The translations under genes were made by a program, and so were the position numbers. 64,000 nucleotides of DNA, taken from the IMG/VR virus record IMGVR_UViG_3300014050_000020; one strand, 5' to 3'. Shown here piece after piece: positions 1-64,000 of this stretch. Below the pieces are notes generated by a model. The model did not search any database and was not told where the DNA came from. It saw only the letters and a program-made list of their open reading frames with translations. This DNA is from an uncultured virus (IMG/VR IMGVR_UViG_3300014050_000020) (lineage: Duplodnaviria > Heunggongvirae > Uroviricota > Caudoviricetes). Position 1 is the first letter of the stretch. The number at the start of each line of letters is the position of its first letter.

Positions 1-1
1 T

Positions 2-1072
2 TAGACCAGTGGCGCCTGTTGAACCCAATGGTCCGGCTGGTCCAATAGGTCCATCTTGTCCGGTAGCACCAGTGGCGCCTTGAGGTCCAGCTGGTCCAAC
101 AGGTCCAAGTAATCCAGTGGCGCCTTGATCTCCTCTTGGACCTACTGGTCCTATCTGGCCAGTGGCGCCTGTGTCACCTTGGGGTCCTTGGGCGCCCTGA
201 GATCCGCTAGGGCCTGTGGGTCCAGCAGCGCCAGCCGGACCAGTTAGACCAGTCGCTCCAAGAGATCCTGTTGCACCAACGGGACCGCTGGCCCCGGTTC
301 TTCCAGTGGCCCCAATTGATCCAGTGGCCCCGGTCAATCCCTGGGCACCTGTAGCTCCCTGGTTGACATATGGTGACCCATTGGCAAAATAATATCTATC
401 AGTGTATATTGAATTGGCAAATACATTACCCGAAACACCTATACCGCCAGAAACAACAATGGCACCGCTGTTTTTACTAGTGCTGGCTGCATTACCAAGA
501 ATTATAAGGTTACCGCTTTCGATAGTGCCGGGAGTTCCTGTTACCTGACCCGAAGATACTGTAGAGTCGGTGAGAAATTGTAGTTTTCCAGTGGAATTAT
601 CCCAACCAAGAAAGGCCTTTTTAGCTGATCCGGATTTGTAATAATTGATAATCAGACCGAGATCTTGCCCATCATCGGTTATAAGTGGAGAACCATTGGC
701 ACCGGTATGTATGTTAAACAGTGCATCTGACACCGAAGTATTAACAGAATTTACTGTGGTGGCACTCCCAGGCAAGGTAATATTACCAGTTACAGTAAGA
801 TTGACTGCTACCAAGGCCTGTTGAGTTCCAATCTGAGTTACATAAGGTTGGCTGGCAGTTAATATGGTGCCTGTGATATTGGTAGCATTTATACCACTGG
901 CATATAGATTGCCAGTGATCCCCACACCACCCTGTACTTGTAGTGCACCGGTAGTGGTGCTTATAGACACAGCGTTACCAGTTATGGTCAACGGTGTACC
1001 TAATACTGTGCTGGCTATATTACTTTGAGCAAAAGCATCCAGTACTAAAGATTGCCTTAGGTACTTAATCAT
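2..1072 (-). CDS. Collagen-like (Gly-X-Y) tail fibre/whisker protein, 3' end runs off the window
   Basis: Absent from the ORF track. Manual translation from ATG at 1072 gives [21 protein letters not shown]...[19 protein letters not shown]; positions ~360 to 2 read as continuous G-X-Y (e.g. [20 protein letters not shown]). Confidence 0.85.
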
Positions 1073-1078
1073 TTTTTA

Positions 1079-1435
1079 TCAGCTCATTACCTCATAAGAA
1101 ACCAAATATCTTAAAACTCCGTCTGAGCTGGCGGTCAATCTTAGACTGTCTCCTTCTTCTAAATAGATTCCGGTGTCTTTACCAATTGCAACAAAAGTTG
1201 TACTAATTGGTATTTTTACATTATAGTGAAAGGGGTAAGAATTACCTGCTCTATTTAAAATTACTGTACAGAAAGCGTCGGCACTAACAACATTGGCAAT
1301 GTACAGTACATTTAATCTTATTACCTGTGAACTATCTACTTCGTTGACAAGTACATTAGCACCAGCGGCAGTAATAAATTCTGTATTGGTTTTTCCTATA
1401 ATACTAGTTGTGCTAATCAGATTTGGTGCTACCAT
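1079..1435 (-). CDS. Small beta-rich virion protein (probable paralogue of 14906-15226)
   Basis: 118-aa ORF with AGAGAG RBS-like sequence and an upstream TAAATA; motifs LYIANV...IP...IYLEEGDSLR. Confidence 0.65.
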   Translation of the reverse strand: MVAPNLISTTSIIGKTNTEFITAAGANVLVNEVDSSQVIRLNVLYIANVVSADAFCTVILNRAGNSYPFHYNVKIPISTTFVAIGKDTGIYLEEGDSLRLTASSDGVLRYLVSYEVMS

Positions 1436-1491
1436 TATACACTCTCTTTCAGATATTCAATAATATATTTATTTTACTAGTCAAGCGGCAA

Positions 1492-2934
1492 TCAACAAGC
1501 GGGAATTATTACAGTGTTACTCTGCAAATTTCCTCGAGACCCAACTTTAGAATAGGCGACATTTTGTGGAATAAACAAGGTATAATTGGGTCTACCACTT
1601 GATTCCCAAAAAACTCTTGTTACCTCAATAACAAAAGATCTTGGTCCTCCGGTGATTGTCATTACATTAAGACCCGAGGTTGTCCAACTAAAATTCCAAG
1701 GGTTGACATCTTCGCTGAATGTGGCAGTTAATCTTGATCTAGTGGTTGAATTGGATATATTAATACAGGTACCAGACAGTACAACTGTGGGTCTTGGACT
1801 TAAAGTTGTAGTAGTTGTAGTAGTAGTTGTAACGCCCGGTATGGTAGTGGTGGTAGTTACAATGATCGGAGTAATAGTGGTAGTAGTAGTAGTGGTAGTT
1901 GGACGAGGAGTATCTTGAATATAGGCGTTTGCTGTAACACTAGGAAATTTAACCAGTGTCATTGTAAGTTTTTCAATTGGTGCTTCGATTGACTTATCAT
2001 CCACTGTGTTATATAAGACGGTTGCCGAGTTATTTTGTGTGATAAAATTACCAGTCAATAACTGCCCTCCAAAATCTGAGGTCGTTATTCCTGAGCCAGT
2101 AATAGAATACGCTACATTTATACCATCGCCCACTGGTCGAGTGGCTGTAAGAGTAAATGTTATGGTATTGCCTTCAATTGAAAGGTTTGGACTGGCATTA
2201 AGTTGCCAGAGCGGAGATTCATTGACGACCCTGATATGTACGCATTCAGGAATGCCAATTTGTCCGTGCACAGTCATTATTGTGTAGCTAAAAACATCGT
2301 CGCCAATAAAATCTTTGTTGGGCACATATAAGATATTTTCTCTATTTTTTGTTAATCTAGCATACCCATTCAAAGGTTGTTTAATTATAACAGGCTCAGC
2401 ATAAATAGGATCTCCCACTCTATAAAAAATTTCAGTATTGATAAGTTTATACGGATTTACCACGTTACCGCTGAACTTATTAGAAGTATTGCCGGAAGCC
2501 CATCTGGCTGGATTAAACTTTTGTTGATAATAATTCCAACTTTGAACGTTTTCAATATCTATTATCAGACCTTCTTTTATTTTTTCGGCCAATGGTTCAA
2601 TTTCACGGTCGGAAATCACAGTGACATCTCCGAATATAGGTTGAGAAAAAACCACTGTACCATCAGGCAAAAAATTATATTCTTCGTTGGGTATGCCCGA
2701 TGTATTGGCAGTGGGATATTTAGAATTAATTATTCTGTTGCCATTTAGATAAATTTCTACCCATTTGTGAACCAATGGTTTAAAACTAAGTGGCAGTATC
2801 GATTGGTTAAATAAAGTGGTAGTTTGTACATCGGCATTTCTAGTCAGCGCCGGATTGGTATTTTTTTTAGGTATAAAATAACTTAACTCATAGGTCCGAG
2901 GAACTATCACATGGTGTGCTGGTATCCTTATCAA
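1492..2934 (-). CDS. Virion accessory protein with Ig-like/Calx-beta-like domains and a Thr-rich linker
   Basis: YVPNKDFIGDDVFSYTI is a bacterial Ig-like pattern; EGNTITF...VAYSITG...SDF...DDKSIE is Calx-beta-like; poly-Thr tract near the C-terminus. Confidence 0.65.
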   Translation of the reverse strand: MIRIPAHHVIVPRTYELSYFIPKKNTNPALTRNADVQTTTLFNQSILPLSFKPLVHKWVEIYLNGNRIINSKYPTANTSGIPNEEYNFLPDGTVVFSQPIFGDVTVISDREIEPLAEKIKEGLIIDIENVQSWNYYQQKFNPARWASGNTSNKFSGNVVNPYKLINTEIFYRVGDPIYAEPVIIKQPLNGYARLTKNRENILYVPNKDFIGDDVFSYTIMTVHGQIGIPECVHIRVVNESPLWQLNASPNLSIEGNTITFTLTATRPVGDGINVAYSITGSGITTSDFGGQLLTGNFITQNNSATVLYNTVDDKSIEAPIEKLTMTLVKFPSVTANAYIQDTPRPTTTTTTTTITPIIVTTTTTIPGVTTTTTTTTTLSPRPTVVLSGTCINISNSTTRSRLTATFSEDVNPWNFSWTTSGLNVMTITGGPRSFVIEVTRVFWESSGRPNYTLFIPQNVAYSKVGSRGNLQSNTVIIPAC

Positions 2935-2935
2935 T

Positions 2936-5900
2936 TTAGCCTCCCTTTATTAGCCAAGAAACCGGAAAGATAAGACCTTTTCTAGGCACGCATACTTTAT
3001 AAGTGTCAAAAAATATTCTATAATTCCAATAATCGGTGCCAACAATCTGTATGGCACCAGCTGAAACATATTTAACAGCCATTGCATCTGCCGACGATTG
3101 ATCTAAGAAACCATTGGGATCAAGGTTATAGGATTTTTGATAAAACACAAAAGGTCCTCTCCAGGGCGGTACTCCTTTGTGTAGTCCCATGTCTCCCCCT
3201 CGACCATTATCAGCATAAACGCCGATATTAGCAGAAATCGCGCCCAAATTGGGATTAAGATCCTGGTCCCATAATATGTCGACATAGAGTTCCGACTGGG
3301 GCTTAATAGGTATTTCGTTGACCATTTTTTGCCAATTTGCACTAATTTTTATACCCAATCCATTGAATAAATTTAAATATTCTTTGTTGAAAAAGTGGTA
3401 GACTAAATCATTTTCTAATTTAGTGGCCTGAAACTGTTGAGCGATCTCAGTTGAGATATCATCAACTAAAAAGTCTATGGATAGTGTCAAATAGTCAGCA
3501 GGCAGTACAGTAGTACCAAAATTATATGGTATATCGGTGGCGTCGGGCAAGAATACAAATTCAGTATTGACTAAAAATATATTACTTTGAACAGTTGTAG
3601 AGTCAAATTTGGTATCGAATTGATTGACCTGTTTGTTATTCAAAAAAACAGTCTGAACAAAAAATTCTGTCAATTTGATGTTTGAATCGAATTGTGTCGA
3701 ACGAATAAACTGATTAACTTCTTTTAGCAGATTAAAATCAACATTATTTTGGGTTTGGCTCACAAAACCCAACAGGTCAAATATGGTATTGCGATCAAAT
3801 TGATTGGCGTCACCAATGAAATTAAACTCGGTGTCATGATTGCTACTGGTCACTGATTTTTGATTGTCAAATAACGTAATAGAATTGTTTTCTGTGGAAG
3901 ACAATTCTAAATCAAAGTAATTGGTTGGAATAATCGCCGTTGACACCGGAATTTCAAATTGCCACTGGGTTGTATTGTTAACTATTTCGGTACCATATGC
4001 CAGCGTGTTAATTACTGTTTTGGTTCCAAGTTCGGTTACCATAAAAAAACTATTAAATCTTGTCTGAGTATAGAGCATTGTGTCTAGATAAGTGTTAAAT
4101 CTAGCAGAGGCAGCGTTGGAACGGATGCTTTCTAAAATTTTATTGATAGTTGACACTGCGCCGGCCGACAACAATGAAGTAATTGCAGACTCTACATGTA
4201 TAAAATTTTTGTTACTAAAAAAACTAGGCATAGACAAAATATTGCCGACTCTTGATGCCTGTGTTTTAATATGGTCGTTGGTAACAGGATTATATATCAA
4301 TTGTGTGTTTATATTAGAATCTGTAGAGGATTGATTTTTCCCTACAGATATATTGCTAATTATAAAACTAGCAGGCACATATACCTCTGGCGACGCGGAT
4401 TTTTCAAGAGCATTATAAGTTTGATACCTCAGTGCAGTCATTTCTTTATAAATAGGATCAGGTGAGACAAATTTTATTCCACCGGTCAGACTGTAATTGT
4501 TTACATTGGAATGACCGATTGGAATATAGACATTGCTGGAGTCCCAGGGATCAATTTTTACTTGATATATAATAATATTGCTAATAAAATAATTAGGCAA
4601 TAATATTTCCAAGGCAACTACACTTGTGTTGTTGATACTGCTGATATAATTACCAACTTGAACACCATTTCGTAAAAAGGTAACCCCCGGTGTCTCCACC
4701 AGTAAACCGCTGATCAGTGATCCTGTGTTTGATACTAATCTTAAGGAATTGGATCTATAAGCAATAGAGTCCATGCCATTGATGTCATATTGATAGTATC
4801 TGACATAGGGATTTTCCAGCGTTCTATAATATAAGTAGCTGAACACAGGGCCCGAACTGGTTCTCAATGCCAATCTATAAAATTTTGGTCCAACTAGAAC
4901 TACATCTCTCATATCATATAACCTTGAACTGGTCAATTGATTTGAAACTCTGACCAGATCGCCTGCCAGCAATTGTTCGTAGCCCGAAATCCAAGGACTA
5001 GTATTGCCATTTCTTATTATATCAAAACTAAGATCTACTCCAGTACCTAACACAACACTCTGATAATACAATGGCAGCTGGTACTGGCCGCTTTGATTAA
5101 TGGCTATGTTACTGGTTATATATTCATTATAGGGTTGATTTTCGTATATGGTGTTAGACACAGGATATTTAGACTCTTCCGATTCTACAATGGCAGGAAA
5201 AGCAAATTGAAAATCGCCCACGCTCACCAATGGAGCAAAAGGTAATTTATTTTTTGCCACTGGCAAAATCATACTTACAATATCATCTGAAACAACTGTC
5301 AGATTTCCGTCATAAAATCCATCATTGAGTCTCAGTTCGCCATAATCCAAAGAAATTCGTGCGAGACCAACTGTTATTTTTTGTCTAAGTTGAAATTCGT
5401 ATTTGATTTCTGTGCCGGAGTCTGATGTTACTCTTTTTATGTCTACGTATCTGGGCTGAAAACCTTGGTTGACCCTAACAAAACTGCCTTTACCCACATA
5501 CTTAAAATCACCGTCATAGGTTTCGCTACCAAAAACATAACTGCTGTTGGGACTGGCATTAATAGAAGTTGAAGCTATGGCACTGTTGGCCAGTGAGATA
5601 CCAATCTGATTTGAAAATTTATGATTTTGATTATCATAAAAAATTTCCAAATATTGAAATCTTTTTCCAGTATAAAACCCCACTTCATAGGTATAGGCAG
5701 GTGCCAACGTGTTTGATTTAAACAATAGATTTGAACCTGCAGGTATACTAACATTGCCGCTGACCACTGCAAAATTGCCAGAAAAATTTATGGTGTAAAA
5801 TACACTGGAATTAAGTACAGTACCATTTATTAAATTTACACGGTTGTATTGATAGAAAAGAGGGTTTGGCCCTGACGGATAACTCTTTCCAAAGTCTATT

Positions 5901-8900
5901 TCTGTTTTACTAAAATAAATTGGATCAGATGCTGTTTGATTTATATTATTATTGGCTTTAACAAAATAAAGTTGGTTGACAGAACTATTGGCAAAAGCAA
6001 TGACTGGGGCAATTACACTCACTGGCCCAGGATCGTAGATACTGATGTTGACAGATAGAGTCAATCCTGATTCAGGCACTACACTAAAACTAAAAGTTTC
6101 AACACCTTCATTGCCTGTGAAATCACTGCTGATTGGCACACTGAGATTTGCATAATTACCATTTACAGTCATTGTCCCTGACAGAGGAATGTCAAAATCC
6201 GTGCTGGTTACATTTGCTGAGGTTGATGTTATTGAATAATTGATCGTATTACCATTCTGCAATGGAATGTTAAGTGCATATAGGCTAAAGTCAACATTTG
6301 CCCCTTCTACAATCTCAGAAGGAAATCCAGTCAATCTAAATCTTTGATATTCAGTAGAGAATCCAATGACTTTGGTAGGAACCGTTACTCCTGACCCATT
6401 GAGTGTTTGATTGATCATCGGTCTGGTATAATCGGTGGCAGACACCTGTATGTAATTTGAATTTACCGTAGTGACGGGAATGATGGAATCAACAGATACA
6501 GTAATCGACTGGGCCCTTGATCTGCTGTTTGATCTAAGAAATGTCCATTCTGTGGTCACATCAGGATGAATATTACCGTCAACCACAATAATATTTCCGC
6601 TATTAGACAAAACAATGTTTCCTGCAATTGACCGGTAGGCTGTGTTTGACACGTAGCCCAAAACAGCGGTACTTAAATACACAGTTGTGTATTTAGGAAC
6701 AACAATAGGCTGAGTGATAAGAATGAATTCGTCAGTGGCATCGGAAAAATACATTTCAGCATTTTGATTAAAAGCATATTTGCTTAAAACTTTGTTACTA
6801 ACTGTTATACCGTTACCACTTATGTAATCATTGGCCTGAAAATTTATCAGATCCGGCACCGGAATCTGTGCCCAATTGCTGGTAGACACCGATGTAGTTG
6901 TGATGGTATTACCAAAAGGGTATGAATCAATTGAAGTACCTACCCAACGTATTCTATAAGATTTAAACTCGCCCAACTGTTTTTGCTGATAATATACGCC
7001 GGGAGTTTCATAAGTTTCTAGAAAACCAGTGGTGATGTTCAGTGGATCAACATTGTTGATAGGTAAACCTTGGTATAAATTTTTTGGTTCTATGTATACA
7101 GCATTTACGCCCAATGATCCAAAAATAGGATTATTTTCTATTAAATTATTGCTGTCAAATGCAATGTAGCCATTGGTAGTAACATAAATTTGCGAGTATA
7201 AATTACCAAAAATATTAAAATTAAATCCCAAATCAATTGGACCTGTGAAGCCTACGTCCCCGTCGCCGGAATCTAGTCCAGGAAAAGTGCCAAACCCGGT
7301 GGTAATTCTGTTTATGGCTGTGGTCTTGCCAAGATAGTAGTCGGTCACTTTTGAAGTAGATATCACTTCAATGTCATAATCATAAGCGGTATCGCCAAGT
7401 ACTACTGTGGATCTGAAAATACCTTCGGTTATTGCTCGATAACTTATACCCACATAATCCCCAGAATTGCAACCCAATCCATTGACTCCTAATCTACCAT
7501 TGACATAGTAAGTTATACCCGGTCCGGCCACAGGAACTAGACCTTGTTGGCCTAACATTTTGACTTGAACGGGGCTAGTACCAATTTGAGAAAGTGGGCC
7601 TTTTCTCGATTCAAAATTTACAGGGATCGTTTTGTATATTCCGGCCAAATCCAATGTGACAAAATCTTTTAGATAGTGATTGGCCAAAATAGTATTGCCT
7701 ACTACACTGACTAAGGTGACCTTTTCATTAAATTGATAGACCACATAATTATTGGCATCGATAAATCCAAGTACTTGAATAGAATCATGACCAGTGACCC
7801 AGAGCTTGTCATTAAAAATTTCGCAGTAGGCAGGCACAAATTCAGGCGTAGAAATCAAATTGACTAGACTAAGAGTTCCGGATATTTCTTGATAGATTCT
7901 AATTCTTTTTTGGTTTCCCTCAGGAACTGCCACGGAATAACTGCCCGATGCCAAGGTACAAGGTGATCCTAGTGCACTAGATTGATATACCTCAATCACT
8001 GCACCTGAAGTTTTGATATGAAATAATTTATGAGATTTAGTTACTACTACTGCATTCAAACCCACGCAGGCCAGATTTAATATAATTTCTCCCGAGGGAA
8101 TCGTATAGGTGGCCAAAGTTAAAAAATTCAGTGTCAGAGTATAGACAGTGTCGGATCCTGCTAACCAAATTATATTACCACCAACATCAAATGACGTAAC
8201 TACCGGAAATAGTTGTGCTGTTAATTTAGATTTGGCCAAATCTAAAAAACTTCCTAGTCCTGGTATATCTTCTTGAAATGCCAGATCGTCTAGACCAAAC
8301 GATGTTGTAACAGCAGGCTTATATTCCTCGCTGCCCGACGATTGATTTAAATAATTTATTCTATATAATTTTCCATCACTGCACAAAACCAAAAGGTCCT
8401 GTGCGTAGATTGCATTAGAACCAACTGTGCTGGGAATTTTTTTGTAGTCAATTGGAGCAGCTGGTAAAAAAACTCTACTAACAACATGTTGTTGTGTGGA
8501 ATAAAAAACCACAGAATTTTGTGTAGCATCTAATACAATGTGTGTCTGATTAATACTAATCAAACTTCGATTATTTCCTACCAGGTTGATCAAATCTGGT
8601 CGATTATACCAACTTACAACAAATGATTTAGGAAGATAATTGAACCATCTTTTACGAGCATCAACTGGTTTGATAGTAGGATTATAATTATTTTTATTGA
8701 CTACAGCGAAACACTGTGGTTTTTTATTTAAAATATAGGGGTAAAATTGATAGTTAAGATAACCCAATGGAGTGGTAATCACGGCCTCAACTGTATCGCC
8801 GGGCAACAACGGAATTGGTCTACGATTATCAACAATACCGTTTAGGTTAATTGTTACATTAGACCAGATATTTAATTCTTGTACTGCTGTAGAAACAAAT

Positions 8901-8950
8901 TCAGTGGCGACAACACTACCCGGGATGCAGGCCGATACGCTGCGGAACAT
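2936..8950 (-). CDS. Large (2004 aa) virion structural/adhesion protein
   Basis: Long ORF with a NIDO-like motif (PIDLGFNFNIFGNLYSQIYVTTNGYIAF), a Calx-beta-like segment (EG...NYSI...TDF...EGVETF) and a repetitive C-terminus. Confidence 0.65.
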   Translation of the reverse strand: MFRSVSACIPGSVVATEFVSTAVQELNIWSNVTINLNGIVDNRRPIPLLPGDTVEAVITTPLGYLNYQFYPYILNKKPQCFAVVNKNNYNPTIKPVDARKRWFNYLPKSFVVSWYNRPDLINLVGNNRSLISINQTHIVLDATQNSVVFYSTQQHVVSRVFLPAAPIDYKKIPSTVGSNAIYAQDLLVLCSDGKLYRINYLNQSSGSEEYKPAVTTSFGLDDLAFQEDIPGLGSFLDLAKSKLTAQLFPVVTSFDVGGNIIWLAGSDTVYTLTLNFLTLATYTIPSGEIILNLACVGLNAVVVTKSHKLFHIKTSGAVIEVYQSSALGSPCTLASGSYSVAVPEGNQKRIRIYQEISGTLSLVNLISTPEFVPAYCEIFNDKLWVTGHDSIQVLGFIDANNYVVYQFNEKVTLVSVVGNTILANHYLKDFVTLDLAGIYKTIPVNFESRKGPLSQIGTSPVQVKMLGQQGLVPVAGPGITYYVNGRLGVNGLGCNSGDYVGISYRAITEGIFRSTVVLGDTAYDYDIEVISTSKVTDYYLGKTTAINRITTGFGTFPGLDSGDGDVGFTGPIDLGFNFNIFGNLYSQIYVTTNGYIAFDSNNLIENNPIFGSLGVNAVYIEPKNLYQGLPINNVDPLNITTGFLETYETPGVYYQQKQLGEFKSYRIRWVGTSIDSYPFGNTITTTSVSTSNWAQIPVPDLINFQANDYISGNGITVSNKVLSKYAFNQNAEMYFSDATDEFILITQPIVVPKYTTVYLSTAVLGYVSNTAYRSIAGNIVLSNSGNIIVVDGNIHPDVTTEWTFLRSNSRSRAQSITVSVDSIIPVTTVNSNYIQVSATDYTRPMINQTLNGSGVTVPTKVIGFSTEYQRFRLTGFPSEIVEGANVDFSLYALNIPLQNGNTINYSITSTSANVTSTDFDIPLSGTMTVNGNYANLSVPISSDFTGNEGVETFSFSVVPESGLTLSVNISIYDPGPVSVIAPVIAFANSSVNQLYFVKANNNINQTASDPIYFSKTEIDFGKSYPSGPNPLFYQYNRVNLINGTVLNSSVFYTINFSGNFAVVSGNVSIPAGSNLLFKSNTLAPAYTYEVGFYTGKRFQYLEIFYDNQNHKFSNQIGISLANSAIASTSINASPNSSYVFGSETYDGDFKYVGKGSFVRVNQGFQPRYVDIKRVTSDSGTEIKYEFQLRQKITVGLARISLDYGELRLNDGFYDGNLTVVSDDIVSMILPVAKNKLPFAPLVSVGDFQFAFPAIVESEESKYPVSNTIYENQPYNEYITSNIAINQSGQYQLPLYYQSVVLGTGVDLSFDIIRNGNTSPWISGYEQLLAGDLVRVSNQLTSSRLYDMRDVVLVGPKFYRLALRTSSGPVFSYLYYRTLENPYVRYYQYDINGMDSIAYRSNSLRLVSNTGSLISGLLVETPGVTFLRNGVQVGNYISSINNTSVVALEILLPNYFISNIIIYQVKIDPWDSSNVYIPIGHSNVNNYSLTGGIKFVSPDPIYKEMTALRYQTYNALEKSASPEVYVPASFIISNISVGKNQSSTDSNINTQLIYNPVTNDHIKTQASRVGNILSMPSFFSNKNFIHVESAITSLLSAGAVSTINKILESIRSNAASARFNTYLDTMLYTQTRFNSFFMVTELGTKTVINTLAYGTEIVNNTTQWQFEIPVSTAIIPTNYFDLELSSTENNSITLFDNQKSVTSSNHDTEFNFIGDANQFDRNTIFDLLGFVSQTQNNVDFNLLKEVNQFIRSTQFDSNIKLTEFFVQTVFLNNKQVNQFDTKFDSTTVQSNIFLVNTEFVFLPDATDIPYNFGTTVLPADYLTLSIDFLVDDISTEIAQQFQATKLENDLVYHFFNKEYLNLFNGLGIKISANWQKMVNEIPIKPQSELYVDILWDQDLNPNLGAISANIGVYADNGRGGDMGLHKGVPPWRGPFVFYQKSYNLDPNGFLDQSSADAMAVKYVSAGAIQIVGTDYWNYRIFFDTYKVCVPRKGLIFPVSWLIKGG

Positions 8951-9036
8951 TGTGCACCCCTTTTAGACTATGATACAATCTTCATTGTACAATTTATTCC
9001 CACTGACCATCGGTTATGGTATAATATCAACAATGA

Positions 9037-10140
9037 CTAGATATGACTGTTTTCCACTGCTGCATTGGCCGCAGTCAATACCATTAATCTCATTCCTTTA
9101 CCATATGCTTGGTTAGCATACAAAGCAGTATAAGTTCTCGGTTGTGCTTCGTTATAGACTGTGACATTAATACTAGTTCCAGGACCAATAACTTCGGCAC
9201 CAACAGTACCTATCATATCTAATTCGTCGCTGTATCTGTACCGAGGAGTACTCAAATTGTTAATAAAGGTTACAATAAATTCTCCGGTCTCAGTCAAAGA
9301 TTGCTGTTCAAATGGATTTAACAGTGCCGAGCTGTCTGTGCTTGAAGCAATGGCAAATTTTTTACGGCTTGGGCTAAAAACGTCGTTTTCTCTCACAATA
9401 AATTTATAATATTGGTCTGGGAGGCTAGTGCCTCCCAGACAATAGACAGGACACCTACTGATTTCGGTAGTGGGATCACTATTTCCTCGCATGGCGGCGC
9501 CCCCTCGAACATGCCCAGTCACTCTGTCCACACTGCGCTGAATTAAGAAAAATCTAAATGGACTATTTCCGTGTCCGGATGGGTCAGGCGTATCACTTGG
9601 AATTTCTTCTTGGCTATCTTCCCAGACTGCAAGAAACATGCCTCTATTGGTCAATGTTAATGTATAACTCATGGGATAGGCGCCCTCGGATCCCACGCTC
9701 GGAGTCCTGTCTAACCAAATTTGTTTAGGGTCTGTGCCCGGAGCTCCACCGGACCAGTTAGAAGATAAATTTCCTGGAGGTTCAACTGGAGTGGGGCTAG
9801 TAGGAGATCGGTTATTTAAATAAGCAATAGTACCGGAATCCGGAAACTGAAAAATAGTACCTACGTGTACCCCCAATCTATTGGGATCTATTAGGTTAAA
9901 ACATAATCTCCAAGCACAATTGATAGTATTGCCCGACGGAATATAATTGGCCATTGGATCTATATCTGTTTTGCTCTGATAGATAAATCTCCCTGATGTA
10001 CTAGTGCTAGTTGGAGCAACTGAAGTACGATGCTCTAAATAAATGTTTCCGCTATGAGCACTAGTTAATTCAGAATGCAAATCTGCTAGTAGATTACCAA
10101 CTGTTAAAAATCCGTTTTTAGTAACTGAGTAGACCGCCAT
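9037..10140 (-). CDS. Virion structural protein, paralogue of the C-terminal half of 10157-12340
   Basis: AGGAG RBS; shares LTNRG, FLIQR, YKFIVRE and PRYRYSDELDMIG motifs with its neighbour. Confidence 0.7.
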   Translation of the reverse strand: MAVYSVTKNGFLTVGNLLADLHSELTSAHSGNIYLEHRTSVAPTSTSTSGRFIYQSKTDIDPMANYIPSGNTINCAWRLCFNLIDPNRLGVHVGTIFQFPDSGTIAYLNNRSPTSPTPVEPPGNLSSNWSGGAPGTDPKQIWLDRTPSVGSEGAYPMSYTLTLTNRGMFLAVWEDSQEEIPSDTPDPSGHGNSPFRFFLIQRSVDRVTGHVRGGAAMRGNSDPTTEISRCPVYCLGGTSLPDQYYKFIVRENDVFSPSRKKFAIASSTDSSALLNPFEQQSLTETGEFIVTFINNLSTPRYRYSDELDMIGTVGAEVIGPGTSINVTVYNEAQPRTYTALYANQAYGKGMRLMVLTAANAAVENSHI

Positions 10141-10156
10141 TTATTAATCTCCTAAT

Positions 10157-12340
10157 TTAGGGCATCTTTTTAAGAACACAAATTCTAAGCCCTGAATTGT
10201 AGACATTATTTGCAGGCAATGCCTTGTATAGTCTTGGCCCAGACTCCTGATATGCTGTTATAGAAATTTCATTGCTGGCCATACAAACATCGGCCGATGT
10301 TTGACCTATCATATCTAATTCTTCAGAGTATCTAAATCTTGGTGTAGTAAGATTGTGCAGGAAAGATACCAGATATTTACTGTCTTCTGTAAGAGCTATC
10401 TGATTGGTAGTATTTAACAAAGCAAAACTATCTTTATAATGTGCATCAGCAGGAGTTCTGTATGCATAACCAGTCTTATCTTGAGCTATAATTGGTGTAG
10501 CGCCAGTTTCGTTGACGAATAATCTGTAGGTATTACCATCCACACCCTGATAAGGATGTAGCACATCGGCTTCTCGTACAATAAATTTATAATACTTATA
10601 TCCAACTGAATTAACACAAAACACTGGTGCAGTGCCTGTGGTTAAAATTTTTCCGGTAATTTTATTAACAGGTCTCTGAATCAGAAACCAATTGAAGTAG
10701 CTGTCTCTTGCTGCCAATGAATTTTGTTGTAGAGTACTCCAACTGCCTTCCCATACCCCCAAAAATATACCTCTATTGGTAATTGTTAATGCATAATTCA
10801 AGGGAAAAGCCTGAGGCTGAGTTTTAACACGAGCACTTCTATTAATAAATCCTTCATATGCCTTAGTAGGGTCCGGGAGTCCTGTTTTAGTAGGAGCTGC
10901 CCCCAATGCACCTGCACGATCAATTATAACTCCCAGGCTGTCTGTGACAAAAGCAATATTACCATTATCTTCCAATTGTATGGGTGTAGCAGCATAGATG
11001 TTTACTGTTTGTGTGTTGGGTACATTAGCTGATATTCTCCAAGGTTGTAATTCAGAAAATTTTAAACTAACAGGCTCGTTGGCGATACCAAAACTAATAT
11101 TAGAGCTCAAAGTCACCACAGCCGATTGATAATTTATGCTCATATTAGCACTTATAACAGTAACAATTTGGTTGGCAGTCAAACTGCCGGATAACAATCG
11201 ACTGGTAATTTGCTGTCCAGGATAAATCACAGGCTTCCAAGAGTTACCTGAATTTATGTTATTAATCACCACAATATTATTATTGGTGGTGGTCTGCGCC
11301 ACATTTCCAAAAACTCCAACTGCGTCGTTTAGGGGATCAACACCGCCTCCAGCTTCCAAAGTCACAGTAAAAGATTCAGCCGGTTTTGTATTAGAAAAAA
11401 ACTGTAGTCCTCTGCCTCTGACTTTTATTTGAGTTCCTGCAGGAATAGTGACATTTGCACTTACTAAAAAAGCAGTGAATGGCAGTCTGGTTTCAGAGTA
11501 TGTTTCGGGGTCCCGGCCAGCGGCCGCAGTATAAACAATGCCATTAACAATATAATTACTAATACTATTAGTTATATATGTGCCAGCTGGTATACTGGCA
11601 GAAGGATCGTCGGAAAAAATTTCCGACCCAACTACTACATTAGTTATATCCTTGTTAAAAGACCAAAGTGTGTTAGTGTTTGTGGGCCATGTGTTGGCAG
11701 GCGTAGCGGCACCCGTGGAATCTACGCCACTGCCGTTAACCCCAAATTGAGCGTCCCAGAGTGTTGGAGTTTTATAGGAAGGCGATGCGCCCCCACCTTT
11801 AATGAGAGGCACGCTTCTGAATCCAGTTGGGTAAACCACTGCCGAACTGCTAACAGACCCTTGCCTAGCTACAAAGTTTCCACTGAAAAAACTAGTGTCT
11901 TGAGAATTCGTATTAACATCAAAATACACAGCATTTGCTGGCTGAGCTGGAGCCGGAACACCATACTCTGGGGGGTCAAAAACATCAAAATCCGTAACTC
12001 GACCCTTAAGTAAACTAGTGTTATCAATTTTAGTAATTTTAGCTACCAAAGGTATTATAATATTACTGGCCACTATAGAGACATTTTCACCCAATCTATA
12101 ACCCGATCCAGCTTTGGCAATGGTATATGTTTGCACGTAAGGCGGCCAGGTGCCTTGAACGATCCTAGGAGGAGTGATAAAATCATTGTTGATTGCCACA
12201 GACACTGGATTAAATCCATTGTTAATCATGTCGGTGAAAGAAGCAAAAATCATGTCACTGACAGTGATATACCCTGCTCTTTCAACATGATAGAAATTAG
12301 TGTCATCATTATTATAAAGAGAAATTGTGCGAATTGCCAT
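10157..12340 (-). CDS. Virion structural protein (tail-associated), paralogue of 9037-10140
   Basis: GGAG RBS and upstream TAAATA; shared C-terminal motifs (PRFRYSEELDMIG). Confidence 0.7.
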   Translation of the reverse strand: MAIRTISLYNNDDTNFYHVERAGYITVSDMIFASFTDMINNGFNPVSVAINNDFITPPRIVQGTWPPYVQTYTIAKAGSGYRLGENVSIVASNIIIPLVAKITKIDNTSLLKGRVTDFDVFDPPEYGVPAPAQPANAVYFDVNTNSQDTSFFSGNFVARQGSVSSSAVVYPTGFRSVPLIKGGGASPSYKTPTLWDAQFGVNGSGVDSTGAATPANTWPTNTNTLWSFNKDITNVVVGSEIFSDDPSASIPAGTYITNSISNYIVNGIVYTAAAGRDPETYSETRLPFTAFLVSANVTIPAGTQIKVRGRGLQFFSNTKPAESFTVTLEAGGGVDPLNDAVGVFGNVAQTTTNNNIVVINNINSGNSWKPVIYPGQQITSRLLSGSLTANQIVTVISANMSINYQSAVVTLSSNISFGIANEPVSLKFSELQPWRISANVPNTQTVNIYAATPIQLEDNGNIAFVTDSLGVIIDRAGALGAAPTKTGLPDPTKAYEGFINRSARVKTQPQAFPLNYALTITNRGIFLGVWEGSWSTLQQNSLAARDSYFNWFLIQRPVNKITGKILTTGTAPVFCVNSVGYKYYKFIVREADVLHPYQGVDGNTYRLFVNETGATPIIAQDKTGYAYRTPADAHYKDSFALLNTTNQIALTEDSKYLVSFLHNLTTPRFRYSEELDMIGQTSADVCMASNEISITAYQESGPRLYKALPANNVYNSGLRICVLKKMP

Positions 12341-12406
12341 TGTTTGTCTACTCCGTGACTAGATAGCTATAATAAAGTTATTTATCAAACTTGTTATGAT
12401 CATAAT

Positions 12407-13954
12407 TTAGCCATAAATATAGCTAATAGTAAGAGAAATTGTAATCGCTACTGCACTGGTGCTGCGATTTGTTACTCTAGTGGGAATGGTTGTAGTAGGA
12501 GGATTTTCATCACTGAATCCCAAAACCGCAGGAGTCAATTTAATTGATTGTGACGCTGCGTTAGTAATAACTTCGGTGAGTAGTCCTACGCCCAAAGCAG
12601 GACTGGTATTAATTATTCTACTGCTGTCTGCTGCCCTGGCAGACGCACTGGTATAAATTTGTACCCATGCCGGACTGCTGACCTGTATTTTATACAGCCC
12701 ATAGCCCTGATAACCAACTAAATTTAGATTCATTGAATCGCCAGGAAGCAAGGTAGGAGTTGTAGAAGTAACTACTATCGGTGCCTGTGATACATTTACA
12801 ATAACATTACCTCCCACAGTGACATTGCCGCCTCCGCCACCGGTCACAAGATATACTGGACCAGTGCTGGTTCCGCTGTCGGTAACAGCAGGAAAATAAA
12901 AAAATTCTAAAACCACTGGAGTTGCCGCCAGATATTGATCTACACTGGTCATTGTGGCGTATACATTGGGTTCCGCTGGATCCTCTAAATTGGCAAAAAT
13001 GTTATATTGTCGACTTTGAAAACTACTACCATCATTTAAAATAACTGTGCCGTCATCGGTCAAATGATCAGGTGTTGCTATAAATGTATAGGGATTTGGT
13101 TCGGTTCTAGCCGGAGTCCCAAATACCTCCAACTTGACTGGTCTACTCACAGTAACCGCATATACTATAGAACTTACGCCGATAGACAAAGTAAAATTTA
13201 CATTTCCATAGCCTAATAGGTTTACTGTAGTAGTATATTTTCTTCTTCTGATCGTAGTTACCGGAGGAGCCGTAGCCCAAAATGTTTTTTTACTAGGTAA
13301 ACCTTCAGAAATTATCATCTGTCCAAAACCAGGTGCAGTTTCTGGCAGACTGTATAATTCTACATTATTATTGCCCACAGTTATTAGATTACCAACAAAT
13401 AATTTATCGGTAATGTTACTAGATCCGGATATAGTCACAAGTGCATTCGCTTCATTGACTTGAACAATATTACTCCAGATTAAATCTAAATTGGCAGTTG
13501 AAACTATTATTCTTCCCACCGGCGGCGGAGCATAATCGGGTAATCTATAGATGGCAGTATTTCTGCTACCAACGGTGACTCCGTTACCTGCAAAAACATT
13601 GCCAAAGACATCAAGGGATCCAGATATAGTCACAAGTGCATTTGCTTCATTGACTCGAACAATACTACTCCAGATCGAATCTAGATTGGCAGTTGAAACT
13701 ATTATTCTTCCATCTGAAGGAGGAGCATAATTAGGTAATCTATAAATAGCAGTGTTTCTGCTACCAACGGTGACTCCGTTACCTGCAAAAACATTGCCAT
13801 AGACATCAAGTGTTGACACCGGAACATCGATGTTTATGCCTATTTTTCGATTGGTTACATCAAAATAAGTTAAATTACCGTCAATTGAAAGATCGTACCC
13901 CTGGCGTTCCAGGTTTCTGGTTAGCATCGGACCCGATATTCTGCCAATGGTCAT
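12407..13954 (-). CDS. Tail fibre-like protein with an internal 65-aa duplication
   Basis: N-terminal IGRISGPML...YFDVTNRKIGIN...TLDVYG fibre-shaft-like pattern; internal tandem repeat. Confidence 0.65.
   Translation of the reverse strand: MTIGRISGPMLTRNLERQGYDLSIDGNLTYFDVTNRKIGINIDVPVSTLDVYGNVFAGNGVTVGSRNTAIYRLPNYAPPSDGRIIVSTANLDSIWSSIVRVNEANALVTISGSLDVFGNVFAGNGVTVGSRNTAIYRLPDYAPPPVGRIIVSTANLDLIWSNIVQVNEANALVTISGSSNITDKLFVGNLITVGNNNVELYSLPETAPGFGQMIISEGLPSKKTFWATAPPVTTIRRRKYTTTVNLLGYGNVNFTLSIGVSSIVYAVTVSRPVKLEVFGTPARTEPNPYTFIATPDHLTDDGTVILNDGSSFQSRQYNIFANLEDPAEPNVYATMTSVDQYLAATPVVLEFFYFPAVTDSGTSTGPVYLVTGGGGGNVTVGGNVIVNVSQAPIVVTSTTPTLLPGDSMNLNLVGYQGYGLYKIQVSSPAWVQIYTSASARAADSSRIINTSPALGVGLLTEVITNAASQSIKLTPAVLGFSDENPPTTTIPTRVTNRSTSAVAITISLTISYIYG
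13422..13810. repeat. Two tandem near-identical copies with a 195-nt period
   Basis: 13422-13615 and 13617-13810 align closely (LDVxGNVFAGNGVTVGSRNTAIYRLPxYAPP...VNEANALVTISGS twice). Confidence 0.95.
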
Positions 13955-14006
13955 GATTTAGTCTCTTGTTAGTATAAATTCTAGTGTATAAATGATAGCT
14001 GCTGAT

Positions 14007-14903
14007 TCACTTTTTGGCTACATCCACTGAAGTATCTAAAACCTGTGCCGTGTACATACCTACTCGATTTGTACGAGCACTGTCTACATACAAAGAAACA
14101 TCGTAATTTTCATAAGATTCATTGATTCCGTCGCTTGCCACCTTTAAGAAATATGATTGTACCTCAACAAAATCAGGATAATTTATATTGGCCTGTAAAG
14201 ATCCAGAATTAATTGTATAGCTGACCACATTGCCATTCATGCTGGTAAAATTTCCAAAATCTGCTAGTGTGATACTACCAACATTGGCAGTAATTTCGAG
14301 ATATAGATTTTGTGGAAAAGATAAATTGGCCTGCTTCCCGGCAGATGTAATTGCAATTTCAAAGCTGAGATAACTGCCTTCCCTAGTAGGAAAAGGAGCA
14401 GTATTTGTCAGCGACCAGAAATTGACATTGGCACTGGGCTGTGGTGAAGAATCCGGATACGAATACCAATTTGGGATCTGCTCAACAGGATCTCCAATGA
14501 TGACTCCATGCAATATAATTATCGAATGTCCATTTGGTGGTGGACTGGTAAATTGTATTTCGTAGCCGTCAACAACATAGGCAATACCGGGATTTTGAAA
14601 CACATTATATATAAAAACCATGATGAATATTTCGTTCCCGGCTGGGTATGGATATAGCATGGGACCAAAAACATTTGTTTGTCCATCGCCGTAAAAGGTA
14701 TCTTTAATTGGGTATTCAATTTCCCCGCCGGCGGCCAGTGGTCGCCATTTGTTTTTTGAGTAAAGTTCCGGTCGTCTACGATCCTTATTATATCTGACCA
14801 GGCCATCAATTGGATTATCTGGTCCTATAGAGTTACTGCCCATTGGTAATCTTATACTGTAACTACCGGAACGTAACTCTTTATTTTTTAAATATCGACC
14901 CAC
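14007..14903 (-). CDS. Virion structural protein
   Basis: GTG start; GLVRYN, MVFIYNVFQNPG..Y...F...PP beta-sandwich motif typical of large-phage virion proteins; Calx-like C-terminus. Confidence 0.6.
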   Translation of the reverse strand: MGRYLKNKELRSGSYSIRLPMGSNSIGPDNPIDGLVRYNKDRRRPELYSKNKWRPLAAGGEIEYPIKDTFYGDGQTNVFGPMLYPYPAGNEIFIMVFIYNVFQNPGIAYVVDGYEIQFTSPPPNGHSIIILHGVIIGDPVEQIPNWYSYPDSSPQPSANVNFWSLTNTAPFPTREGSYLSFEIAITSAGKQANLSFPQNLYLEITANVGSITLADFGNFTSMNGNVVSYTINSGSLQANINYPDFVEVQSYFLKVASDGINESYENYDVSLYVDSARTNRVGMYTAQVLDTSVDVAKK

Positions 14904-14905
14904 TG

Positions 14906-15226
14906 TCAGATTCCGATACTAGATACTGTGACCACTACCCTCGTATTAGAACTCATGTTTTCTACTATGTTGGCATACAATTGATCGTTGTTTTCAAACA
15001 TTAATTTTTCTGAATCTATTACATAAGTATCATAACTGGTTAAGGGTACTCTATAGTATATGGCTGTGTTACTTGAAGCTGTTAGTCCCACTGGCACTGC
15101 AAATATATTAAAATGAACAGCAGCATTGCCTGTATTACAGACATACATAGCAGTTACCACAGATGGTCCATTGCTAGTAAAAATATCAGCTGCTATGTTA
15201 CTAAGTAGTGTACTTTTTATTGCCAT
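14906..15226 (-). CDS. Small virion protein
   Basis: 106 aa with AGGA RBS; MYVCNT...VP...KLMFENND resembles 1079-1435. Confidence 0.65.
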   Translation of the reverse strand: MAIKSTLLSNIAADIFTSNGPSVVTAMYVCNTGNAAVHFNIFAVPVGLTASSNTAIYYRVPLTSYDTYVIDSEKLMFENNDQLYANIVENMSSNTRVVVTVSSIGI

Positions 15227-15234
15227 GGGTTATC

Positions 15235-15888
15235 CTATAATAGTAACGAGTAAATTAATGCTTTTCTTTTGGTAATGAGTTCATCGGATTTTTGATTTGA
15301 ATTGGTTATATATAGTCCACTTTCCCCAGTTCCAGGAGATCTTGCATATAACACAGTATTATTTGGCACATATGGTATTGTACTAGATACATGATTATGA
15401 CTAATCTGCAATGCAGTATTTCCTTGAACACCATCCCATCCCGGAGTCAATAATATGTTATTAGGATAAATTGATCGTATTTCCCAATTGGTATTTGAGT
15501 GTACCATTCCGGTGGTATAAAGGTGGCCGCCCAGATGAGGATCTCCATCATCTTCAACGCGAATCATGATGTTTGCCCAATAAGTACCATCAGAAGTGAC
15601 TTGCCAACGATCTATTATTTCGGTCCATCTCAGCCCAACAGTGGGCTCCGATCCTCGTTTGACGTAGATTCCTGAATTTAATACTGGTGTACCTTGTGCA
15701 TTGGCACTAAGAATAATGATATTATCATCAATTAGTGTATCAACGCTTTTGACATTAGAAAAACTACCAAATATCCACAAATTTCCATAGAGAAAAATTT
15801 CTCCCTTACCACCGTCGCTGGTAATGGTTACATTACCAGAATAGGTATCAAGATAATAACTGCCGCTGATTCTGTCAGAAGTTGCCAT
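15235..15888 (-). CDS. Virion/fibre-associated protein
   Basis: IDDNIIIL...SGIYVKRG...LRWTE and DPHLGGHL motifs of phage fibre proteins; upstream TAAATA at 15906-15911. Confidence 0.6.
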   Translation of the reverse strand: MATSDRISGSYYLDTYSGNVTITSDGGKGEIFLYGNLWIFGSFSNVKSVDTLIDDNIIILSANAQGTPVLNSGIYVKRGSEPTVGLRWTEIIDRWQVTSDGTYWANIMIRVEDDGDPHLGGHLYTTGMVHSNTNWEIRSIYPNNILLTPGWDGVQGNTALQISHNHVSSTIPYVPNNTVLYARSPGTGESGLYITNSNQKSDELITKRKALIYSLLL

Positions 15889-15927
15889 TGGTTTTGCGTT
15901 TTAAATATTTATCCTTAAAACACGGGT

Positions 15928-15955
15928 AAAAAAATAGCACCTTCACAGAAGGTGC
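15928..15955 (-). terminator. Rho-independent terminator after the 15978 gene
   Basis: Minus strand GCACCTTC-TGT-GAAGGTGC followed by TATTTTTTT. Confidence 0.75.
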
Positions 15956-15977
15956 CATTGATCCACTTTTGACTGAA

Positions 15978-16397
15978 TTAAGCGACGTTACCTGTGATAT
16001 CGATATTACCGGCAAATACACTATTTGTTCCAGCTTCTTCAATTTGAACGAAAGTATCACTGGTTGATGTGCTAAAGTTCCAGGGACCTGTGTAAAGAAC
16101 AGCGCCTGATGAGTCAACCGCTGTAAGTTTTCTAGCAGAAATTTTGATTACATAACCTAATGTACCATCATCTGCTTTTGCCTTAATTGACATTTCACCA
16201 GATGCCAGTGAGCCATCGGCTTTGTTAACTAATTTGCAAACAGCGGTGTTACCCGAAGCATCAATACATTTGAATTCTTTAGAACCCCGTTGACTGACTA
16301 TAGCACCATCTACACTGGCCGAGCCATTGTGAAAACGAACTCGAATGTTGTTATTGGCGTTGGCTCCAAAAAATCTTTTATTAATCGGACGTCCCAT
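15978..16397 (-). CDS. Virion protein downstream of the capsid gene (start revised to MGRPINKRFFG)
   Basis: AAGGAG RBS before the ATG at 16397. The upstream extension in the ORF track spans the TAAATA promoter at 16465-16470. Confidence 0.75.
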   Translation of the reverse strand: MGRPINKRFFGANANNNIRVRFHNGSASVDGAIVSQRGSKEFKCIDASGNTAVCKLVNKADGSLASGEMSIKAKADDGTLGYVIKISARKLTAVDSSGAVLYTGPWNFSTSTSDTFVQIEEAGTNSVFAGNIDITGNVA

Positions 16398-16562
16398 TTG
16401 TTTTCTCCTTGTTTGGCGTTCCAGGCCTACCGGGTTGGGTTCCCCATAAGTTTCGTGAACATAGTATTTACCATTTTTATTGACTTTGTGCAAGGAATTG
16501 GTTGGAATTAGCTGATCAAAAAAATTTAAGCTAAATAATTGATAACCCAATAAGGTATTATC

Positions 16563-16823
16563 ATGAGATCAATCATTTTTGTATCGATAATGTCGTTTGC
16601 TCTTTTTGGGTGTGTTACTACCAAAGAGCAAATGTATTACGACACTGTAAAGAGTATCAGCAAAGACACCACTATGAGTCAAACTGCCTGCTGGGCTGCG
16701 ATTAGTGATATCGCCAAAGGCGGAGATAATTCTACTAAAGTTGGTGCGATTGCTCTGGCAGAAAAATGCAAGAACGAAAATGTTAAGGTCGAAGCACCAA
16801 AACGAAATTGGTTGGGTCTTTAA
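16563..16823 (+). CDS. Small lipoprotein
   Basis: MRSIIFVSIMSFALFG-C: hydrophobic signal with lipobox; AAGG RBS; TAAATA at 16532-16537. Confidence 0.75.
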   Translation: MRSIIFVSIMSFALFGCVTTKEQMYYDTVKSISKDTTMSQTACWAAISDIAKGGDNSTKVGAIALAEKCKNENVKVEAPKRNWLGL

Positions 16824-16838
16824 TTTTTAACCGATTCA

Positions 16839-16868
16839 ACAAAAAACCGCCCTAAGGCGGTTTTTTGT
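16839..16868. terminator. Bidirectional intrinsic terminator between the lipoprotein and major capsid genes
   Basis: ACAAAAAA-CCGCC-CTAA-GGCGG-TTTTTTGT between convergent genes. Confidence 0.9.
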
Positions 16869-16896
16869 ACTTCCCATCCCGAAAAGAAGTTTTTGA

Positions 16897-18084
16897 TTAT
16901 TGGAATGATAGATTGCTCATTGTGATTTCTTCTAGATAATCAGCTGCGTTACCCAGTGAGCTGGCTGTGTTAGTCAACTCAACATAACCGTAACGTGTCA
17001 TAAAGCCAACCACTGGCTCAAATGTCGCTGGATCTAGAACAACACCACTGCTCATTAAAGGAATATATGGGCAATAGAAGGCAGCAGCATCAGCTTCGCT
17101 TGTACCTTTATAACCAACTAAAACAGGAGTTGTGTCGCTGGCATAGCTGTCAACATAAACCTTCATGGCACCATTTAGTGTACCAACAAACTTGGTGTTG
17201 GTTGGAGCTTCAAAAGTACCTTCTGTTGTGCGAGCAAATGCACTTGTGGTAGCACTCTGTAGCACTGTTAGAGCTGCCGGGCTAACAACTGCCCAATTAG
17301 CAGCGCCGCGGCGTGTGCGCTGAGCGATCAAGTTGGCAGCACGGTTGATCTTAACTGCTAGAGCAGCATGTTCGTCACCAACAAAAGTAGCTGTACCAGA
17401 AACCAAACTTTGGTCATAACCACTTAGTGTGGCAGGAGCCAGACTGCGTAGACTACCTAGAATTTCTTGATCAATTTCAACTGTGATTTCCTGTGCCAGA
17501 GCAGCCATGATTTCTGCTTCCACGTCAAGACCATGCATGGCTTGTGCATCCTGAGCAGCTTCGAATGTCCAACGTGCACTTAGTTTACGAGTTTTAGCTT
17601 CAACAACTTGCTTCAAAATTTGAACATTGATCTTACGTCCCGGTACACCTTCTAGTGCTGCTGTGCTATCAGCTTTACCGGTTGCCAAGCTACCAGAGTA
17701 GGCTGTGGCAATCTTGAATGGGCTAAGAGCTTCATCACCAGCTGTGGTGTTTGTGTTAAACGGAGAAGCAGCAGTTGCGGTTGCTGTCTCAGCATAACGA
17801 ACACGTAACGTATGAATTTGAGCGACTGGACCAGTCATAGGTTGTACACCAACAATTTCATTAGCGATAACTGTTGGCATAACACGACGGATCACTGGTA
17901 GAATCACACGATTGAGAGTGCTAATATTTCCGGCCTGGGTAGAACCAGTGCTGGCTGCTTCAACTAAGTTTTTACGAGTATTTTCAAGAATAATACTCAT
18001 TGTGGTACGGCGTGAGCCTTGTAAGCCTTCTAACAGGGCATCTTTAGTTTCGCCCCAACGGCTTTCTAATAGTTCTTGTGTCAT
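16897..18084 (-). CDS. gp23: Major capsid protein (T4 gp23-like)
   Basis: GVQPMTGP, VEAKTRKLSARWTFEAAQD..A.HGLDVEAE, FYCPYIPL and FMTRYG motifs. Confidence 0.97.
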   Translation of the reverse strand: MTQELLESRWGETKDALLEGLQGSRRTTMSIILENTRKNLVEAASTGSTQAGNISTLNRVILPVIRRVMPTVIANEIVGVQPMTGPVAQIHTLRVRYAETATATAASPFNTNTTAGDEALSPFKIATAYSGSLATGKADSTAALEGVPGRKINVQILKQVVEAKTRKLSARWTFEAAQDAQAMHGLDVEAEIMAALAQEITVEIDQEILGSLRSLAPATLSGYDQSLVSGTATFVGDEHAALAVKINRAANLIAQRTRRGAANWAVVSPAALTVLQSATTSAFARTTEGTFEAPTNTKFVGTLNGAMKVYVDSYASDTTPVLVGYKGTSEADAAAFYCPYIPLMSSGVVLDPATFEPVVGFMTRYGYVELTNTASSLGNAADYLEEITMSNLSFQ

Positions 18085-18108
18085 TTATCTTTCCTTTAGG
18101 TTAAACTA

Positions 18109-19209
18109 TTATTTCAACCCTGCTAGTTTTTTAAGCTCAACAACATTGGTTTCTTTACCAATGTCTTGAGCTTGTTTAATAGCAGTTTTATCTCCGGTCA
18201 CTTCAACGCGGCTTTCATTGAGAACAGCAGGAGCTTTTTCTTTAGAAGTTGCAGTAAGTACAGCCGGGAGATACTTTTCGAATGCAGATTTCAATTTTTC
18301 TGTCTGCACACTTTCTAGAAGTTCACGCATGACCGCTTGCTTCTCTTTAACTAGAGTGCCAAGTAATTCGTCAACTACAACCCGACGATTTTGACTCTCC
18401 TTGATCACGCGGATCTCGCGTTCTTTGGACTCAACAATTTTCTGTGCATCCAATTTGGCCGATGTTGCTTCGGCCAGTTGCTCAGTTTGTTGTTCGATAA
18501 CTTTTCTTAGCTTTTGTATTTCTCGATTTTCGTTAAGATGAGTTAACGAAAATTCGCCTGCAAAAGCTTCAAAGATACGACGTCCAAACATGTTCTCACG
18601 AGCACTTTGGATGTCTTCTTTTAATTGGTTCAATTCAGCACCTAATTTTTGGCTAACCGATTCTTTTACAAGTTTCGCGCTGTTTTTAATAAAACGTTTT
18701 TGTAGTTCAGCCAACTTGGTTTTGGCCTCTGCTATTAAACGTACTTTAGTTTCAACAACTGCTTGCTTATCTTGACTAAATTCGCGTATTTCTTCGGCTA
18801 ATGCACGGATAATAAATTTCTCTAATCGTGCATAGTTTTCTTTTTGAATCTTACGATCGATATGTAACTCTTTGACTTCGTCAACTAGTTTATTAACCAT
18901 AAAATTGTCAAAACGACTAGCTGTTTCCATCATATGATTTTTAATACGCACACGATCTTCGAGCATGGCCTGCTTCTCACCTACAAATTCTTCAATTTCT
19001 TTGGTAAGACTGTCGGTAACCATCTTGTCTAGGGCTTCTACCATTACCTGCTTGTCGTGCTCGTAGCGGCCAGCCATTTCTTCACGAATTTCAGAACGTA
19101 TCTGTTCACGTGCTTCGTTTAACTTGGTTTCCCAGGCTTCATTAATAGCTGCGCGAGTATCCTCGTTTATAATACCGCTGTCTAGCAATGGTTTTAAAGC
19201 GTCAAACAT
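18109..19209 (-). CDS. gp22: Prohead core scaffolding protein (gp22-like)
   Basis: Coiled-coil, Glu/Lys-rich; lies between protease and capsid genes. Confidence 0.85.
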   Translation of the reverse strand: MFDALKPLLDSGIINEDTRAAINEAWETKLNEAREQIRSEIREEMAGRYEHDKQVMVEALDKMVTDSLTKEIEEFVGEKQAMLEDRVRIKNHMMETASRFDNFMVNKLVDEVKELHIDRKIQKENYARLEKFIIRALAEEIREFSQDKQAVVETKVRLIAEAKTKLAELQKRFIKNSAKLVKESVSQKLGAELNQLKEDIQSARENMFGRRIFEAFAGEFSLTHLNENREIQKLRKVIEQQTEQLAEATSAKLDAQKIVESKEREIRVIKESQNRRVVVDELLGTLVKEKQAVMRELLESVQTEKLKSAFEKYLPAVLTATSKEKAPAVLNESRVEVTGDKTAIKQAQDIGKETNVVELKKLAGLK

Positions 19210-19221
19210 TGCGGTTTCTCC

Positions 19222-19857
19222 TTAGATTTTAAGGTCTTTGATAAGACGAACCACTTCGTCTTTCAAATACTTTTGCACTTTTTGATTTTGACTAACTTCG
19301 CTGGATATGTCCAGCGCTCTATGACCATATTTCATGTTCATAAGTCCTTCGTAGATAGCCTTAGGGTAGGCGTGCGGTGCGCTAGGCTGAGCCACAACGT
19401 CTACAGTAACGATTTCAAATTCACTGACGTGCCCAGTGGATTCGCTGACATTGCCACTTCCGCGGCTCGAAACACCCAACTTAACCCCACTTTCCAACAT
19501 GGTCTTAACCAGTTGTCCCATGGGGGTTGGCAAAATTTTTAATTTTCCGTGACCAGCTGGGCCATCCATCCACATCTGTTCAATCATATGGCTGACACGA
19601 TCTAAATTAATTTTTAAATCGTCAGGATGATCCACTTCACCTAAAACACTATATCCACCTTTGATTTGCTCATTGATATGTTCTACTGCTCTGGTAATTT
19701 CGTTAACAGGATAGATACGCTGATTGGCATTTTTTACCCCGCCTTCAATGAATATACCCTTCATGTAGAGGTCTTTGCCTGTGCCGTCGGCACGGCTCAC
19801 AGACTCAACCTGCATTTTAGCATGATCAAAGGTTAGATGTTCTTTTAGGTAAGTCAT
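19222..19857 (-). CDS. gp21: Prohead protease (gp21-like)
   Basis: GIF...NANQRIYP, LGEVDHP, VSH, GVSSRGSG and DVVAQPSAP motifs. Confidence 0.95.
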   Translation of the reverse strand: MTYLKEHLTFDHAKMQVESVSRADGTGKDLYMKGIFIEGGVKNANQRIYPVNEITRAVEHINEQIKGGYSVLGEVDHPDDLKINLDRVSHMIEQMWMDGPAGHGKLKILPTPMGQLVKTMLESGVKLGVSSRGSGNVSESTGHVSEFEIVTVDVVAQPSAPHAYPKAIYEGLMNMKYGHRALDISSEVSQNQKVQKYLKDEVVRLIKDLKI

Positions 19858-19866
19858 TATAATTGT

Positions 19867-20673
19867 TTATTTGGCCACAGGACTATATTTCTGTACTGGT
19901 ACACTGCCGTCTGTGGTACTGCCTTCGGCTGGCTTAGCACCAGCTTTGGTAGCATATCCTTTGGTCTTAGCACCAGGAACATTTTCAAAACTACCAGCAT
20001 GAGGCAAATTACCTTTACCTTTGCTGTACTGATTATTTGGATGCGGAACCGGTTTACCATCAGCGGCCTGTTCTGCACCACCTTTAGCAATATTAGCGGC
20101 ACTTCCGCCCATGTCATTTTTACCAGCCACTGTGCTCTTGGCGTTTGCAGGAGCAGAATGACTTGCACCTGTGCCTACAGTGTGACCTTCGGCATTGGCA
20201 GGAGCAGCAACTTTATCTACATACTCACGCACCATGCTAGGATCAACACTTTCTTCTTTGGGCATTTCCAGATCGGCATGCTCAGGCTCATTCATTTCGT
20301 CGCTCATTAATGCGTCGAATTCGGCTTTAAGCTCATCTAACGCAGCTTCTAGATCCATAACACGATCTTCTAAACCGCCTTCTTCTTCATTGCCACCCAT
20401 GTCAGCATCCATGTCATCCATGTCATCCATGTCAGCATCCATGTCAGCATCCATGTCCACGTCGCCCATGTCGTCTTCTGCCATGCCTTCTTGATCAGCA
20501 TCAACTTCGTCAACAAGATCTTCGACTTGTTGTTCGTCTTCTAAGTTCTCTTCGTCAATGAGATTCTCATAAATCTCACGACTTTTCTCAACAACAATTT
20601 GATGGAAAAGCTCACGAGCCTTATCTTCTTGCTCATTGATAATTAATTCAATTAGCTGTTCATACTTGTTCAT
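19867..20673 (-). CDS. Acidic prohead core/internal head protein
   Basis: Very Asp/Glu-rich with DMDA repeats; lies between portal and protease; TAAATA at 20715-20720. Confidence 0.7.
   Translation of the reverse strand: MNKYEQLIELIINEQEDKARELFHQIVVEKSREIYENLIDEENLEDEQQVEDLVDEVDADQEGMAEDDMGDVDMDADMDADMDDMDDMDADMGGNEEEGGLEDRVMDLEAALDELKAEFDALMSDEMNEPEHADLEMPKEESVDPSMVREYVDKVAAPANAEGHTVGTGASHSAPANAKSTVAGKNDMGGSAANIAKGGAEQAADGKPVPHPNNQYSKGKGNLPHAGSFENVPGAKTKGYATKAGAKPAEGSTTDGSVPVQKYSPVAK
20398..20470. repeat. Mixed 9/12-nt coding tandem repeat (GTCAGCATCCAT / GTCATCCAT)
   Basis: Seen directly; encodes DMDADMDADMDDMDDMDADM. Confidence 0.9.
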
Positions 20674-20771
20674 TCTAGGGACTCCTATAAAATTTAAGTA
20701 TTCTATCTATAAAGTATTTACATAATATTGTAATATTATGTGTTATATAATGGTTTTTTGAAGGATTTTGA

Positions 20772-21002
20772 TTAAAAACCAGATGCTGCGGCAACTGCTG
20801 CTGGCGGTTTGTATTGTTTTGATATGTTTTGAACTTTTTTTTGTTTCTCGAACTTTCTAACATCGCTCATTATTCTCAATCTTTTGATATGAGCCAGAGT
20901 TAATCGAGTTTTACGTACATCACTTAATTTTCGTACAGAATTATCGTCTTTTTCTGTACGAAAACCCGGAAAATCATTTTCAAATAAGTCAGCAATAAGC
21001 AT
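20772..21002 (-). CDS. Small basic head-module protein
   Basis: 76 aa (DVRKTRLTLAHIKRLR) directly downstream of the portal gene; TAAATA 6 nt upstream. Confidence 0.7.
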   Translation of the reverse strand: MLIADLFENDFPGFRTEKDDNSVRKLSDVRKTRLTLAHIKRLRIMSDVRKFEKQKKVQNISKQYKPPAAVAAASGF

Positions 21003-21025
21003 AACAATTATTTAGCAAATGCCGA

Positions 21026-22765
21026 TTAGATTGTCGGCGTTGGTGTGATTCCGGGTGTAGCACCTGCAGCTCCGCCCAAGGGAGAAGCAGTGGCCACAGG
21101 CGGTGAAGATCCCACTGAGGGCACTGGCGCTCCTCCTGGAATTGTAGAAGTGGCGCCTGCTAAATTTTCTGCTGTTTCTAATTCAGATGCAATGACTCCG
21201 GGGGTGATACCCACGTTACGTAATCCAATATCTGATTTATCTGAATCAGGAATTTCATTTTGTTCCTCGAGCCACATGTCTTCATTTTCTTTCATTTCTG
21301 ATTCGCTCAATCCAAGATAGCGTTTCATTAAAAATCTTTTACTTAAATATGGCACTGGTTCTAAACTGGTAAAAGTTTGAATTCTACTGGCGTCAATCTC
21401 AACTTGTCGATACTGTGCAAAATTCTGAGGTTCATTGAGTTGTAGTTCAAATAACTGACTATCTATGTTAAATCCTCGCCAGCGTAAAAACATCTTAAAC
21501 TCTTTGTCAAGATTAGATGTGATCATATTTTGCAGTCTGACACAGTATCTGTTAAAACGCCATTCCTGTATTAGAGCGGTGCCCACACGACCATCAGTGA
21601 CGGCCATAGTTCCGTCATCTGTACCGGTGGGCAAGTAGCTGCTAGGAATCCGCAGGCCACGGAATAATTTGTTGGTAAAAAAACGCAAATCTGTAATTTC
21701 ACCAAGATTTTGTCCGCCTGCCAATGTTTCTACACTACTACCGCGCCCATCCGCTGTTTGTGGGAAGAAAAAATCTTCATTGGTACTTAACGGATTATAG
21801 GTAGCATCCATCATGCTGGTTCCGCCGCCCGTTTGTGTAGGAATACGCCGTTGGCTGACTTCGTTTTTGATTCTATCAACCAATGCCATGGCCAAATGTG
21901 TTGGCATATTGCCCACATCAATTTTGAAAATTCTACGTTCCGGTGCCCGCTGTACACGATAGATAATGATGGCATCTTCTAGTAGTTCTTTTTGTTTGAA
22001 TACCTTAAAAATATTTTCAAGCACACTGTTGCCAAAGGGCCAAAATATATCTAATCCTTCTGTTAGACTAAGATGTAAAATATGCTTGGCATCAACGGCC
22101 ATCTCATTTTGGGCGTGAGTGAAACGACTTCCGCCAGTGAACGGAGCATTGGGTTGTATGTAACTACCTTGCGGTCCTCCAACTTGGGGATGATTAATAT
22201 AGGTGTCTGTGGTGCTTACTGCCGTGATTGTAAGATTTTGTAAATTTGGCTGTATTTCTTTTAATACATACTGTTCGGGTTCTTTGCCGCTGGATTCGTT
22301 GACAATGATTTTTGTAACCTTACTCATTTCAACCCAATAAAGTTGAAATGTTTCAGGATCTCTTACAAAAACTTGATCACCGTATTTTAATGTATTGCGT
22401 ACCAGTTTAAAAATTCTCTTTTTAAAATCGTTTATTGTTATCCATTGTTGCAACTGTTCTTTGATAATTTCTATTTCGGTGTCGGTGGGTTCGTTTTTAT
22501 AATTTATATTAAAAGGTAATCCAGTCACTGTATTGGGCTGACTACTAAATTCTGCTAGAATATCTAGAGCAGCATTGACTTCAGAATCCATGTCCATTTG
22601 TTCGTATTGATTGTATCTGTCAATACGATTAGGGTGTCCTGTGTAAATCTCTGGCAAACTACTCTGATAATTTCTGTATGATGGTGTGCCGGCATCTGTT
22701 TGTGCATTGCCCAATGGGCTGAGCATAGTTGGATTTACCGATTTAAAATATTTTTTCCAAGACAT
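21026..22765 (-). CDS. gp20: Portal vertex protein (gp20-like)
   Basis: LLEDAIIIYRVQRAPERRIFKIDVGNMP, EDFFFP...GRGSSVETLAGGQNLGEI.D and LRIPSS motifs. Confidence 0.97.
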   Translation of the reverse strand: MSWKKYFKSVNPTMLSPLGNAQTDAGTPSYRNYQSSLPEIYTGHPNRIDRYNQYEQMDMDSEVNAALDILAEFSSQPNTVTGLPFNINYKNEPTDTEIEIIKEQLQQWITINDFKKRIFKLVRNTLKYGDQVFVRDPETFQLYWVEMSKVTKIIVNESSGKEPEQYVLKEIQPNLQNLTITAVSTTDTYINHPQVGGPQGSYIQPNAPFTGGSRFTHAQNEMAVDAKHILHLSLTEGLDIFWPFGNSVLENIFKVFKQKELLEDAIIIYRVQRAPERRIFKIDVGNMPTHLAMALVDRIKNEVSQRRIPTQTGGGTSMMDATYNPLSTNEDFFFPQTADGRGSSVETLAGGQNLGEITDLRFFTNKLFRGLRIPSSYLPTGTDDGTMAVTDGRVGTALIQEWRFNRYCVRLQNMITSNLDKEFKMFLRWRGFNIDSQLFELQLNEPQNFAQYRQVEIDASRIQTFTSLEPVPYLSKRFLMKRYLGLSESEMKENEDMWLEEQNEIPDSDKSDIGLRNVGITPGVIASELETAENLAGATSTIPGGAPVPSVGSSPPVATASPLGGAAGATPGITPTPTI

Positions 22766-22788
22766 TATTTATTCTTACTTAGTTTATA

Positions 22789-22796
22789 TATTTATA
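22789..22796 (-). promoter_or_regulatory. T4-type late promoter TATAAATA upstream of the portal gene
   Basis: Exact TATAAATA on the minus strand in the intergenic gap. Confidence 0.75.
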
Positions 22797-22797
22797 G

Positions 22798-25104
22798 TTA
22801 ATAGGAGTTGTTTAACATTTGTTGATTTATACTACGTAAATCGCGCATGATTTCACTCACAGAGCTATTATCTTCAATGGCCTTCTTGGCCAACATGGTC
22901 TGCTCTTTCATAATTTCAACCGCATAGTTATTGTCTTCGATGACTTTTTTAGTCAGCATAGATTGTTCTTTCATGATTTCTTTGAGATCATTCAGCAAAG
23001 AATCGGTTTTGACAGTTGATTGCATTTGAGAATTTGGCAGGACTTCCCCAGACATACTGGGTTTAAATAATTCTGGGCCTTTTTCTCCTACTAGATAGGT
23101 GCGTCCTGGATTGACAGGGCCTCCCAATGCACGAGCGCCTCCGAATATAGATTCGGCGATTGCTTCGCCTAGAAGTCCGCCACCAATGGCGCCCACTGTT
23201 GTTCCAGCGAATGGGATTATAGACCCCAGAAGACCCCCGGCCACTCTACCTAACATGCCGCCGACCAATCTTCCACCCAATGCCCCCAGTGTCGACCCTG
23301 CTGTAAAAGCACCTAATCGTCCCACAGTTTCTCCGGTACTGGCAGCAGTATCTGTCTTTGTTTTACCAAAAGGAATGTCTTTTAACATTTGGTCAACGGT
23401 ACTGAGTATGGCCACTGTGACTTCGCTATATTTTGCCATCAGAGGCAACAGTTTTTCCTGTAAACTAATTCTTAAACTTTGAGCAGCTTTTTCAGCAGCT
23501 ACATAACTGTTTGTCAAGGGATCCAGGGCTTGACCGGCATTTGTTAAATCTTCCATTCCTTGTGCAACGGCTCCTTTGGTTTGTCTCGCGGCCTGATCCA
23601 ATAATTCAATTCCGCCTCTGGCCACGCCCTGCAATACCTGACTGCCGGCCTGAGCAGCTTGACCAAGTTCTCGTGATCTAATTACACTATTTTTGATAAC
23701 AGTGTTGTACTCGGCATTTATGGCAGCAGTTCGTTCAGCAGTAAGTTCGCCAGTTTCAAATAGTCTGTATATGGCTTCACCTTTTTCTCTAGCACCGGAA
23801 AATTGGGTTTCATAGATAGCTGCATCCTTGTCCCTGACTACGCCGTTGAATATGACTCTTTCCCTTAGTGCTTTTTGTTCCATCTGAGTCATTGTGGCCA
23901 TTGCTGTATTAATTTCGTTCTGCATATCCCTTGGCATCGTGGCCAAACGTTGCTGAAAGCCCAATATATTGTTCTGCTCACGCACCTGTGCTACTTTAGC
24001 TTTGGCATCTTGCCCAGTTAGATTGGCAATCAATCTAAGATTTTCTGCATAACGTTCTGTCTGCTGAGCCACCTGTTGATCAGTCGCTGTGGCGCCGAGA
24101 CGTCGCATATCGGCACTGACCTGCGCTATTAGTTCGGCCTGTTCCTCAAACCCAAATCCCAATTTGAGTAGTTTATCAGTGACACCACTATTGGCCAATA
24201 CTCGATTTACACGCCCAATCATTCTAGCGCCTTCGCTGATCCCCATGCCCGACTGTGCAATAGCGTCCGAACTATTTCTCAAAACTGAACTAAACTGTTC
24301 TATCGTTAGTCCTGCTGTCAGTGCAGTATCCCTGAGTTCAGTTAACCCACCGCCAAATAATGCCCCAACGGTGCTGGCAGTTCTAAAGGATTCTACAGTT
24401 TTTTCAATTTCGACAGTAAGAACTTCTATGCCAAATTTAGCTAATTTGGCTGCAGCCCCAGATACTGAACTCAGTCCTATGCCCAAACCGGTCATTAGCA
24501 CCCCGATGCCTCGTGCCCAGCTAGCTCGAGCAAATGTAGCCAATGCAGTCCCAGCGCTTGCCAATCCGCCGCCTATGATCTGTAATCCAGAGCCGGCTGC
24601 GTTAACTGCTCCTGTCAGCAGAGTTGAGGCCAGACCAAATGCTGACCCGCGACCCTGTAGTTGTCTTACAAACTGGCCCACAGTACTGGTAATAATATCA
24701 GTGACAGCGGTCACAGTGTTCTTTAGTACATCAACTGTACCAAACATGCCAGCTGTGATCAGGCTTTGTCTTTGTTGTTGTTCAAGGGCGCTGCGTCGAG
24801 CCTCTAATACTCCACGATTACGAGCGTTGGTTTCATCTCGCAAGGCCTTGTTTACATCTTGTATTTCTTTAGAATTGTCGATTATTTGAGTCTTTTGACG
24901 ACCCATGACCGTGAGCAGCATTGAAAATGTATCTGAACTTTTGCCCAAGCTATCTTTGAGATCTCTCAGTCGCTTGATGTTTTCTCTAATCTGATCATTT
25001 TGATCTCGGCGTCGTCGCGACTCTTCCGACGTTCCAGACAGTCCGGATTTGGCAAAGGCAGCTTCGAATACTTGTGCTAGCTTATCATAATCAATGTCGG
25101 CCAT
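22798..25104 (-). CDS. Tape-measure-like protein
   Basis: Ala/Gly-rich helical protein with hydrophobic Gly-zipper segments and a C-terminal RALGGPV...YLVGEKGPELF motif. Confidence 0.75.
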   Translation of the reverse strand: MADIDYDKLAQVFEAAFAKSGLSGTSEESRRRRDQNDQIRENIKRLRDLKDSLGKSSDTFSMLLTVMGRQKTQIIDNSKEIQDVNKALRDETNARNRGVLEARRSALEQQQRQSLITAGMFGTVDVLKNTVTAVTDIITSTVGQFVRQLQGRGSAFGLASTLLTGAVNAAGSGLQIIGGGLASAGTALATFARASWARGIGVLMTGLGIGLSSVSGAAAKLAKFGIEVLTVEIEKTVESFRTASTVGALFGGGLTELRDTALTAGLTIEQFSSVLRNSSDAIAQSGMGISEGARMIGRVNRVLANSGVTDKLLKLGFGFEEQAELIAQVSADMRRLGATATDQQVAQQTERYAENLRLIANLTGQDAKAKVAQVREQNNILGFQQRLATMPRDMQNEINTAMATMTQMEQKALRERVIFNGVVRDKDAAIYETQFSGAREKGEAIYRLFETGELTAERTAAINAEYNTVIKNSVIRSRELGQAAQAGSQVLQGVARGGIELLDQAARQTKGAVAQGMEDLTNAGQALDPLTNSYVAAEKAAQSLRISLQEKLLPLMAKYSEVTVAILSTVDQMLKDIPFGKTKTDTAASTGETVGRLGAFTAGSTLGALGGRLVGGMLGRVAGGLLGSIIPFAGTTVGAIGGGLLGEAIAESIFGGARALGGPVNPGRTYLVGEKGPELFKPSMSGEVLPNSQMQSTVKTDSLLNDLKEIMKEQSMLTKKVIEDNNYAVEIMKEQTMLAKKAIEDNSSVSEIMRDLRSINQQMLNNSY

Positions 25105-25116
25105 AATTAACCTAGG

Positions 25117-25133
25117 TAAATATTAATTATTTA
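25117..25133. promoter_or_regulatory. Closely spaced opposite-strand late promoters (TAAATA on + at 25117-25122, on - at 25128-25133)
   Basis: Both motifs lie in the 42-nt gap between divergent genes. Confidence 0.65.
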
Positions 25134-25146
25134 TGGACTTGAAATT

Positions 25147-25995
25147 ATGCAAAATCAATCATTTAATCCCTTGACCAAGTATTTTCGACAGCCGGCGATT
25201 TATTTAAAATTGCCAAGTCAAGGGCAATGGTGGGGCCATAATGCACTAGAAATGCCTGCAAACCAGGAAATACCTATATATCCAATGAGCACCAAAGATG
25301 AGATCTTACTGAAAACTCCAGATGCCTTATTAAATGGTCAAGGTATTGTTGATGTTATTCAAAGTTGCTGCCCTGCTATTAAAAACGCTTGGCTAATGCC
25401 AAGCGTAGACGTGGATGCCATACTTATTAGTATAAGAATAGCCACATACGGCAACAAAATGATCTTCAATAGCAGTTGCCCACACTGCGAGAATAAGAAC
25501 GAACACCAAACCGATCTAGGCGCACTGCTGTCTGATATTGTTTGTCCAAATTTTGACCACATTGTGGAATATAAAGATTTGAAAATCAAACTCAGGCCAC
25601 AATATTATGCCAGCATGAATAAACAGAGTATGATAAAATTTCACGAAGATAAAATTGTCATGGCTCTAAATGACAGTAACTTAGATCCTGATACCAAGGC
25701 AGCTCAGCTTTCGCAGGCAGTAAATAATCTAGTAGACATAGGTATCATTGGTTGTACAGACAGCACAGATTACATTGAATTGACCAATGGTGATCGAGTT
25801 TCGGATTCCGATCACCTCTATGAATTCTATAAAAATAGTGAAAGCGGAATAATAAAAGTCATACAACAGAGAATTGATAGCCTGAGTCAACAGGCTCAGA
25901 AGGATTTCCTGGTCTGCGAATGCGAATCATGCTCTAAAGAATATAAAACCAATCTAATATTTGATTACGCAAATTTTTTCGACAAAGGCTTTTAA
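25147..25995 (+). CDS. Baseplate hub assembly protein/tail chaperone (T4 gp26-like)
   Basis: LKLPSQG...PMSTKDE, D...I.IR..TYG, two CxxC pairs (CPHC, CESC) and NFF near the C-terminus. Confidence 0.8.
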   Translation: MQNQSFNPLTKYFRQPAIYLKLPSQGQWWGHNALEMPANQEIPIYPMSTKDEILLKTPDALLNGQGIVDVIQSCCPAIKNAWLMPSVDVDAILISIRIATYGNKMIFNSSCPHCENKNEHQTDLGALLSDIVCPNFDHIVEYKDLKIKLRPQYYASMNKQSMIKFHEDKIVMALNDSNLDPDTKAAQLSQAVNNLVDIGIIGCTDSTDYIELTNGDRVSDSDHLYEFYKNSESGIIKVIQQRIDSLSQQAQKDFLVCECESCSKEYKTNLIFDYANFFDKGF

Positions 25996-26213
25996 CTCTG
26001 AACTCAGACGCAGAAATAGTAGCTGTCATTGAAAGCTACGAACAAGAGATAAAAGCCTTAAAAACTGAATTATTGCGTATGTGTTGGTATATGCGAGGAG
26101 GTATTTCTTTGAAAGAAATACTCGAATTATCATGTCATGAGAGAGAAATCATTGCAGAAATAATTAAGGACAATTTAGAAATAGCCAAAGACAGTAAAAT
26201 GCCTTTCTGGTAA
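25965..26213 (+). CDS. gp51-like C-terminal module in the -1 frame, probably expressed by frameshift
   Basis: Not in the ORF track. Frame is open from 25965 to TAA 26211-26213: ...RQRLLTLNSDAEIV...LRMCWYMRGGIS...EREIIAEIIKDNLEIAKDSKMPFW. No ATG near its 5' end. Confidence 0.7.
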   Translation, partial: LRKFFRQRLLTLNSDAEIVAVIESYEQEIKALKTELLRMCWYMRGGISLKEILELSCHEREIIAEIIKDNLEIAKDSKMPFW

Positions 26214-26620
26214 TCGAGATTTGCTACGCAAATCTATTTCTTTCGCTGTCGCTCAGAAATCTTTTCTCCTATCCTTAACGGCAAGCATTCATCCAGATAA
26301 TTCAGTCATAATTTGCCCGTTGCCGGGCAAATTATGATGACGCCTTCATCCGAGTGCATCAGCCACTGATTTGGTAGAGTTGATATTGTAATATCAGGAG
26401 GCGGTTGACCGGTACCCCCACTCTAGCCTTTGCATGTCAACGGAACCCCGGTCGCACTAATCAGCAGCACGATCGGAGCCTACGGTTGTTTCTTTTTCAC
26501 AGAGCCGTAACCATTTGAGACCTAAAGTTAGTTTCTATCCTCGCAATGCCCAAGATCTGACGGTAAATGAATACAGCCTCAATGGGAGTCGAGCAGCCCC
26601 GACCAAACAGTATTGCATGA
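26214..26620 (-). ncRNA. Candidate large structured non-coding RNA (or structured cis element)
   Basis: No ORF of 60 aa or more; at least 8 helices including a perfect 14-bp stem with a GCAA loop and two crossing helices; G.U wobbles favour the minus strand. Confidence 0.6.
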
Positions 26621-27130
26621 TTAACGGCAAAGTGCCGCTATGTGTTCTTTGTTTTTTATAAGGAATTGTTCGAGATCGAATATTTGCCAGACTTGGTGTC
26701 GTTGAGATCTATATGTGAATGAGCTAAGGGTCGAATCCCAGGATTGATTATATGGTACTGCTACAAATGTGCCTTTGCGGTTGAACTTCATGAACAGAAT
26801 GTTAAAATCACCCTCGTCAGCTACCTCTAACATCTGTTCAATCCATCCGTCTAATTGTCGACATGAGCCTAAAAATAATTGATGAAATGGAAAATCTGCG
26901 TAATTTTTTGCTTCAGCGTTCATTCTACCAAAACTGGGTCCTGGTACAATGTCGCCTTTGCTGTGCCTAATTTGAGCCTCTGATAAATTGTCTTTTCTAT
27001 GTGTGTTCTTTCCGCCAATATAAGCACCACTATTAGTGACTCTGATGAAACTTTCGCCAAATAGGTCGGATAACCTACGGGCAACATCTCGTTCAAATCC
27101 ACTTCCTTTGTTCTTACTTTTTGATGGCAT
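26621..27130 (-). CDS. Holliday junction resolvase-like PD-(D/E)xK nuclease
   Basis: KNKGSGFER...GDIV...EAKNY pattern; adjacent to gp46/gp47. Confidence 0.8.
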   Translation of the reverse strand: MPSKSKNKGSGFERDVARRLSDLFGESFIRVTNSGAYIGGKNTHRKDNLSEAQIRHSKGDIVPGPSFGRMNAEAKNYADFPFHQLFLGSCRQLDGWIEQMLEVADEGDFNILFMKFNRKGTFVAVPYNQSWDSTLSSFTYRSQRHQVWQIFDLEQFLIKNKEHIAALCR

Positions 27131-27138
27131 GAATAGTC

Positions 27139-27146
27139 TATTTATA
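27139..27146 (-). promoter_or_regulatory. Late promoter TATAAATA 8 nt upstream of the resolvase ATG
   Basis: Exact match to the T4 late consensus. Confidence 0.7.
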
Positions 27147-27213
27147 TCTCAGTCTCAGTCTAGGGTGGTCTTGCGACTGCATATTATTTTGCATTTTGTA
27201 TATTGATTCGTCC

Positions 27214-28980
27214 CTAGACTTCGACTTCTGTGCTATATGTGGTAAATCCGTTCTGCTTTGTTACTTTTAATATATTGGCAACTCTGCTCACTAACTCGTC
27301 TCTGTGTGACACTAGCCATACGCTTTTCTTACTATCCCTACTTATTTTCTTAAGTATGGCCAAGCTATTTTCCATGCCCGAACTGTCTAGACCAGAATCT
27401 ACCAGCTCGTCTACGAACAGCAGGTTCATTTTATGATATAGACTTTCATAAACATCACGAAACGCCCAGCTAAGACTTAGAATCAATCGATTACGCTCTC
27501 CCCTCGAAAAATTATCGAAGTCCAAATCCCGTCCCAATTCTGTGATTTCCACTGTGAGATCATTTTTGAATGCCACCTGATGAGGGAGTCCGATTTTTTC
27601 CAAGTAGTAACTGAGTCGTGTATTTAAGTAGTTCAGGTTCTGGTCAATAATTTTCTTGCGTATAAAACTGTCTTTGTTGGTCAATAATTTTAACAAAAAT
27701 TCCTCATGATCTCGAATCTGTGCCAATTGATTGATGCGGTCATAGCTGATATCCACCAGTGCAGTGGTCTGCATGTCCGTGATCTGTTCACCGTAGGGAT
27801 CTGTTTCTGCTTGTTTGCTGTTGATTTGTTGTTGTAGATTGGCCAAAGTGGCTCGATGTTCTACTGCATCACTTTCGCGATCGTAGAACACACTGGGGCA
27901 GATGCCCAGAGGGCCCAGATCTGCCACAGCTTGATTTTGCATGTCTAGGGCATTGACAAGATTGACAATGTTTTCTTTCACTGATGTCAGTTCTTGTTTT
28001 TTCTCGGCCAGTATCTTGACCTGTTCACTGTCATGAAAAGGTTTATTACAGCTATGACAGCGATGATTTTCCAAAGCCACTATGTCTTTTTCCAGTTTCG
28101 CTAGTTCTCGCTGTTCTCTGGTCAGGTCCAATTGATTGCGTTTGATGTTGGTATTTAGATCTGCCAGGGCTTTACGCCTATGATTGTAGACTTCCAAGGC
28201 CCGATGTGCAGCTATTTCGGCATCTATGTCAATTTGATTCAACTGGTCATAGGCCAAACGCAGTTGTTCTAAGTCAGTGTCATGCTTGTTCTGCCAGAGT
28301 GTTTGCTTGCGCTTGAGTGACTCAATCTGTTCTAGAATTCTACGGTTGGCATCAATTTGAGCCTTGAGGTCAGCTTCGGCCTGTTGCACAGCGTCCTTGC
28401 TCTGTCTAATACGCTCTTTTAGGCCTTCGGCTTTTTCACTGAGCAGAGTAATGCCCAACAACTGCTCAATGATTTCGCGTTGCTCATTGGCACGCAAGCT
28501 GAGAAATGGCAGGGTGTAGGTATTGAGAGCCACGATGTGTTGAAACATGGTATGACTCATGCTCAATAATCGTTCAATAGTCGCCTGTGTTTCTCTGCTG
28601 TCACCTTGACTGAGGTCTGCCATGGCCTGTTCTATGCCACCAACAAAAAACCTAAGCACATTGGGCTTACGACCACGTTCGATTCTATATTCGGTTCCGT
28701 CCTTGTCAAATTCCACTGTGACCAACATGTTTCGATCATTGGTTCTATTGATCAAGTTGTCTTTTTTAATATTGGTCAAGGCCGATCCGTAAAGAGCATA
28801 GCTGACTATGTTGAGCAGAGCACTTTTGCCTGTGCCGTTACGAGCACCCGAGTCATCGCCGCCTAGGTCTAGATTTTCTCCTAAGATCAGTGTCAAATCA
28901 CTGCGATCGAGGTTCACACACTGCGTGACATTGCCTATGCTGAGAAAGTTACGGGCAGTGACATTCTTTATCTTGATCAT
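27214..28980 (-). CDS. gp46: Rad50/SbcC-like recombination ATPase (gp46)
   Basis: NFLSIGN, Walker A NGTGKS, zinc hook CHSC, signature FSRGE, Walker B LLFVDE and VSH. Confidence 0.95.
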   Translation of the reverse strand: MIKIKNVTARNFLSIGNVTQCVNLDRSDLTLILGENLDLGGDDSGARNGTGKSALLNIVSYALYGSALTNIKKDNLINRTNDRNMLVTVEFDKDGTEYRIERGRKPNVLRFFVGGIEQAMADLSQGDSRETQATIERLLSMSHTMFQHIVALNTYTLPFLSLRANEQREIIEQLLGITLLSEKAEGLKERIRQSKDAVQQAEADLKAQIDANRRILEQIESLKRKQTLWQNKHDTDLEQLRLAYDQLNQIDIDAEIAAHRALEVYNHRRKALADLNTNIKRNQLDLTREQRELAKLEKDIVALENHRCHSCNKPFHDSEQVKILAEKKQELTSVKENIVNLVNALDMQNQAVADLGPLGICPSVFYDRESDAVEHRATLANLQQQINSKQAETDPYGEQITDMQTTALVDISYDRINQLAQIRDHEEFLLKLLTNKDSFIRKKIIDQNLNYLNTRLSYYLEKIGLPHQVAFKNDLTVEITELGRDLDFDNFSRGERNRLILSLSWAFRDVYESLYHKMNLLFVDELVDSGLDSSGMENSLAILKKISRDSKKSVWLVSHRDELVSRVANILKVTKQNGFTTYSTEVEV

Positions 28981-29993
28981 AGAGTTTTGTATATTTCCAG
29001 CAGTAGGTTGCGATCATACTGTGTGCTTTCTATGGCAGTCAATGACTGATTGACTATTTGATCCACGCTTTGAAACGTGATATTGCCTTGTATGATTTGA
29101 TTTTCTAGATCTGATTGTGTGTTTGGTATCAATTTGATTTCTCTACAACCATAGTCGTTCATGAAAGTGTCACGTAAGAATCCGGCTTCTTCATAGGAGA
29201 TGTCGATGTTTAGGTTAATTCTAGCATGAGTGTTGGGTCTAAGCACACGGGCAGGATCATCCAGTACAGTGCTCAGATCATAGATTCTGTACACAGGTTG
29301 ATCGGGCCATGCATGATATTCAGGTTCTTGCCCCCATTCCAGTATCATTAGACCGCGATCGTCGTCGCCGGCATCGGCGTAGTTATGCGGAAAACAGTTG
29401 CCAATATAGGTGACATTACTCTGAGTCTGTCGTTTGTGAAAGTGCCCGGTAAACACATGTTCAAATTCGCTTAGGTGTTCTCTGCGTACTTCTCCCGAAT
29501 CGGGCATGGCCACCATGGCATTCATCAAATACCCGGGCAACTCTAAATGAGCAAAACAGTATTTGCTTGATAGTTTTTTTAACTTTTTATAGTCATCGCC
29601 GATCAACCAAGGCAGAAAAGTCACATCACCCACAGTTAGAAAATCATTGACAATTTCTATATTGGGCAGATGTCGCGCCCATTCTACACTGGTTACATCA
29701 CGACGATCTCTATAGAATAAATCATGATTGCCCGGAATTAGATAGACTTTTGGAAAAGCAGCATTGAGCAGTTCTAGGCACTGTAGAGAATAATTCAGGC
29801 TTAATACATTTATGGATGCCCGATGGTTGTGCCAATCACCACACATAATAACGGTATCGCAATTATTTTCTTTGCTGGTTCGAATAGCCCATTTCACAAA
29901 GTTTAGACAATCATTGTTGTGAACGACGCTGTTTGATTTTAGACCAACGTGAAGATCTGTAAAAACTGCGACTTTTTTGAATAGATTTGTCAT
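28977..29993 (-). CDS. gp47: Mre11/SbcD-like nuclease (gp47)
   Basis: TDLH, GDWH, GNHD and GHFH metallophosphoesterase motifs. Confidence 0.95.
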   Translation of the reverse strand: MTNLFKKVAVFTDLHVGLKSNSVVHNNDCLNFVKWAIRTSKENNCDTVIMCGDWHNHRASINVLSLNYSLQCLELLNAAFPKVYLIPGNHDLFYRDRRDVTSVEWARHLPNIEIVNDFLTVGDVTFLPWLIGDDYKKLKKLSSKYCFAHLELPGYLMNAMVAMPDSGEVRREHLSEFEHVFTGHFHKRQTQSNVTYIGNCFPHNYADAGDDDRGLMILEWGQEPEYHAWPDQPVYRIYDLSTVLDDPARVLRPNTHARINLNIDISYEEAGFLRDTFMNDYGCREIKLIPNTQSDLENQIIQGNITFQSVDQIVNQSLTAIESTQYDRNLLLEIYKTL

Positions 29994-30000
29994 AGTTCCT

Positions 30001-30029
30001 AGTATAACACACTGGCAAGCGAAAATCTA
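30001..30029 (-). promoter_or_regulatory. Sigma70-like promoter for gp47/gp46
   Basis: Minus strand TAGATT-17 nt-TATACT with an extended TGn element. Confidence 0.55.
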
Positions 30030-31895
30030 GTCATGATCGTCACCAATATGCCCACCTGACAACATACCTTGTCGCGTATAGCTGGGAGTTAGATTATTGA
30101 TCTCTAGTATGTCGTCGCGAAGATTCTGATTACGCTTTTCGATGTTGAGCACACGAGTGAAACTATTAGTGATAGCAGCAGTGTAATAGGCAAAGGGATT
30201 TTGTGATTTTGATTCATCGAACTGTAGGCCAATTTGGCTTAGTTGCAGTAGGGCTTGACTTCGCATTTCGTCGTTATAAGTATTGCCAGTGAGGTAAATA
30301 GTTCCGTTTCTTTTAGCTAAAAAACAGCCGTACTGGGTCTTGGGACACCAAACTTGTCCAGAGTAGTCTATAGTTGGTTGATTTGGATGAGTAGCTTTTC
30401 CTTGACCGGGGTGCGATCTACCATTACGCTTACCCCCATGAAAATTAACACAGCTCACTCGGGTATAATTTTTCTTTTGGCTAAACAGATTTATATCATA
30501 ATATTCTACTGGTTTTCCGAAACTAATATGGTGTCTAAGATGTCTATTGGATCGAATACCGGATATTGCACATAAAGCCTGAAAAAGTTCTACATGCTGG
30601 AAATTTTTTTGTACATATCTGCGCTGCCCATTTGATCGCCAACCATCACCATCGATCATAGTGTCGATGAGTAGTATACGTTGTTCTTTAGTTAATTGAC
30701 AAATAAACTCCATATTAAGATTTTTTTCTGGGAAAGTCTCGACAAATTTCTTAGCAGACTCGCGTTTTAGTCTAAATGATATAGTTCGTTTTCTTAAAGA
30801 TTCTGAAAATTTATAATCAAGTTTCTCTAGACAATCTCTAATTCGATCAGCTTTTGTGCCAGAATTTTGATATAGACTTATAGTTTTAATCATTGAATTG
30901 TTATCCCACTCGTAACAACCCTCAGTCATGATCCAGCCGGCTAATTCAACAAAACTGTCTAAGTGTATTTTATTGATCACCGAGTTTTCGGCTGTTCCCA
31001 TTAAGATCAGTCGGTCTTGTTCTAATAAATACTCAATCTTCACTAGTCCTCGTTCGGTGACCATTTTATGCTCGGGGGTGACAAGGCTATCAAACCCTCG
31101 TAACGTCATTTTGTGCATTGGTCCTTGATAATTTCCACGGTAAATATCAAGAATATTAGACCAAGTCATTGCACCGTTGTGATAGCTTAGAATTTTATCA
31201 TTTTGTGTTATTTCGTCAATCCCTAACCACCCACGCTGTGTAAGAGCTTGTGTTTCGGCATCCACACAATAACCTCTCCAGTTTGAACGTGTAGCATAGC
31301 GTTCGCATAATTTCATAAACATATGGGCCAGAGTGCGAGTCATTGTGCCGTGGTCGCGACTCCATTTGCCGGTGATCAAATCGCCCTGCCAGTGACTTTT
31401 GCCCACGCAATAAGGTTCGTATTCAATGGTGACTTTATAATGCTGAAAAGGTGGAAAATTACATTTCATGTATCGAATCGCACCAGGACTTACTTTGGGT
31501 TCATCCTCGTCGTACTCTATATAGATATTTTCGTCATCATCGGTAATGTACAATGCAGCCTGTGCTCGTTTGGTAGCCAAATCATTAACTGGAATATGAT
31601 TCCAGGTCATAACTCGAAATACCACATCGGTAGATTTAATTTTTTCTAATGGTACAGCAAATTCTTCTAATTTTCTTTTTTCCCCAATGCGAACAGCTTC
31701 GTCGTAGGCCATTCGTGCCAATCTTTCTGCTCTATTAGCTCGAGCAATACCAACAGTCGAAGAATTGATGCTGTCCAGGTCCTGGACAATTAAATCATAG
31801 TCGGCACAGTCTGGATCAGAATAACTACAGTAGGTATTTTTACTTCTATGTATTTCTTTCAATATGTCTTTATTGTTAAGATAATTGTGTTTAAT
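30027..31895 (-). CDS. gp55: Late-transcription sigma factor (gp55-like) containing an intein; probable ATT start at 31895
   Basis: NYLNNKD, RSNWRGY|TYNDEM...FDESKSQNPFAYYT gp55-family motifs once the insertion is removed. Confidence 0.85.
   Translation of the reverse strand: MKHNYLNNKDILKEIHRSKNTYCSYSDPDCADYDLIVQDLDSINSSTVGIARANRAERLARMAYDEAVRIGEKRKLEEFAVPLEKIKSTDVVFRVMTWNHIPVNDLATKRAQAALYITDDDENIYIEYDEDEPKVSPGAIRYMKCNFPPFQHYKVTIEYEPYCVGKSHWQGDLITGKWSRDHGTMTRTLAHMFMKLCERYATRSNWRGYCVDAETQALTQRGWLGIDEITQNDKILSYHNGAMTWSNILDIYRGNYQGPMHKMTLRGFDSLVTPEHKMVTERGLVKIEYLLEQDRLILMGTAENSVINKIHLDSFVELAGWIMTEGCYEWDNNSMIKTISLYQNSGTKADRIRDCLEKLDYKFSESLRKRTISFRLKRESAKKFVETFPEKNLNMEFICQLTKEQRILLIDTMIDGDGWRSNGQRRYVQKNFQHVELFQALCAISGIRSNRHLRHHISFGKPVEYYDINLFSQKKNYTRVSCVNFHGGKRNGRSHPGQGKATHPNQPTIDYSGQVWCPKTQYGCFLAKRNGTIYLTGNTYNDEMRSQALLQLSQIGLQFDESKSQNPFAYYTAAITNSFTRVLNIEKRNQNLRDDILEINNLTPSYTRQGMLSGGHIGDDHD
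30282..31268 (-). mobile_element. Intein (329 aa) with a LAGLIDADG homing endonuclease
   Basis: Begins CVDAETQALTQRGW; block B VTPEH; LAGWIMTEG and LIDTMIDGDG motifs; ends VWCP...YLTGN followed by Thr+1. Confidence 0.93.
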
Positions 31896-31921
31896 TTTTT
31901 TCTCCGATAGTTTTAAAGTAT

Positions 31922-31950
31922 ATAATAACACAACATTAATGTGTTTCCAA
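31922..31950 (-). promoter_or_regulatory. Sigma70-like promoter for the late sigma gene
   Basis: Minus strand TTGGAA-17 nt-TATTAT with a TGn extension. Confidence 0.55.
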
Positions 31951-31993
31951 CCTTTTTTGCATTGAATAAATATTGTATATTGCGAGTTATTAT

Positions 31994-32854
31994 ATGTTTG
32001 ATTTCCAAAATATTGTCAGTAGCGTAGCGGCCCCTGTACTAGCTGGTACTAATCTTGTCGCCAAGGCTATTTCAGGATTAACTGATCCTGTTATTAACAG
32101 ACTGCAACAGAGTAATCTCATTGACGGCGGTCGAAGTAGACAACAGGGATCCAAGAATGTCATTGTTAACTATCAAGACAATCTCAGTGGTGTGGGAGTT
32201 AGTCAGGACTGGAAAGTACGAATTTCGGTAGCCAGCGGTAGCGGTATACTTTATAACTCTGTGGTCGACAGTGGTATTCTCGGACCATTGTCTCAGAGCA
32301 ATGGTGTAATTTTTCCTTACACTCCCGAAATTATTGTAACTCATATGGCCAATTATTCGCCTCAAAAATTTATTCATAGTAATTATAATCAATTTGCCTA
32401 TGAAAATAGTGAAGTGCAAAATATACAAATATCTGGCGACTTTACTGCACAAAATGCCAATGAAGCAGCTTATGTGCTAGCCTGTATTTATTTCTTTAGG
32501 TCAGCAACCAAAATGTTCTTTGGTAAAAATAGTAAAAATGCTGGGAATCCACCGCCTATAGTATTTTTAAATGGCTACGGCAAACATTACTTTCCCAATG
32601 TACCCTGCATTATTACTAATTTTAGTCATGCCATGCCCGGTGAAGTAGACTATATCAGTACCAGTGGCGAATTAAATTACTACGAGGACGAGTTGGGTCA
32701 AAGAGGCTATACTCGACCCGTATCAGAAACTCGTGTGCCAACAATTAGTAAAATAACAGTGAATTTAAATCCTGTTTATAGTAAATCCAGAATCAGTGAA
32801 TTTGGGTTAGAAGATTTTGCCAAAGGTAAGCTGATCGACAAAGGATTTGTCTAA
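31994..32854 (+). CDS. Baseplate/tail-tube initiator-like protein (gp48/gp54 class); start revised to ATG 31994
   Basis: VIFPYTP, FFRSATKMFFG...GNPPP...LNGYG...NVPCII motifs; TAAATA at 31967-31972. Confidence 0.65.
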   Translation: MFDFQNIVSSVAAPVLAGTNLVAKAISGLTDPVINRLQQSNLIDGGRSRQQGSKNVIVNYQDNLSGVGVSQDWKVRISVASGSGILYNSVVDSGILGPLSQSNGVIFPYTPEIIVTHMANYSPQKFIHSNYNQFAYENSEVQNIQISGDFTAQNANEAAYVLACIYFFRSATKMFFGKNSKNAGNPPPIVFLNGYGKHYFPNVPCIITNFSHAMPGEVDYISTSGELNYYEDELGQRGYTRPVSETRVPTISKITVNLNPVYSKSRISEFGLEDFAKGKLIDKGFV

Positions 32855-33156
32855 TGGCAGCAATCTATAACAAATACAGTCCCTACTATAATACTGGTCG
32901 ATTTGGTAGATTTTTGGATGTTATGGTACCGAGACCCATAAGCAAAAATACCACTGATGTGGTGTTCACCATAAATGCCATTTACGAATTTAGACCAGAT
33001 TTACTGGCCAACGATCTATATGGCAGCTCTGGATTATGGTGGGTATTTGCCAGTCGAAATCCCAATATAATAAAAGATCCTATTTTTGATTTTTATTCTG
33101 GACAGTCGATTTTTATCCCAGAAAAATCCGAATTATTAGCGGCGCTGGGAATCTAA
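32854..33156 (+). CDS. Baseplate wedge LysM-like protein (gp53-like)
   Basis: RPDLLANDLYG...LWWVFA..N motif. Confidence 0.8.
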   Translation: MAAIYNKYSPYYNTGRFGRFLDVMVPRPISKNTTDVVFTINAIYEFRPDLLANDLYGSSGLWWVFASRNPNIIKDPIFDFYSGQSIFIPEKSELLAALGI

Positions 33157-33157
33157 T

Positions 33158-35680
33158 ATGGCCGATTTTAGATTAGCCAATGTCAGCGAAGAGCAGGCTG
33201 CTAAATTTGTAGAAGCAGGATTACAGGCCAAAATAGAGTCAGCAGAACAATCTACCGCTGCCAGAAATTTACTAAATGCTCAAAAACTATTGATGACTCC
33301 AGCCGAAAGAGCCAGAATACTACGCAAAGAACAAGAACGAAATTCTGGACCAGGATCATTGACACCAGTGGGTCGAGTGGAAAACGGTCAGATAATCTAC
33401 AACAACGAGGACCGGGTAACTACAAAAACACAGTCAGAAAAAAATAAAAGTAAAGTAGAAAAACCAACACTATCCAGGCCCAATCCATTGGATATATATG
33501 CAAATTATACTTATGGATTGAGTATTCATGCCATGCGTAAAGAAAAGTTCAATGATGTAGTAGTCAATGGCAAACCCTATTATACCAATGATGACTGTGT
33601 ATTGATTGTCAGTGGTGGTAGAAGAAGCGAAAATTTTAAACGTAATCCCTATTTTACTACAGATTTTTATATTGAAAATCTTAAATTTACAACCGTTATT
33701 GGTCATAACAGTAAAAGTCGAGGATCGAATGCCATTGATTTATCTTTTACTATCATAGAACCATTGGGTTTGTCCTTGCTAGAACGATTGCTTAGTGTAG
33801 CCGACAGTTATAATGTTCCCAATTGGGATCAATTAATTTTTATGTTGCAAATAGATTATTTTGCCAACAGTGACAACGCCGAACAGATTACTCCTGTGCC
33901 CAATCAAAGCAAATATATTCCAATAAAAATTCTTGACATAGAAATCAAGGCCAGTACTAAAGGAGCAGAGTATAAAATAAGTGCTATTCCTGTGGGACAA
34001 ATGGCAATGTTAGAAAGCACAGCCACTACTCCGGTAATTTTTGAGGTGTTGGCACAAAATGTAGGAGAATTTTTTTCTAGCAAAGGCACCGATATATTTT
34101 CCGGATATGGAGCTGATGGAAATAGACAGGTTGATTCAAACAAAAACGATCAAGGGCGAGAGAATAACCCTCGACAAGGAGACGGCACAACCACAGTATT
34201 GAATAGACCAATTGATTCTACGCCCAGTGGAGCGACTCGAAGTCTACCCTCAACAATGGCGATTTACAGTTTTCAGGATGCGCTAAACAGTTATCAAAAA
34301 TTACTGACTACAAAAAAATATCAAAATTTTGCCGATGAATACAGATTTGTAGTCGAAAAAGAAATAGCTGAAAGTAAAATAATTCAGAACAGTAAATCAA
34401 CTCCCACATCAAATTTAGCTCTGACCAATAAAAAAAATAATAATACCAATTTAGATATTACCAGAGAACTAATTAGGATCAATGCTGGTACCAGTATATT
34501 AGATGTCATTAACCAAATTTTGAGAAATAGCAGTTATTTTACCACCATAGTCAAACAAGCCCAAGAAAAGTCTGATGAAGTTACTAATGATCCCACACAA
34601 GTCTACAAGGTACTCACTGAGGTAGAATTTAAAGAATGGGATCGTAAACGTAATAAATATCAAAAAGTTATTACATTCTATATCAAAACCTATGATTATT
34701 ACAATACTAAATCAAATTATGCCAGAAAAAGTATTCCTAAAACTTGGGTCAAGGAATACAATTACATGTACACAGGATTAAACCAATCTATCTTAGATTT
34801 TAGTATAGATTTTAATACCATGTTTATTACCAGTGTCACTGCTTTTGGTAATAAAAAATCCAGTGCATTTGTTAATCAAGAAAATGAAGATACCACCGAA
34901 ACAGAACAGTCGGGTGGTTCTAGTCGGCAATTACAAGTAAATCGTCAGCAGACCAAAATTGCTTTGACTGATGTTTCGTCGATTAACAGTGGTGTTGTAA
35001 ACGAAGAAGTGGTAGCTGCCAATGATTTTTACAAGAGTATGATGAGCAGTAGCCGTGGAGACATGATAAATGTTGATCTCAAGATTCACGGTGATCCTGA
35101 ATTTATCAAACAAGACAGTGTTTTTTATAGTCCATCTTTGGCCGGAACCTCACTGACCGTGGGCGGAAATGAGGGTAGTTTGAATATGGATGCAGGCGAA
35201 ATATTTTGTTATCTGACATTCAGGACTCCTGAAGATATAAATTTAGAAACTGGTTTATACGAATTTGGTCCTAAAAATAAAAATGTTTTCAGCGGAATCT
35301 ATAAAATTATTCAGATAACCAATAATTTTGAAAGAGGACAATTTACACAAAATCTTGAATTGATTAGATTGTTTAATCAAGAATCGGACAGCATAAACAC
35401 AAGAAAAATTGATGCAGAAACTGTACCAGAGAGCCAGGGCAATTTAATAGAAAGAGATTTATTTGCACAGGCCAATGAAGCTCCTGCTGTGCTAGTAGAA
35501 CCAAAGATCAATCCTAATGCCACCGGCGACACAGCCACAACTAATAATGTTCAAAAACCGACACCAATTGGTAACTATCCTATTTTGGCCCCCGGGACAC
35601 TAAAAAGAATCTATGAACAACAAAAAGCTAGATCTGTCTCGGCCACAGATTTTCAAATTACTCCATTTTCCGGGGATTAA
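33158..35680 (+). CDS. Probable baseplate hub protein
   Basis: Lies between gp53- and gp5-like genes; C-terminal LKIHGDP...FSGIYKI...F..GQFTQ.L pattern of hub proteins. Confidence 0.6.
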   Translation: MADFRLANVSEEQAAKFVEAGLQAKIESAEQSTAARNLLNAQKLLMTPAERARILRKEQERNSGPGSLTPVGRVENGQIIYNNEDRVTTKTQSEKNKSKVEKPTLSRPNPLDIYANYTYGLSIHAMRKEKFNDVVVNGKPYYTNDDCVLIVSGGRRSENFKRNPYFTTDFYIENLKFTTVIGHNSKSRGSNAIDLSFTIIEPLGLSLLERLLSVADSYNVPNWDQLIFMLQIDYFANSDNAEQITPVPNQSKYIPIKILDIEIKASTKGAEYKISAIPVGQMAMLESTATTPVIFEVLAQNVGEFFSSKGTDIFSGYGADGNRQVDSNKNDQGRENNPRQGDGTTTVLNRPIDSTPSGATRSLPSTMAIYSFQDALNSYQKLLTTKKYQNFADEYRFVVEKEIAESKIIQNSKSTPTSNLALTNKKNNNTNLDITRELIRINAGTSILDVINQILRNSSYFTTIVKQAQEKSDEVTNDPTQVYKVLTEVEFKEWDRKRNKYQKVITFYIKTYDYYNTKSNYARKSIPKTWVKEYNYMYTGLNQSILDFSIDFNTMFITSVTAFGNKKSSAFVNQENEDTTETEQSGGSSRQLQVNRQQTKIALTDVSSINSGVVNEEVVAANDFYKSMMSSSRGDMINVDLKIHGDPEFIKQDSVFYSPSLAGTSLTVGGNEGSLNMDAGEIFCYLTFRTPEDINLETGLYEFGPKNKNVFSGIYKIIQITNNFERGQFTQNLELIRLFNQESDSINTRKIDAETVPESQGNLIERDLFAQANEAPAVLVEPKINPNATGDTATTNNVQKPTPIGNYPILAPGTLKRIYEQQKARSVSATDFQITPFSGD

Positions 35681-35683
35681 TAA

Positions 35684-37957
35684 ATGTCGTTGGATTCAGA
35701 TAGAATAATAGGAAAAAGAGTACCAGAAAATTTTAGACGCGAAGATGCTGCGGGCATACGCTATGATTCTGGACCGTATATCGGCAAAGTCAAAAATAAT
35801 GTTGACAATGCCAGGTCCGGGCGGATTCAAGTGTGGATACCCGATCTTGGATCAGGCGACGAAAATAATCCCAATAATTGGCGCACAGTCAATTATGCCA
35901 GTCCCTATCTAGGTAGCACAACACAAGAACCAATTGGAGAAGTTAAATCTTCAGATAAAACCAATGCTTTTAATAAAGTAAGACATACCTACGGTATGTG
36001 GTTCAATGTGCCCGATCTGGATAATTTAGTGTTGTGTACTTTTGTGGCCGGCGACCCTAATAGGGGGTATTATTTTGCATGTATACCCAACCAATTGGGT
36101 CATCATATGATACCATCTATCAGCAGTAGCACCGACATAGATACCAGCAATATCATTGACAATGAACTAAAAAAGTTAGTACAGGGTTCATTGAATGGCC
36201 AATCACTGCCGGTCGTTGAATGGAATGAGTACAATGAAAGCGCCGATTGGTCGCAGTTTGTTCGTACAAAAAAACCACTGCACGAAGTACAAGCTAAAAT
36301 CCTAGTAAGCCAAGGACTAGACAGAGAAAATTTGACTGGATCTCGAGGCTCAATTGGTAGTACAAGTCAGAGAGAATCCCCCAGTGGCGTTTTTGGATTT
36401 AGTACACCGGGTCGACCCTATGATCAAAAAATTCCTGGGCCAGACGCCAAGGATGAAGATCGGGCCATTCGAGCCAGGCGAGGCGGGCATACTTTTGTTA
36501 TGGACGATGGTGATTTCAATGGCAGTGATAATCTAGTAAGATTACGTACCAGTGCAGGACACCAAATTCTGATGGACGACAGTGAACGAATATTATATAT
36601 TTCAAACAGTGATGGAACTGCCTGGGTCGAACTGACCGGCACCGGTCATATCAATGTTTATGGCGCCAATAGTTTAAATTTACGGTCTGGCAGCGACATT
36701 AATCTGCATGCCGACAAAGACATTAATTTGAATGCCGGCAATAATTTTACTGTTCATGCTGGAAAAAATGGCAGAATAAACACCTCGGGAGAGTTATCTG
36801 CCACCGCCGGTGGCAAACTCACAGTCTACGGCGGTACAACAAACATTGGATCAGACGGCAGATTAGATCTGAGTACCACCGGCGGTGCCAGTTTTTCTGG
36901 AGGGCAAAGTCTGATGCTGACCGGAGGTACAATAGGATTAAATTCCGGGGCCGGCCCCACAGTGTCTAAACCCAATGCCCCGGTTTTTTATAATTTACCG
37001 GACACACGGCGTGGCACTAACGGACAATGGCAGGTACAGCAGAATGCAGTCAAAAGTGTAGTGAAAATCCTACCCACTCATGAACCATGGTCTAGAGTAG
37101 CAGGATCAACTAGCGCAGGAACGTCTGGGTCAACATCGGCAGTGGAAGCCGGCAGCGCACAGACATCAATTGTGACCGGTAATATAACCATTGGTGACAG
37201 CGGCGGTGCACGATCTATTATGTCAGGTAATGCTCCGGTGGCAAATGTTTCAGTTATTGAATGTAATCTAAATACCATAAGAGCAGGTGGAGGGCTACTA
37301 AGAGACAGTTCAGGAAATCCTGTACTGGCCGGTGCCAGTACATCATTGGATCCTGGACCGCAATCAGCATTATCGCAGAATGTTCTTAAACCTTGTCCAA
37401 CTAATTTTTTAACCAGATCAGACAATCCCAATCCACCAGGCAGCATAGGTCCACTTAGCCAACTACAGGTAAAAGCACTAATGACACAAATCTCTTTTGT
37501 TGAAAGTAATTGCAATTATAATCCGCCAGGGAACAGCACTTATTTAGGCAAATATCAATTGGGTCTATTGGCATTGATAGATGTGGGCTATATAAAATTT
37601 CAGGCCAAAACCTGGTACGGAAGTAGCAACGCCGGGCTCAGTCAATCCGATAGTTGGACTAAGAAAAACGGCATTGACAGCAAAGAACGATTTTTGGCAA
37701 GTCGCAACGATCAAGAGAATGCCATGTACCAGCTATTACAAACCAATTTTAACTATTTGCGGCAGTCAGGAGGAATCAAAGCCGATGACGATTTATGTAC
37801 CGTGGCAGGCATGCTGGCCGTGGCACACCTATTAGGTCACGGCGATGCCAAAAAATGGCGCCAGTCTGGCTCCGGGGCCGATGCCAATGGCACTACAGGA
37901 ACCAGTCAGTTCAATCGAGGAAGATATGCAATCGATGTACTAGCGAGAGGTCAATAA
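35684..37957 (+). CDS. Baseplate central spike (gp5/VgrG-like) with a C-terminal lysozyme-like domain
   Basis: OB-fold GKVKNNVD...GRIQVWIP; GHTFVMDD...RTSAGHQILMDD and beta-helix repeats; C-terminal ES...YLGKYQLG. Confidence 0.8.
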   Translation: MSLDSDRIIGKRVPENFRREDAAGIRYDSGPYIGKVKNNVDNARSGRIQVWIPDLGSGDENNPNNWRTVNYASPYLGSTTQEPIGEVKSSDKTNAFNKVRHTYGMWFNVPDLDNLVLCTFVAGDPNRGYYFACIPNQLGHHMIPSISSSTDIDTSNIIDNELKKLVQGSLNGQSLPVVEWNEYNESADWSQFVRTKKPLHEVQAKILVSQGLDRENLTGSRGSIGSTSQRESPSGVFGFSTPGRPYDQKIPGPDAKDEDRAIRARRGGHTFVMDDGDFNGSDNLVRLRTSAGHQILMDDSERILYISNSDGTAWVELTGTGHINVYGANSLNLRSGSDINLHADKDINLNAGNNFTVHAGKNGRINTSGELSATAGGKLTVYGGTTNIGSDGRLDLSTTGGASFSGGQSLMLTGGTIGLNSGAGPTVSKPNAPVFYNLPDTRRGTNGQWQVQQNAVKSVVKILPTHEPWSRVAGSTSAGTSGSTSAVEAGSAQTSIVTGNITIGDSGGARSIMSGNAPVANVSVIECNLNTIRAGGGLLRDSSGNPVLAGASTSLDPGPQSALSQNVLKPCPTNFLTRSDNPNPPGSIGPLSQLQVKALMTQISFVESNCNYNPPGNSTYLGKYQLGLLALIDVGYIKFQAKTWYGSSNAGLSQSDSWTKKNGIDSKERFLASRNDQENAMYQLLQTNFNYLRQSGGIKADDDLCTVAGMLAVAHLLGHGDAKKWRQSGSGADANGTTGTSQFNRGRYAIDVLARGQ

Positions 37958-37965
37958 ATACCAGT

Positions 37966-38340
37966 ATGACTAATTACATTGGTTTCAGCACATACAATCG
38001 GGCTAGAAAATTTAAATTAACCGATTTTGAACTTGTCAGACAAGATTTATTTAATCATTTTAATATTCGTCGCGGCGAAAAATTAATGAATCCCAAATTT
38101 GGTACCATAATATGGGACATGCTCTATGAGCCCTACACAGAAGCCGTTCGAGAAGCTATCACCAATGACATCAAAATAATTGTCAGTTACGATCCGCGCA
38201 TACGCACAGAAGACATAATACTTACAAATTTTACCAATGGAATTTTAATTGAAATTAGTCTAAGATATCTGCTTACCAATGAAGTGGCAGCAATGACTCT
38301 CAAATTTGACAACGAGCGTAAACAATTGCTGGCTGGATAA
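37966..38340 (+). CDS. Baseplate wedge protein (gp25-like); start revised to ATG 37966
   Basis: GEKLMNPKFGT.IW..LYEP...YDPRI motif; TAAATA 5 nt upstream. Confidence 0.88.
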   Translation: MTNYIGFSTYNRARKFKLTDFELVRQDLFNHFNIRRGEKLMNPKFGTIIWDMLYEPYTEAVREAITNDIKIIVSYDPRIRTEDIILTNFTNGILIEISLRYLLTNEVAAMTLKFDNERKQLLAG

Positions 38341-38386
38341 AATGTCCATATTTTGGTTAAAATAAATATATAAACTGAGCACAAAA

Positions 38387-41300
38387 ATGGCAATTATTTC
38401 TCGTCAAACGGGTTTACTATCAGCTGAAGATTGGAAGAAAGTATATCAAACTTTCCGTGAAGCCGATTTCACGGCTTATGACTTTGAAACTTTGCGTAAA
38501 AGCATGATTGATTATATCAAAATTAATTATGCCGAGGATTTCAATGATTTCACAGAAAGTTCAGAATTTATAGCATTAATTGATCTTATTGCCTTTTTAG
38601 GACAAAGCCTGGCATTTAGAACAGATTTAAATGCCAGAGAAAATTTTATTGATACAGCCGAACGTAGAGACAGTATTCTCAAATTGGCCAGATTAATCGG
38701 TTATAATCCAAAACGTGCTATACCCGCCACAGGCTATCTAAAAGTAGACAGCGTCAGTACCACAGAAAATATCTACGACAGCGACGGAATTGATCTCAGT
38801 AATGTTGTGATCAATTGGGACGACAGTGCCAATGAAAATTGGCTAGAACAGTTTACAGCAGTGATAAATTCTTCATTGGTAAACACACAAGTCGTGGGTC
38901 GACCAGGCAATACTCAAACAATCAATGGCATTCGAACCGAAGAATACAGTATAAATGTTGTTACTAATATTGTGCCTGTCTATAGGTTTGAAGCCACCGT
39001 AGACAGGCAGAGAATGCCTTTTGAAATAGTCAGTGCCACCAGTATGAATAAATCTTATGTCTACGAAGCGGCACCAAACTATAATAAAGTGCTAAACTTT
39101 TTGTACCGCAATGATAATACAGGTAATAGTAGCAATGATACAGGATTTTTTCTATATTTTAAACAAGGTGAATTAGGTAGTACGGACTTTAATATCGATG
39201 AAATGTTGCCTAATAAAATTGTAAACATCGATATTAGTAATATCAATAACACAGATATATGGTTATATGGAGTAGACAGTACAGGAACCGCACAATCTTT
39301 ATGGACACAGGTTCCGGCTACATCGGGTATTAATGTCATATACAATCAACAATCGGAAAGAAATCTTTATCAGGTAAATTCTAGAGCCAATGATCAGATT
39401 AGTTTGATATTTGGCGACGGATCATTTGCAAACATTCCTCAGGGCAATTTCAGACTCTATTATAGAATCAGCAACGGACTTACATATAGAATCACATCAG
39501 ATGAAATGCGAGGTGTGATAATAAATGTCAACTACGTTAGTAGAACCAATAGAATTGAAACATTGACATTTCGCGCCAGCCTCAGATACACTGTGGCCAA
39601 TGCCAATACCAGAGAATCGGTTGATGATATCAAACAACGAGCACCTCAGCAGTACTATACGCAAAATCGAATGATCACCGGAGAGGATTACAATATTCTT
39701 CCCTACACAAACTATAGTACCATCGTTAAAGTAAAGGCCATTAATAGAACCAGTGCCGGTCTCAGCAGATACCTAGATATACTAGATACCACCGGCAAAT
39801 ACTCCAGCACAAACATATTTGGCAGCGATGGTGTATTATACCGCGAACCCTTTATTAAAAGTCAACAATTTTCAGTGGGCACACGAGCTGAAATTTTAAA
39901 ACTTATAAACAATTCTATTGTACCTGATATTTTAAAGAGTCGGGAACTACTTCATTTTTATTATGATTCGGTGGTTGCCAAATCGTCGCCTAGCTACACC
40001 GTACCTGCTGCCTTACTTAAAAACAATGAAACATATACCATTGAATTTACGGGCAACACTAATTTTTTGGTCTATGGGGCCAAAAGCAACACCATTGGGA
40101 CCACTTTTGTGGCCAGCGATGCCGGTAATTATAATAGAAATTATCGAGTCAGCGCTCTTAACAACAACAGCGGATATGTTTTTGCAGGCAGCGCCACTGG
40201 CACCAATTCTAATATCTATGTAAGATCCGGTGATATACTTACTTTTGAAGTAAACACAGCTGGTCATCCGTTTTGGATTAAAACTGTTTCTAGCACTGGT
40301 ACAGGTAACGCAGTTACCACCGGAACCATATCCAATAACGGTATATCCACAGGTACAATTATTTGGAATACAGCTGGAGTAGATCCCGGAAACTATTATT
40401 ATAACTGTCAAGTTCATAGTGCCATGAAGGGTAACATAATAGTCAGCGGGTTTGGCACCGGACTTGCAGTTACCAATTTGGTGTGGATATTGGGCAGCAT
40501 TGGTGACAGCAATGTCACAGGTTATTTTAGCTATAATCAAAGTCCGGTTCCTGTGGGACAATTAAGTATTACAAAATCTAAGTATATAACTCCCGGAAGT
40601 CTTTTGATATTTGGCGCCCCCACTGGCTATTTTTTTAATGCAACCAATAATATAGTACAGGGATTACCGCTGAAGTCCGACGAAAGCCAGTTCATTTATG
40701 CAGCGGTTATGCAGATCATTGGCGACGGAACCAATAATTATCGGGGATTGTACAGCAACGGCACCGGACCGGTGACTTTAAATATCAAAGTACCTACAGG
40801 AGCTCAATTGAAGTTTATTGTGCCTAGGTTTCAAAATAACTTAAATGATTACACAATTGGACTAATAGCAAGTAAAATTGCATCATACCAAAATTTTGCT
40901 ATTTACTATGACATTGATGATCAAGATTGGAAATTAATTGATTCTGAGCAACTGTCGGCATCATCGGACACTTGGTTGCTGACATTCAATTGGAGCAATG
41001 TGGATCTAGTTTATACTCTCACATACAAAGGTCTTAACTACATATTTCATAGCCCCAATGAAACAAATTTTTTCTTTGATGAAAGTCAAAAAATCTATGA
41101 CAGTTATAACAATACAATTATAGAAGATTCTATTAAAATTTTGAGCATAAACACCAGGCCGGACAGTAATTTTCCATTGACCAAAGACTACCAATGGAAA
41201 ATTTATAAAAATATTATTAGTTCCGATGGTTATACAGATAATAAAAGAATATTACTTACCTATGCAGATACCAATAACGATTCTGTGCCCGACTATCCCA

Positions 41301-42232
41301 ATTTGTTTACAAATATAGTAGATCCTACTGTAAATCCCTTAAACAAATTAATTTTTTTTAAATTAGTAGTAGGCTATGACAAATTTATTACATTAGAATT
41401 AGTTGAAAGTCGTAAAATCATAACCAGATTTGAAAGAGAACCCGAAATCAATCAGGTTATCAGGAATTTTGATGTGGGGCAATTATTTTATTTGCCTACC
41501 ACCAACCAGTTTAAACAGGTGGAATTGGTGTCGGGCCTGAAAATACTCAGTGCGAATTTAGAAAACTACATAGCCTATGTGGGTCGTCAAAATTTATACT
41601 ATCAGTATAGACACAATAGTCCCAACACCAATAGAATTGATCCTGGTATAACTAATATAATTGATTTATATGTGCTGACTAAAGAATTTAACACTGCTTA
41701 TAGACAATGGTTACAGGACACATCTAATAGACTGGTGGAGCCGTTGCCGCCAACCAGTTTAGAACTATCTGTTAGTTATGGTCAATTAAACGATTATAAG
41801 GCCATGAGCGACAGTTTGATTTTCAATAGTGCGGTGTTTAAACCATTGTTTGGGTCAAAAGCCCGCAGTGTTTTTCGAGCCATATTTAAAGTAGTTAAAA
41901 ATCCCAATGTTAGTGTCAGTGATGCTGATATTAAGGTCTCGGTGATTTCGGCTATCAATGTATATTTCAGTGAGGAAAACTGGGATTTTGGTGAAACTTT
42001 TTATTTTAGCGAACTAAGTGCCTATTTGCATCGAGCACTATCTCCAAAAATAGCCAGTATAGTAATAGTACCTAGGGATGCTTCAATAAGTTTTGGAAAT
42101 CTATTTCAAATCAATGCCGAGGCCAATGAAATTATTCTAAGCGCGGCCACTGTAGACGATGTGGAAATTATCAATGCAGTGACCATTGGGCAATTAAATC
42201 AAAGTCTATTAAGCTCTAATCAGAGTGCATAA
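38387..42232 (+). CDS. Baseplate wedge protein (gp6-like) with an inserted cupredoxin-like domain
   Basis: YDFETLR...FNDF..SS, RENFIDTA..R.S...LA...GY.P, FGDG and QNRMITGEDY motifs. Confidence 0.85.
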   Translation: MAIISRQTGLLSAEDWKKVYQTFREADFTAYDFETLRKSMIDYIKINYAEDFNDFTESSEFIALIDLIAFLGQSLAFRTDLNARENFIDTAERRDSILKLARLIGYNPKRAIPATGYLKVDSVSTTENIYDSDGIDLSNVVINWDDSANENWLEQFTAVINSSLVNTQVVGRPGNTQTINGIRTEEYSINVVTNIVPVYRFEATVDRQRMPFEIVSATSMNKSYVYEAAPNYNKVLNFLYRNDNTGNSSNDTGFFLYFKQGELGSTDFNIDEMLPNKIVNIDISNINNTDIWLYGVDSTGTAQSLWTQVPATSGINVIYNQQSERNLYQVNSRANDQISLIFGDGSFANIPQGNFRLYYRISNGLTYRITSDEMRGVIINVNYVSRTNRIETLTFRASLRYTVANANTRESVDDIKQRAPQQYYTQNRMITGEDYNILPYTNYSTIVKVKAINRTSAGLSRYLDILDTTGKYSSTNIFGSDGVLYREPFIKSQQFSVGTRAEILKLINNSIVPDILKSRELLHFYYDSVVAKSSPSYTVPAALLKNNETYTIEFTGNTNFLVYGAKSNTIGTTFVASDAGNYNRNYRVSALNNNSGYVFAGSATGTNSNIYVRSGDILTFEVNTAGHPFWIKTVSSTGTGNAVTTGTISNNGISTGTIIWNTAGVDPGNYYYNCQVHSAMKGNIIVSGFGTGLAVTNLVWILGSIGDSNVTGYFSYNQSPVPVGQLSITKSKYITPGSLLIFGAPTGYFFNATNNIVQGLPLKSDESQFIYAAVMQIIGDGTNNYRGLYSNGTGPVTLNIKVPTGAQLKFIVPRFQNNLNDYTIGLIASKIASYQNFAIYYDIDDQDWKLIDSEQLSASSDTWLLTFNWSNVDLVYTLTYKGLNYIFHSPNETNFFFDESQKIYDSYNNTIIEDSIKILSINTRPDSNFPLTKDYQWKIYKNIISSDGYTDNKRILLTYADTNNDSVPDYPNLFTNIVDPTVNPLNKLIFFKLVVGYDKFITLELVESRKIITRFEREPEINQVIRNFDVGQLFYLPTTNQFKQVELVSGLKILSANLENYIAYVGRQNLYYQYRHNSPNTNRIDPGITNIIDLYVLTKEFNTAYRQWLQDTSNRLVEPLPPTSLELSVSYGQLNDYKAMSDSLIFNSAVFKPLFGSKARSVFRAIFKVVKNPNVSVSDADIKVSVISAINVYFSEENWDFGETFYFSELSAYLHRALSPKIASIVIVPRDASISFGNLFQINAEANEIILSAATVDDVEIINAVTIGQLNQSLLSSNQSA

Positions 42233-42234
42233 AA

Positions 42235-45200
42235 ATGGCCATAAACAGAAAAACAATAAATTTTCTTCCTTCCATATTTCAAACCACTACAAATAAAAAG
42301 TTTTTAGGTAGCACTCTCGACCAATTGGTCAGTGAACCAGATCTAATTAAAATAAATGGTTTTATAGGTAGGAAATTTAGCCCAACTTATAAGAAAACTG
42401 ATGGTTACCTGACAGAGCCCACGCAGGCAAGAGAATATTATCAACTTGAACCTAGTGTTGTGATTCGTAATTCGTCAGGCAAGATTACGCAATACATAGA
42501 TTACAATGATTTTATAAACAAAATAAGCTATTATGGTGGCAACAGCGAAAATCATGACAGGCTATTCAGATCAGAATTTTACAGCTACGATCCTAAAATT
42601 GATCTTGATAAACTGGTAAACTACAATCAATATTACTGGATTCCTTCTGGACCCAGTGCTGTTCCAATCAAAAGTCTGCCCATCGGCGAACCAGATTCCG
42701 GTGCCAATTTGATTGCAGTTTTTGGCGACAGTGTGTCCACATACGGTGGTCTTGACTTTATACCCGGGATGAATCCCAGTTTAGATTCAAGTTATAATCC
42801 AAATCAAGCAGGTAGTATAACATCTACCATACAATCTCTATATCCGGCCTATTACGTAGTGAATATTTCAAGAGGTGGTATGACCACCGATGAAGCTCTC
42901 ACCGGGGTACAAACCTATGTTGGGCCAGGACTGACTAATCCTTTTGGTTCTTCAAATACTATTACACAATGGATCATTGATAATAAACCTGCTAAAATAG
43001 TTATACGGTATGGTTTGGACGATGCGATCTTAAAAACAAACTCTGCTTCCACAATTGCAAATATAGAAACCATAGTAAATTTTGCTAGAAATAGAAATAT
43101 AGAGGTCATACTTATAGGTGTAAACCCTACAGCAGTAGACGGAACAAGTGCAAATTGTAATTACAAGACACCACCGTCAATGACTCTGGCCATGTCATCT
43201 AGAGTCGACGCAATAAATGATGCCATAATTAATATAGCACAAAAGAATGGATTTCAGTATGCCAATGTTAGAAATTTACGTGCAGGGGCTTGTTCTTTTT
43301 TTGATGGAATACATCCTTTTACAAATTTTGGCATCGACATTTCCAATGAAATCTATGATCAATTGAACACAACGATCTATCTGGCCAGAGGAAAAACCTA
43401 TAGGTTCACAGTCAACGGGTCAGGCAACGTGTGGATTCAAACCGAGCCGGGCATTAATGGAGCGAAAAGATACAACACTAATGTTTCCAGTAGAAATATT
43501 TTTGGTGTGACCAACAATGGCGAAGATTCGGGTGTTATAACTTTTGCTGTTCCACTGGCCACTGCTCAGGATTCTCTAATCAAAATGCCATTTTTTGATT
43601 ATGTTGACTACGCTACCAATGTTACTTTTACAAGTTTAGATGGTTCATTATGGACTAGAAATGTCAGTGCCATTGATGGCGAGTTGACTTGGCCAAATAA
43701 TAGATATATTGTTTTTTTGACTACCAGCAATGCCACTGGTGATTGGACTGATCGGAACTCAAATCTTGTGCCATTGGCACAAAGACGAGGCATATGGAAA
43801 ATAAAAGTCAATCATTTGTCAAGACTTGAATTGACGTATGTGCGTGATATTCCCAATGGTTATAAATTTGAGATCAGACAAGGCAATACCAAAAAAGGTC
43901 TGCAGTACGAAAAAAATAGTTTAAATTTCTTTGCTGTCTTACCTGATATTACTGCGCCACTGGAAACCTTATATTTTCAAAATGAAAACTTTCCGCTGAG
44001 AATCAGTAAAATTTCTATAGTTGATAAAGTAACCAATAGAATAAATGTTACCAATGACATATTAGGTAAAAAATACTATGTTACCGATGACGGTGTCAGA
44101 TTGACCAATGGCATGAAAATTGAATTTGATAACTCGGTAATACCCAGCTCGTATCGAAACAAACAGTTTATTGTAGAAGGTATCGGACGAGACATACGTT
44201 TGGTAGATTTTGAAGCTCTTGTGGCACCGGAAATAGAAATCGACCCGTCCTCTATACCTTTTGACATAGGCAATTTTGATATGGATGGGTTTGATGGTAT
44301 AGTCAAAGGATCAATTGTTCCTGACTATATTACCATTAACAGATCCTCAGTAGACTACAATGCATGGAGTCGCAGTAATCGTTGGTTTCATGCAGATGTT
44401 GTTCAAGTATCTGCACAATATCTGGGCATAACAGCAGACCTGAGTCAATATCTTCGAGCACAGAGGCCCATAATTGAATTTATTCCAGATTTGCAATTAT
44501 TCAACCATGGCCGAATTGGGCTAGGTTACACAGATAAGTTTTTTGATAGCCAACAAAAGTTAATTCAAACAGCCAATGTAGTTGATCTTGATGATGCTCT
44601 GCAACAAGTACAAGGCATTGATTACAAAGAACTTAGTAAACAAGGTTTAGAAATCAAAGTTGGCCAACGGATAATATTTGCCAATGATTCTAACAACACG
44701 GTAGCAAAAACAATTTATACAGCCGGTATAGTTGATCTGAGCACAGCAACTACGCCATTTGATGGTTTGTTGACCGGGATATTCACCGCCAGACTTGGAA
44801 CCAAATTGGTTAGTGCCCTAGGAGGTAAATTCAATTCTGAATTGACTGTTGGTAGCCATTTGTATGATAATGGAAATATTTTTGTTGGTGTAGTTGAAAA
44901 AATTAACAACGATAACGAATTAATTTTATCAAATGCCATACAGTATGAATACGCAGGAAGTCCGTCCAACGCAAATTGGAAATATAACAATGCAAAAGTC
45001 AATTTGGTTGCCTCAAGTACCGCTGCCCAATGGCACAATGTTGTGGTTTTGTCTGGCACCAACAATAAAAAATCCTATTTTTACACAGGGTCTGACTGGA
45101 CATTGGGCCAAATTAAAAATTCTATTAACCAAGAGCCTTTGTTTGACATAGTCAATGCCGCAGATATAAGTTTATCTGTTGCTTTCACTGGCAGCGAGTT

Positions 45201-48200
45201 TGTGGGATCTAAATTATTTTCTTATACCAGAGGCAGCCTGGTAGCCGATACTTATTTGGGATTTAGTCTGAGTTACTACAATACCACCGGCGGCATTGGC
45301 GATATCAAATTTACCAATAATTACGACAATGATTCATTTCGATACTTGTCTGACGTTTTGCTTAACATTAAATCTACTGTTCAAGTCAATACCGGATTTA
45401 TCAGACAGATAACCGGTTTTACCACACATAAAAAACTTAATGTCTGGCATTCAATAATTGACCCCAGTTTACAGTATCAGCATATATCAGCTGAATTTGA
45501 TGGTCGAACCAGTTATTTTGAGATTGGCTGCGAGCCCTATTATTTTGAATATCATACACCGGCCATAAAGGTTGCCATAAACAATAAACAGATTATCAGA
45601 TCTAAGACACCAAAGAAATTTAACACTATAACCGGTACTAAATTATCTACTACTGTAATAGGTGGTGCTGCCGTCGCTGATAGAATTGATAATTTTTATC
45701 AAACCAGTCTGGGAAGACATGCCGATCAAGCTGGATTAGACTATTGGACCGCAGCAGTAATTACCGGATCTCTTACTATATACGATGCAGAAATGTACAT
45801 AATGGGCAGCAATGAAGCTTATATGATAGATTGCGGTTTCATGTATCAAAAAATTGGTGTTAGGCACACCATTAAAATAAATCCAGACTTGCTTAGTGTC
45901 GGTGATCGAATAGATATTTTTGTCTACAGCAGACAAACTGCCAGACTAGGCAATTATCAAATTCCTGTTAATCTAGAATTAAATCCTCAAAATTTGGACG
46001 TATATAATTTAAGCCTAGGACAATTGAGATTGCATTTGCAAACTATAGGATTGAACTACAGAGAACTCAGAGGTAATCCCGAATCCGATTCGAATATACG
46101 AGACCTAGACACTGCCACACGCGGAGGTACTATACTACAGCATAGTTCTTCGTTGATCTATGCTGCTACCTTTTTAACCGGCAACGATATTAACTTTGTA
46201 AACAGCGTTGATTATGCCCGCAGAGAATATACCAGATTTAAAAATAAATTTTTAGAGCTGGCTGTTACTTTGACAGATATTAGTACAACCAACATTGTTG
46301 ACAGCGTTGATAAGATATTGGTTAATATAAACCAGGTAAAAAATAAATCATTTCCCTGGTACTACAGTGATATGATTCCCTATGGTAAAAATTATATTAC
46401 CAATCGTTATACTTTGATAACACTGGCTGTGACCACTTTTAACCTAACCAAATCATATAAGGATTTGAGTGCCAATGCCGTTGGCATTTTGGTTTATAAA
46501 AACGGTGTTCAATTAATTAAAAATATTCACTATGTCTTTAATGCATCTCCTACTCTGACTTTTTCTAGTGCCGCGTCTCTGGCCATTGGTGATATTATAG
46601 AAATAAGAGAATATTCCGATACCGATGGTTGTTATGTTCCAGAAACACCCACTAAGTTAGGTCTATACCCCAAGTATATTCCTGCTGTCTATCAAGATAA
46701 TACCTATCGAACAGCCATTAATGTTATTCAAGGTCACGATGGTAGCATAATTCCGGCTTTCAATGATTATAGAGATGATCTTCTACTAGAATTAGAAAAA
46801 AGAATTTATAATAATATCAAAGTTGAATATCAGGATAATCTAATCGACATTAATAGCATAGTGCCGGGCAAATACCGAGACACTGATTATTCTTTAAAAG
46901 AATTCAACGACATATTAAACAGCGAATTTCTCAAATGGGTGGGTTATAATCAACTTGATTTTGGATCTAATTTATTTTTCTTAGGCAACGACGAATACAG
47001 TTGGAATTATAGTCGTGCAGTTGATAATGATAATGAAACTTTGCCAGGCTTTTGGCGAGCAATTTATAAATGGTATTTTGACACTGATCGACCCCATACT
47101 CATCCCTGGGAAATGATGGGCTATACCATCAAACCAGTCTGGTGGGATACACATTATTCATGGACTAATTCGGTCAAAAGATCGACATTGATTTTTAATA
47201 TTACCAATGGCTTTGTTTACGATCCTGGCGGCCCCAATGCTACAAAAAGTAATCCTGTTTATGCTCGAGCCGGATTTAGCTCAGTGGTACCAGTGGACAC
47301 ATCTGGAAATCTAATATCACCTGCCAGGGCTGTTGCCAGGAAATTTAATAGCTCTACCTTTAGTGCTCCTTTTGCCATTGGCGATCAGGGTCCAGTAGAA
47401 AGTGCCTGGAGACGCAGCAGCGAATTCCCCTATGCAATGCAAAGAGCAATAGCACTGGCAAAACCTGCCAACTATTTCGGCAGACTATTTGACACCAGCC
47501 GTTTCTATTATGATAGTTCTCTGCTGAACCAATATGTATCGAGAGTAGATCTCAAACGAATCAGCAGTTCAGACATCGTAATCAATGGTGAATCAGTCAA
47601 TGACAAAATTACTCGTGCTGCCGGTTATATAAATTGGATTCATGGCTATTTGACCGGGCTGGGCAAAGATGCAGCATTGACCTTGAGAAATCAGATTAAT
47701 AATATTTCGGTCAATCTAAGTCACAGATTGGCCGGTTTCACTGATAAAAAATTTATAAATGTAATAACCGAACAAATCAGTCCAACATCATTAAATGAAT
47801 CTGTCATTGTGCCCGACGAGAATTATGTGGTTCATTTGAACAAAAGCACACCAGTAGTCAGAGTGATGTACAGTGCAGTGATTGTAGAAAGAACTCAAAA
47901 CGGATACACAGTGTCGGGTTATGATTTAAAATTTCCATATTTCACAGTGATACCCAGTGAGCCGACCGGAGATGCAAGCCAACTCAAAGTCTATGATACC
48001 ACTGTGGTAGTTTTTGAAGATTTTAAATCAGAAAAAATTACTGTGCCCTACGGTTACGAGTTTGGTAATCGTCAACAGGTAGTGGATTTTCTAATATCCT
48101 ATGAAAGATTTTTATTAGCACAAGGATTTACCTTTGATCGATACAACAATGATTTGGCGCTGGTCAATGACTGGCGACTGTCTATTAGAGAATTTTTGTC

Positions 48201-51200
48201 TTGGGCCGCACAGGGTTGGTCATCTGGAAATATCATAGTTTTAAGTCCTGTCTGTGATCAGATTGATTTTATTTCCACAGACGGTATAATTGATACCATT
48301 ACTAATAAATTAAGCGAATCAAGGGTCCTAGGACTTAATTTTAATTTAATAAAAACAAACGAATTAATAGTGGTGCGCGACAACAATCTCACTACCATTA
48401 ACACCATTTCCGGGCAGACCATTGGTTTTGTTGAATTGAATTTGGTTCAATTTGAACACGCATTGATATTTGATAATCTCACAGTGTTTAATAATATTAT
48501 CTATCAACCCGACACTGCCGCAAGACAGTATCGACTAAGACTTGTAGGTTCGATGACAGCCAATTGGGACGGGCAATTGACCCCGTCGGGGTTTGTCTAT
48601 AGCTCAGGAGAAGTAGCCGAATGGCAGGCCGGTCGCGACTATTTCAAGGGAGAAATTGTAAAATACAAAGACAATAATTATACTGCTATTTTAAATCTCA
48701 CAGGACAAGATTCTTTTAATATAAATTATTGGTCGGTGCTAGACACTGAACTCACTGAGGGTCTTTCCACTAACTTTTCACACAATGCCCAAGAACTGGT
48801 CAATGTCTACGATCTAGATGATCCTTCTGCAAGTGAAGATCTAGCAGCCTTTGGCAGCGGATTAATTGGATTTAAAAATAGATCTTGGTTTGACAATTTG
48901 GGCATCAGTACCATAAGTCAGACTAAATTTTATCAAGGATATATCAAAGAAAAAGGCACAAAAAACGCCATTGATGCCCTTGCCAAAGCCGATCTACAGG
49001 GTATCAGTAATACCATCGATATTTACGAAGAATGGGGCGCCAGAATAGGTTCATTTGGTGCATTAGATTTAAATCCTTACATCACAGTACAATTGGTTGA
49101 CACCACCTTAAAGGACAATCCCATTGGCATTGAGCTGCTGGCTCAAAATCAATCGACGTCGTCAGACAGCACTGTGGCCGGTATTAAAGCTTCAAGACTG
49201 TTAAACAAGCCATTGAATTACACAAGTAATATATTCCTAGAAAGAAATCCCAGATTTGCTATATCATTGCGGATAGAGTTGTTTGGTGATAGTATAATGT
49301 GTGGTAAAGATTCTGGCATAGCTTCAGGAAATTCTTTACTGAATTATCTGACCTGTCGGTACGATCAAACGACCGGTAGAGTAACCATGCCGCCGGATTA
49401 TCTGTTATATCAAGGGTTAAGCGGTAAATCCACTACAAATTATAATCTTAGTGTCATTACCAGGTCAGTGGAAAATTCTACCTCAGGCAGGCTATTGGCA
49501 GGAACCGATGGCGTCAATGGTCCCTGGCCCGACAATATAGATGCAGATCTGGTAATTATAAATCATGGTATGGTTGATGCCAAGGAAGGTGTCAGCCCAG
49601 TGGCTTATAAAAATAATCTTATTGCATTAAGAAATGCACTAAAATCAGATCAGGGGTGTATCTGGTTGACACCAGCACCGGTCAATCGCAATTCTATAAA
49701 CACTGCCTGGGGACCCATTGGTACCAATGATATGTCTCTGTATGCCAACGCCATGAAAGAAGTGGCACTAATATATGGCGATTTGGTAGCTGATACTCAT
49801 ACTATGGTAAATTGGTTAAATTATCTGACCTCCGATGGCGTGCATCCCACACAGAATGGCTATACAAGGCTTGTAAATGATCTGCTTATTCCTGTTGTAG
49901 AACAATATGTAAGAAATAAACAGCTTAACTCATTGCGTACTTTTGTTAACGACGTAAAATCAGCAGGTTATGTGCATGTAGATGATGTAGATTCTTACCT
50001 ATTCGATATTAATTATTATAATAATTTAAACGATACTATACTAAAGTCATTGGTCACAGGATACAAAATATGGGTGGCCAGAGATTTTAAACAAGATTGG
50101 CAGGTATATAGAGTCTATAAAACCAGCAACACTGTGACATCCATAGCAGCTGATCTAGATCGAAAGGTCATTGCCACCACAATTAAAAATCATAATCTGG
50201 CAGTCGAGGACATATTTGTAATACGTGGTTTTAATTCCACCGTTGATGGGTTTTATCAGGCCCTATCTACTACTGCCAACACAATAACCTTTGTAACAAG
50301 CCAAAAAGTCTACGATCAGGTTGTTTATGGGTCTTTGATCAGTGACACAGCCAATTTATTTGATCTGCAACCATTGCGTTTTGCCAATATCAAACTCAGA
50401 GACACTACTGTACCAAAACACGGTTGGTTGACCAGCGATCTAAGCTGGATTGATGACAGCGGGGATGCCTATGCCAGCTGGGCCGTATATAAAAAATTAC
50501 CTACCTACAGTATCAGTGCCAATGTAACAACTGTGGTCAACAATAGTGCAGTGAGTTTCACCATGACCAGTGCCGAACCCAATGAAGAATTATACTATTC
50601 TATAGAAAATGCAGGCTCTGGAGTTGATACAATTGACCGTCAGGTACAATGGAAAATATTTAGGCAACAGCAGGAATCCGTTGACATAGACAGCATCAGT
50701 AATGTCTATCTGTTTAGTGATAAAAACAAACAAATTATCACAAAACTAGACATACTAGATCCCATCAAAGGACGAATATTAGGAACTGCCGGCCAGGACA
50801 TTGATTATACATTAAGCATTGATCCTGCCAAATATTCCACGGTGTCCGCTGATTATGAATATTTGCCTGAAAATATCAATTATTATTGGGCCAGTGACCA
50901 AATTGGAAAATATTGGTGGAATATAGATCGATGCAGATTAATTGAATACGAGCAAGACACTCTGCGCTATAGATTAGACAATTGGGGGAGGTTTTTCCCC
51001 GGTAGCGAAATTCATGTCTACGAATGGATCAGCAGCGATCTATTACCCAGCCAGCATGTTGCAGCTGGGTTGCCCGGTAAACCATTGTATGCCAATGATG
51101 AAGCCTATTCTGTAGGTAATTACATAGATCCGTCTACTAATGCAATTACAGTCAAATATTATTACTGGCTAAGGGGTCACTCTAGTAAATTTTTAAAATC

Positions 51201-54200
51201 TAAAACACATACTGCTAGCACCTTAGAAGATATCATTGCCAATCCAAAAAATCAAGATATACCCTATATGGCAGCAATAGCTACCAATAGTTTTGGTCTA
51301 TACAACATAGAAAAATATTTAAATTCCGACGATACTGTACTATATCTGAGTTATAAAACTGCGCTAAATGAAAAAATTATACACAGTGATATGCAACTTG
51401 TTCAACAGGGATTTGCAGCGAGTGTTATTCCGCAAAAAATAGAATCTAAACTAATAGATAGTATATGTCAAACCAACTATTATTTTCGCAATGGTTACAT
51501 GCGTCTGCAGGATGTGCCCGACAATTCTTTATCATTAAATGAGAGATTTGGTACAGCTATTCGACCGCGACAATCTGTCATCGTTGATCCCACGAAGGCC
51601 AGAGAAAATTTGATAAAGTATGTGAACTTTATATTCAAATTGCATCCGGTTGCCAGTAAAATTACCAATATACAAAACAGTTATTTAGATAATTTTTTTG
51701 CATTCGATCCTGTGCCAACTAACTATCAAGCCTTGGTAGATAGTTATTCGCAATTGTCTGCACCTGTGGTGCAGATTGGTGGTACTATATTGGTGGTCAA
51801 TGACGAAACGCAGGGCGGGTATTGGACTTTATATGAAAAGATTTCTGCGGCACCAGCCAAATTTGAACTAATTCAAAAACAAAATTTTGATGTTACCAAG
51901 TATTGGAGTTATGCAGACTGGTATGTCGAAGGTTACGACATTGGATCTATTCCAGATTTTACAGTGGACCAGTATAAAGATATTTACAAATTAGATATAG
52001 TGTCTGGAAATACCGTAAAAGTATTGAATAAATTTGTTAGTAATGCTGCAGCCAGCGGAAGTTACACAGCCGCCACATATACTTCCAACAATTTTAGTCT
52101 ATATCAATTTGATGATGACCTCAGGCCAAAATTAATCGGACTAGGTAATGGCACATTGGAACTATCTAGCCAGCTCTATCAATCTCAAGGATTTGACAGC
52201 AATGATTTTGATAGTTTAGATTTTGATAAACACTATCTTATTGAGCTGCGTTATATTCTCAAAGGTCTTAAAGAAGATATTTTTGTTGACGAACTATTGC
52301 AGGAATACAATTTGCTGATGTTCTATCTGATCGAATACATATTGACCGAACAAAAATATTTTGACTGGTTCATGAAAACCAGTTTCGTCAAAATAGTGCA
52401 TAAAATTAAAGGACTCAATGAGCTGCCTATATTTCTAAAAAATAGACAGGAACAATTTGAAAAATATATCAGTGAAGTAAAACCATATCGGACAAAAATC
52501 AGAGATTATACACTAAGCTACGATCAATTGGAAAAACCTCTGATGACAGTGACTGATTTTGATTTGCCTGGATACTATGACAAAACACTAAAAGTCTATC
52601 GTAGTCCCAGTGGGGAATACCCCAGTCTAGATGCAAATGTTTTGCTTAGGCCCGAATACAGAGATTGGGTCAATAATCACAAATACTATGTAGATAGTCT
52701 AGAAATAGCATTTGATGGCTATGGCTATTACACAAGACCCGGATATTCAAACAGCATTTTGGCTGATCCAGCTCGCCCAGTGATTAAAGCCGATTTGCTG
52801 GCTGATCCAGTGGTATCAATAACTAGAATCGACGGGGGAATCGGCTCAAACGCACGAGCCAAAGCAATAGTAGACACTGCACTGGGCAGTGTTAATAAGG
52901 TCTATGTAGAAGATACCGGATCAAATTATACTGTTACCCCATTGGTTAGTGTACATGGAAATGGTGCAGAACCTGTGTCCGACAGACGTGTTTTCTTTTA
53001 TCAAGTAGTCGGCACAGGCTACTCAAATACAGCAGGTCCACGCTCATTTGGTTTGTATGATTTACAGGCAGGAACTGCACTGTATACCACTGCTCTTCGC
53101 GGTTATACCATGCATCGAATTCGTCGTAAAGATGGTACCATTGTGTTCACAAAACGGTATGATCTACTAGATACCTCTAACCCCAAGGCCGCTGGAGATT
53201 TGGCCAATGATTTAAATTTAACCAATAATGACTACATAGTAGTGGTCTATTCATACGACGAACCCCAGACAAACAGATTAACACAGGGACTGTTTGAAGC
53301 TATGTTACGTTGCGGTGCCAGTCGAGAAGTATTTGGATCTATTGTTAATTTTAAATACCGATCAGCTTATGTTCTGGTAGGAATTCCCGGCATAGGAGCT
53401 GCCAGTGGCATAGAAGCCTATTCGGGCAGCTCAGATAACAGTGCTACTGCATATGCCAGTGTATCCTTTAAGATACGACAAGGCGTACTGGTGCCAATTG
53501 CCAGTGTGCCAAAACAGCCTGATTTTGCCGTTGGATTCTCTCTTCCAACCGGAAAACTGGTTATAGGACAAAGTTATAGCTACGGAGCAAGAACATGGGT
53601 CTATACGGGCTATCGTTGGTCACAGATTTTAGGACAAATCAAGGGGACTATTCCAGGAAAAAATCCTCCTCATTACGCTGTTCTCAGCCCAAGACTTAAA
53701 AACAATGCAGTAAGAAAATTGCGTACCACAATAAGATTTGATAGAATATCCTATACCTCCGATGTCATTGACTGGTCCGACGGCGGATTTGATAGCGCCA
53801 ATTTTGACTCAGTTAAATATGATTTGTCTATTCCAGCCAATAGTTATTTTAGTTATGAGGGCAGAGCCTATTATACCACACAGACATTATCAATAGGTAT
53901 CCCTGTTAATCTAAAAAATGCAATGGTAGTAGGGTCAAATCAACCAGTTGTATCAAGAAATTATCGAGATGGTTTTTTTGACAATGCCAATGATCGTATC
54001 ATGGGCTATTATAAACCCACTCCGACAATGACTCCTAAAGATCTCGCAAGATTGGTGCCTGGCATAGGACCAATCAGTAATACCAATTTGGCCAATTTGG
54101 TTATAACTCCGGACACGGTGTTGATTGGTGATACATTTACCAATATAGGAGGAATTCCATCTAGTAATATTAAAATTAACGGTGGTAACTTTATTGAAGC

Positions 54201-54639
54201 TATATTCAATTATTCTCCTGAGGAGCTGGTGCCCGGAGTCACACTGGAAACACTGAGTATAATGGTCATAACCAGTAATGTGGCCGGTAATGTAGGCTTC
54301 AGACTCTGGCAGAATATTGACAGTAATGTTGCCAATGTCTTCTATACCGTAAATCCAAATAACACAACTTCATTGGCGCAACCACTGATGTTAAGCGACG
54401 GGAATGTGTTTGTAAATGACGGAACCAAACTCAGTGTGCCGGATCCATTGAATATAGTACCCGGAATCATTTATGTTAACGGAGAAAGAATTCTTTATTA
54501 TGTTAAAGATGGTAATAGACTGGGACAGATAAGACGTAGTTATGGCGGCACAGGAGTACCGTTGGTTCATCCCATTGGAGCCGTAGTGTATAATATGGGG
54601 CCAGACGCAGTGTTGCCTCTGTTGTCAATTCCAGCCTGA
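42235..54639 (+). CDS. Giant (4134 aa) multidomain baseplate/virion protein
   Basis: Single uninterrupted ORF after the gp6-like gene; contains two SGNH domains and DUF4214-like, CBM-like and ILEI-like segments. Confidence 0.75.
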   Translation: MAINRKTINFLPSIFQTTTNKKFLGSTLDQLVSEPDLIKINGFIGRKFSPTYKKTDGYLTEPTQAREYYQLEPSVVIRNSSGKITQYIDYNDFINKISYYGGNSENHDRLFRSEFYSYDPKIDLDKLVNYNQYYWIPSGPSAVPIKSLPIGEPDSGANLIAVFGDSVSTYGGLDFIPGMNPSLDSSYNPNQAGSITSTIQSLYPAYYVVNISRGGMTTDEALTGVQTYVGPGLTNPFGSSNTITQWIIDNKPAKIVIRYGLDDAILKTNSASTIANIETIVNFARNRNIEVILIGVNPTAVDGTSANCNYKTPPSMTLAMSSRVDAINDAIINIAQKNGFQYANVRNLRAGACSFFDGIHPFTNFGIDISNEIYDQLNTTIYLARGKTYRFTVNGSGNVWIQTEPGINGAKRYNTNVSSRNIFGVTNNGEDSGVITFAVPLATAQDSLIKMPFFDYVDYATNVTFTSLDGSLWTRNVSAIDGELTWPNNRYIVFLTTSNATGDWTDRNSNLVPLAQRRGIWKIKVNHLSRLELTYVRDIPNGYKFEIRQGNTKKGLQYEKNSLNFFAVLPDITAPLETLYFQNENFPLRISKISIVDKVTNRINVTNDILGKKYYVTDDGVRLTNGMKIEFDNSVIPSSYRNKQFIVEGIGRDIRLVDFEALVAPEIEIDPSSIPFDIGNFDMDGFDGIVKGSIVPDYITINRSSVDYNAWSRSNRWFHADVVQVSAQYLGITADLSQYLRAQRPIIEFIPDLQLFNHGRIGLGYTDKFFDSQQKLIQTANVVDLDDALQQVQGIDYKELSKQGLEIKVGQRIIFANDSNNTVAKTIYTAGIVDLSTATTPFDGLLTGIFTARLGTKLVSALGGKFNSELTVGSHLYDNGNIFVGVVEKINNDNELILSNAIQYEYAGSPSNANWKYNNAKVNLVASSTAAQWHNVVVLSGTNNKKSYFYTGSDWTLGQIKNSINQEPLFDIVNAADISLSVAFTGSEFVGSKLFSYTRGSLVADTYLGFSLSYYNTTGGIGDIKFTNNYDNDSFRYLSDVLLNIKSTVQVNTGFIRQITGFTTHKKLNVWHSIIDPSLQYQHISAEFDGRTSYFEIGCEPYYFEYHTPAIKVAINNKQIIRSKTPKKFNTITGTKLSTTVIGGAAVADRIDNFYQTSLGRHADQAGLDYWTAAVITGSLTIYDAEMYIMGSNEAYMIDCGFMYQKIGVRHTIKINPDLLSVGDRIDIFVYSRQTARLGNYQIPVNLELNPQNLDVYNLSLGQLRLHLQTIGLNYRELRGNPESDSNIRDLDTATRGGTILQHSSSLIYAATFLTGNDINFVNSVDYARREYTRFKNKFLELAVTLTDISTTNIVDSVDKILVNINQVKNKSFPWYYSDMIPYGKNYITNRYTLITLAVTTFNLTKSYKDLSANAVGILVYKNGVQLIKNIHYVFNASPTLTFSSAASLAIGDIIEIREYSDTDGCYVPETPTKLGLYPKYIPAVYQDNTYRTAINVIQGHDGSIIPAFNDYRDDLLLELEKRIYNNIKVEYQDNLIDINSIVPGKYRDTDYSLKEFNDILNSEFLKWVGYNQLDFGSNLFFLGNDEYSWNYSRAVDNDNETLPGFWRAIYKWYFDTDRPHTHPWEMMGYTIKPVWWDTHYSWTNSVKRSTLIFNITNGFVYDPGGPNATKSNPVYARAGFSSVVPVDTSGNLISPARAVARKFNSSTFSAPFAIGDQGPVESAWRRSSEFPYAMQRAIALAKPANYFGRLFDTSRFYYDSSLLNQYVSRVDLKRISSSDIVINGESVNDKITRAAGYINWIHGYLTGLGKDAALTLRNQINNISVNLSHRLAGFTDKKFINVITEQISPTSLNESVIVPDENYVVHLNKSTPVVRVMYSAVIVERTQNGYTVSGYDLKFPYFTVIPSEPTGDASQLKVYDTTVVVFEDFKSEKITVPYGYEFGNRQQVVDFLISYERFLLAQGFTFDRYNNDLALVNDWRLSIREFLSWAAQGWSSGNIIVLSPVCDQIDFISTDGIIDTITNKLSESRVLGLNFNLIKTNELIVVRDNNLTTINTISGQTIGFVELNLVQFEHALIFDNLTVFNNIIYQPDTAARQYRLRLVGSMTANWDGQLTPSGFVYSSGEVAEWQAGRDYFKGEIVKYKDNNYTAILNLTGQDSFNINYWSVLDTELTEGLSTNFSHNAQELVNVYDLDDPSASEDLAAFGSGLIGFKNRSWFDNLGISTISQTKFYQGYIKEKGTKNAIDALAKADLQGISNTIDIYEEWGARIGSFGALDLNPYITVQLVDTTLKDNPIGIELLAQNQSTSSDSTVAGIKASRLLNKPLNYTSNIFLERNPRFAISLRIELFGDSIMCGKDSGIASGNSLLNYLTCRYDQTTGRVTMPPDYLLYQGLSGKSTTNYNLSVITRSVENSTSGRLLAGTDGVNGPWPDNIDADLVIINHGMVDAKEGVSPVAYKNNLIALRNALKSDQGCIWLTPAPVNRNSINTAWGPIGTNDMSLYANAMKEVALIYGDLVADTHTMVNWLNYLTSDGVHPTQNGYTRLVNDLLIPVVEQYVRNKQLNSLRTFVNDVKSAGYVHVDDVDSYLFDINYYNNLNDTILKSLVTGYKIWVARDFKQDWQVYRVYKTSNTVTSIAADLDRKVIATTIKNHNLAVEDIFVIRGFNSTVDGFYQALSTTANTITFVTSQKVYDQVVYGSLISDTANLFDLQPLRFANIKLRDTTVPKHGWLTSDLSWIDDSGDAYASWAVYKKLPTYSISANVTTVVNNSAVSFTMTSAEPNEELYYSIENAGSGVDTIDRQVQWKIFRQQQESVDIDSISNVYLFSDKNKQIITKLDILDPIKGRILGTAGQDIDYTLSIDPAKYSTVSADYEYLPENINYYWASDQIGKYWWNIDRCRLIEYEQDTLRYRLDNWGRFFPGSEIHVYEWISSDLLPSQHVAAGLPGKPLYANDEAYSVGNYIDPSTNAITVKYYYWLRGHSSKFLKSKTHTASTLEDIIANPKNQDIPYMAAIATNSFGLYNIEKYLNSDDTVLYLSYKTALNEKIIHSDMQLVQQGFAASVIPQKIESKLIDSICQTNYYFRNGYMRLQDVPDNSLSLNERFGTAIRPRQSVIVDPTKARENLIKYVNFIFKLHPVASKITNIQNSYLDNFFAFDPVPTNYQALVDSYSQLSAPVVQIGGTILVVNDETQGGYWTLYEKISAAPAKFELIQKQNFDVTKYWSYADWYVEGYDIGSIPDFTVDQYKDIYKLDIVSGNTVKVLNKFVSNAAASGSYTAATYTSNNFSLYQFDDDLRPKLIGLGNGTLELSSQLYQSQGFDSNDFDSLDFDKHYLIELRYILKGLKEDIFVDELLQEYNLLMFYLIEYILTEQKYFDWFMKTSFVKIVHKIKGLNELPIFLKNRQEQFEKYISEVKPYRTKIRDYTLSYDQLEKPLMTVTDFDLPGYYDKTLKVYRSPSGEYPSLDANVLLRPEYRDWVNNHKYYVDSLEIAFDGYGYYTRPGYSNSILADPARPVIKADLLADPVVSITRIDGGIGSNARAKAIVDTALGSVNKVYVEDTGSNYTVTPLVSVHGNGAEPVSDRRVFFYQVVGTGYSNTAGPRSFGLYDLQAGTALYTTALRGYTMHRIRRKDGTIVFTKRYDLLDTSNPKAAGDLANDLNLTNNDYIVVVYSYDEPQTNRLTQGLFEAMLRCGASREVFGSIVNFKYRSAYVLVGIPGIGAASGIEAYSGSSDNSATAYASVSFKIRQGVLVPIASVPKQPDFAVGFSLPTGKLVIGQSYSYGARTWVYTGYRWSQILGQIKGTIPGKNPPHYAVLSPRLKNNAVRKLRTTIRFDRISYTSDVIDWSDGGFDSANFDSVKYDLSIPANSYFSYEGRAYYTTQTLSIGIPVNLKNAMVVGSNQPVVSRNYRDGFFDNANDRIMGYYKPTPTMTPKDLARLVPGIGPISNTNLANLVITPDTVLIGDTFTNIGGIPSSNIKINGGNFIEAIFNYSPEELVPGVTLETLSIMVITSNVAGNVGFRLWQNIDSNVANVFYTVNPNNTTSLAQPLMLSDGNVFVNDGTKLSVPDPLNIVPGIIYVNGERILYYVKDGNRLGQIRRSYGGTGVPLVHPIGAVVYNMGPDAVLPLLSIPA

Positions 54640-54759
54640 TGACCAAATTGATGAAAAACAAATTAGAAAGTTATAGAATCGGTTTGCAAATTAAAGCAAA
54701 TACAAGTTTGGTATCTATGTGGTACATAGATACAACTGGCTAAATACAAAGGTTATAAT

Positions 54760-54918
54760 ATGATAAATAATAAAAACACACAAAATAACCAAGAAAGGTC
54801 TGAAATCGAACCTGTAAATCCAGTCAAACCCGACGAGCAAGGAGGGTTTACTTTTGGTGGGTTTTTTAAAATTTTTGACCCAGAATCTGAGCAAATTATC
54901 ATGCAGGGTCCGGCTTAA
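54760..54918 (+). CDS. Small 52-aa protein below the ORF-track cutoff
   Basis: MINNKNTQ...KPDEQGGFTFGGFFKIFDPESEQIIMQGPA; AAGG RBS and TAAATA at 54741-54746; stop lies 1 nt before the next ATG. Confidence 0.7.
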   Translation: MINNKNTQNNQERSEIEPVNPVKPDEQGGFTFGGFFKIFDPESEQIIMQGPA

Positions 54919-54919
54919 A

Positions 54920-55534
54920 ATGAAAAAGCAAATTAGATTAAAAGTTGATGGTTTTTTAAAAATCTTTGACCCAGAAACTCAAGAAATTTTGGTCAACAAG
55001 CACAATGCCATACATTTTGAAAATATCAGCGAAGCATTGGCCATGAGTTTGGCCAATAAGAAAACCAATTATATTTCTGAAATGCATTTTGGCAAGGGCG
55101 GTACTAATATAGACAATACCGGAGTTGTCAATTACCTACCGCCCAATGTCAATACTCAAAATGATGATTTATACAATCCTATTTTTTACAAAATAGTCGA
55201 CGACAGCGACGAGGAAAATAGAGATCCTTTGCGTAATAATATGACAGTAAGACATATTCCTGGTACTGTGTATACAGATGTTTTGGTAACGTGCCTATTA
55301 GATTATGGAGAGCCCGCTGGACAGCAGGCCTTTGACAATGTGGCCAATATGGAAAATAATTTTGTATTTGATGAAATCGGACTCAAAGGATGGAGTGCAG
55401 CCGGCGGCGGTACAGGTAAATTGTTGACTCATGTGGTATTTCATCCTGTACAAAAAAGTCTCAATAGATTAATTCAAATTGATTATACTATTAGAATACA
55501 AAGTTTAACCAATTTTATACCAACGCAGATTTGA
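54920..55534 (+). CDS. Virion protein, probable fibre-attachment/baseplate subunit (start revised to ATG 54920)
   Basis: LDYGEP...FVFDEIGL...LLTHVVFHPVQKS...IDYTIRI motifs. Confidence 0.7.
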   Translation: MKKQIRLKVDGFLKIFDPETQEILVNKHNAIHFENISEALAMSLANKKTNYISEMHFGKGGTNIDNTGVVNYLPPNVNTQNDDLYNPIFYKIVDDSDEENRDPLRNNMTVRHIPGTVYTDVLVTCLLDYGEPAGQQAFDNVANMENNFVFDEIGLKGWSAAGGGTGKLLTHVVFHPVQKSLNRLIQIDYTIRIQSLTNFIPTQI

Positions 55535-55573
55535 ACAACGCATAAATATTATAATCAACGGAGTCAATAGTTC

Positions 55574-56743
55574 ATGGCCTATATTATTAATAATACCACA
55601 GGAAGTCTTTCCATACCAGTTGCCGATGGTACCAAAGACACCTCCTCATTGAGTATAGCTCTAATAGGTAAAAACAGTGCAAATTATGGAGAATTGCTAA
55701 ATGAAAATTTAGTCAAGTTAATGGAAAATTTTGCCAGCACTACTCAACCAGCTGGTAGTCCGCTGACCGGTCAATTATGGTACAATACCACTGATAATAC
55801 TCTGCGTGTTTATAATGGCACAACATTTGTCAAGGCCAGCTCTACCATTACTTTAGAAACACTGCCAAATGCTGTTAGTTATCTTACTCATGTCAGCAGC
55901 GTCAGTGGTACTCCTGACCTAAAAACAGTGGGTACCAAGGGCATTACCATTACTCCCTATACCGGAAATGTTGGCGTCGGTATCAGCAGCCTGGCACCAG
56001 CCCGGCTAGTGATAAATGGGCAAACCAATGACCCAACTCGGAGCCTGACAGGATTTGGTCAAGGCAACATTGGAGACATAAATGTACCAGTGCAAGTACA
56101 TGGCGCCGACAATGCCATTGCTGCCATTGGTGTAACTGCCTATTCTAATAATCAATTTGATTTTCCTGGCATGGCCGTAAGACGAGCCAGAGGAACAGGA
56201 GCCAGTCCTCAGGGAATTCAAAATACTGACTGTATTGGTGGACTCGTCTGTCTAGGTCACGATGGCACTGCATTCACCACCTCGAATCAGGGATTTATGG
56301 GATGGTTCGCTTCACAAAATTGGTCCACGTCAGCTCGAGGATGTGAGGCAGTAATTAATGTTACAAGAAATGGTCAAACAATTGGTAGCAATGTGGTATG
56401 GTTTAGAAACAATCTCGATGCCGAATTCGCTGGTGATGTAGTCGCTTATTTTTCATCAGACCAAAGACTCAAAAAAGACATCAATCGAATAACCGATGCT
56501 TTGAGCAAAGTTTCAAAGCTGGATGGTATATATTTTAGATGGAACGATCTATCCGAAAAAACAGATAAAACTAGCCTACAGGTGGGCCTGATAGCCCAGC
56601 AGGTTCAAGCTGTGTTACCAGAAATCGTACAAGAAAAAAGCGACAATTATCTGGCAATTGACTACCAAAAACTAGTGCCATTGTTGATTGAATCAATCAA
56701 AGAACTCAAAGACCAAATTGACCAGCTAAAAAAGTCAAAATAG
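55574..56743 (+). CDS. Tail fibre with a C-terminal peptidase S74 intramolecular chaperone
   Basis: SDQRLKKDI...GLIAQQV...PEIV...IDYQKLVPLLIESIKEL. Confidence 0.88.
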   Translation: MAYIINNTTGSLSIPVADGTKDTSSLSIALIGKNSANYGELLNENLVKLMENFASTTQPAGSPLTGQLWYNTTDNTLRVYNGTTFVKASSTITLETLPNAVSYLTHVSSVSGTPDLKTVGTKGITITPYTGNVGVGISSLAPARLVINGQTNDPTRSLTGFGQGNIGDINVPVQVHGADNAIAAIGVTAYSNNQFDFPGMAVRRARGTGASPQGIQNTDCIGGLVCLGHDGTAFTTSNQGFMGWFASQNWSTSARGCEAVINVTRNGQTIGSNVVWFRNNLDAEFAGDVVAYFSSDQRLKKDINRITDALSKVSKLDGIYFRWNDLSEKTDKTSLQVGLIAQQVQAVLPEIVQEKSDNYLAIDYQKLVPLLIESIKELKDQIDQLKKSK

Positions 56744-56754
56744 AAGGATAAATT

Positions 56755-57588
56755 GTGCCCTTGCCAACTTGGACCACTCCCCCTTCAAGAATAAGTTTGG
56801 CTAATGTCCAGGCCGAATTTGGAGGATCAAATCCCATTAGAATGAGTGAATACTACAGTGGTGGTTCTTATGTGGCCGGCGGCACAACAGGAACACCCAA
56901 TGGTGTGGCCGCTGCTATACCCGCCAGTGGTAGAATATCATTAAAAAATTTCATTGGTAGTAGTGGAGCTGGTCCAACAACCACTACATCTACTTCAACA
57001 ACCACTACTACAACCACTGCTGCTCCAACAACCACTACTACAACCACTGCTGCTCCAACAACCACTACATCTACTTCAACAACCACTAGTGGACCGGGTA
57101 CGACCACAACAAGCACTTCAACATCCACAACAACGACTACCACAACGACATTGGGCCCACCATCTATTGATTACTTTATAGCTCTCAACAATGGTAATGT
57201 GCCTCCCTTTACCGTCAATGAAACTAGTAATAGAACTATGGGGTGGAGTTATTCGATAAACAACAGAGCTGGTAGAACATTGTATTGGAAACTAGACCAC
57301 TTTACTACAACCGACAGTGACTTTGATGGAGCTACTTTTGGACCCATATACACCGACTCCGGAGGAATAAGTGTAACAGTCAGAACCGATGCCGCAACCG
57401 AAGGCAATGAAACATTTGGTATTAAGTTATACTCCGACGCTTTTACGACTGTATTTTATGACTGGGGTCAATATGTCACCATAACTGATTCGTCGACTGC
57501 TGCCCCTGGTTCGACCACCACAAGCACTTCGACCACCACATCGTCTGACGGCGTACCGTCAGACGGCGGTGGCGACAGCGGCGACTAA
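56755..57588 (+). CDS. Fibre-tip/adhesin-like protein with a Thr-rich linker and Calx-beta-like domain
   Basis: ISL..VQAEFGGSNPIRMSEYY...IPASGRISL..F motif; poly-Thr; D..TEGNETF. Confidence 0.7.
   Translation: MPLPTWTTPPSRISLANVQAEFGGSNPIRMSEYYSGGSYVAGGTTGTPNGVAAAIPASGRISLKNFIGSSGAGPTTTTSTSTTTTTTTAAPTTTTTTTAAPTTTTSTSTTTSGPGTTTTSTSTSTTTTTTTTLGPPSIDYFIALNNGNVPPFTVNETSNRTMGWSYSINNRAGRTLYWKLDHFTTTDSDFDGATFGPIYTDSGGISVTVRTDAATEGNETFGIKLYSDAFTTVFYDWGQYVTITDSSTAAPGSTTTSTSTTTSSDGVPSDGGGDSGD
56974..57150. repeat. Coding tandem repeats (exact 30-nt duplicate at 57001-57060; 34-nt repeat at 56974 and 57055)
   Basis: ACCACTACTACAACCACTGCTGCTCCAACA occurs twice in tandem. Confidence 0.9.
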
Positions 57589-57630
57589 TATTTGGAATCT
57601 CACACTCGCTGGTGTCGCGCAATTTAATCT

Positions 57631-60600
57631 ATGTCTAAAACCTTTGTAGTCCAACTAAGGAAAAACAGTCTCAGAGGTCCGATTAAGATTACTTCTAATG
57701 TTGTTTCCATCACCGGCATTGCCAATGGTTCAATATCATCTAACGATTTCAAAGACAACATCATTGGTCAAAGAATCTACACCGATATAGATAGGACTGT
57801 TACTATTGTCAAACCTGTGGGCAGCCCGGTTGTAAAATCAATTAGTCTTGCCTATGCTCTGACCTCCAATGTCAGTATGATAAATGAAGGTCAAGCAGTG
57901 CGAATCAGTTTAGAAACACTAGGGGTTGATTCTGGAGCCAGGGTAAATTTCACTGTGACCGGCGTCAGTTCCGGTGACATATTCAGCGAATATATAACAG
58001 GAACTTCGGGCTATTTTATTCTCGATGGTGCCGGCACTGCCTATAGAGATATAATCATATTAGAGGACAATTTAACCGAGGGCACAGAAACAATGACAGT
58101 GACCGTTGACGGTGTTTTTCCAATTGTCAGTACCAGCGTTGTGATCAATAACACCAGTTCAACTGTGACAGGCAATGCAGTATTGAGTATAGGTGGCCAC
58201 GGTGCAGAACTAGTTGGTTCTTACATATTGCCCAAGGCGCCCGTCTGGCTAATGTTTAGAATAACAGGTGCAGGTGGATCCGGAGGTAGCAGTCATAAAG
58301 ATCTGGGCGGTTCCATTGGAGGCCGTGGTGGGGCAGGTATTAGTGTACGTGGCGTTGTACAATTACCTAGAACAGATAATAATAAAATACTAATGGGCGG
58401 TGTTGGCAGTGGCGGAGCCGGGACTAACGGAATCAATTCTCCAAGAATCAGCCCTGGAATAGGCTGGAGTTTCCCTATCAACAATAATCTTAAAAATCTT
58501 TGTCTAGGTGGGATCGGCGGCGAAAGAGGTACGGAAAAATCAGGTGCAGGGGGCAACGGCGGTGGTAGCAGCGCATTGGGTTTTGTTATATCTGGTCCGG
58601 GCATCAATTTTATCGTTCCTATCGCCGCTGCCGGTGGCGGTGGTGGTGGTGGCGGTGCCAGTATAAATGGGTCAGGGGGCGCTGCACAAGTTGGTAATAT
58701 AATTCCCTACCCGGCCAACACCATTGACAATCTAAACGGAGAACATGCAAAAAAATCAGATTTACCCATGGGCGGCGATGGTGGCGGTGGCGGTGGTGGC
58801 GGCGGTCTGGCCGGTTTCGCATCAAATTCAAAAGTTTTGACTTCTACCGGCGGAACTTCCGGATTGGTCATAAAAAATAACAACAATGTATTGACTCAGA
58901 TCAATTGGGCCGCATTTGAAGTAATTGCTGCTGACGGATCTCTAGATGTATCTACTGTATCAAACATCGTTGCTCGTACTTATGGCTATTTTGGTTCTGG
59001 GAGTCCGGGGGGTACATATTCTACTACCGGCTACTACGGAGCTCAAGGGGCTATAGCAGTCCATTGGACTACCGATATTACAGCACCTACTAATTGGAAT
59101 TTAGTTCCGGAATATCTGGAACCAAATATTATTTCAATTACAGATAGAACTATTACAACCAAGATCGACACTGATGCCTATTTCAAATTTAATCGTGACG
59201 GTACCATTGAAAGTAGCGAAAAAAATGGACCCGAGTACTGGACAGAATTGCCTCATGACAACATAGGAAATATCTATCAGGTAAGGGTAACTCGTTTAAC
59301 AGGTAATGCAACTCTGATAAGCCCAGTCAATGGACTGGGAAATAGTCTAGGACAATGGTTGAATCTGAGCAGTGCCAAAGAATGGTGGTTAAAAAATACC
59401 AATGGTGCCACCAATCAGGCCAATTTAAAAATTGAGATCAGAGGTATGCTCAGTCAAACAATGTTTGCTGATGTTGAATATAGATTAGTAAGTAGATCGT
59501 CAAACGACACAACAATGGTCAATCCTACAGTAGGTACTGGGGGATCGGCATATGTCAAAGGAGATTTCACTAATCCTGGAGTTTTACTGTTCAAGGTTTT
59601 CGATCAGGTAACCAACGGCGGAGGCAGAGATCTGTTTCTTAATCTAGTTGACAGCGATAATCGTAGTAATCTTATACCGCTTAAAGGCGATCCAAATGAT
59701 TGGGACACCCGGGCCATAGGACAATGGGTTAACTTAAATTGTATTTCTTACGACGACGATCAAATTGATCCCAGGGCAACTTTTGTACAGCTTTGTACGT
59801 TTATTCCCGATACTAATTTTGCAAACGATGTAGTTAGCACCTGGGCAGATGTTATAAGTCAAGCTAATCAAGACCTAGGATTATGGAACTCATTAGACCC
59901 AAGTATACAAGATCAGTATGATCCTATATTAGCTTTAGTAGCACAACGAGATGCTGAACTGGGAATAAACACGAATTTATTTGGTTCAGGTGTCACAGGG
60001 TCAGTGTTACCTGAAAACATAGGCACAGGCGCAGGCGTGCTTTCGCAAAACGGTAACCCACAAAATCTTGATACCAGCAGCGTCGGGGTCAGTCTATTAG
60101 ATGAAGCAAATAGCCTGTTTACCGATGCTTCGGTGGTAGTAGGGTTTGGATTGACTTCGGGTTTCCGTAATCCCATTGAAACCTCGGATGCAGATGTATT
60201 ATTACAACAATATCGAGATCGCGGTGGTCTGGCCGAAACTCCCTGGGAACAGAATCGACGTTTGGACGAACAGGCCAAAAACCTGCCCGCGGGCGAACTA
60301 ACAGGTGCAGGTACACGTTCATTGGCTCCGCTTGCAGACGCCACTTTGGTAAGCGGCGACCTGGGGACATATGGAACAATACAATTTGAAATACATGAAG
60401 GAGCTCCCGTTGATGTCAATGCTGCCGATCCCGGAATTCAAGGGCTATTATCTAATAGGGGTGATACTGGCTATATATTAACCGGCGATCGGTCCATTGA
60501 TAAAGTCAGAACCCAATTGGAAACGAATTATGTAAAGGCTTTAGAAGATACGAATCTCAAAGTTGACGCAACCGGTTTGGTAACAGGAAGAGAGTATTCT

Positions 60601-61683
60601 GCCAGTGCCTGGCAGATCATACAGCAATTTGAAAAGGTAGATTTAATTGACCAATTTTTAATATGGTATCCTGACGGTACGCTAAATGTTGCTGCAACTG
60701 TGCAATGGTTAGCTGCCAATGATCAGTATCAGGGCATCCAAACGTGGGCTCAGAGTCAAATTGATTCTATCAGACAGGCCACTGAAGTATTCAGAGATCC
60801 AGTTCAATGGGCCGATCTAACAAATAGTGAAAGATTACTGGTACTTAATCAATTGGAAGTTGCACCCTTTTTAGATTCTACACTTTTTTATCTTCAAGAG
60901 TCCGCCGGTATTAAAATTTTTCCCGACGGTTATCAGCCCGGTCGAATATTCACACCAGACGAACTAAGACAGGCCAATGACGAATTTGCAGCCAAAAAAC
61001 TGGCCTTGGCAGACCAATTGGCTGAGAGTAACGCAAGAGAAAATAACATCCAGACTACCGAATCGAGAAATGTTTCAGTATCCGAGTCAGATCAAGTTGA
61101 CTCTTTTGATTCGATCTATTTCGAGTCTATCAACCAATCTGATTCAGATTGGACTGATTCACTCTTGTCACCGCCAGATGACAACTTTGGCCAGAGTTTG
61201 GCCGAACGACTTGGTATTGGCATGCCAGGCGGATCTGTATTTGTTAGAGCACACCTGCCCGGCACCGATAAATCAGCCGGCCATATGGGTCCAGGAGATC
61301 CACTGGTTCTATTATCTCCGGACAGAAAAACCATAGTCGACGGAATAGTCATTGGCAATCGAATATCTAGACAGAAATTAATTACATTGGTAAGCGAATC
61401 GGGAATTGAGCTTACATTGTCTGACAATACTCCTATTACACTGGAAGATGGAAGCTACATTAACAGTCGAGATGCATTTGGATACAGGTTGCCGGTATTA
61501 GATGATGCAGGTTTTAGATGGGAAATAATTATCGATGTCAGAGACTTGGGACCGGGGCTGGTTGCTACAATCTATTGTCAAAATCAATGTTATGCTGCCG
61601 GTGATTTTCCGGGCAGATACATTATTACACACAATATTAATTTTGAAAAATTTTCATCAACAAATTTTCAAAGAGAAAATTAA
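57631..61683 (+). CDS. Large virion-associated protein: Calx-beta-like, Gly-rich and C-terminal Hint domains
   Basis: EG...V.FTVTG...DN.TEGTET; GAGGSGG/GGGGGGG tracts; GG|SV...THN at the C-terminus. Confidence 0.7.
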   Translation: MSKTFVVQLRKNSLRGPIKITSNVVSITGIANGSISSNDFKDNIIGQRIYTDIDRTVTIVKPVGSPVVKSISLAYALTSNVSMINEGQAVRISLETLGVDSGARVNFTVTGVSSGDIFSEYITGTSGYFILDGAGTAYRDIIILEDNLTEGTETMTVTVDGVFPIVSTSVVINNTSSTVTGNAVLSIGGHGAELVGSYILPKAPVWLMFRITGAGGSGGSSHKDLGGSIGGRGGAGISVRGVVQLPRTDNNKILMGGVGSGGAGTNGINSPRISPGIGWSFPINNNLKNLCLGGIGGERGTEKSGAGGNGGGSSALGFVISGPGINFIVPIAAAGGGGGGGGASINGSGGAAQVGNIIPYPANTIDNLNGEHAKKSDLPMGGDGGGGGGGGGLAGFASNSKVLTSTGGTSGLVIKNNNNVLTQINWAAFEVIAADGSLDVSTVSNIVARTYGYFGSGSPGGTYSTTGYYGAQGAIAVHWTTDITAPTNWNLVPEYLEPNIISITDRTITTKIDTDAYFKFNRDGTIESSEKNGPEYWTELPHDNIGNIYQVRVTRLTGNATLISPVNGLGNSLGQWLNLSSAKEWWLKNTNGATNQANLKIEIRGMLSQTMFADVEYRLVSRSSNDTTMVNPTVGTGGSAYVKGDFTNPGVLLFKVFDQVTNGGGRDLFLNLVDSDNRSNLIPLKGDPNDWDTRAIGQWVNLNCISYDDDQIDPRATFVQLCTFIPDTNFANDVVSTWADVISQANQDLGLWNSLDPSIQDQYDPILALVAQRDAELGINTNLFGSGVTGSVLPENIGTGAGVLSQNGNPQNLDTSSVGVSLLDEANSLFTDASVVVGFGLTSGFRNPIETSDADVLLQQYRDRGGLAETPWEQNRRLDEQAKNLPAGELTGAGTRSLAPLADATLVSGDLGTYGTIQFEIHEGAPVDVNAADPGIQGLLSNRGDTGYILTGDRSIDKVRTQLETNYVKALEDTNLKVDATGLVTGREYSASAWQIIQQFEKVDLIDQFLIWYPDGTLNVAATVQWLAANDQYQGIQTWAQSQIDSIRQATEVFRDPVQWADLTNSERLLVLNQLEVAPFLDSTLFYLQESAGIKIFPDGYQPGRIFTPDELRQANDEFAAKKLALADQLAESNARENNIQTTESRNVSVSESDQVDSFDSIYFESINQSDSDWTDSLLSPPDDNFGQSLAERLGIGMPGGSVFVRAHLPGTDKSAGHMGPGDPLVLLSPDRKTIVDGIVIGNRISRQKLITLVSESGIELTLSDNTPITLEDGSYINSRDAFGYRLPVLDDAGFRWEIIIDVRDLGPGLVATIYCQNQCYAAGDFPGRYIITHNINFEKFSSTNFQREN

Positions 61684-61706
61684 TTTTAAAAAACTTCTTT
61701 AAATTC

Positions 61707-62024
61707 TTAATTCCATTTAAGCAAGAAGTAAGTAAGATCGCTTTCATATAATTGTGCAGCGATCTTAACTTGATAACCATAGTGAAACGGGTCTACAGCC
61801 AAGTTCCAAACTGGTGTTTCTACAGCAGTGGCCATGACCCACTGACCTTTTTCACTTTGTTGGAATTCCCATAGACCCTGCCCGGCATAGATTTCAGGAT
61901 CTTCAACATCGCCTAATCTAAACGAATGTACTACTTGATGTTTAACGGCTTCCTGACGCGAGGTCCTGGGCAAGGGGGAAGATTCCGGCGATAACTGTTG
62001 CACAGGCTCGCGCCACTTCGACAT
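61707..62024 (-). CDS. Hypothetical protein (start uncertain, overlaps the end of thyX)
   Basis: F.LGDVEDPEIYA...SEKGQWVM...YFLLKW looks like a real phage protein; 5' boundary unclear. Confidence 0.6.
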   Translation of the reverse strand: MSKWREPVQQLSPESSPLPRTSRQEAVKHQVVHSFRLGDVEDPEIYAGQGLWEFQQSEKGQWVMATAVETPVWNLAVDPFHYGYQVKIAAQLYESDLTYFLLKWN

Positions 62025-62616
62025 GCTCTTGTTGGGTGCCATTTGCTGACCTTAGTTCAATATAGTGAATCCACGAGCGTAGTGTACCATTCATATACAA
62101 CCTGCTCTCCATGAGTCCTTCGGGCAATACTGCTCGAGCTTGTTCTCGTGCAATACCATTTTCTATGGCCCAGTTATATGCTTCTTTACTAATTTTAATG
62201 ATTCTCTTTTGATAGTCTTGCCAATTTTTTTCCAAAATAGGATCATTGACCTCAATGCTGTTCTGTCGATTAGTATTATCCTGTAAACGAGCCTGCCTTG
62301 TGATAAAGTTTAAATCTTGGGTTGGATCAGCATAGCGTTGGCTGAATTCTTGAAAACTAAAACTACGATGTCTCAATATCTGTCTGGCGATATCTCTGGT
62401 GGTAGTGATTTCTATGCAGGCACTGACCATTTCCAGCGGACTCCAATGTCGATGATTAATCAAGTATTTGATCAGACGATCGCTGGTTTCGGTATTAAAT
62501 TGGTTGCTGGGATTACTTACTCTTGCACAGAACGCCACCAGGTCTTGGACATCCTGTAGTCCTTCTTGTTTAAACTCTTCGGTGGGCTGGCTATAACTAA
62601 CTAATTTAACTTTCAT
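61942..62616 (-). CDS. thyX: Flavin-dependent thymidylate synthase
   Basis: HWSPLE, RHRSFSFQEFSQRY (RHRx7S motif), REQARAVLP and TQQEH. Confidence 0.97.
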   Translation of the reverse strand: MKVKLVSYSQPTEEFKQEGLQDVQDLVAFCARVSNPSNQFNTETSDRLIKYLINHRHWSPLEMVSACIEITTTRDIARQILRHRSFSFQEFSQRYADPTQDLNFITRQARLQDNTNRQNSIEVNDPILEKNWQDYQKRIIKISKEAYNWAIENGIAREQARAVLPEGLMESRLYMNGTLRSWIHYIELRSANGTQQEHVEVARACATVIAGIFPLAQDLASGSR

Positions 62617-62951
62617 AGATTTTTTAAAATTTGATCGGTCACAGGTTGAACAGTATTGGCCACATCATCAATACTAACCATAAAATTAATGTCTTTAATA
62701 ATGTTGTCCAGTGCCTTCAACTTGAGATCAAGCATTTTTCCTAAAAGGTCCGGATCTGTACCGTCGGCCAGCAACTCCTTGACATTTATAGAGACCACTG
62801 TGCCGTCGATTAAATTAACATCTAGTCCTATTAACATATCTATAGGTATATCGGCTTTGTCTATTTCCCTAAGAATTTTTTTCCATTGGTCTTTTGAGTT
62901 AACATTAATTTTTTTGAGTTTTGGTCGAGGGTTTCTTTTTGGCGTTGTCAT
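62613..62951 (-). CDS. Hypothetical protein
   Basis: 112-aa ORF translationally coupled to thyX. Confidence 0.7.
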   Translation of the reverse strand: MTTPKRNPRPKLKKINVNSKDQWKKILREIDKADIPIDMLIGLDVNLIDGTVVSINVKELLADGTDPDLLGKMLDLKLKALDNIIKDINFMVSIDDVANTVQPVTDQILKNL

Positions 62952-63561
62952 TTTTTATACCAGGATCTAGAGTAACAGCTTCCTCCATAAGTACCTCGGC
63001 TTCTTTTAGTAGTCTCGCTGCATCGGCTCTCATGTTTTCTGCTTGTTTGACTCTCTGTAGTGCCAGATCTCGGTCGCTTAGTATGTCGGAACTTGTGTCA
63101 TTGACTTCAACAGTATTTGTGTTTGATGACAAAGTCTTTGACTTGATAGTTTTTTTTGCTTGCCTCTGCTGTTCATCGAGTTCTTTTAATCTTTGAATAG
63201 CATCGTTGCCTCTGCTCATTTCATCTAATAATCTGTTTAGCTCTGTTAACACAATAGAACTGTTACTGTTAGGAGTAATAATTATTTGATCAGTTGGTAC
63301 CTTTTTGATATGATTATCTTTATGCAAGACTTCTAGGCAATTAAGTCCGTCGGGCATGTAATTTCTAAATAGTACATCGCTTAGATTATCACTCTGCTGC
63401 CCGGACTCGCTTTCTAAGATCTTCATTACTGCGTCGTGATACAGAGTAGGTAAGTTATCACTGTAAGTTACCAGACACATATGGTCCTCGCCCGGCACTT
63501 TTCTAAATAGTAAAACTACTTTTTTGTTTTTATGTTTGCCCACATGCTTAATCATGGTCAT
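62905..63561 (-). CDS. Hypothetical protein with a coiled-coil C-terminus
   Basis: 218-aa ORF, ATGA overlap with the upstream gene. Confidence 0.75.
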   Translation of the reverse strand: MTMIKHVGKHKNKKVVLLFRKVPGEDHMCLVTYSDNLPTLYHDAVMKILESESGQQSDNLSDVLFRNYMPDGLNCLEVLHKDNHIKKVPTDQIIITPNSNSSIVLTELNRLLDEMSRGNDAIQRLKELDEQQRQAKKTIKSKTLSSNTNTVEVNDTSSDILSDRDLALQRVKQAENMRADAARLLKEAEVLMEEAVTLDPGIKNDNAKKKPSTKTQKN

Positions 63562-63806
63562 TCCTTGGAAGATTCTGCAATGTTATTTACATCAATGCCT
63601 GCTACTTTTAAAAAGGCTACCATACGATCGTATAAAATGCCAACACTGCTTAATTCGTCGGCTTTCCAAGCAATGCGTTCTGTGGCCAATTGAATAACCT
63701 GTACCATTGCAGCAATATCTTGTAAAGTTAAAGTTGTTTTTTGTTCTTCCGACTGTTCTGTTGTTTGTGCGGGATCATTTGAAATTTCTGAATTATTGAT
63801 AGTCAT
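63558..63806 (-). CDS. Hypothetical protein
   Basis: 82 aa with GGAG RBS; TAAATA at 63830-63835. Confidence 0.7.
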   Translation of the reverse strand: MTINNSEISNDPAQTTEQSEEQKTTLTLQDIAAMVQVIQLATERIAWKADELSSVGILYDRMVAFLKVAGIDVNNIAESSKE

Positions 63807-63872
63807 AGTGTCTCCAATTTGGGTAAAAATATTTACTCCAAATATCTTTCTCCTATTTTTTATTGTCCAAAA

Positions 63873-63998
63873 TCAAAAAGTAGATTGTTTTTTATTGATT
63901 TCATTTAATGAAATGGCAAAATAACTGGCTTCGCTGTGTATTTCGAATGCTGCTCGTTTAAAAAAACGGTTTTGTAAAATAATTTCGCCTAGATAAAA
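63873..63998 (-). CDS. 3' end of a hypothetical gene entering from outside the window
   Basis: Open frame FYLGEIILQNRFFKRAAFEIHSEASYFAISLNEINKKQSTF then TGA. Confidence 0.5.
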   Translation of the reverse strand, partial: FYLGEIILQNRFFKRAAFEIHSEASYFAISLNEINKKQSTF

Positions 63999-64000
63999 CC

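Follow-up and report, generated by a model that had tools for sequence, protein, structure and literature searches.

The largest intergenic gap in the stretch of DNA analysed here (64,000 nt from an uncultured Caudoviricetes virus, IMG/VR record IMGVR_UViG_3300014050_000020; hereafter the window) is confirmed to encode a real, intricately folded minus-strand RNA of ~335 nt, which contains two pseudoknots, carries a 7-nt word written twice, sits beside an interchangeable nuclease, and is common to hundreds of giant bacterial viruses. Among the replication, ribozyme and nuclease-partner roles that had been suggested for it from the letters alone, a replication RNA fits best. Our own tentative reading, to which we give a little less than an even chance, is that the element may be a cis-acting, RNA-primed phage replication origin resembling that of ColE1 RNA II. 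New here are this putative origin model and the proposed join with RNAs of the cultured phages RaK2 and PA5oct.

The window is, to judge from its recognisable genes (portal, major capsid protein, gp26 baseplate hub, gp46, gp47 and a late sigma factor), part of a T4-like jumbo phage. The gap is bounded by the stop codon of a minus-strand PD-(D/E)xK nuclease and by a small plus-strand gene that follows gp26. Elsewhere in the window, the late sigma factor gene (30027-31931, minus strand; 634 aa) has sigma matches at 12-226 and 551-623, and the long insert between them is probably an intein; a 366-aa ORF adjoining the major capsid gene (18109-19209, minus strand) has a globin match over residues 88-160, at an E of 6e-5 that is slightly above the cut-off.

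Counted from the small plus-strand gene ending at 26213, the gap measures ~407 bp and is, as first noticed, the window's largest (the runner-up has 288 bp); it is also G+C-rich, with 48% over 26285-26620 vs 40% for the window. Most of the helices proposed in the original prediction are supported by conservation and covariation in relatives, both of which were found. The stem 26306-26319/26324-26337 has 14 of 14 Watson-Crick pairs and a GCAA loop on the minus strand; it is perfect in the window's copy only, its inner 7 pairs being 89% paired across copies. The stem 26445-26458/26466-26479 has 9 Watson-Crick pairs and four G.U pairs on the minus strand vs one on the plus strand. The crossing 6-bp helices TAGAGT/ACTCTA and GTTGAC/GTCAAC are both in place and make a pseudoknot that covariation supports. 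Also present are the nested hairpin 26381-26396 (7 bp), the helix of TACGG (26481-26485) with CCGTA (26505-26509) (5 bp), the hairpin 26588-26603 (6 bp, one of them G.U on the minus strand), and TTCATCC on both sides of the 14-bp stem, at 26288 and 26345. One helix failed: the pairing of UUGAG with CUCAA is complete in only 6 of 23 subtype-A copies, and covariation assigns the same bases to helices P3 and P1 instead. The minus strand folds with a z-score of -3.0 (0 of 100 shuffles as good) and the plus strand with -2.4 (2 of 100). The strand is fixed by the pairs themselves, since in 28 core pairs (644 cells) G.U occurs 52 times and A.C never, in agreement with the minus-strand RNA that had been predicted. 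The resulting architecture is listed in Table 1, where the 5′ end of the RNA is placed from helix P1 and the 3′ end would lie at or near the second word.

Table 1. Features of the RNA element, its downstream module and the neighbouring genes (window coordinates).
Feature	Position	Strand	Basis or remark
Whole structured RNA, subtype A, ~335 nt	26288..26620	-	conservation, covariation; RNA-library contig
5′ domain; P1 (26612-26616/26543-26547) closes P2, P3 and P4	26543..26616	-	covariation
P2, hairpin in 5′ domain	26588-26603	-	enclosed by P1
P3, in 5′ domain	26583-26586 with 26549-26552	-	enclosed by P1
P4, inner hairpin of 5′ domain	26559-26578	-	enclosed by P1
P5, short helix	26525..26542	-	one-sided changes only, 96% paired (weak)
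P6/P6a hairpin, conserved CUC internal loop, GAAAAAGA loop	26481..26509	-	top two covarying pairs
P7, long variable hairpin	26445..26479	-	loop 26459-26465 forms pseudoknot PK2
PK2, 3′ strand	26365..26371	-	pairs with 26459-26465
PK1, pseudoknot	26436-26441 with 26404-26409	-	near-invariant UAC(A/C)G and CG around 3′ strand
P8	26420-26425 with 26375-26380	-	alignment, covariation
P9	26415-26419 with 26397-26401	-	alignment, covariation
P10, variable hairpin	26381-26396	-	alignment
P11, hairpin; loop displays word R1, GGAUGAA (26345-26351), after ACUC	26339..26360	-	
P12, terminal hairpin	26306..26337	-	conserved AUGAC after it; no U tract behind
Second word R2, GGATGAA after ATCT	26288..26294	-	57 nt after R1
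Downstream module: A-rich spacer, motif hairpin, GTA-loop hairpin	26217..26262	-	
GAGCG-N-AGCGA motif within a hairpin	26243-26254	-	downstream module; DNA fold
Hairpin with 3-nt GTA loop	26217-26235	-	downstream module
PD-(D/E)xK nuclease, RusA-like Holliday junction resolvase	26621..27130	-	PF24608, E 9e-26; phrog_244; replaceable neighbour
Baseplate hub gp26	25147-25995	+	PF12322; phrog_150; converges on RNA element
Small conserved gene	about 25998-26213	+	read by eye; resembles family F3; converges on element
T4-type late promoter motif TATAAATA, predicted	27139-27146	-	precedes resolvase

The element was followed through relatives from two directions. With the resolvase as query, 531 relatives were found in IMG/VR and 80 of them kept; once 1 short and 18 duplicate loci had been dropped, related sequence stood directly behind the resolvase stop codon in 58 of 61 distinct loci, and in other resolvase loci the element was found 1 kb further on (one case) or 4 kb away (the L017/L018 contig). 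Pattern scans for the RNA core gave at least 338 distinct copies with enough 3′ sequence. By eye these fall into three subtypes, A (that of the window), B and C, with a common core and differing 5′ domains; A and B both have PK1, PK2, the terminal hairpin and the same words. Mutual information over 55 A-type and 75 B-type copies recovered P6, PK1, P1, P3, P8 and P9 without a prior model. When 23 subtype-A copies were aligned plainly with MAFFT, the 43 pairs selected were 94.9% paired (slid controls, 32-45%), and 24 of them show two-sided changes, which 0 of 500 shuffles reach; this statistic leans toward the selected pairs, since they were picked from well-aligned columns with the alignment in view. 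P1 and P3 are both 100% paired, with two-sided changes in 3 of 3 and 4 of 4 tested pairs, respectively; the 6 pairs of PK1 are likewise 100% paired in the 23 copies, with two-sided changes in 2. The stem of P11 was read by eye with the help of one covarying pair, and its register varies, giving poor pairing in the plain alignment. PK2, which escaped the original prediction, was assessed by swapping partners among the 223 of 232 copies that could be parsed: the helix score with the own partner vs a swapped one was 6.38 vs 4.72 in 124 A/B copies and 5.42 vs 4.96 in 99 C copies.

With a covariance model of the subtype-A core, the window and 4 of 5 further contigs each gave a single strong copy, and subtype-B loci scored 31-32 bits (E 3e-6 to 4e-6); since the model misses subtype C, copy counts made with it are lower bounds. 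The model also missed a second, diverged copy ~110 kb from the main one in genome G011 (L660, 165300-166500), which has a sub-cut-off Polynucleobacter-1 domain, an altered core and a repeated word of its own; other genomes of the clade may hide further copies of this sort. The usual neighbours are absent around the copies L281 and L313, the latter with two tRNA genes ~1.3 kb upstream, and short tandem TAGGCAC repeats lie immediately upstream of the RNA in L281 and L316. By blastn, the three subtypes gave short chance matches or none in 50,697 phage records; when bacterial genomes were scanned with a loose pattern, 3 of 120 loci among the matches listed, which were mostly chance, had a convincing profile match; and the core model found no match in SCTP-2, Phosso or RsoM2USA and nothing below E 1 near gp26 of Atu_ph07 or RaK2. 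Phosso (L083:1986-3001) and RsoM2USA (L084:4400-5802) have big ORF-free gaps beside the resolvase with a motif of the downstream type, and the gap in Phosso adjoins an annotated RNase HI gene.

The RNA had been put forward as undescribed and as unlike tRNA, tmRNA, RNase P, introns and hammerhead cores. For the window's copy this holds: Rfam gave nothing on the window at gathering thresholds or at E up to 10, ARAGORN (tRNA, tmRNA) gave nothing, and models of ribozymes, introns, tRNA, tmRNA, RNase P, GOLLD, ROOL and HEARO had no match there. It does not hold for the family as a whole, because the first ~135 nt of subtype B are matched by Rfam RF01718 (Polynucleobacter-1) in 10 of 10 loci and in L075, at 62-118 bits vs a cut-off of 37. 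RF01718 matched 0 of 10 non-B loci, with the window (subtype A) and subtype C unmatched, and in genome G008 its domain lies directly upstream of the common core. Hence the window's RNA is a sister form of the RNA that contains RF01718, and no member of that family. In the table of Weinberg et al. 2010 (PMC2864571), Polynucleobacter-1 is listed as a possible cis-regulator without function; function-less since 2010, it is now placed inside a much larger RNA. One RF01718 copy lies in a Polynucleobacter chromosome (NC_009379.1, about 2,130,800). The literature that could be searched, mostly without subscription papers, holds no account of the full RNA. Fremin et al. 2023 report 10,006 short candidates of at most 151 nt, and pieces of the RNA may be among them.

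The most unusual feature of the RNA is its repeated word, which flanks the terminal hairpin P12, once behind ACUC and once behind AUCU. Of the 229 subtype A/B copies listed, 28 could not be anchored; in 191 of the other 201, R1 and R2 agree letter for letter, against a shuffled expectation with a mean of 31.6 and a maximum of 52. Eleven different words occur among the identical pairs of the copies listed, the same words are found with either nuclease neighbour, and subtype C carries repeated words of its own. The columns of R1 and R2 covary by identity, and the letters before them stay different, ACTC for R1 and ATCT for R2, so the identity is not plain homogenising of a duplication. The 70 highest-ranking covarying pairs of each subtype include no partner within the RNA that would be complementary to the word; the DNA template is the sole sequence always complementary to both R1 and R2. 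Genome G011 has AGATGAA as both words of one copy (L316) and GCATGAA as both words of a second copy, and in phage Kaldavass, TCGTCAG stands twice in 4 of 5 copies and CCGTCAG twice in one. Words that differ within one genome and yet match themselves are poorly explained by one protein per genome, and these within-genome cases, though only two, speak for pairing of bases in cis, the DNA template being the one constant complement. Mismatches between R1 and R2, including their G.U asymmetry, are too few to indicate a pairing direction.

A twin word could also be a twin protein site. On that reading, which we hold to be unlikely, the RNA would be a free scaffold whose 3′ modules (RUGRC, spacer, word) are two sites for one phage protein, and it would act in trans, with recombination, packaging or host takeover as the process served, in line with proposals made for other large RNAs of phages. 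The repeat does exceed the word, running to ~25 nt; the copies within phage ELP-22 share one word, as do those within RaK2; and the invariant unpaired bases of the core suit tertiary or protein contacts. However, paralogs with different, internally matched words occur in two genomes, an identity of 191/201 is stricter than protein sites usually require, and a DNA-type module downstream travels with the RNA. Moreover, the PA5oct RNA that we regard as a probable relative, ncRNA004, is scarce, making up 0.02-0.08% of phage reads (PMC7318152). In sum, the evidence argues against a single protein partner of the RNA.

The specific partnership with the PD-(D/E)xK nuclease that had been suggested is not supported by the wider survey. 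The resolvase-found loci favour it, since the RNA lies directly behind that gene in nearly all of them, but of 75 loci found through the RNA (among the matches listed), 57 have a SegE-type GIY-YIG nuclease in the slot, 7 have the resolvase and none has both. Likewise, among five genomes the resolvase family occurs in one and the GIY-YIG family in the other four; the GIY-YIG protein is absent from 6 resolvase-bearing contigs; of five further genomes, 4 have no match and the fifth a weak, partial one. In RaK2, Kaldavass and ELP-22 the annotation puts endonuclease VII in the nuclease slot, and thus three unrelated nuclease folds occupy the same place beside the RNA. Nuclease and RNA are often separated by inserted genes, the nuclease gene can lie 1-4 kb away, and the RNA is inverted relative to its neighbours in L272, L278 and L311. 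Since the nucleases are interchangeable and the RNA is sometimes inverted, the RNA goes with the region and not with one nuclease. A guide RNA of the TnpB/IscB type would combine a fixed partner with a variable guide; the RNA has neither the constant partner nor a variable guide-like segment, and its words are indifferent to the nuclease beside them. A role as partner or guide RNA of the PD-(D/E)xK nuclease is therefore very unlikely.

The GIY-YIG protein itself (L286:927-1406; family F0, 57 loci) is a stand-alone protein of ~145 aa matching Pfam SegE_GIY-YIG. Behind gp47-gp46 it occupies the position that elsewhere belongs to the resolvase or to endonuclease VII, and where it is present the resolvase is not. 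It belongs to PHROG 447, which is labelled 'NAD synthetase', and it has relatives in 499 phage records, mostly of cyanophages; it is probably a junction-resolving nuclease that is mislabelled there.

Part of the stretch is present in ten RNA runs from 6 studies. In one of them (X1), a single contig with a depth of 30.5 spans 26295-27004, from the resolvase gene across the element, and the plus-strand genes beyond it have a depth of 3-6. The T4-type late promoter motif proposed at 27139 is indeed there on the minus strand as a candidate promoter. Of the co-transcription with the nuclease that had been inferred from it, this much stands, that one RNA-library contig spans both; a spanning contig is no proof of one transcript. 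RNA contigs give no strand, ends or level, coverage in 3 of 4 runs was limited to part of the stretch or to relatives, and the 3′ part of the RNA was covered in only 1 of 4. The X1 contig stops without a loose end at 26295, immediately before the first base of R2. This and the annotated end of a PA5oct RNA, described below, are two weak hints at an RNA 3′ end at R2 with no terminator, and the contig hint is further weakened because contig ends pile up in the element in DNA assemblies too.

A plainer function would be that of a 3′-end element for the gp47-gp46-nuclease message, which would stop or stabilise the transcript and insulate it from the converging baseplate genes. The RNA lies at the convergence point in most loci (gp26 is in reach in 104 of 122, among the matches listed), and in one run the contig depth drops from ~30 to 3-6 across it. 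We nevertheless consider this quite improbable, as the inverted copies face away from the nuclease, other copies lie in unrelated places (L281, L313 and the second G011 copy), and the structure, with no U tract, goes far beyond what a terminator needs. The contig ends raise another option, a packaging or genome-end signal: 22 of 35 truncated metagenome contig ends fall within ~200 nt of the core (L504-L583). These ends scatter on both sides without a common position, as would be expected if assemblies break where co-occurring strains have a stretch in common, and the copies in PA5oct lie inside the genome. Such a signal is extremely unlikely, and the pile-up as a physical genome end was rejected for want of a common end position. 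What the ends do indicate is that the element is often split in assemblies, since metagenome contigs break inside it more than nearby.

Downstream of the RNA and on its strand, a motif GA(A/G)CG-N1-3-AG(C/T)GA is found in 57 of 59 and 147 of 190 loci (among the matches listed), against a background of 0.003 per 350 nt, with short-loop hairpins adjoining it; this module probably acts as single-stranded DNA. The ColE1 record has the motif once, at 1332, ~135 nt past the origin and on the primer strand, at what we take to be the ColE1 primosome assembly site. The same primer strand has a G6 run twice, at 928 and 1175, and RNA II anchors itself by the pairing of its upstream G run with the template at the downstream G run. 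According to two reports, RNA II hybridises to the template near its 3′ end, is cut by RNase H and primes DNA synthesis (PMC11012335), with both hybrid formation and RNase H cleavage described (PMC6158703).

By analogy, the identity of R1 and R2 would serve hybrid formation, and all steps from the R-loop to priming are ones that we infer on this basis. RNA polymerase would pass R2 while the folded RNA presents R1; R1 would then pair with the template strand at R2, and the resulting R-loop would hold the transcript on the DNA; cutting or release of the RNA near R2 would give DNA polymerase a 3′ end to extend; and the displaced strand would expose the downstream hairpins for primosome or helicase loading. 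The junction-resolving nuclease would adjoin as a member of a recombination/replication operon and not as a binder of the RNA. This origin reading draws on the folded transcript, the self-matching word, the 3′ end near R2, the ColE1-like module and the spaced, co-oriented copies of some phages. Measured against a ColE1-type origin, the fold is present, the 3′ end near R2 is a hint in which an assembly artefact is possible, and the downstream hairpins have a motif common to both in position and strand, a putative assembly site.

Several observations count against an origin. GC and four-fold-site skew follow the coding strand, and in none of 6 contigs does the skew switch at the element (skew is uninformative for co-oriented one-way origins); RNase HI is absent from 5 of 5 near-complete phage genomes, so that the cutting step requires a host enzyme or another route; the flat skew and the absent phage RNase HI both stand against this reading. 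The late promoter motif before the operon does so as well, since replication primers are expected early. Finally, 72,556 plasmid records contain no match for the window's RNA or for a copy from an E. coli island described below; the element is thus not seen as a stand-alone replicon.

The missing RNase HI is also a point for a ribozyme, in which the double pseudoknot would cut or join the transcript that contains it, at the word and guided by R1 or by the DNA template; such a cut might supply the cutting step that the origin model needs, or belong to separate processing. The nested double pseudoknot with its invariant core and the 3′-end hints at R2 would suit it. Against it, Rfam's ribozyme and intron models give no match up to an E of 10, the RNA contigs (4 runs, thin cover) contain no joints or spliced forms, and host RNase H could do the cutting. 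We regard a ribozyme as rather unlikely.

Possible relatives of the RNA occur in cultured phages. The subtype-A core model has a 19-bit match in PA5oct (E 0.004-0.014), the sole one in that genome, and a 14.6-bit match in ELP-22 (E 0.025), each in a gap beside the nuclease, scores that lie within noise because a reverse model built on RaK2-like copies gave a 20-bit match inside a coding gene; the reverse model missed the window's RNA and 5 loci. Anatomy is more telling. By eye, the PA5oct look-alike keeps P6, P7, a fully compensated PK1 and P9, and 11 RaK2-type copies (of 13 examined) have PK1, a 7-12-bp PK2, the terminal hairpin, the repeated word and the downstream hairpins. On position and anatomy, it is quite likely that the window's RNA and those of RaK2-like phages and PA5oct form one superfamily. 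Most of the RaK2-like records listed have 4-5 co-oriented copies, and a TATAAT box precedes 11 of 11 parsed RaK2-type copies. Those of Kaldavass are evenly spread (smallest gap, 56 of 367 kb; P about 0.003), with a P of 0.065 for ELP-22; several spaced copies suit a DNA site better than a diffusible RNA. PA5oct has 3 copies, one of which is ncRNA004, a paralog of the resolvase-side look-alike (79-84% over ~125 nt) whose annotated end is the last base of its second word; in the other two copies the words are indistinct. In Lood et al. 2020 (PMC7318152), ncRNA004 is a transcribed 619-nt region free of ORFs.

Some further sightings may be recorded here. PA5oct ncRNA003 (NC_071039.1 103065-103368) has, by eye, a GCCGAGGTAAGGC hairpin loop like the P4 variant of L029, L030 and L053. 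A RaK2-type copy in an integrase-bearing island occurs in 2 of 5,426 E. coli genomes. The island at the ffs gene (L643:4958-15302) has an integrase interrupted by IS3, one RaK2-type RNA copy, genes matching the candidate defence system PDC-M45, and, upstream of the RNA, a 303-aa ORF with weak family matches only (Lin1244_N, E 0.02).

If the superfamily is taken as a whole (uncultured freshwater and marine jumbo phages, PA5oct, RaK2-like phages and Polynucleobacter-1), its RNA might be a self-targeting primer ribozyme: the looped 7-nt word would pair with the template, by which the RNA would find its own DNA, and the double-pseudoknot core, not RNase H, would make the 3′ end that starts phage replication. 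This reading is rather improbable. A term search of a 2026 jumbo-phage review (PMC13282480) gave no passage on a replication origin. On the origin reading, the element would be a concrete candidate for the start of replication in jumbo phages, with a rescue logic for R1 and R2 built in, and if the link to RaK2-like phages and PA5oct is true, the RNA is accessible in cultured phages. Should the origin role fall away, the RNA would still be large and widespread, with two pseudoknots and a self-matching word in need of an explanation.

Among known systems, several invite comparison. GOLLD, ROOL and others are large pseudoknotted phage-borne RNAs of unknown function that form Rfam families; the window's RNA is like them large, pseudoknotted and phage-borne, but it is smaller, has no Rfam match, and comes with a word written twice and a module of DNA type behind it. 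T4 oriF and oriG are R-loop origins, with several transcript-primed origins spread over a T4-like genome, each made of a middle promoter and an easily unwound stretch and not known to have a conserved folded RNA. The present element likewise offers several candidate transcript-primed sites spread over a T4-like genome; unlike oriF and oriG, it has a conserved folded RNA. The Polynucleobacter-1 model covers only the 5′ domain, with the pseudoknot core, repeated word and downstream module outside it, and PA5oct ncRNA004, unlike the window's RNA, is reported only as a transcribed region without structure or family, its kinship being indirect. With ColE1 there is no sequence homology to RNA II or the antisense RNA I, in the sense of an Rfam, core-model or plasmid match; the element has a double pseudoknot and a variable 7-nt word in place of the G run, and it lies on a phage chromosome, in several copies in some phages. 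What it has in common with ColE1 RNA II is a large folded RNA, the same downstream motif on the same strand, and an upstream RNA segment that is identical to a downstream DNA segment of that strand.
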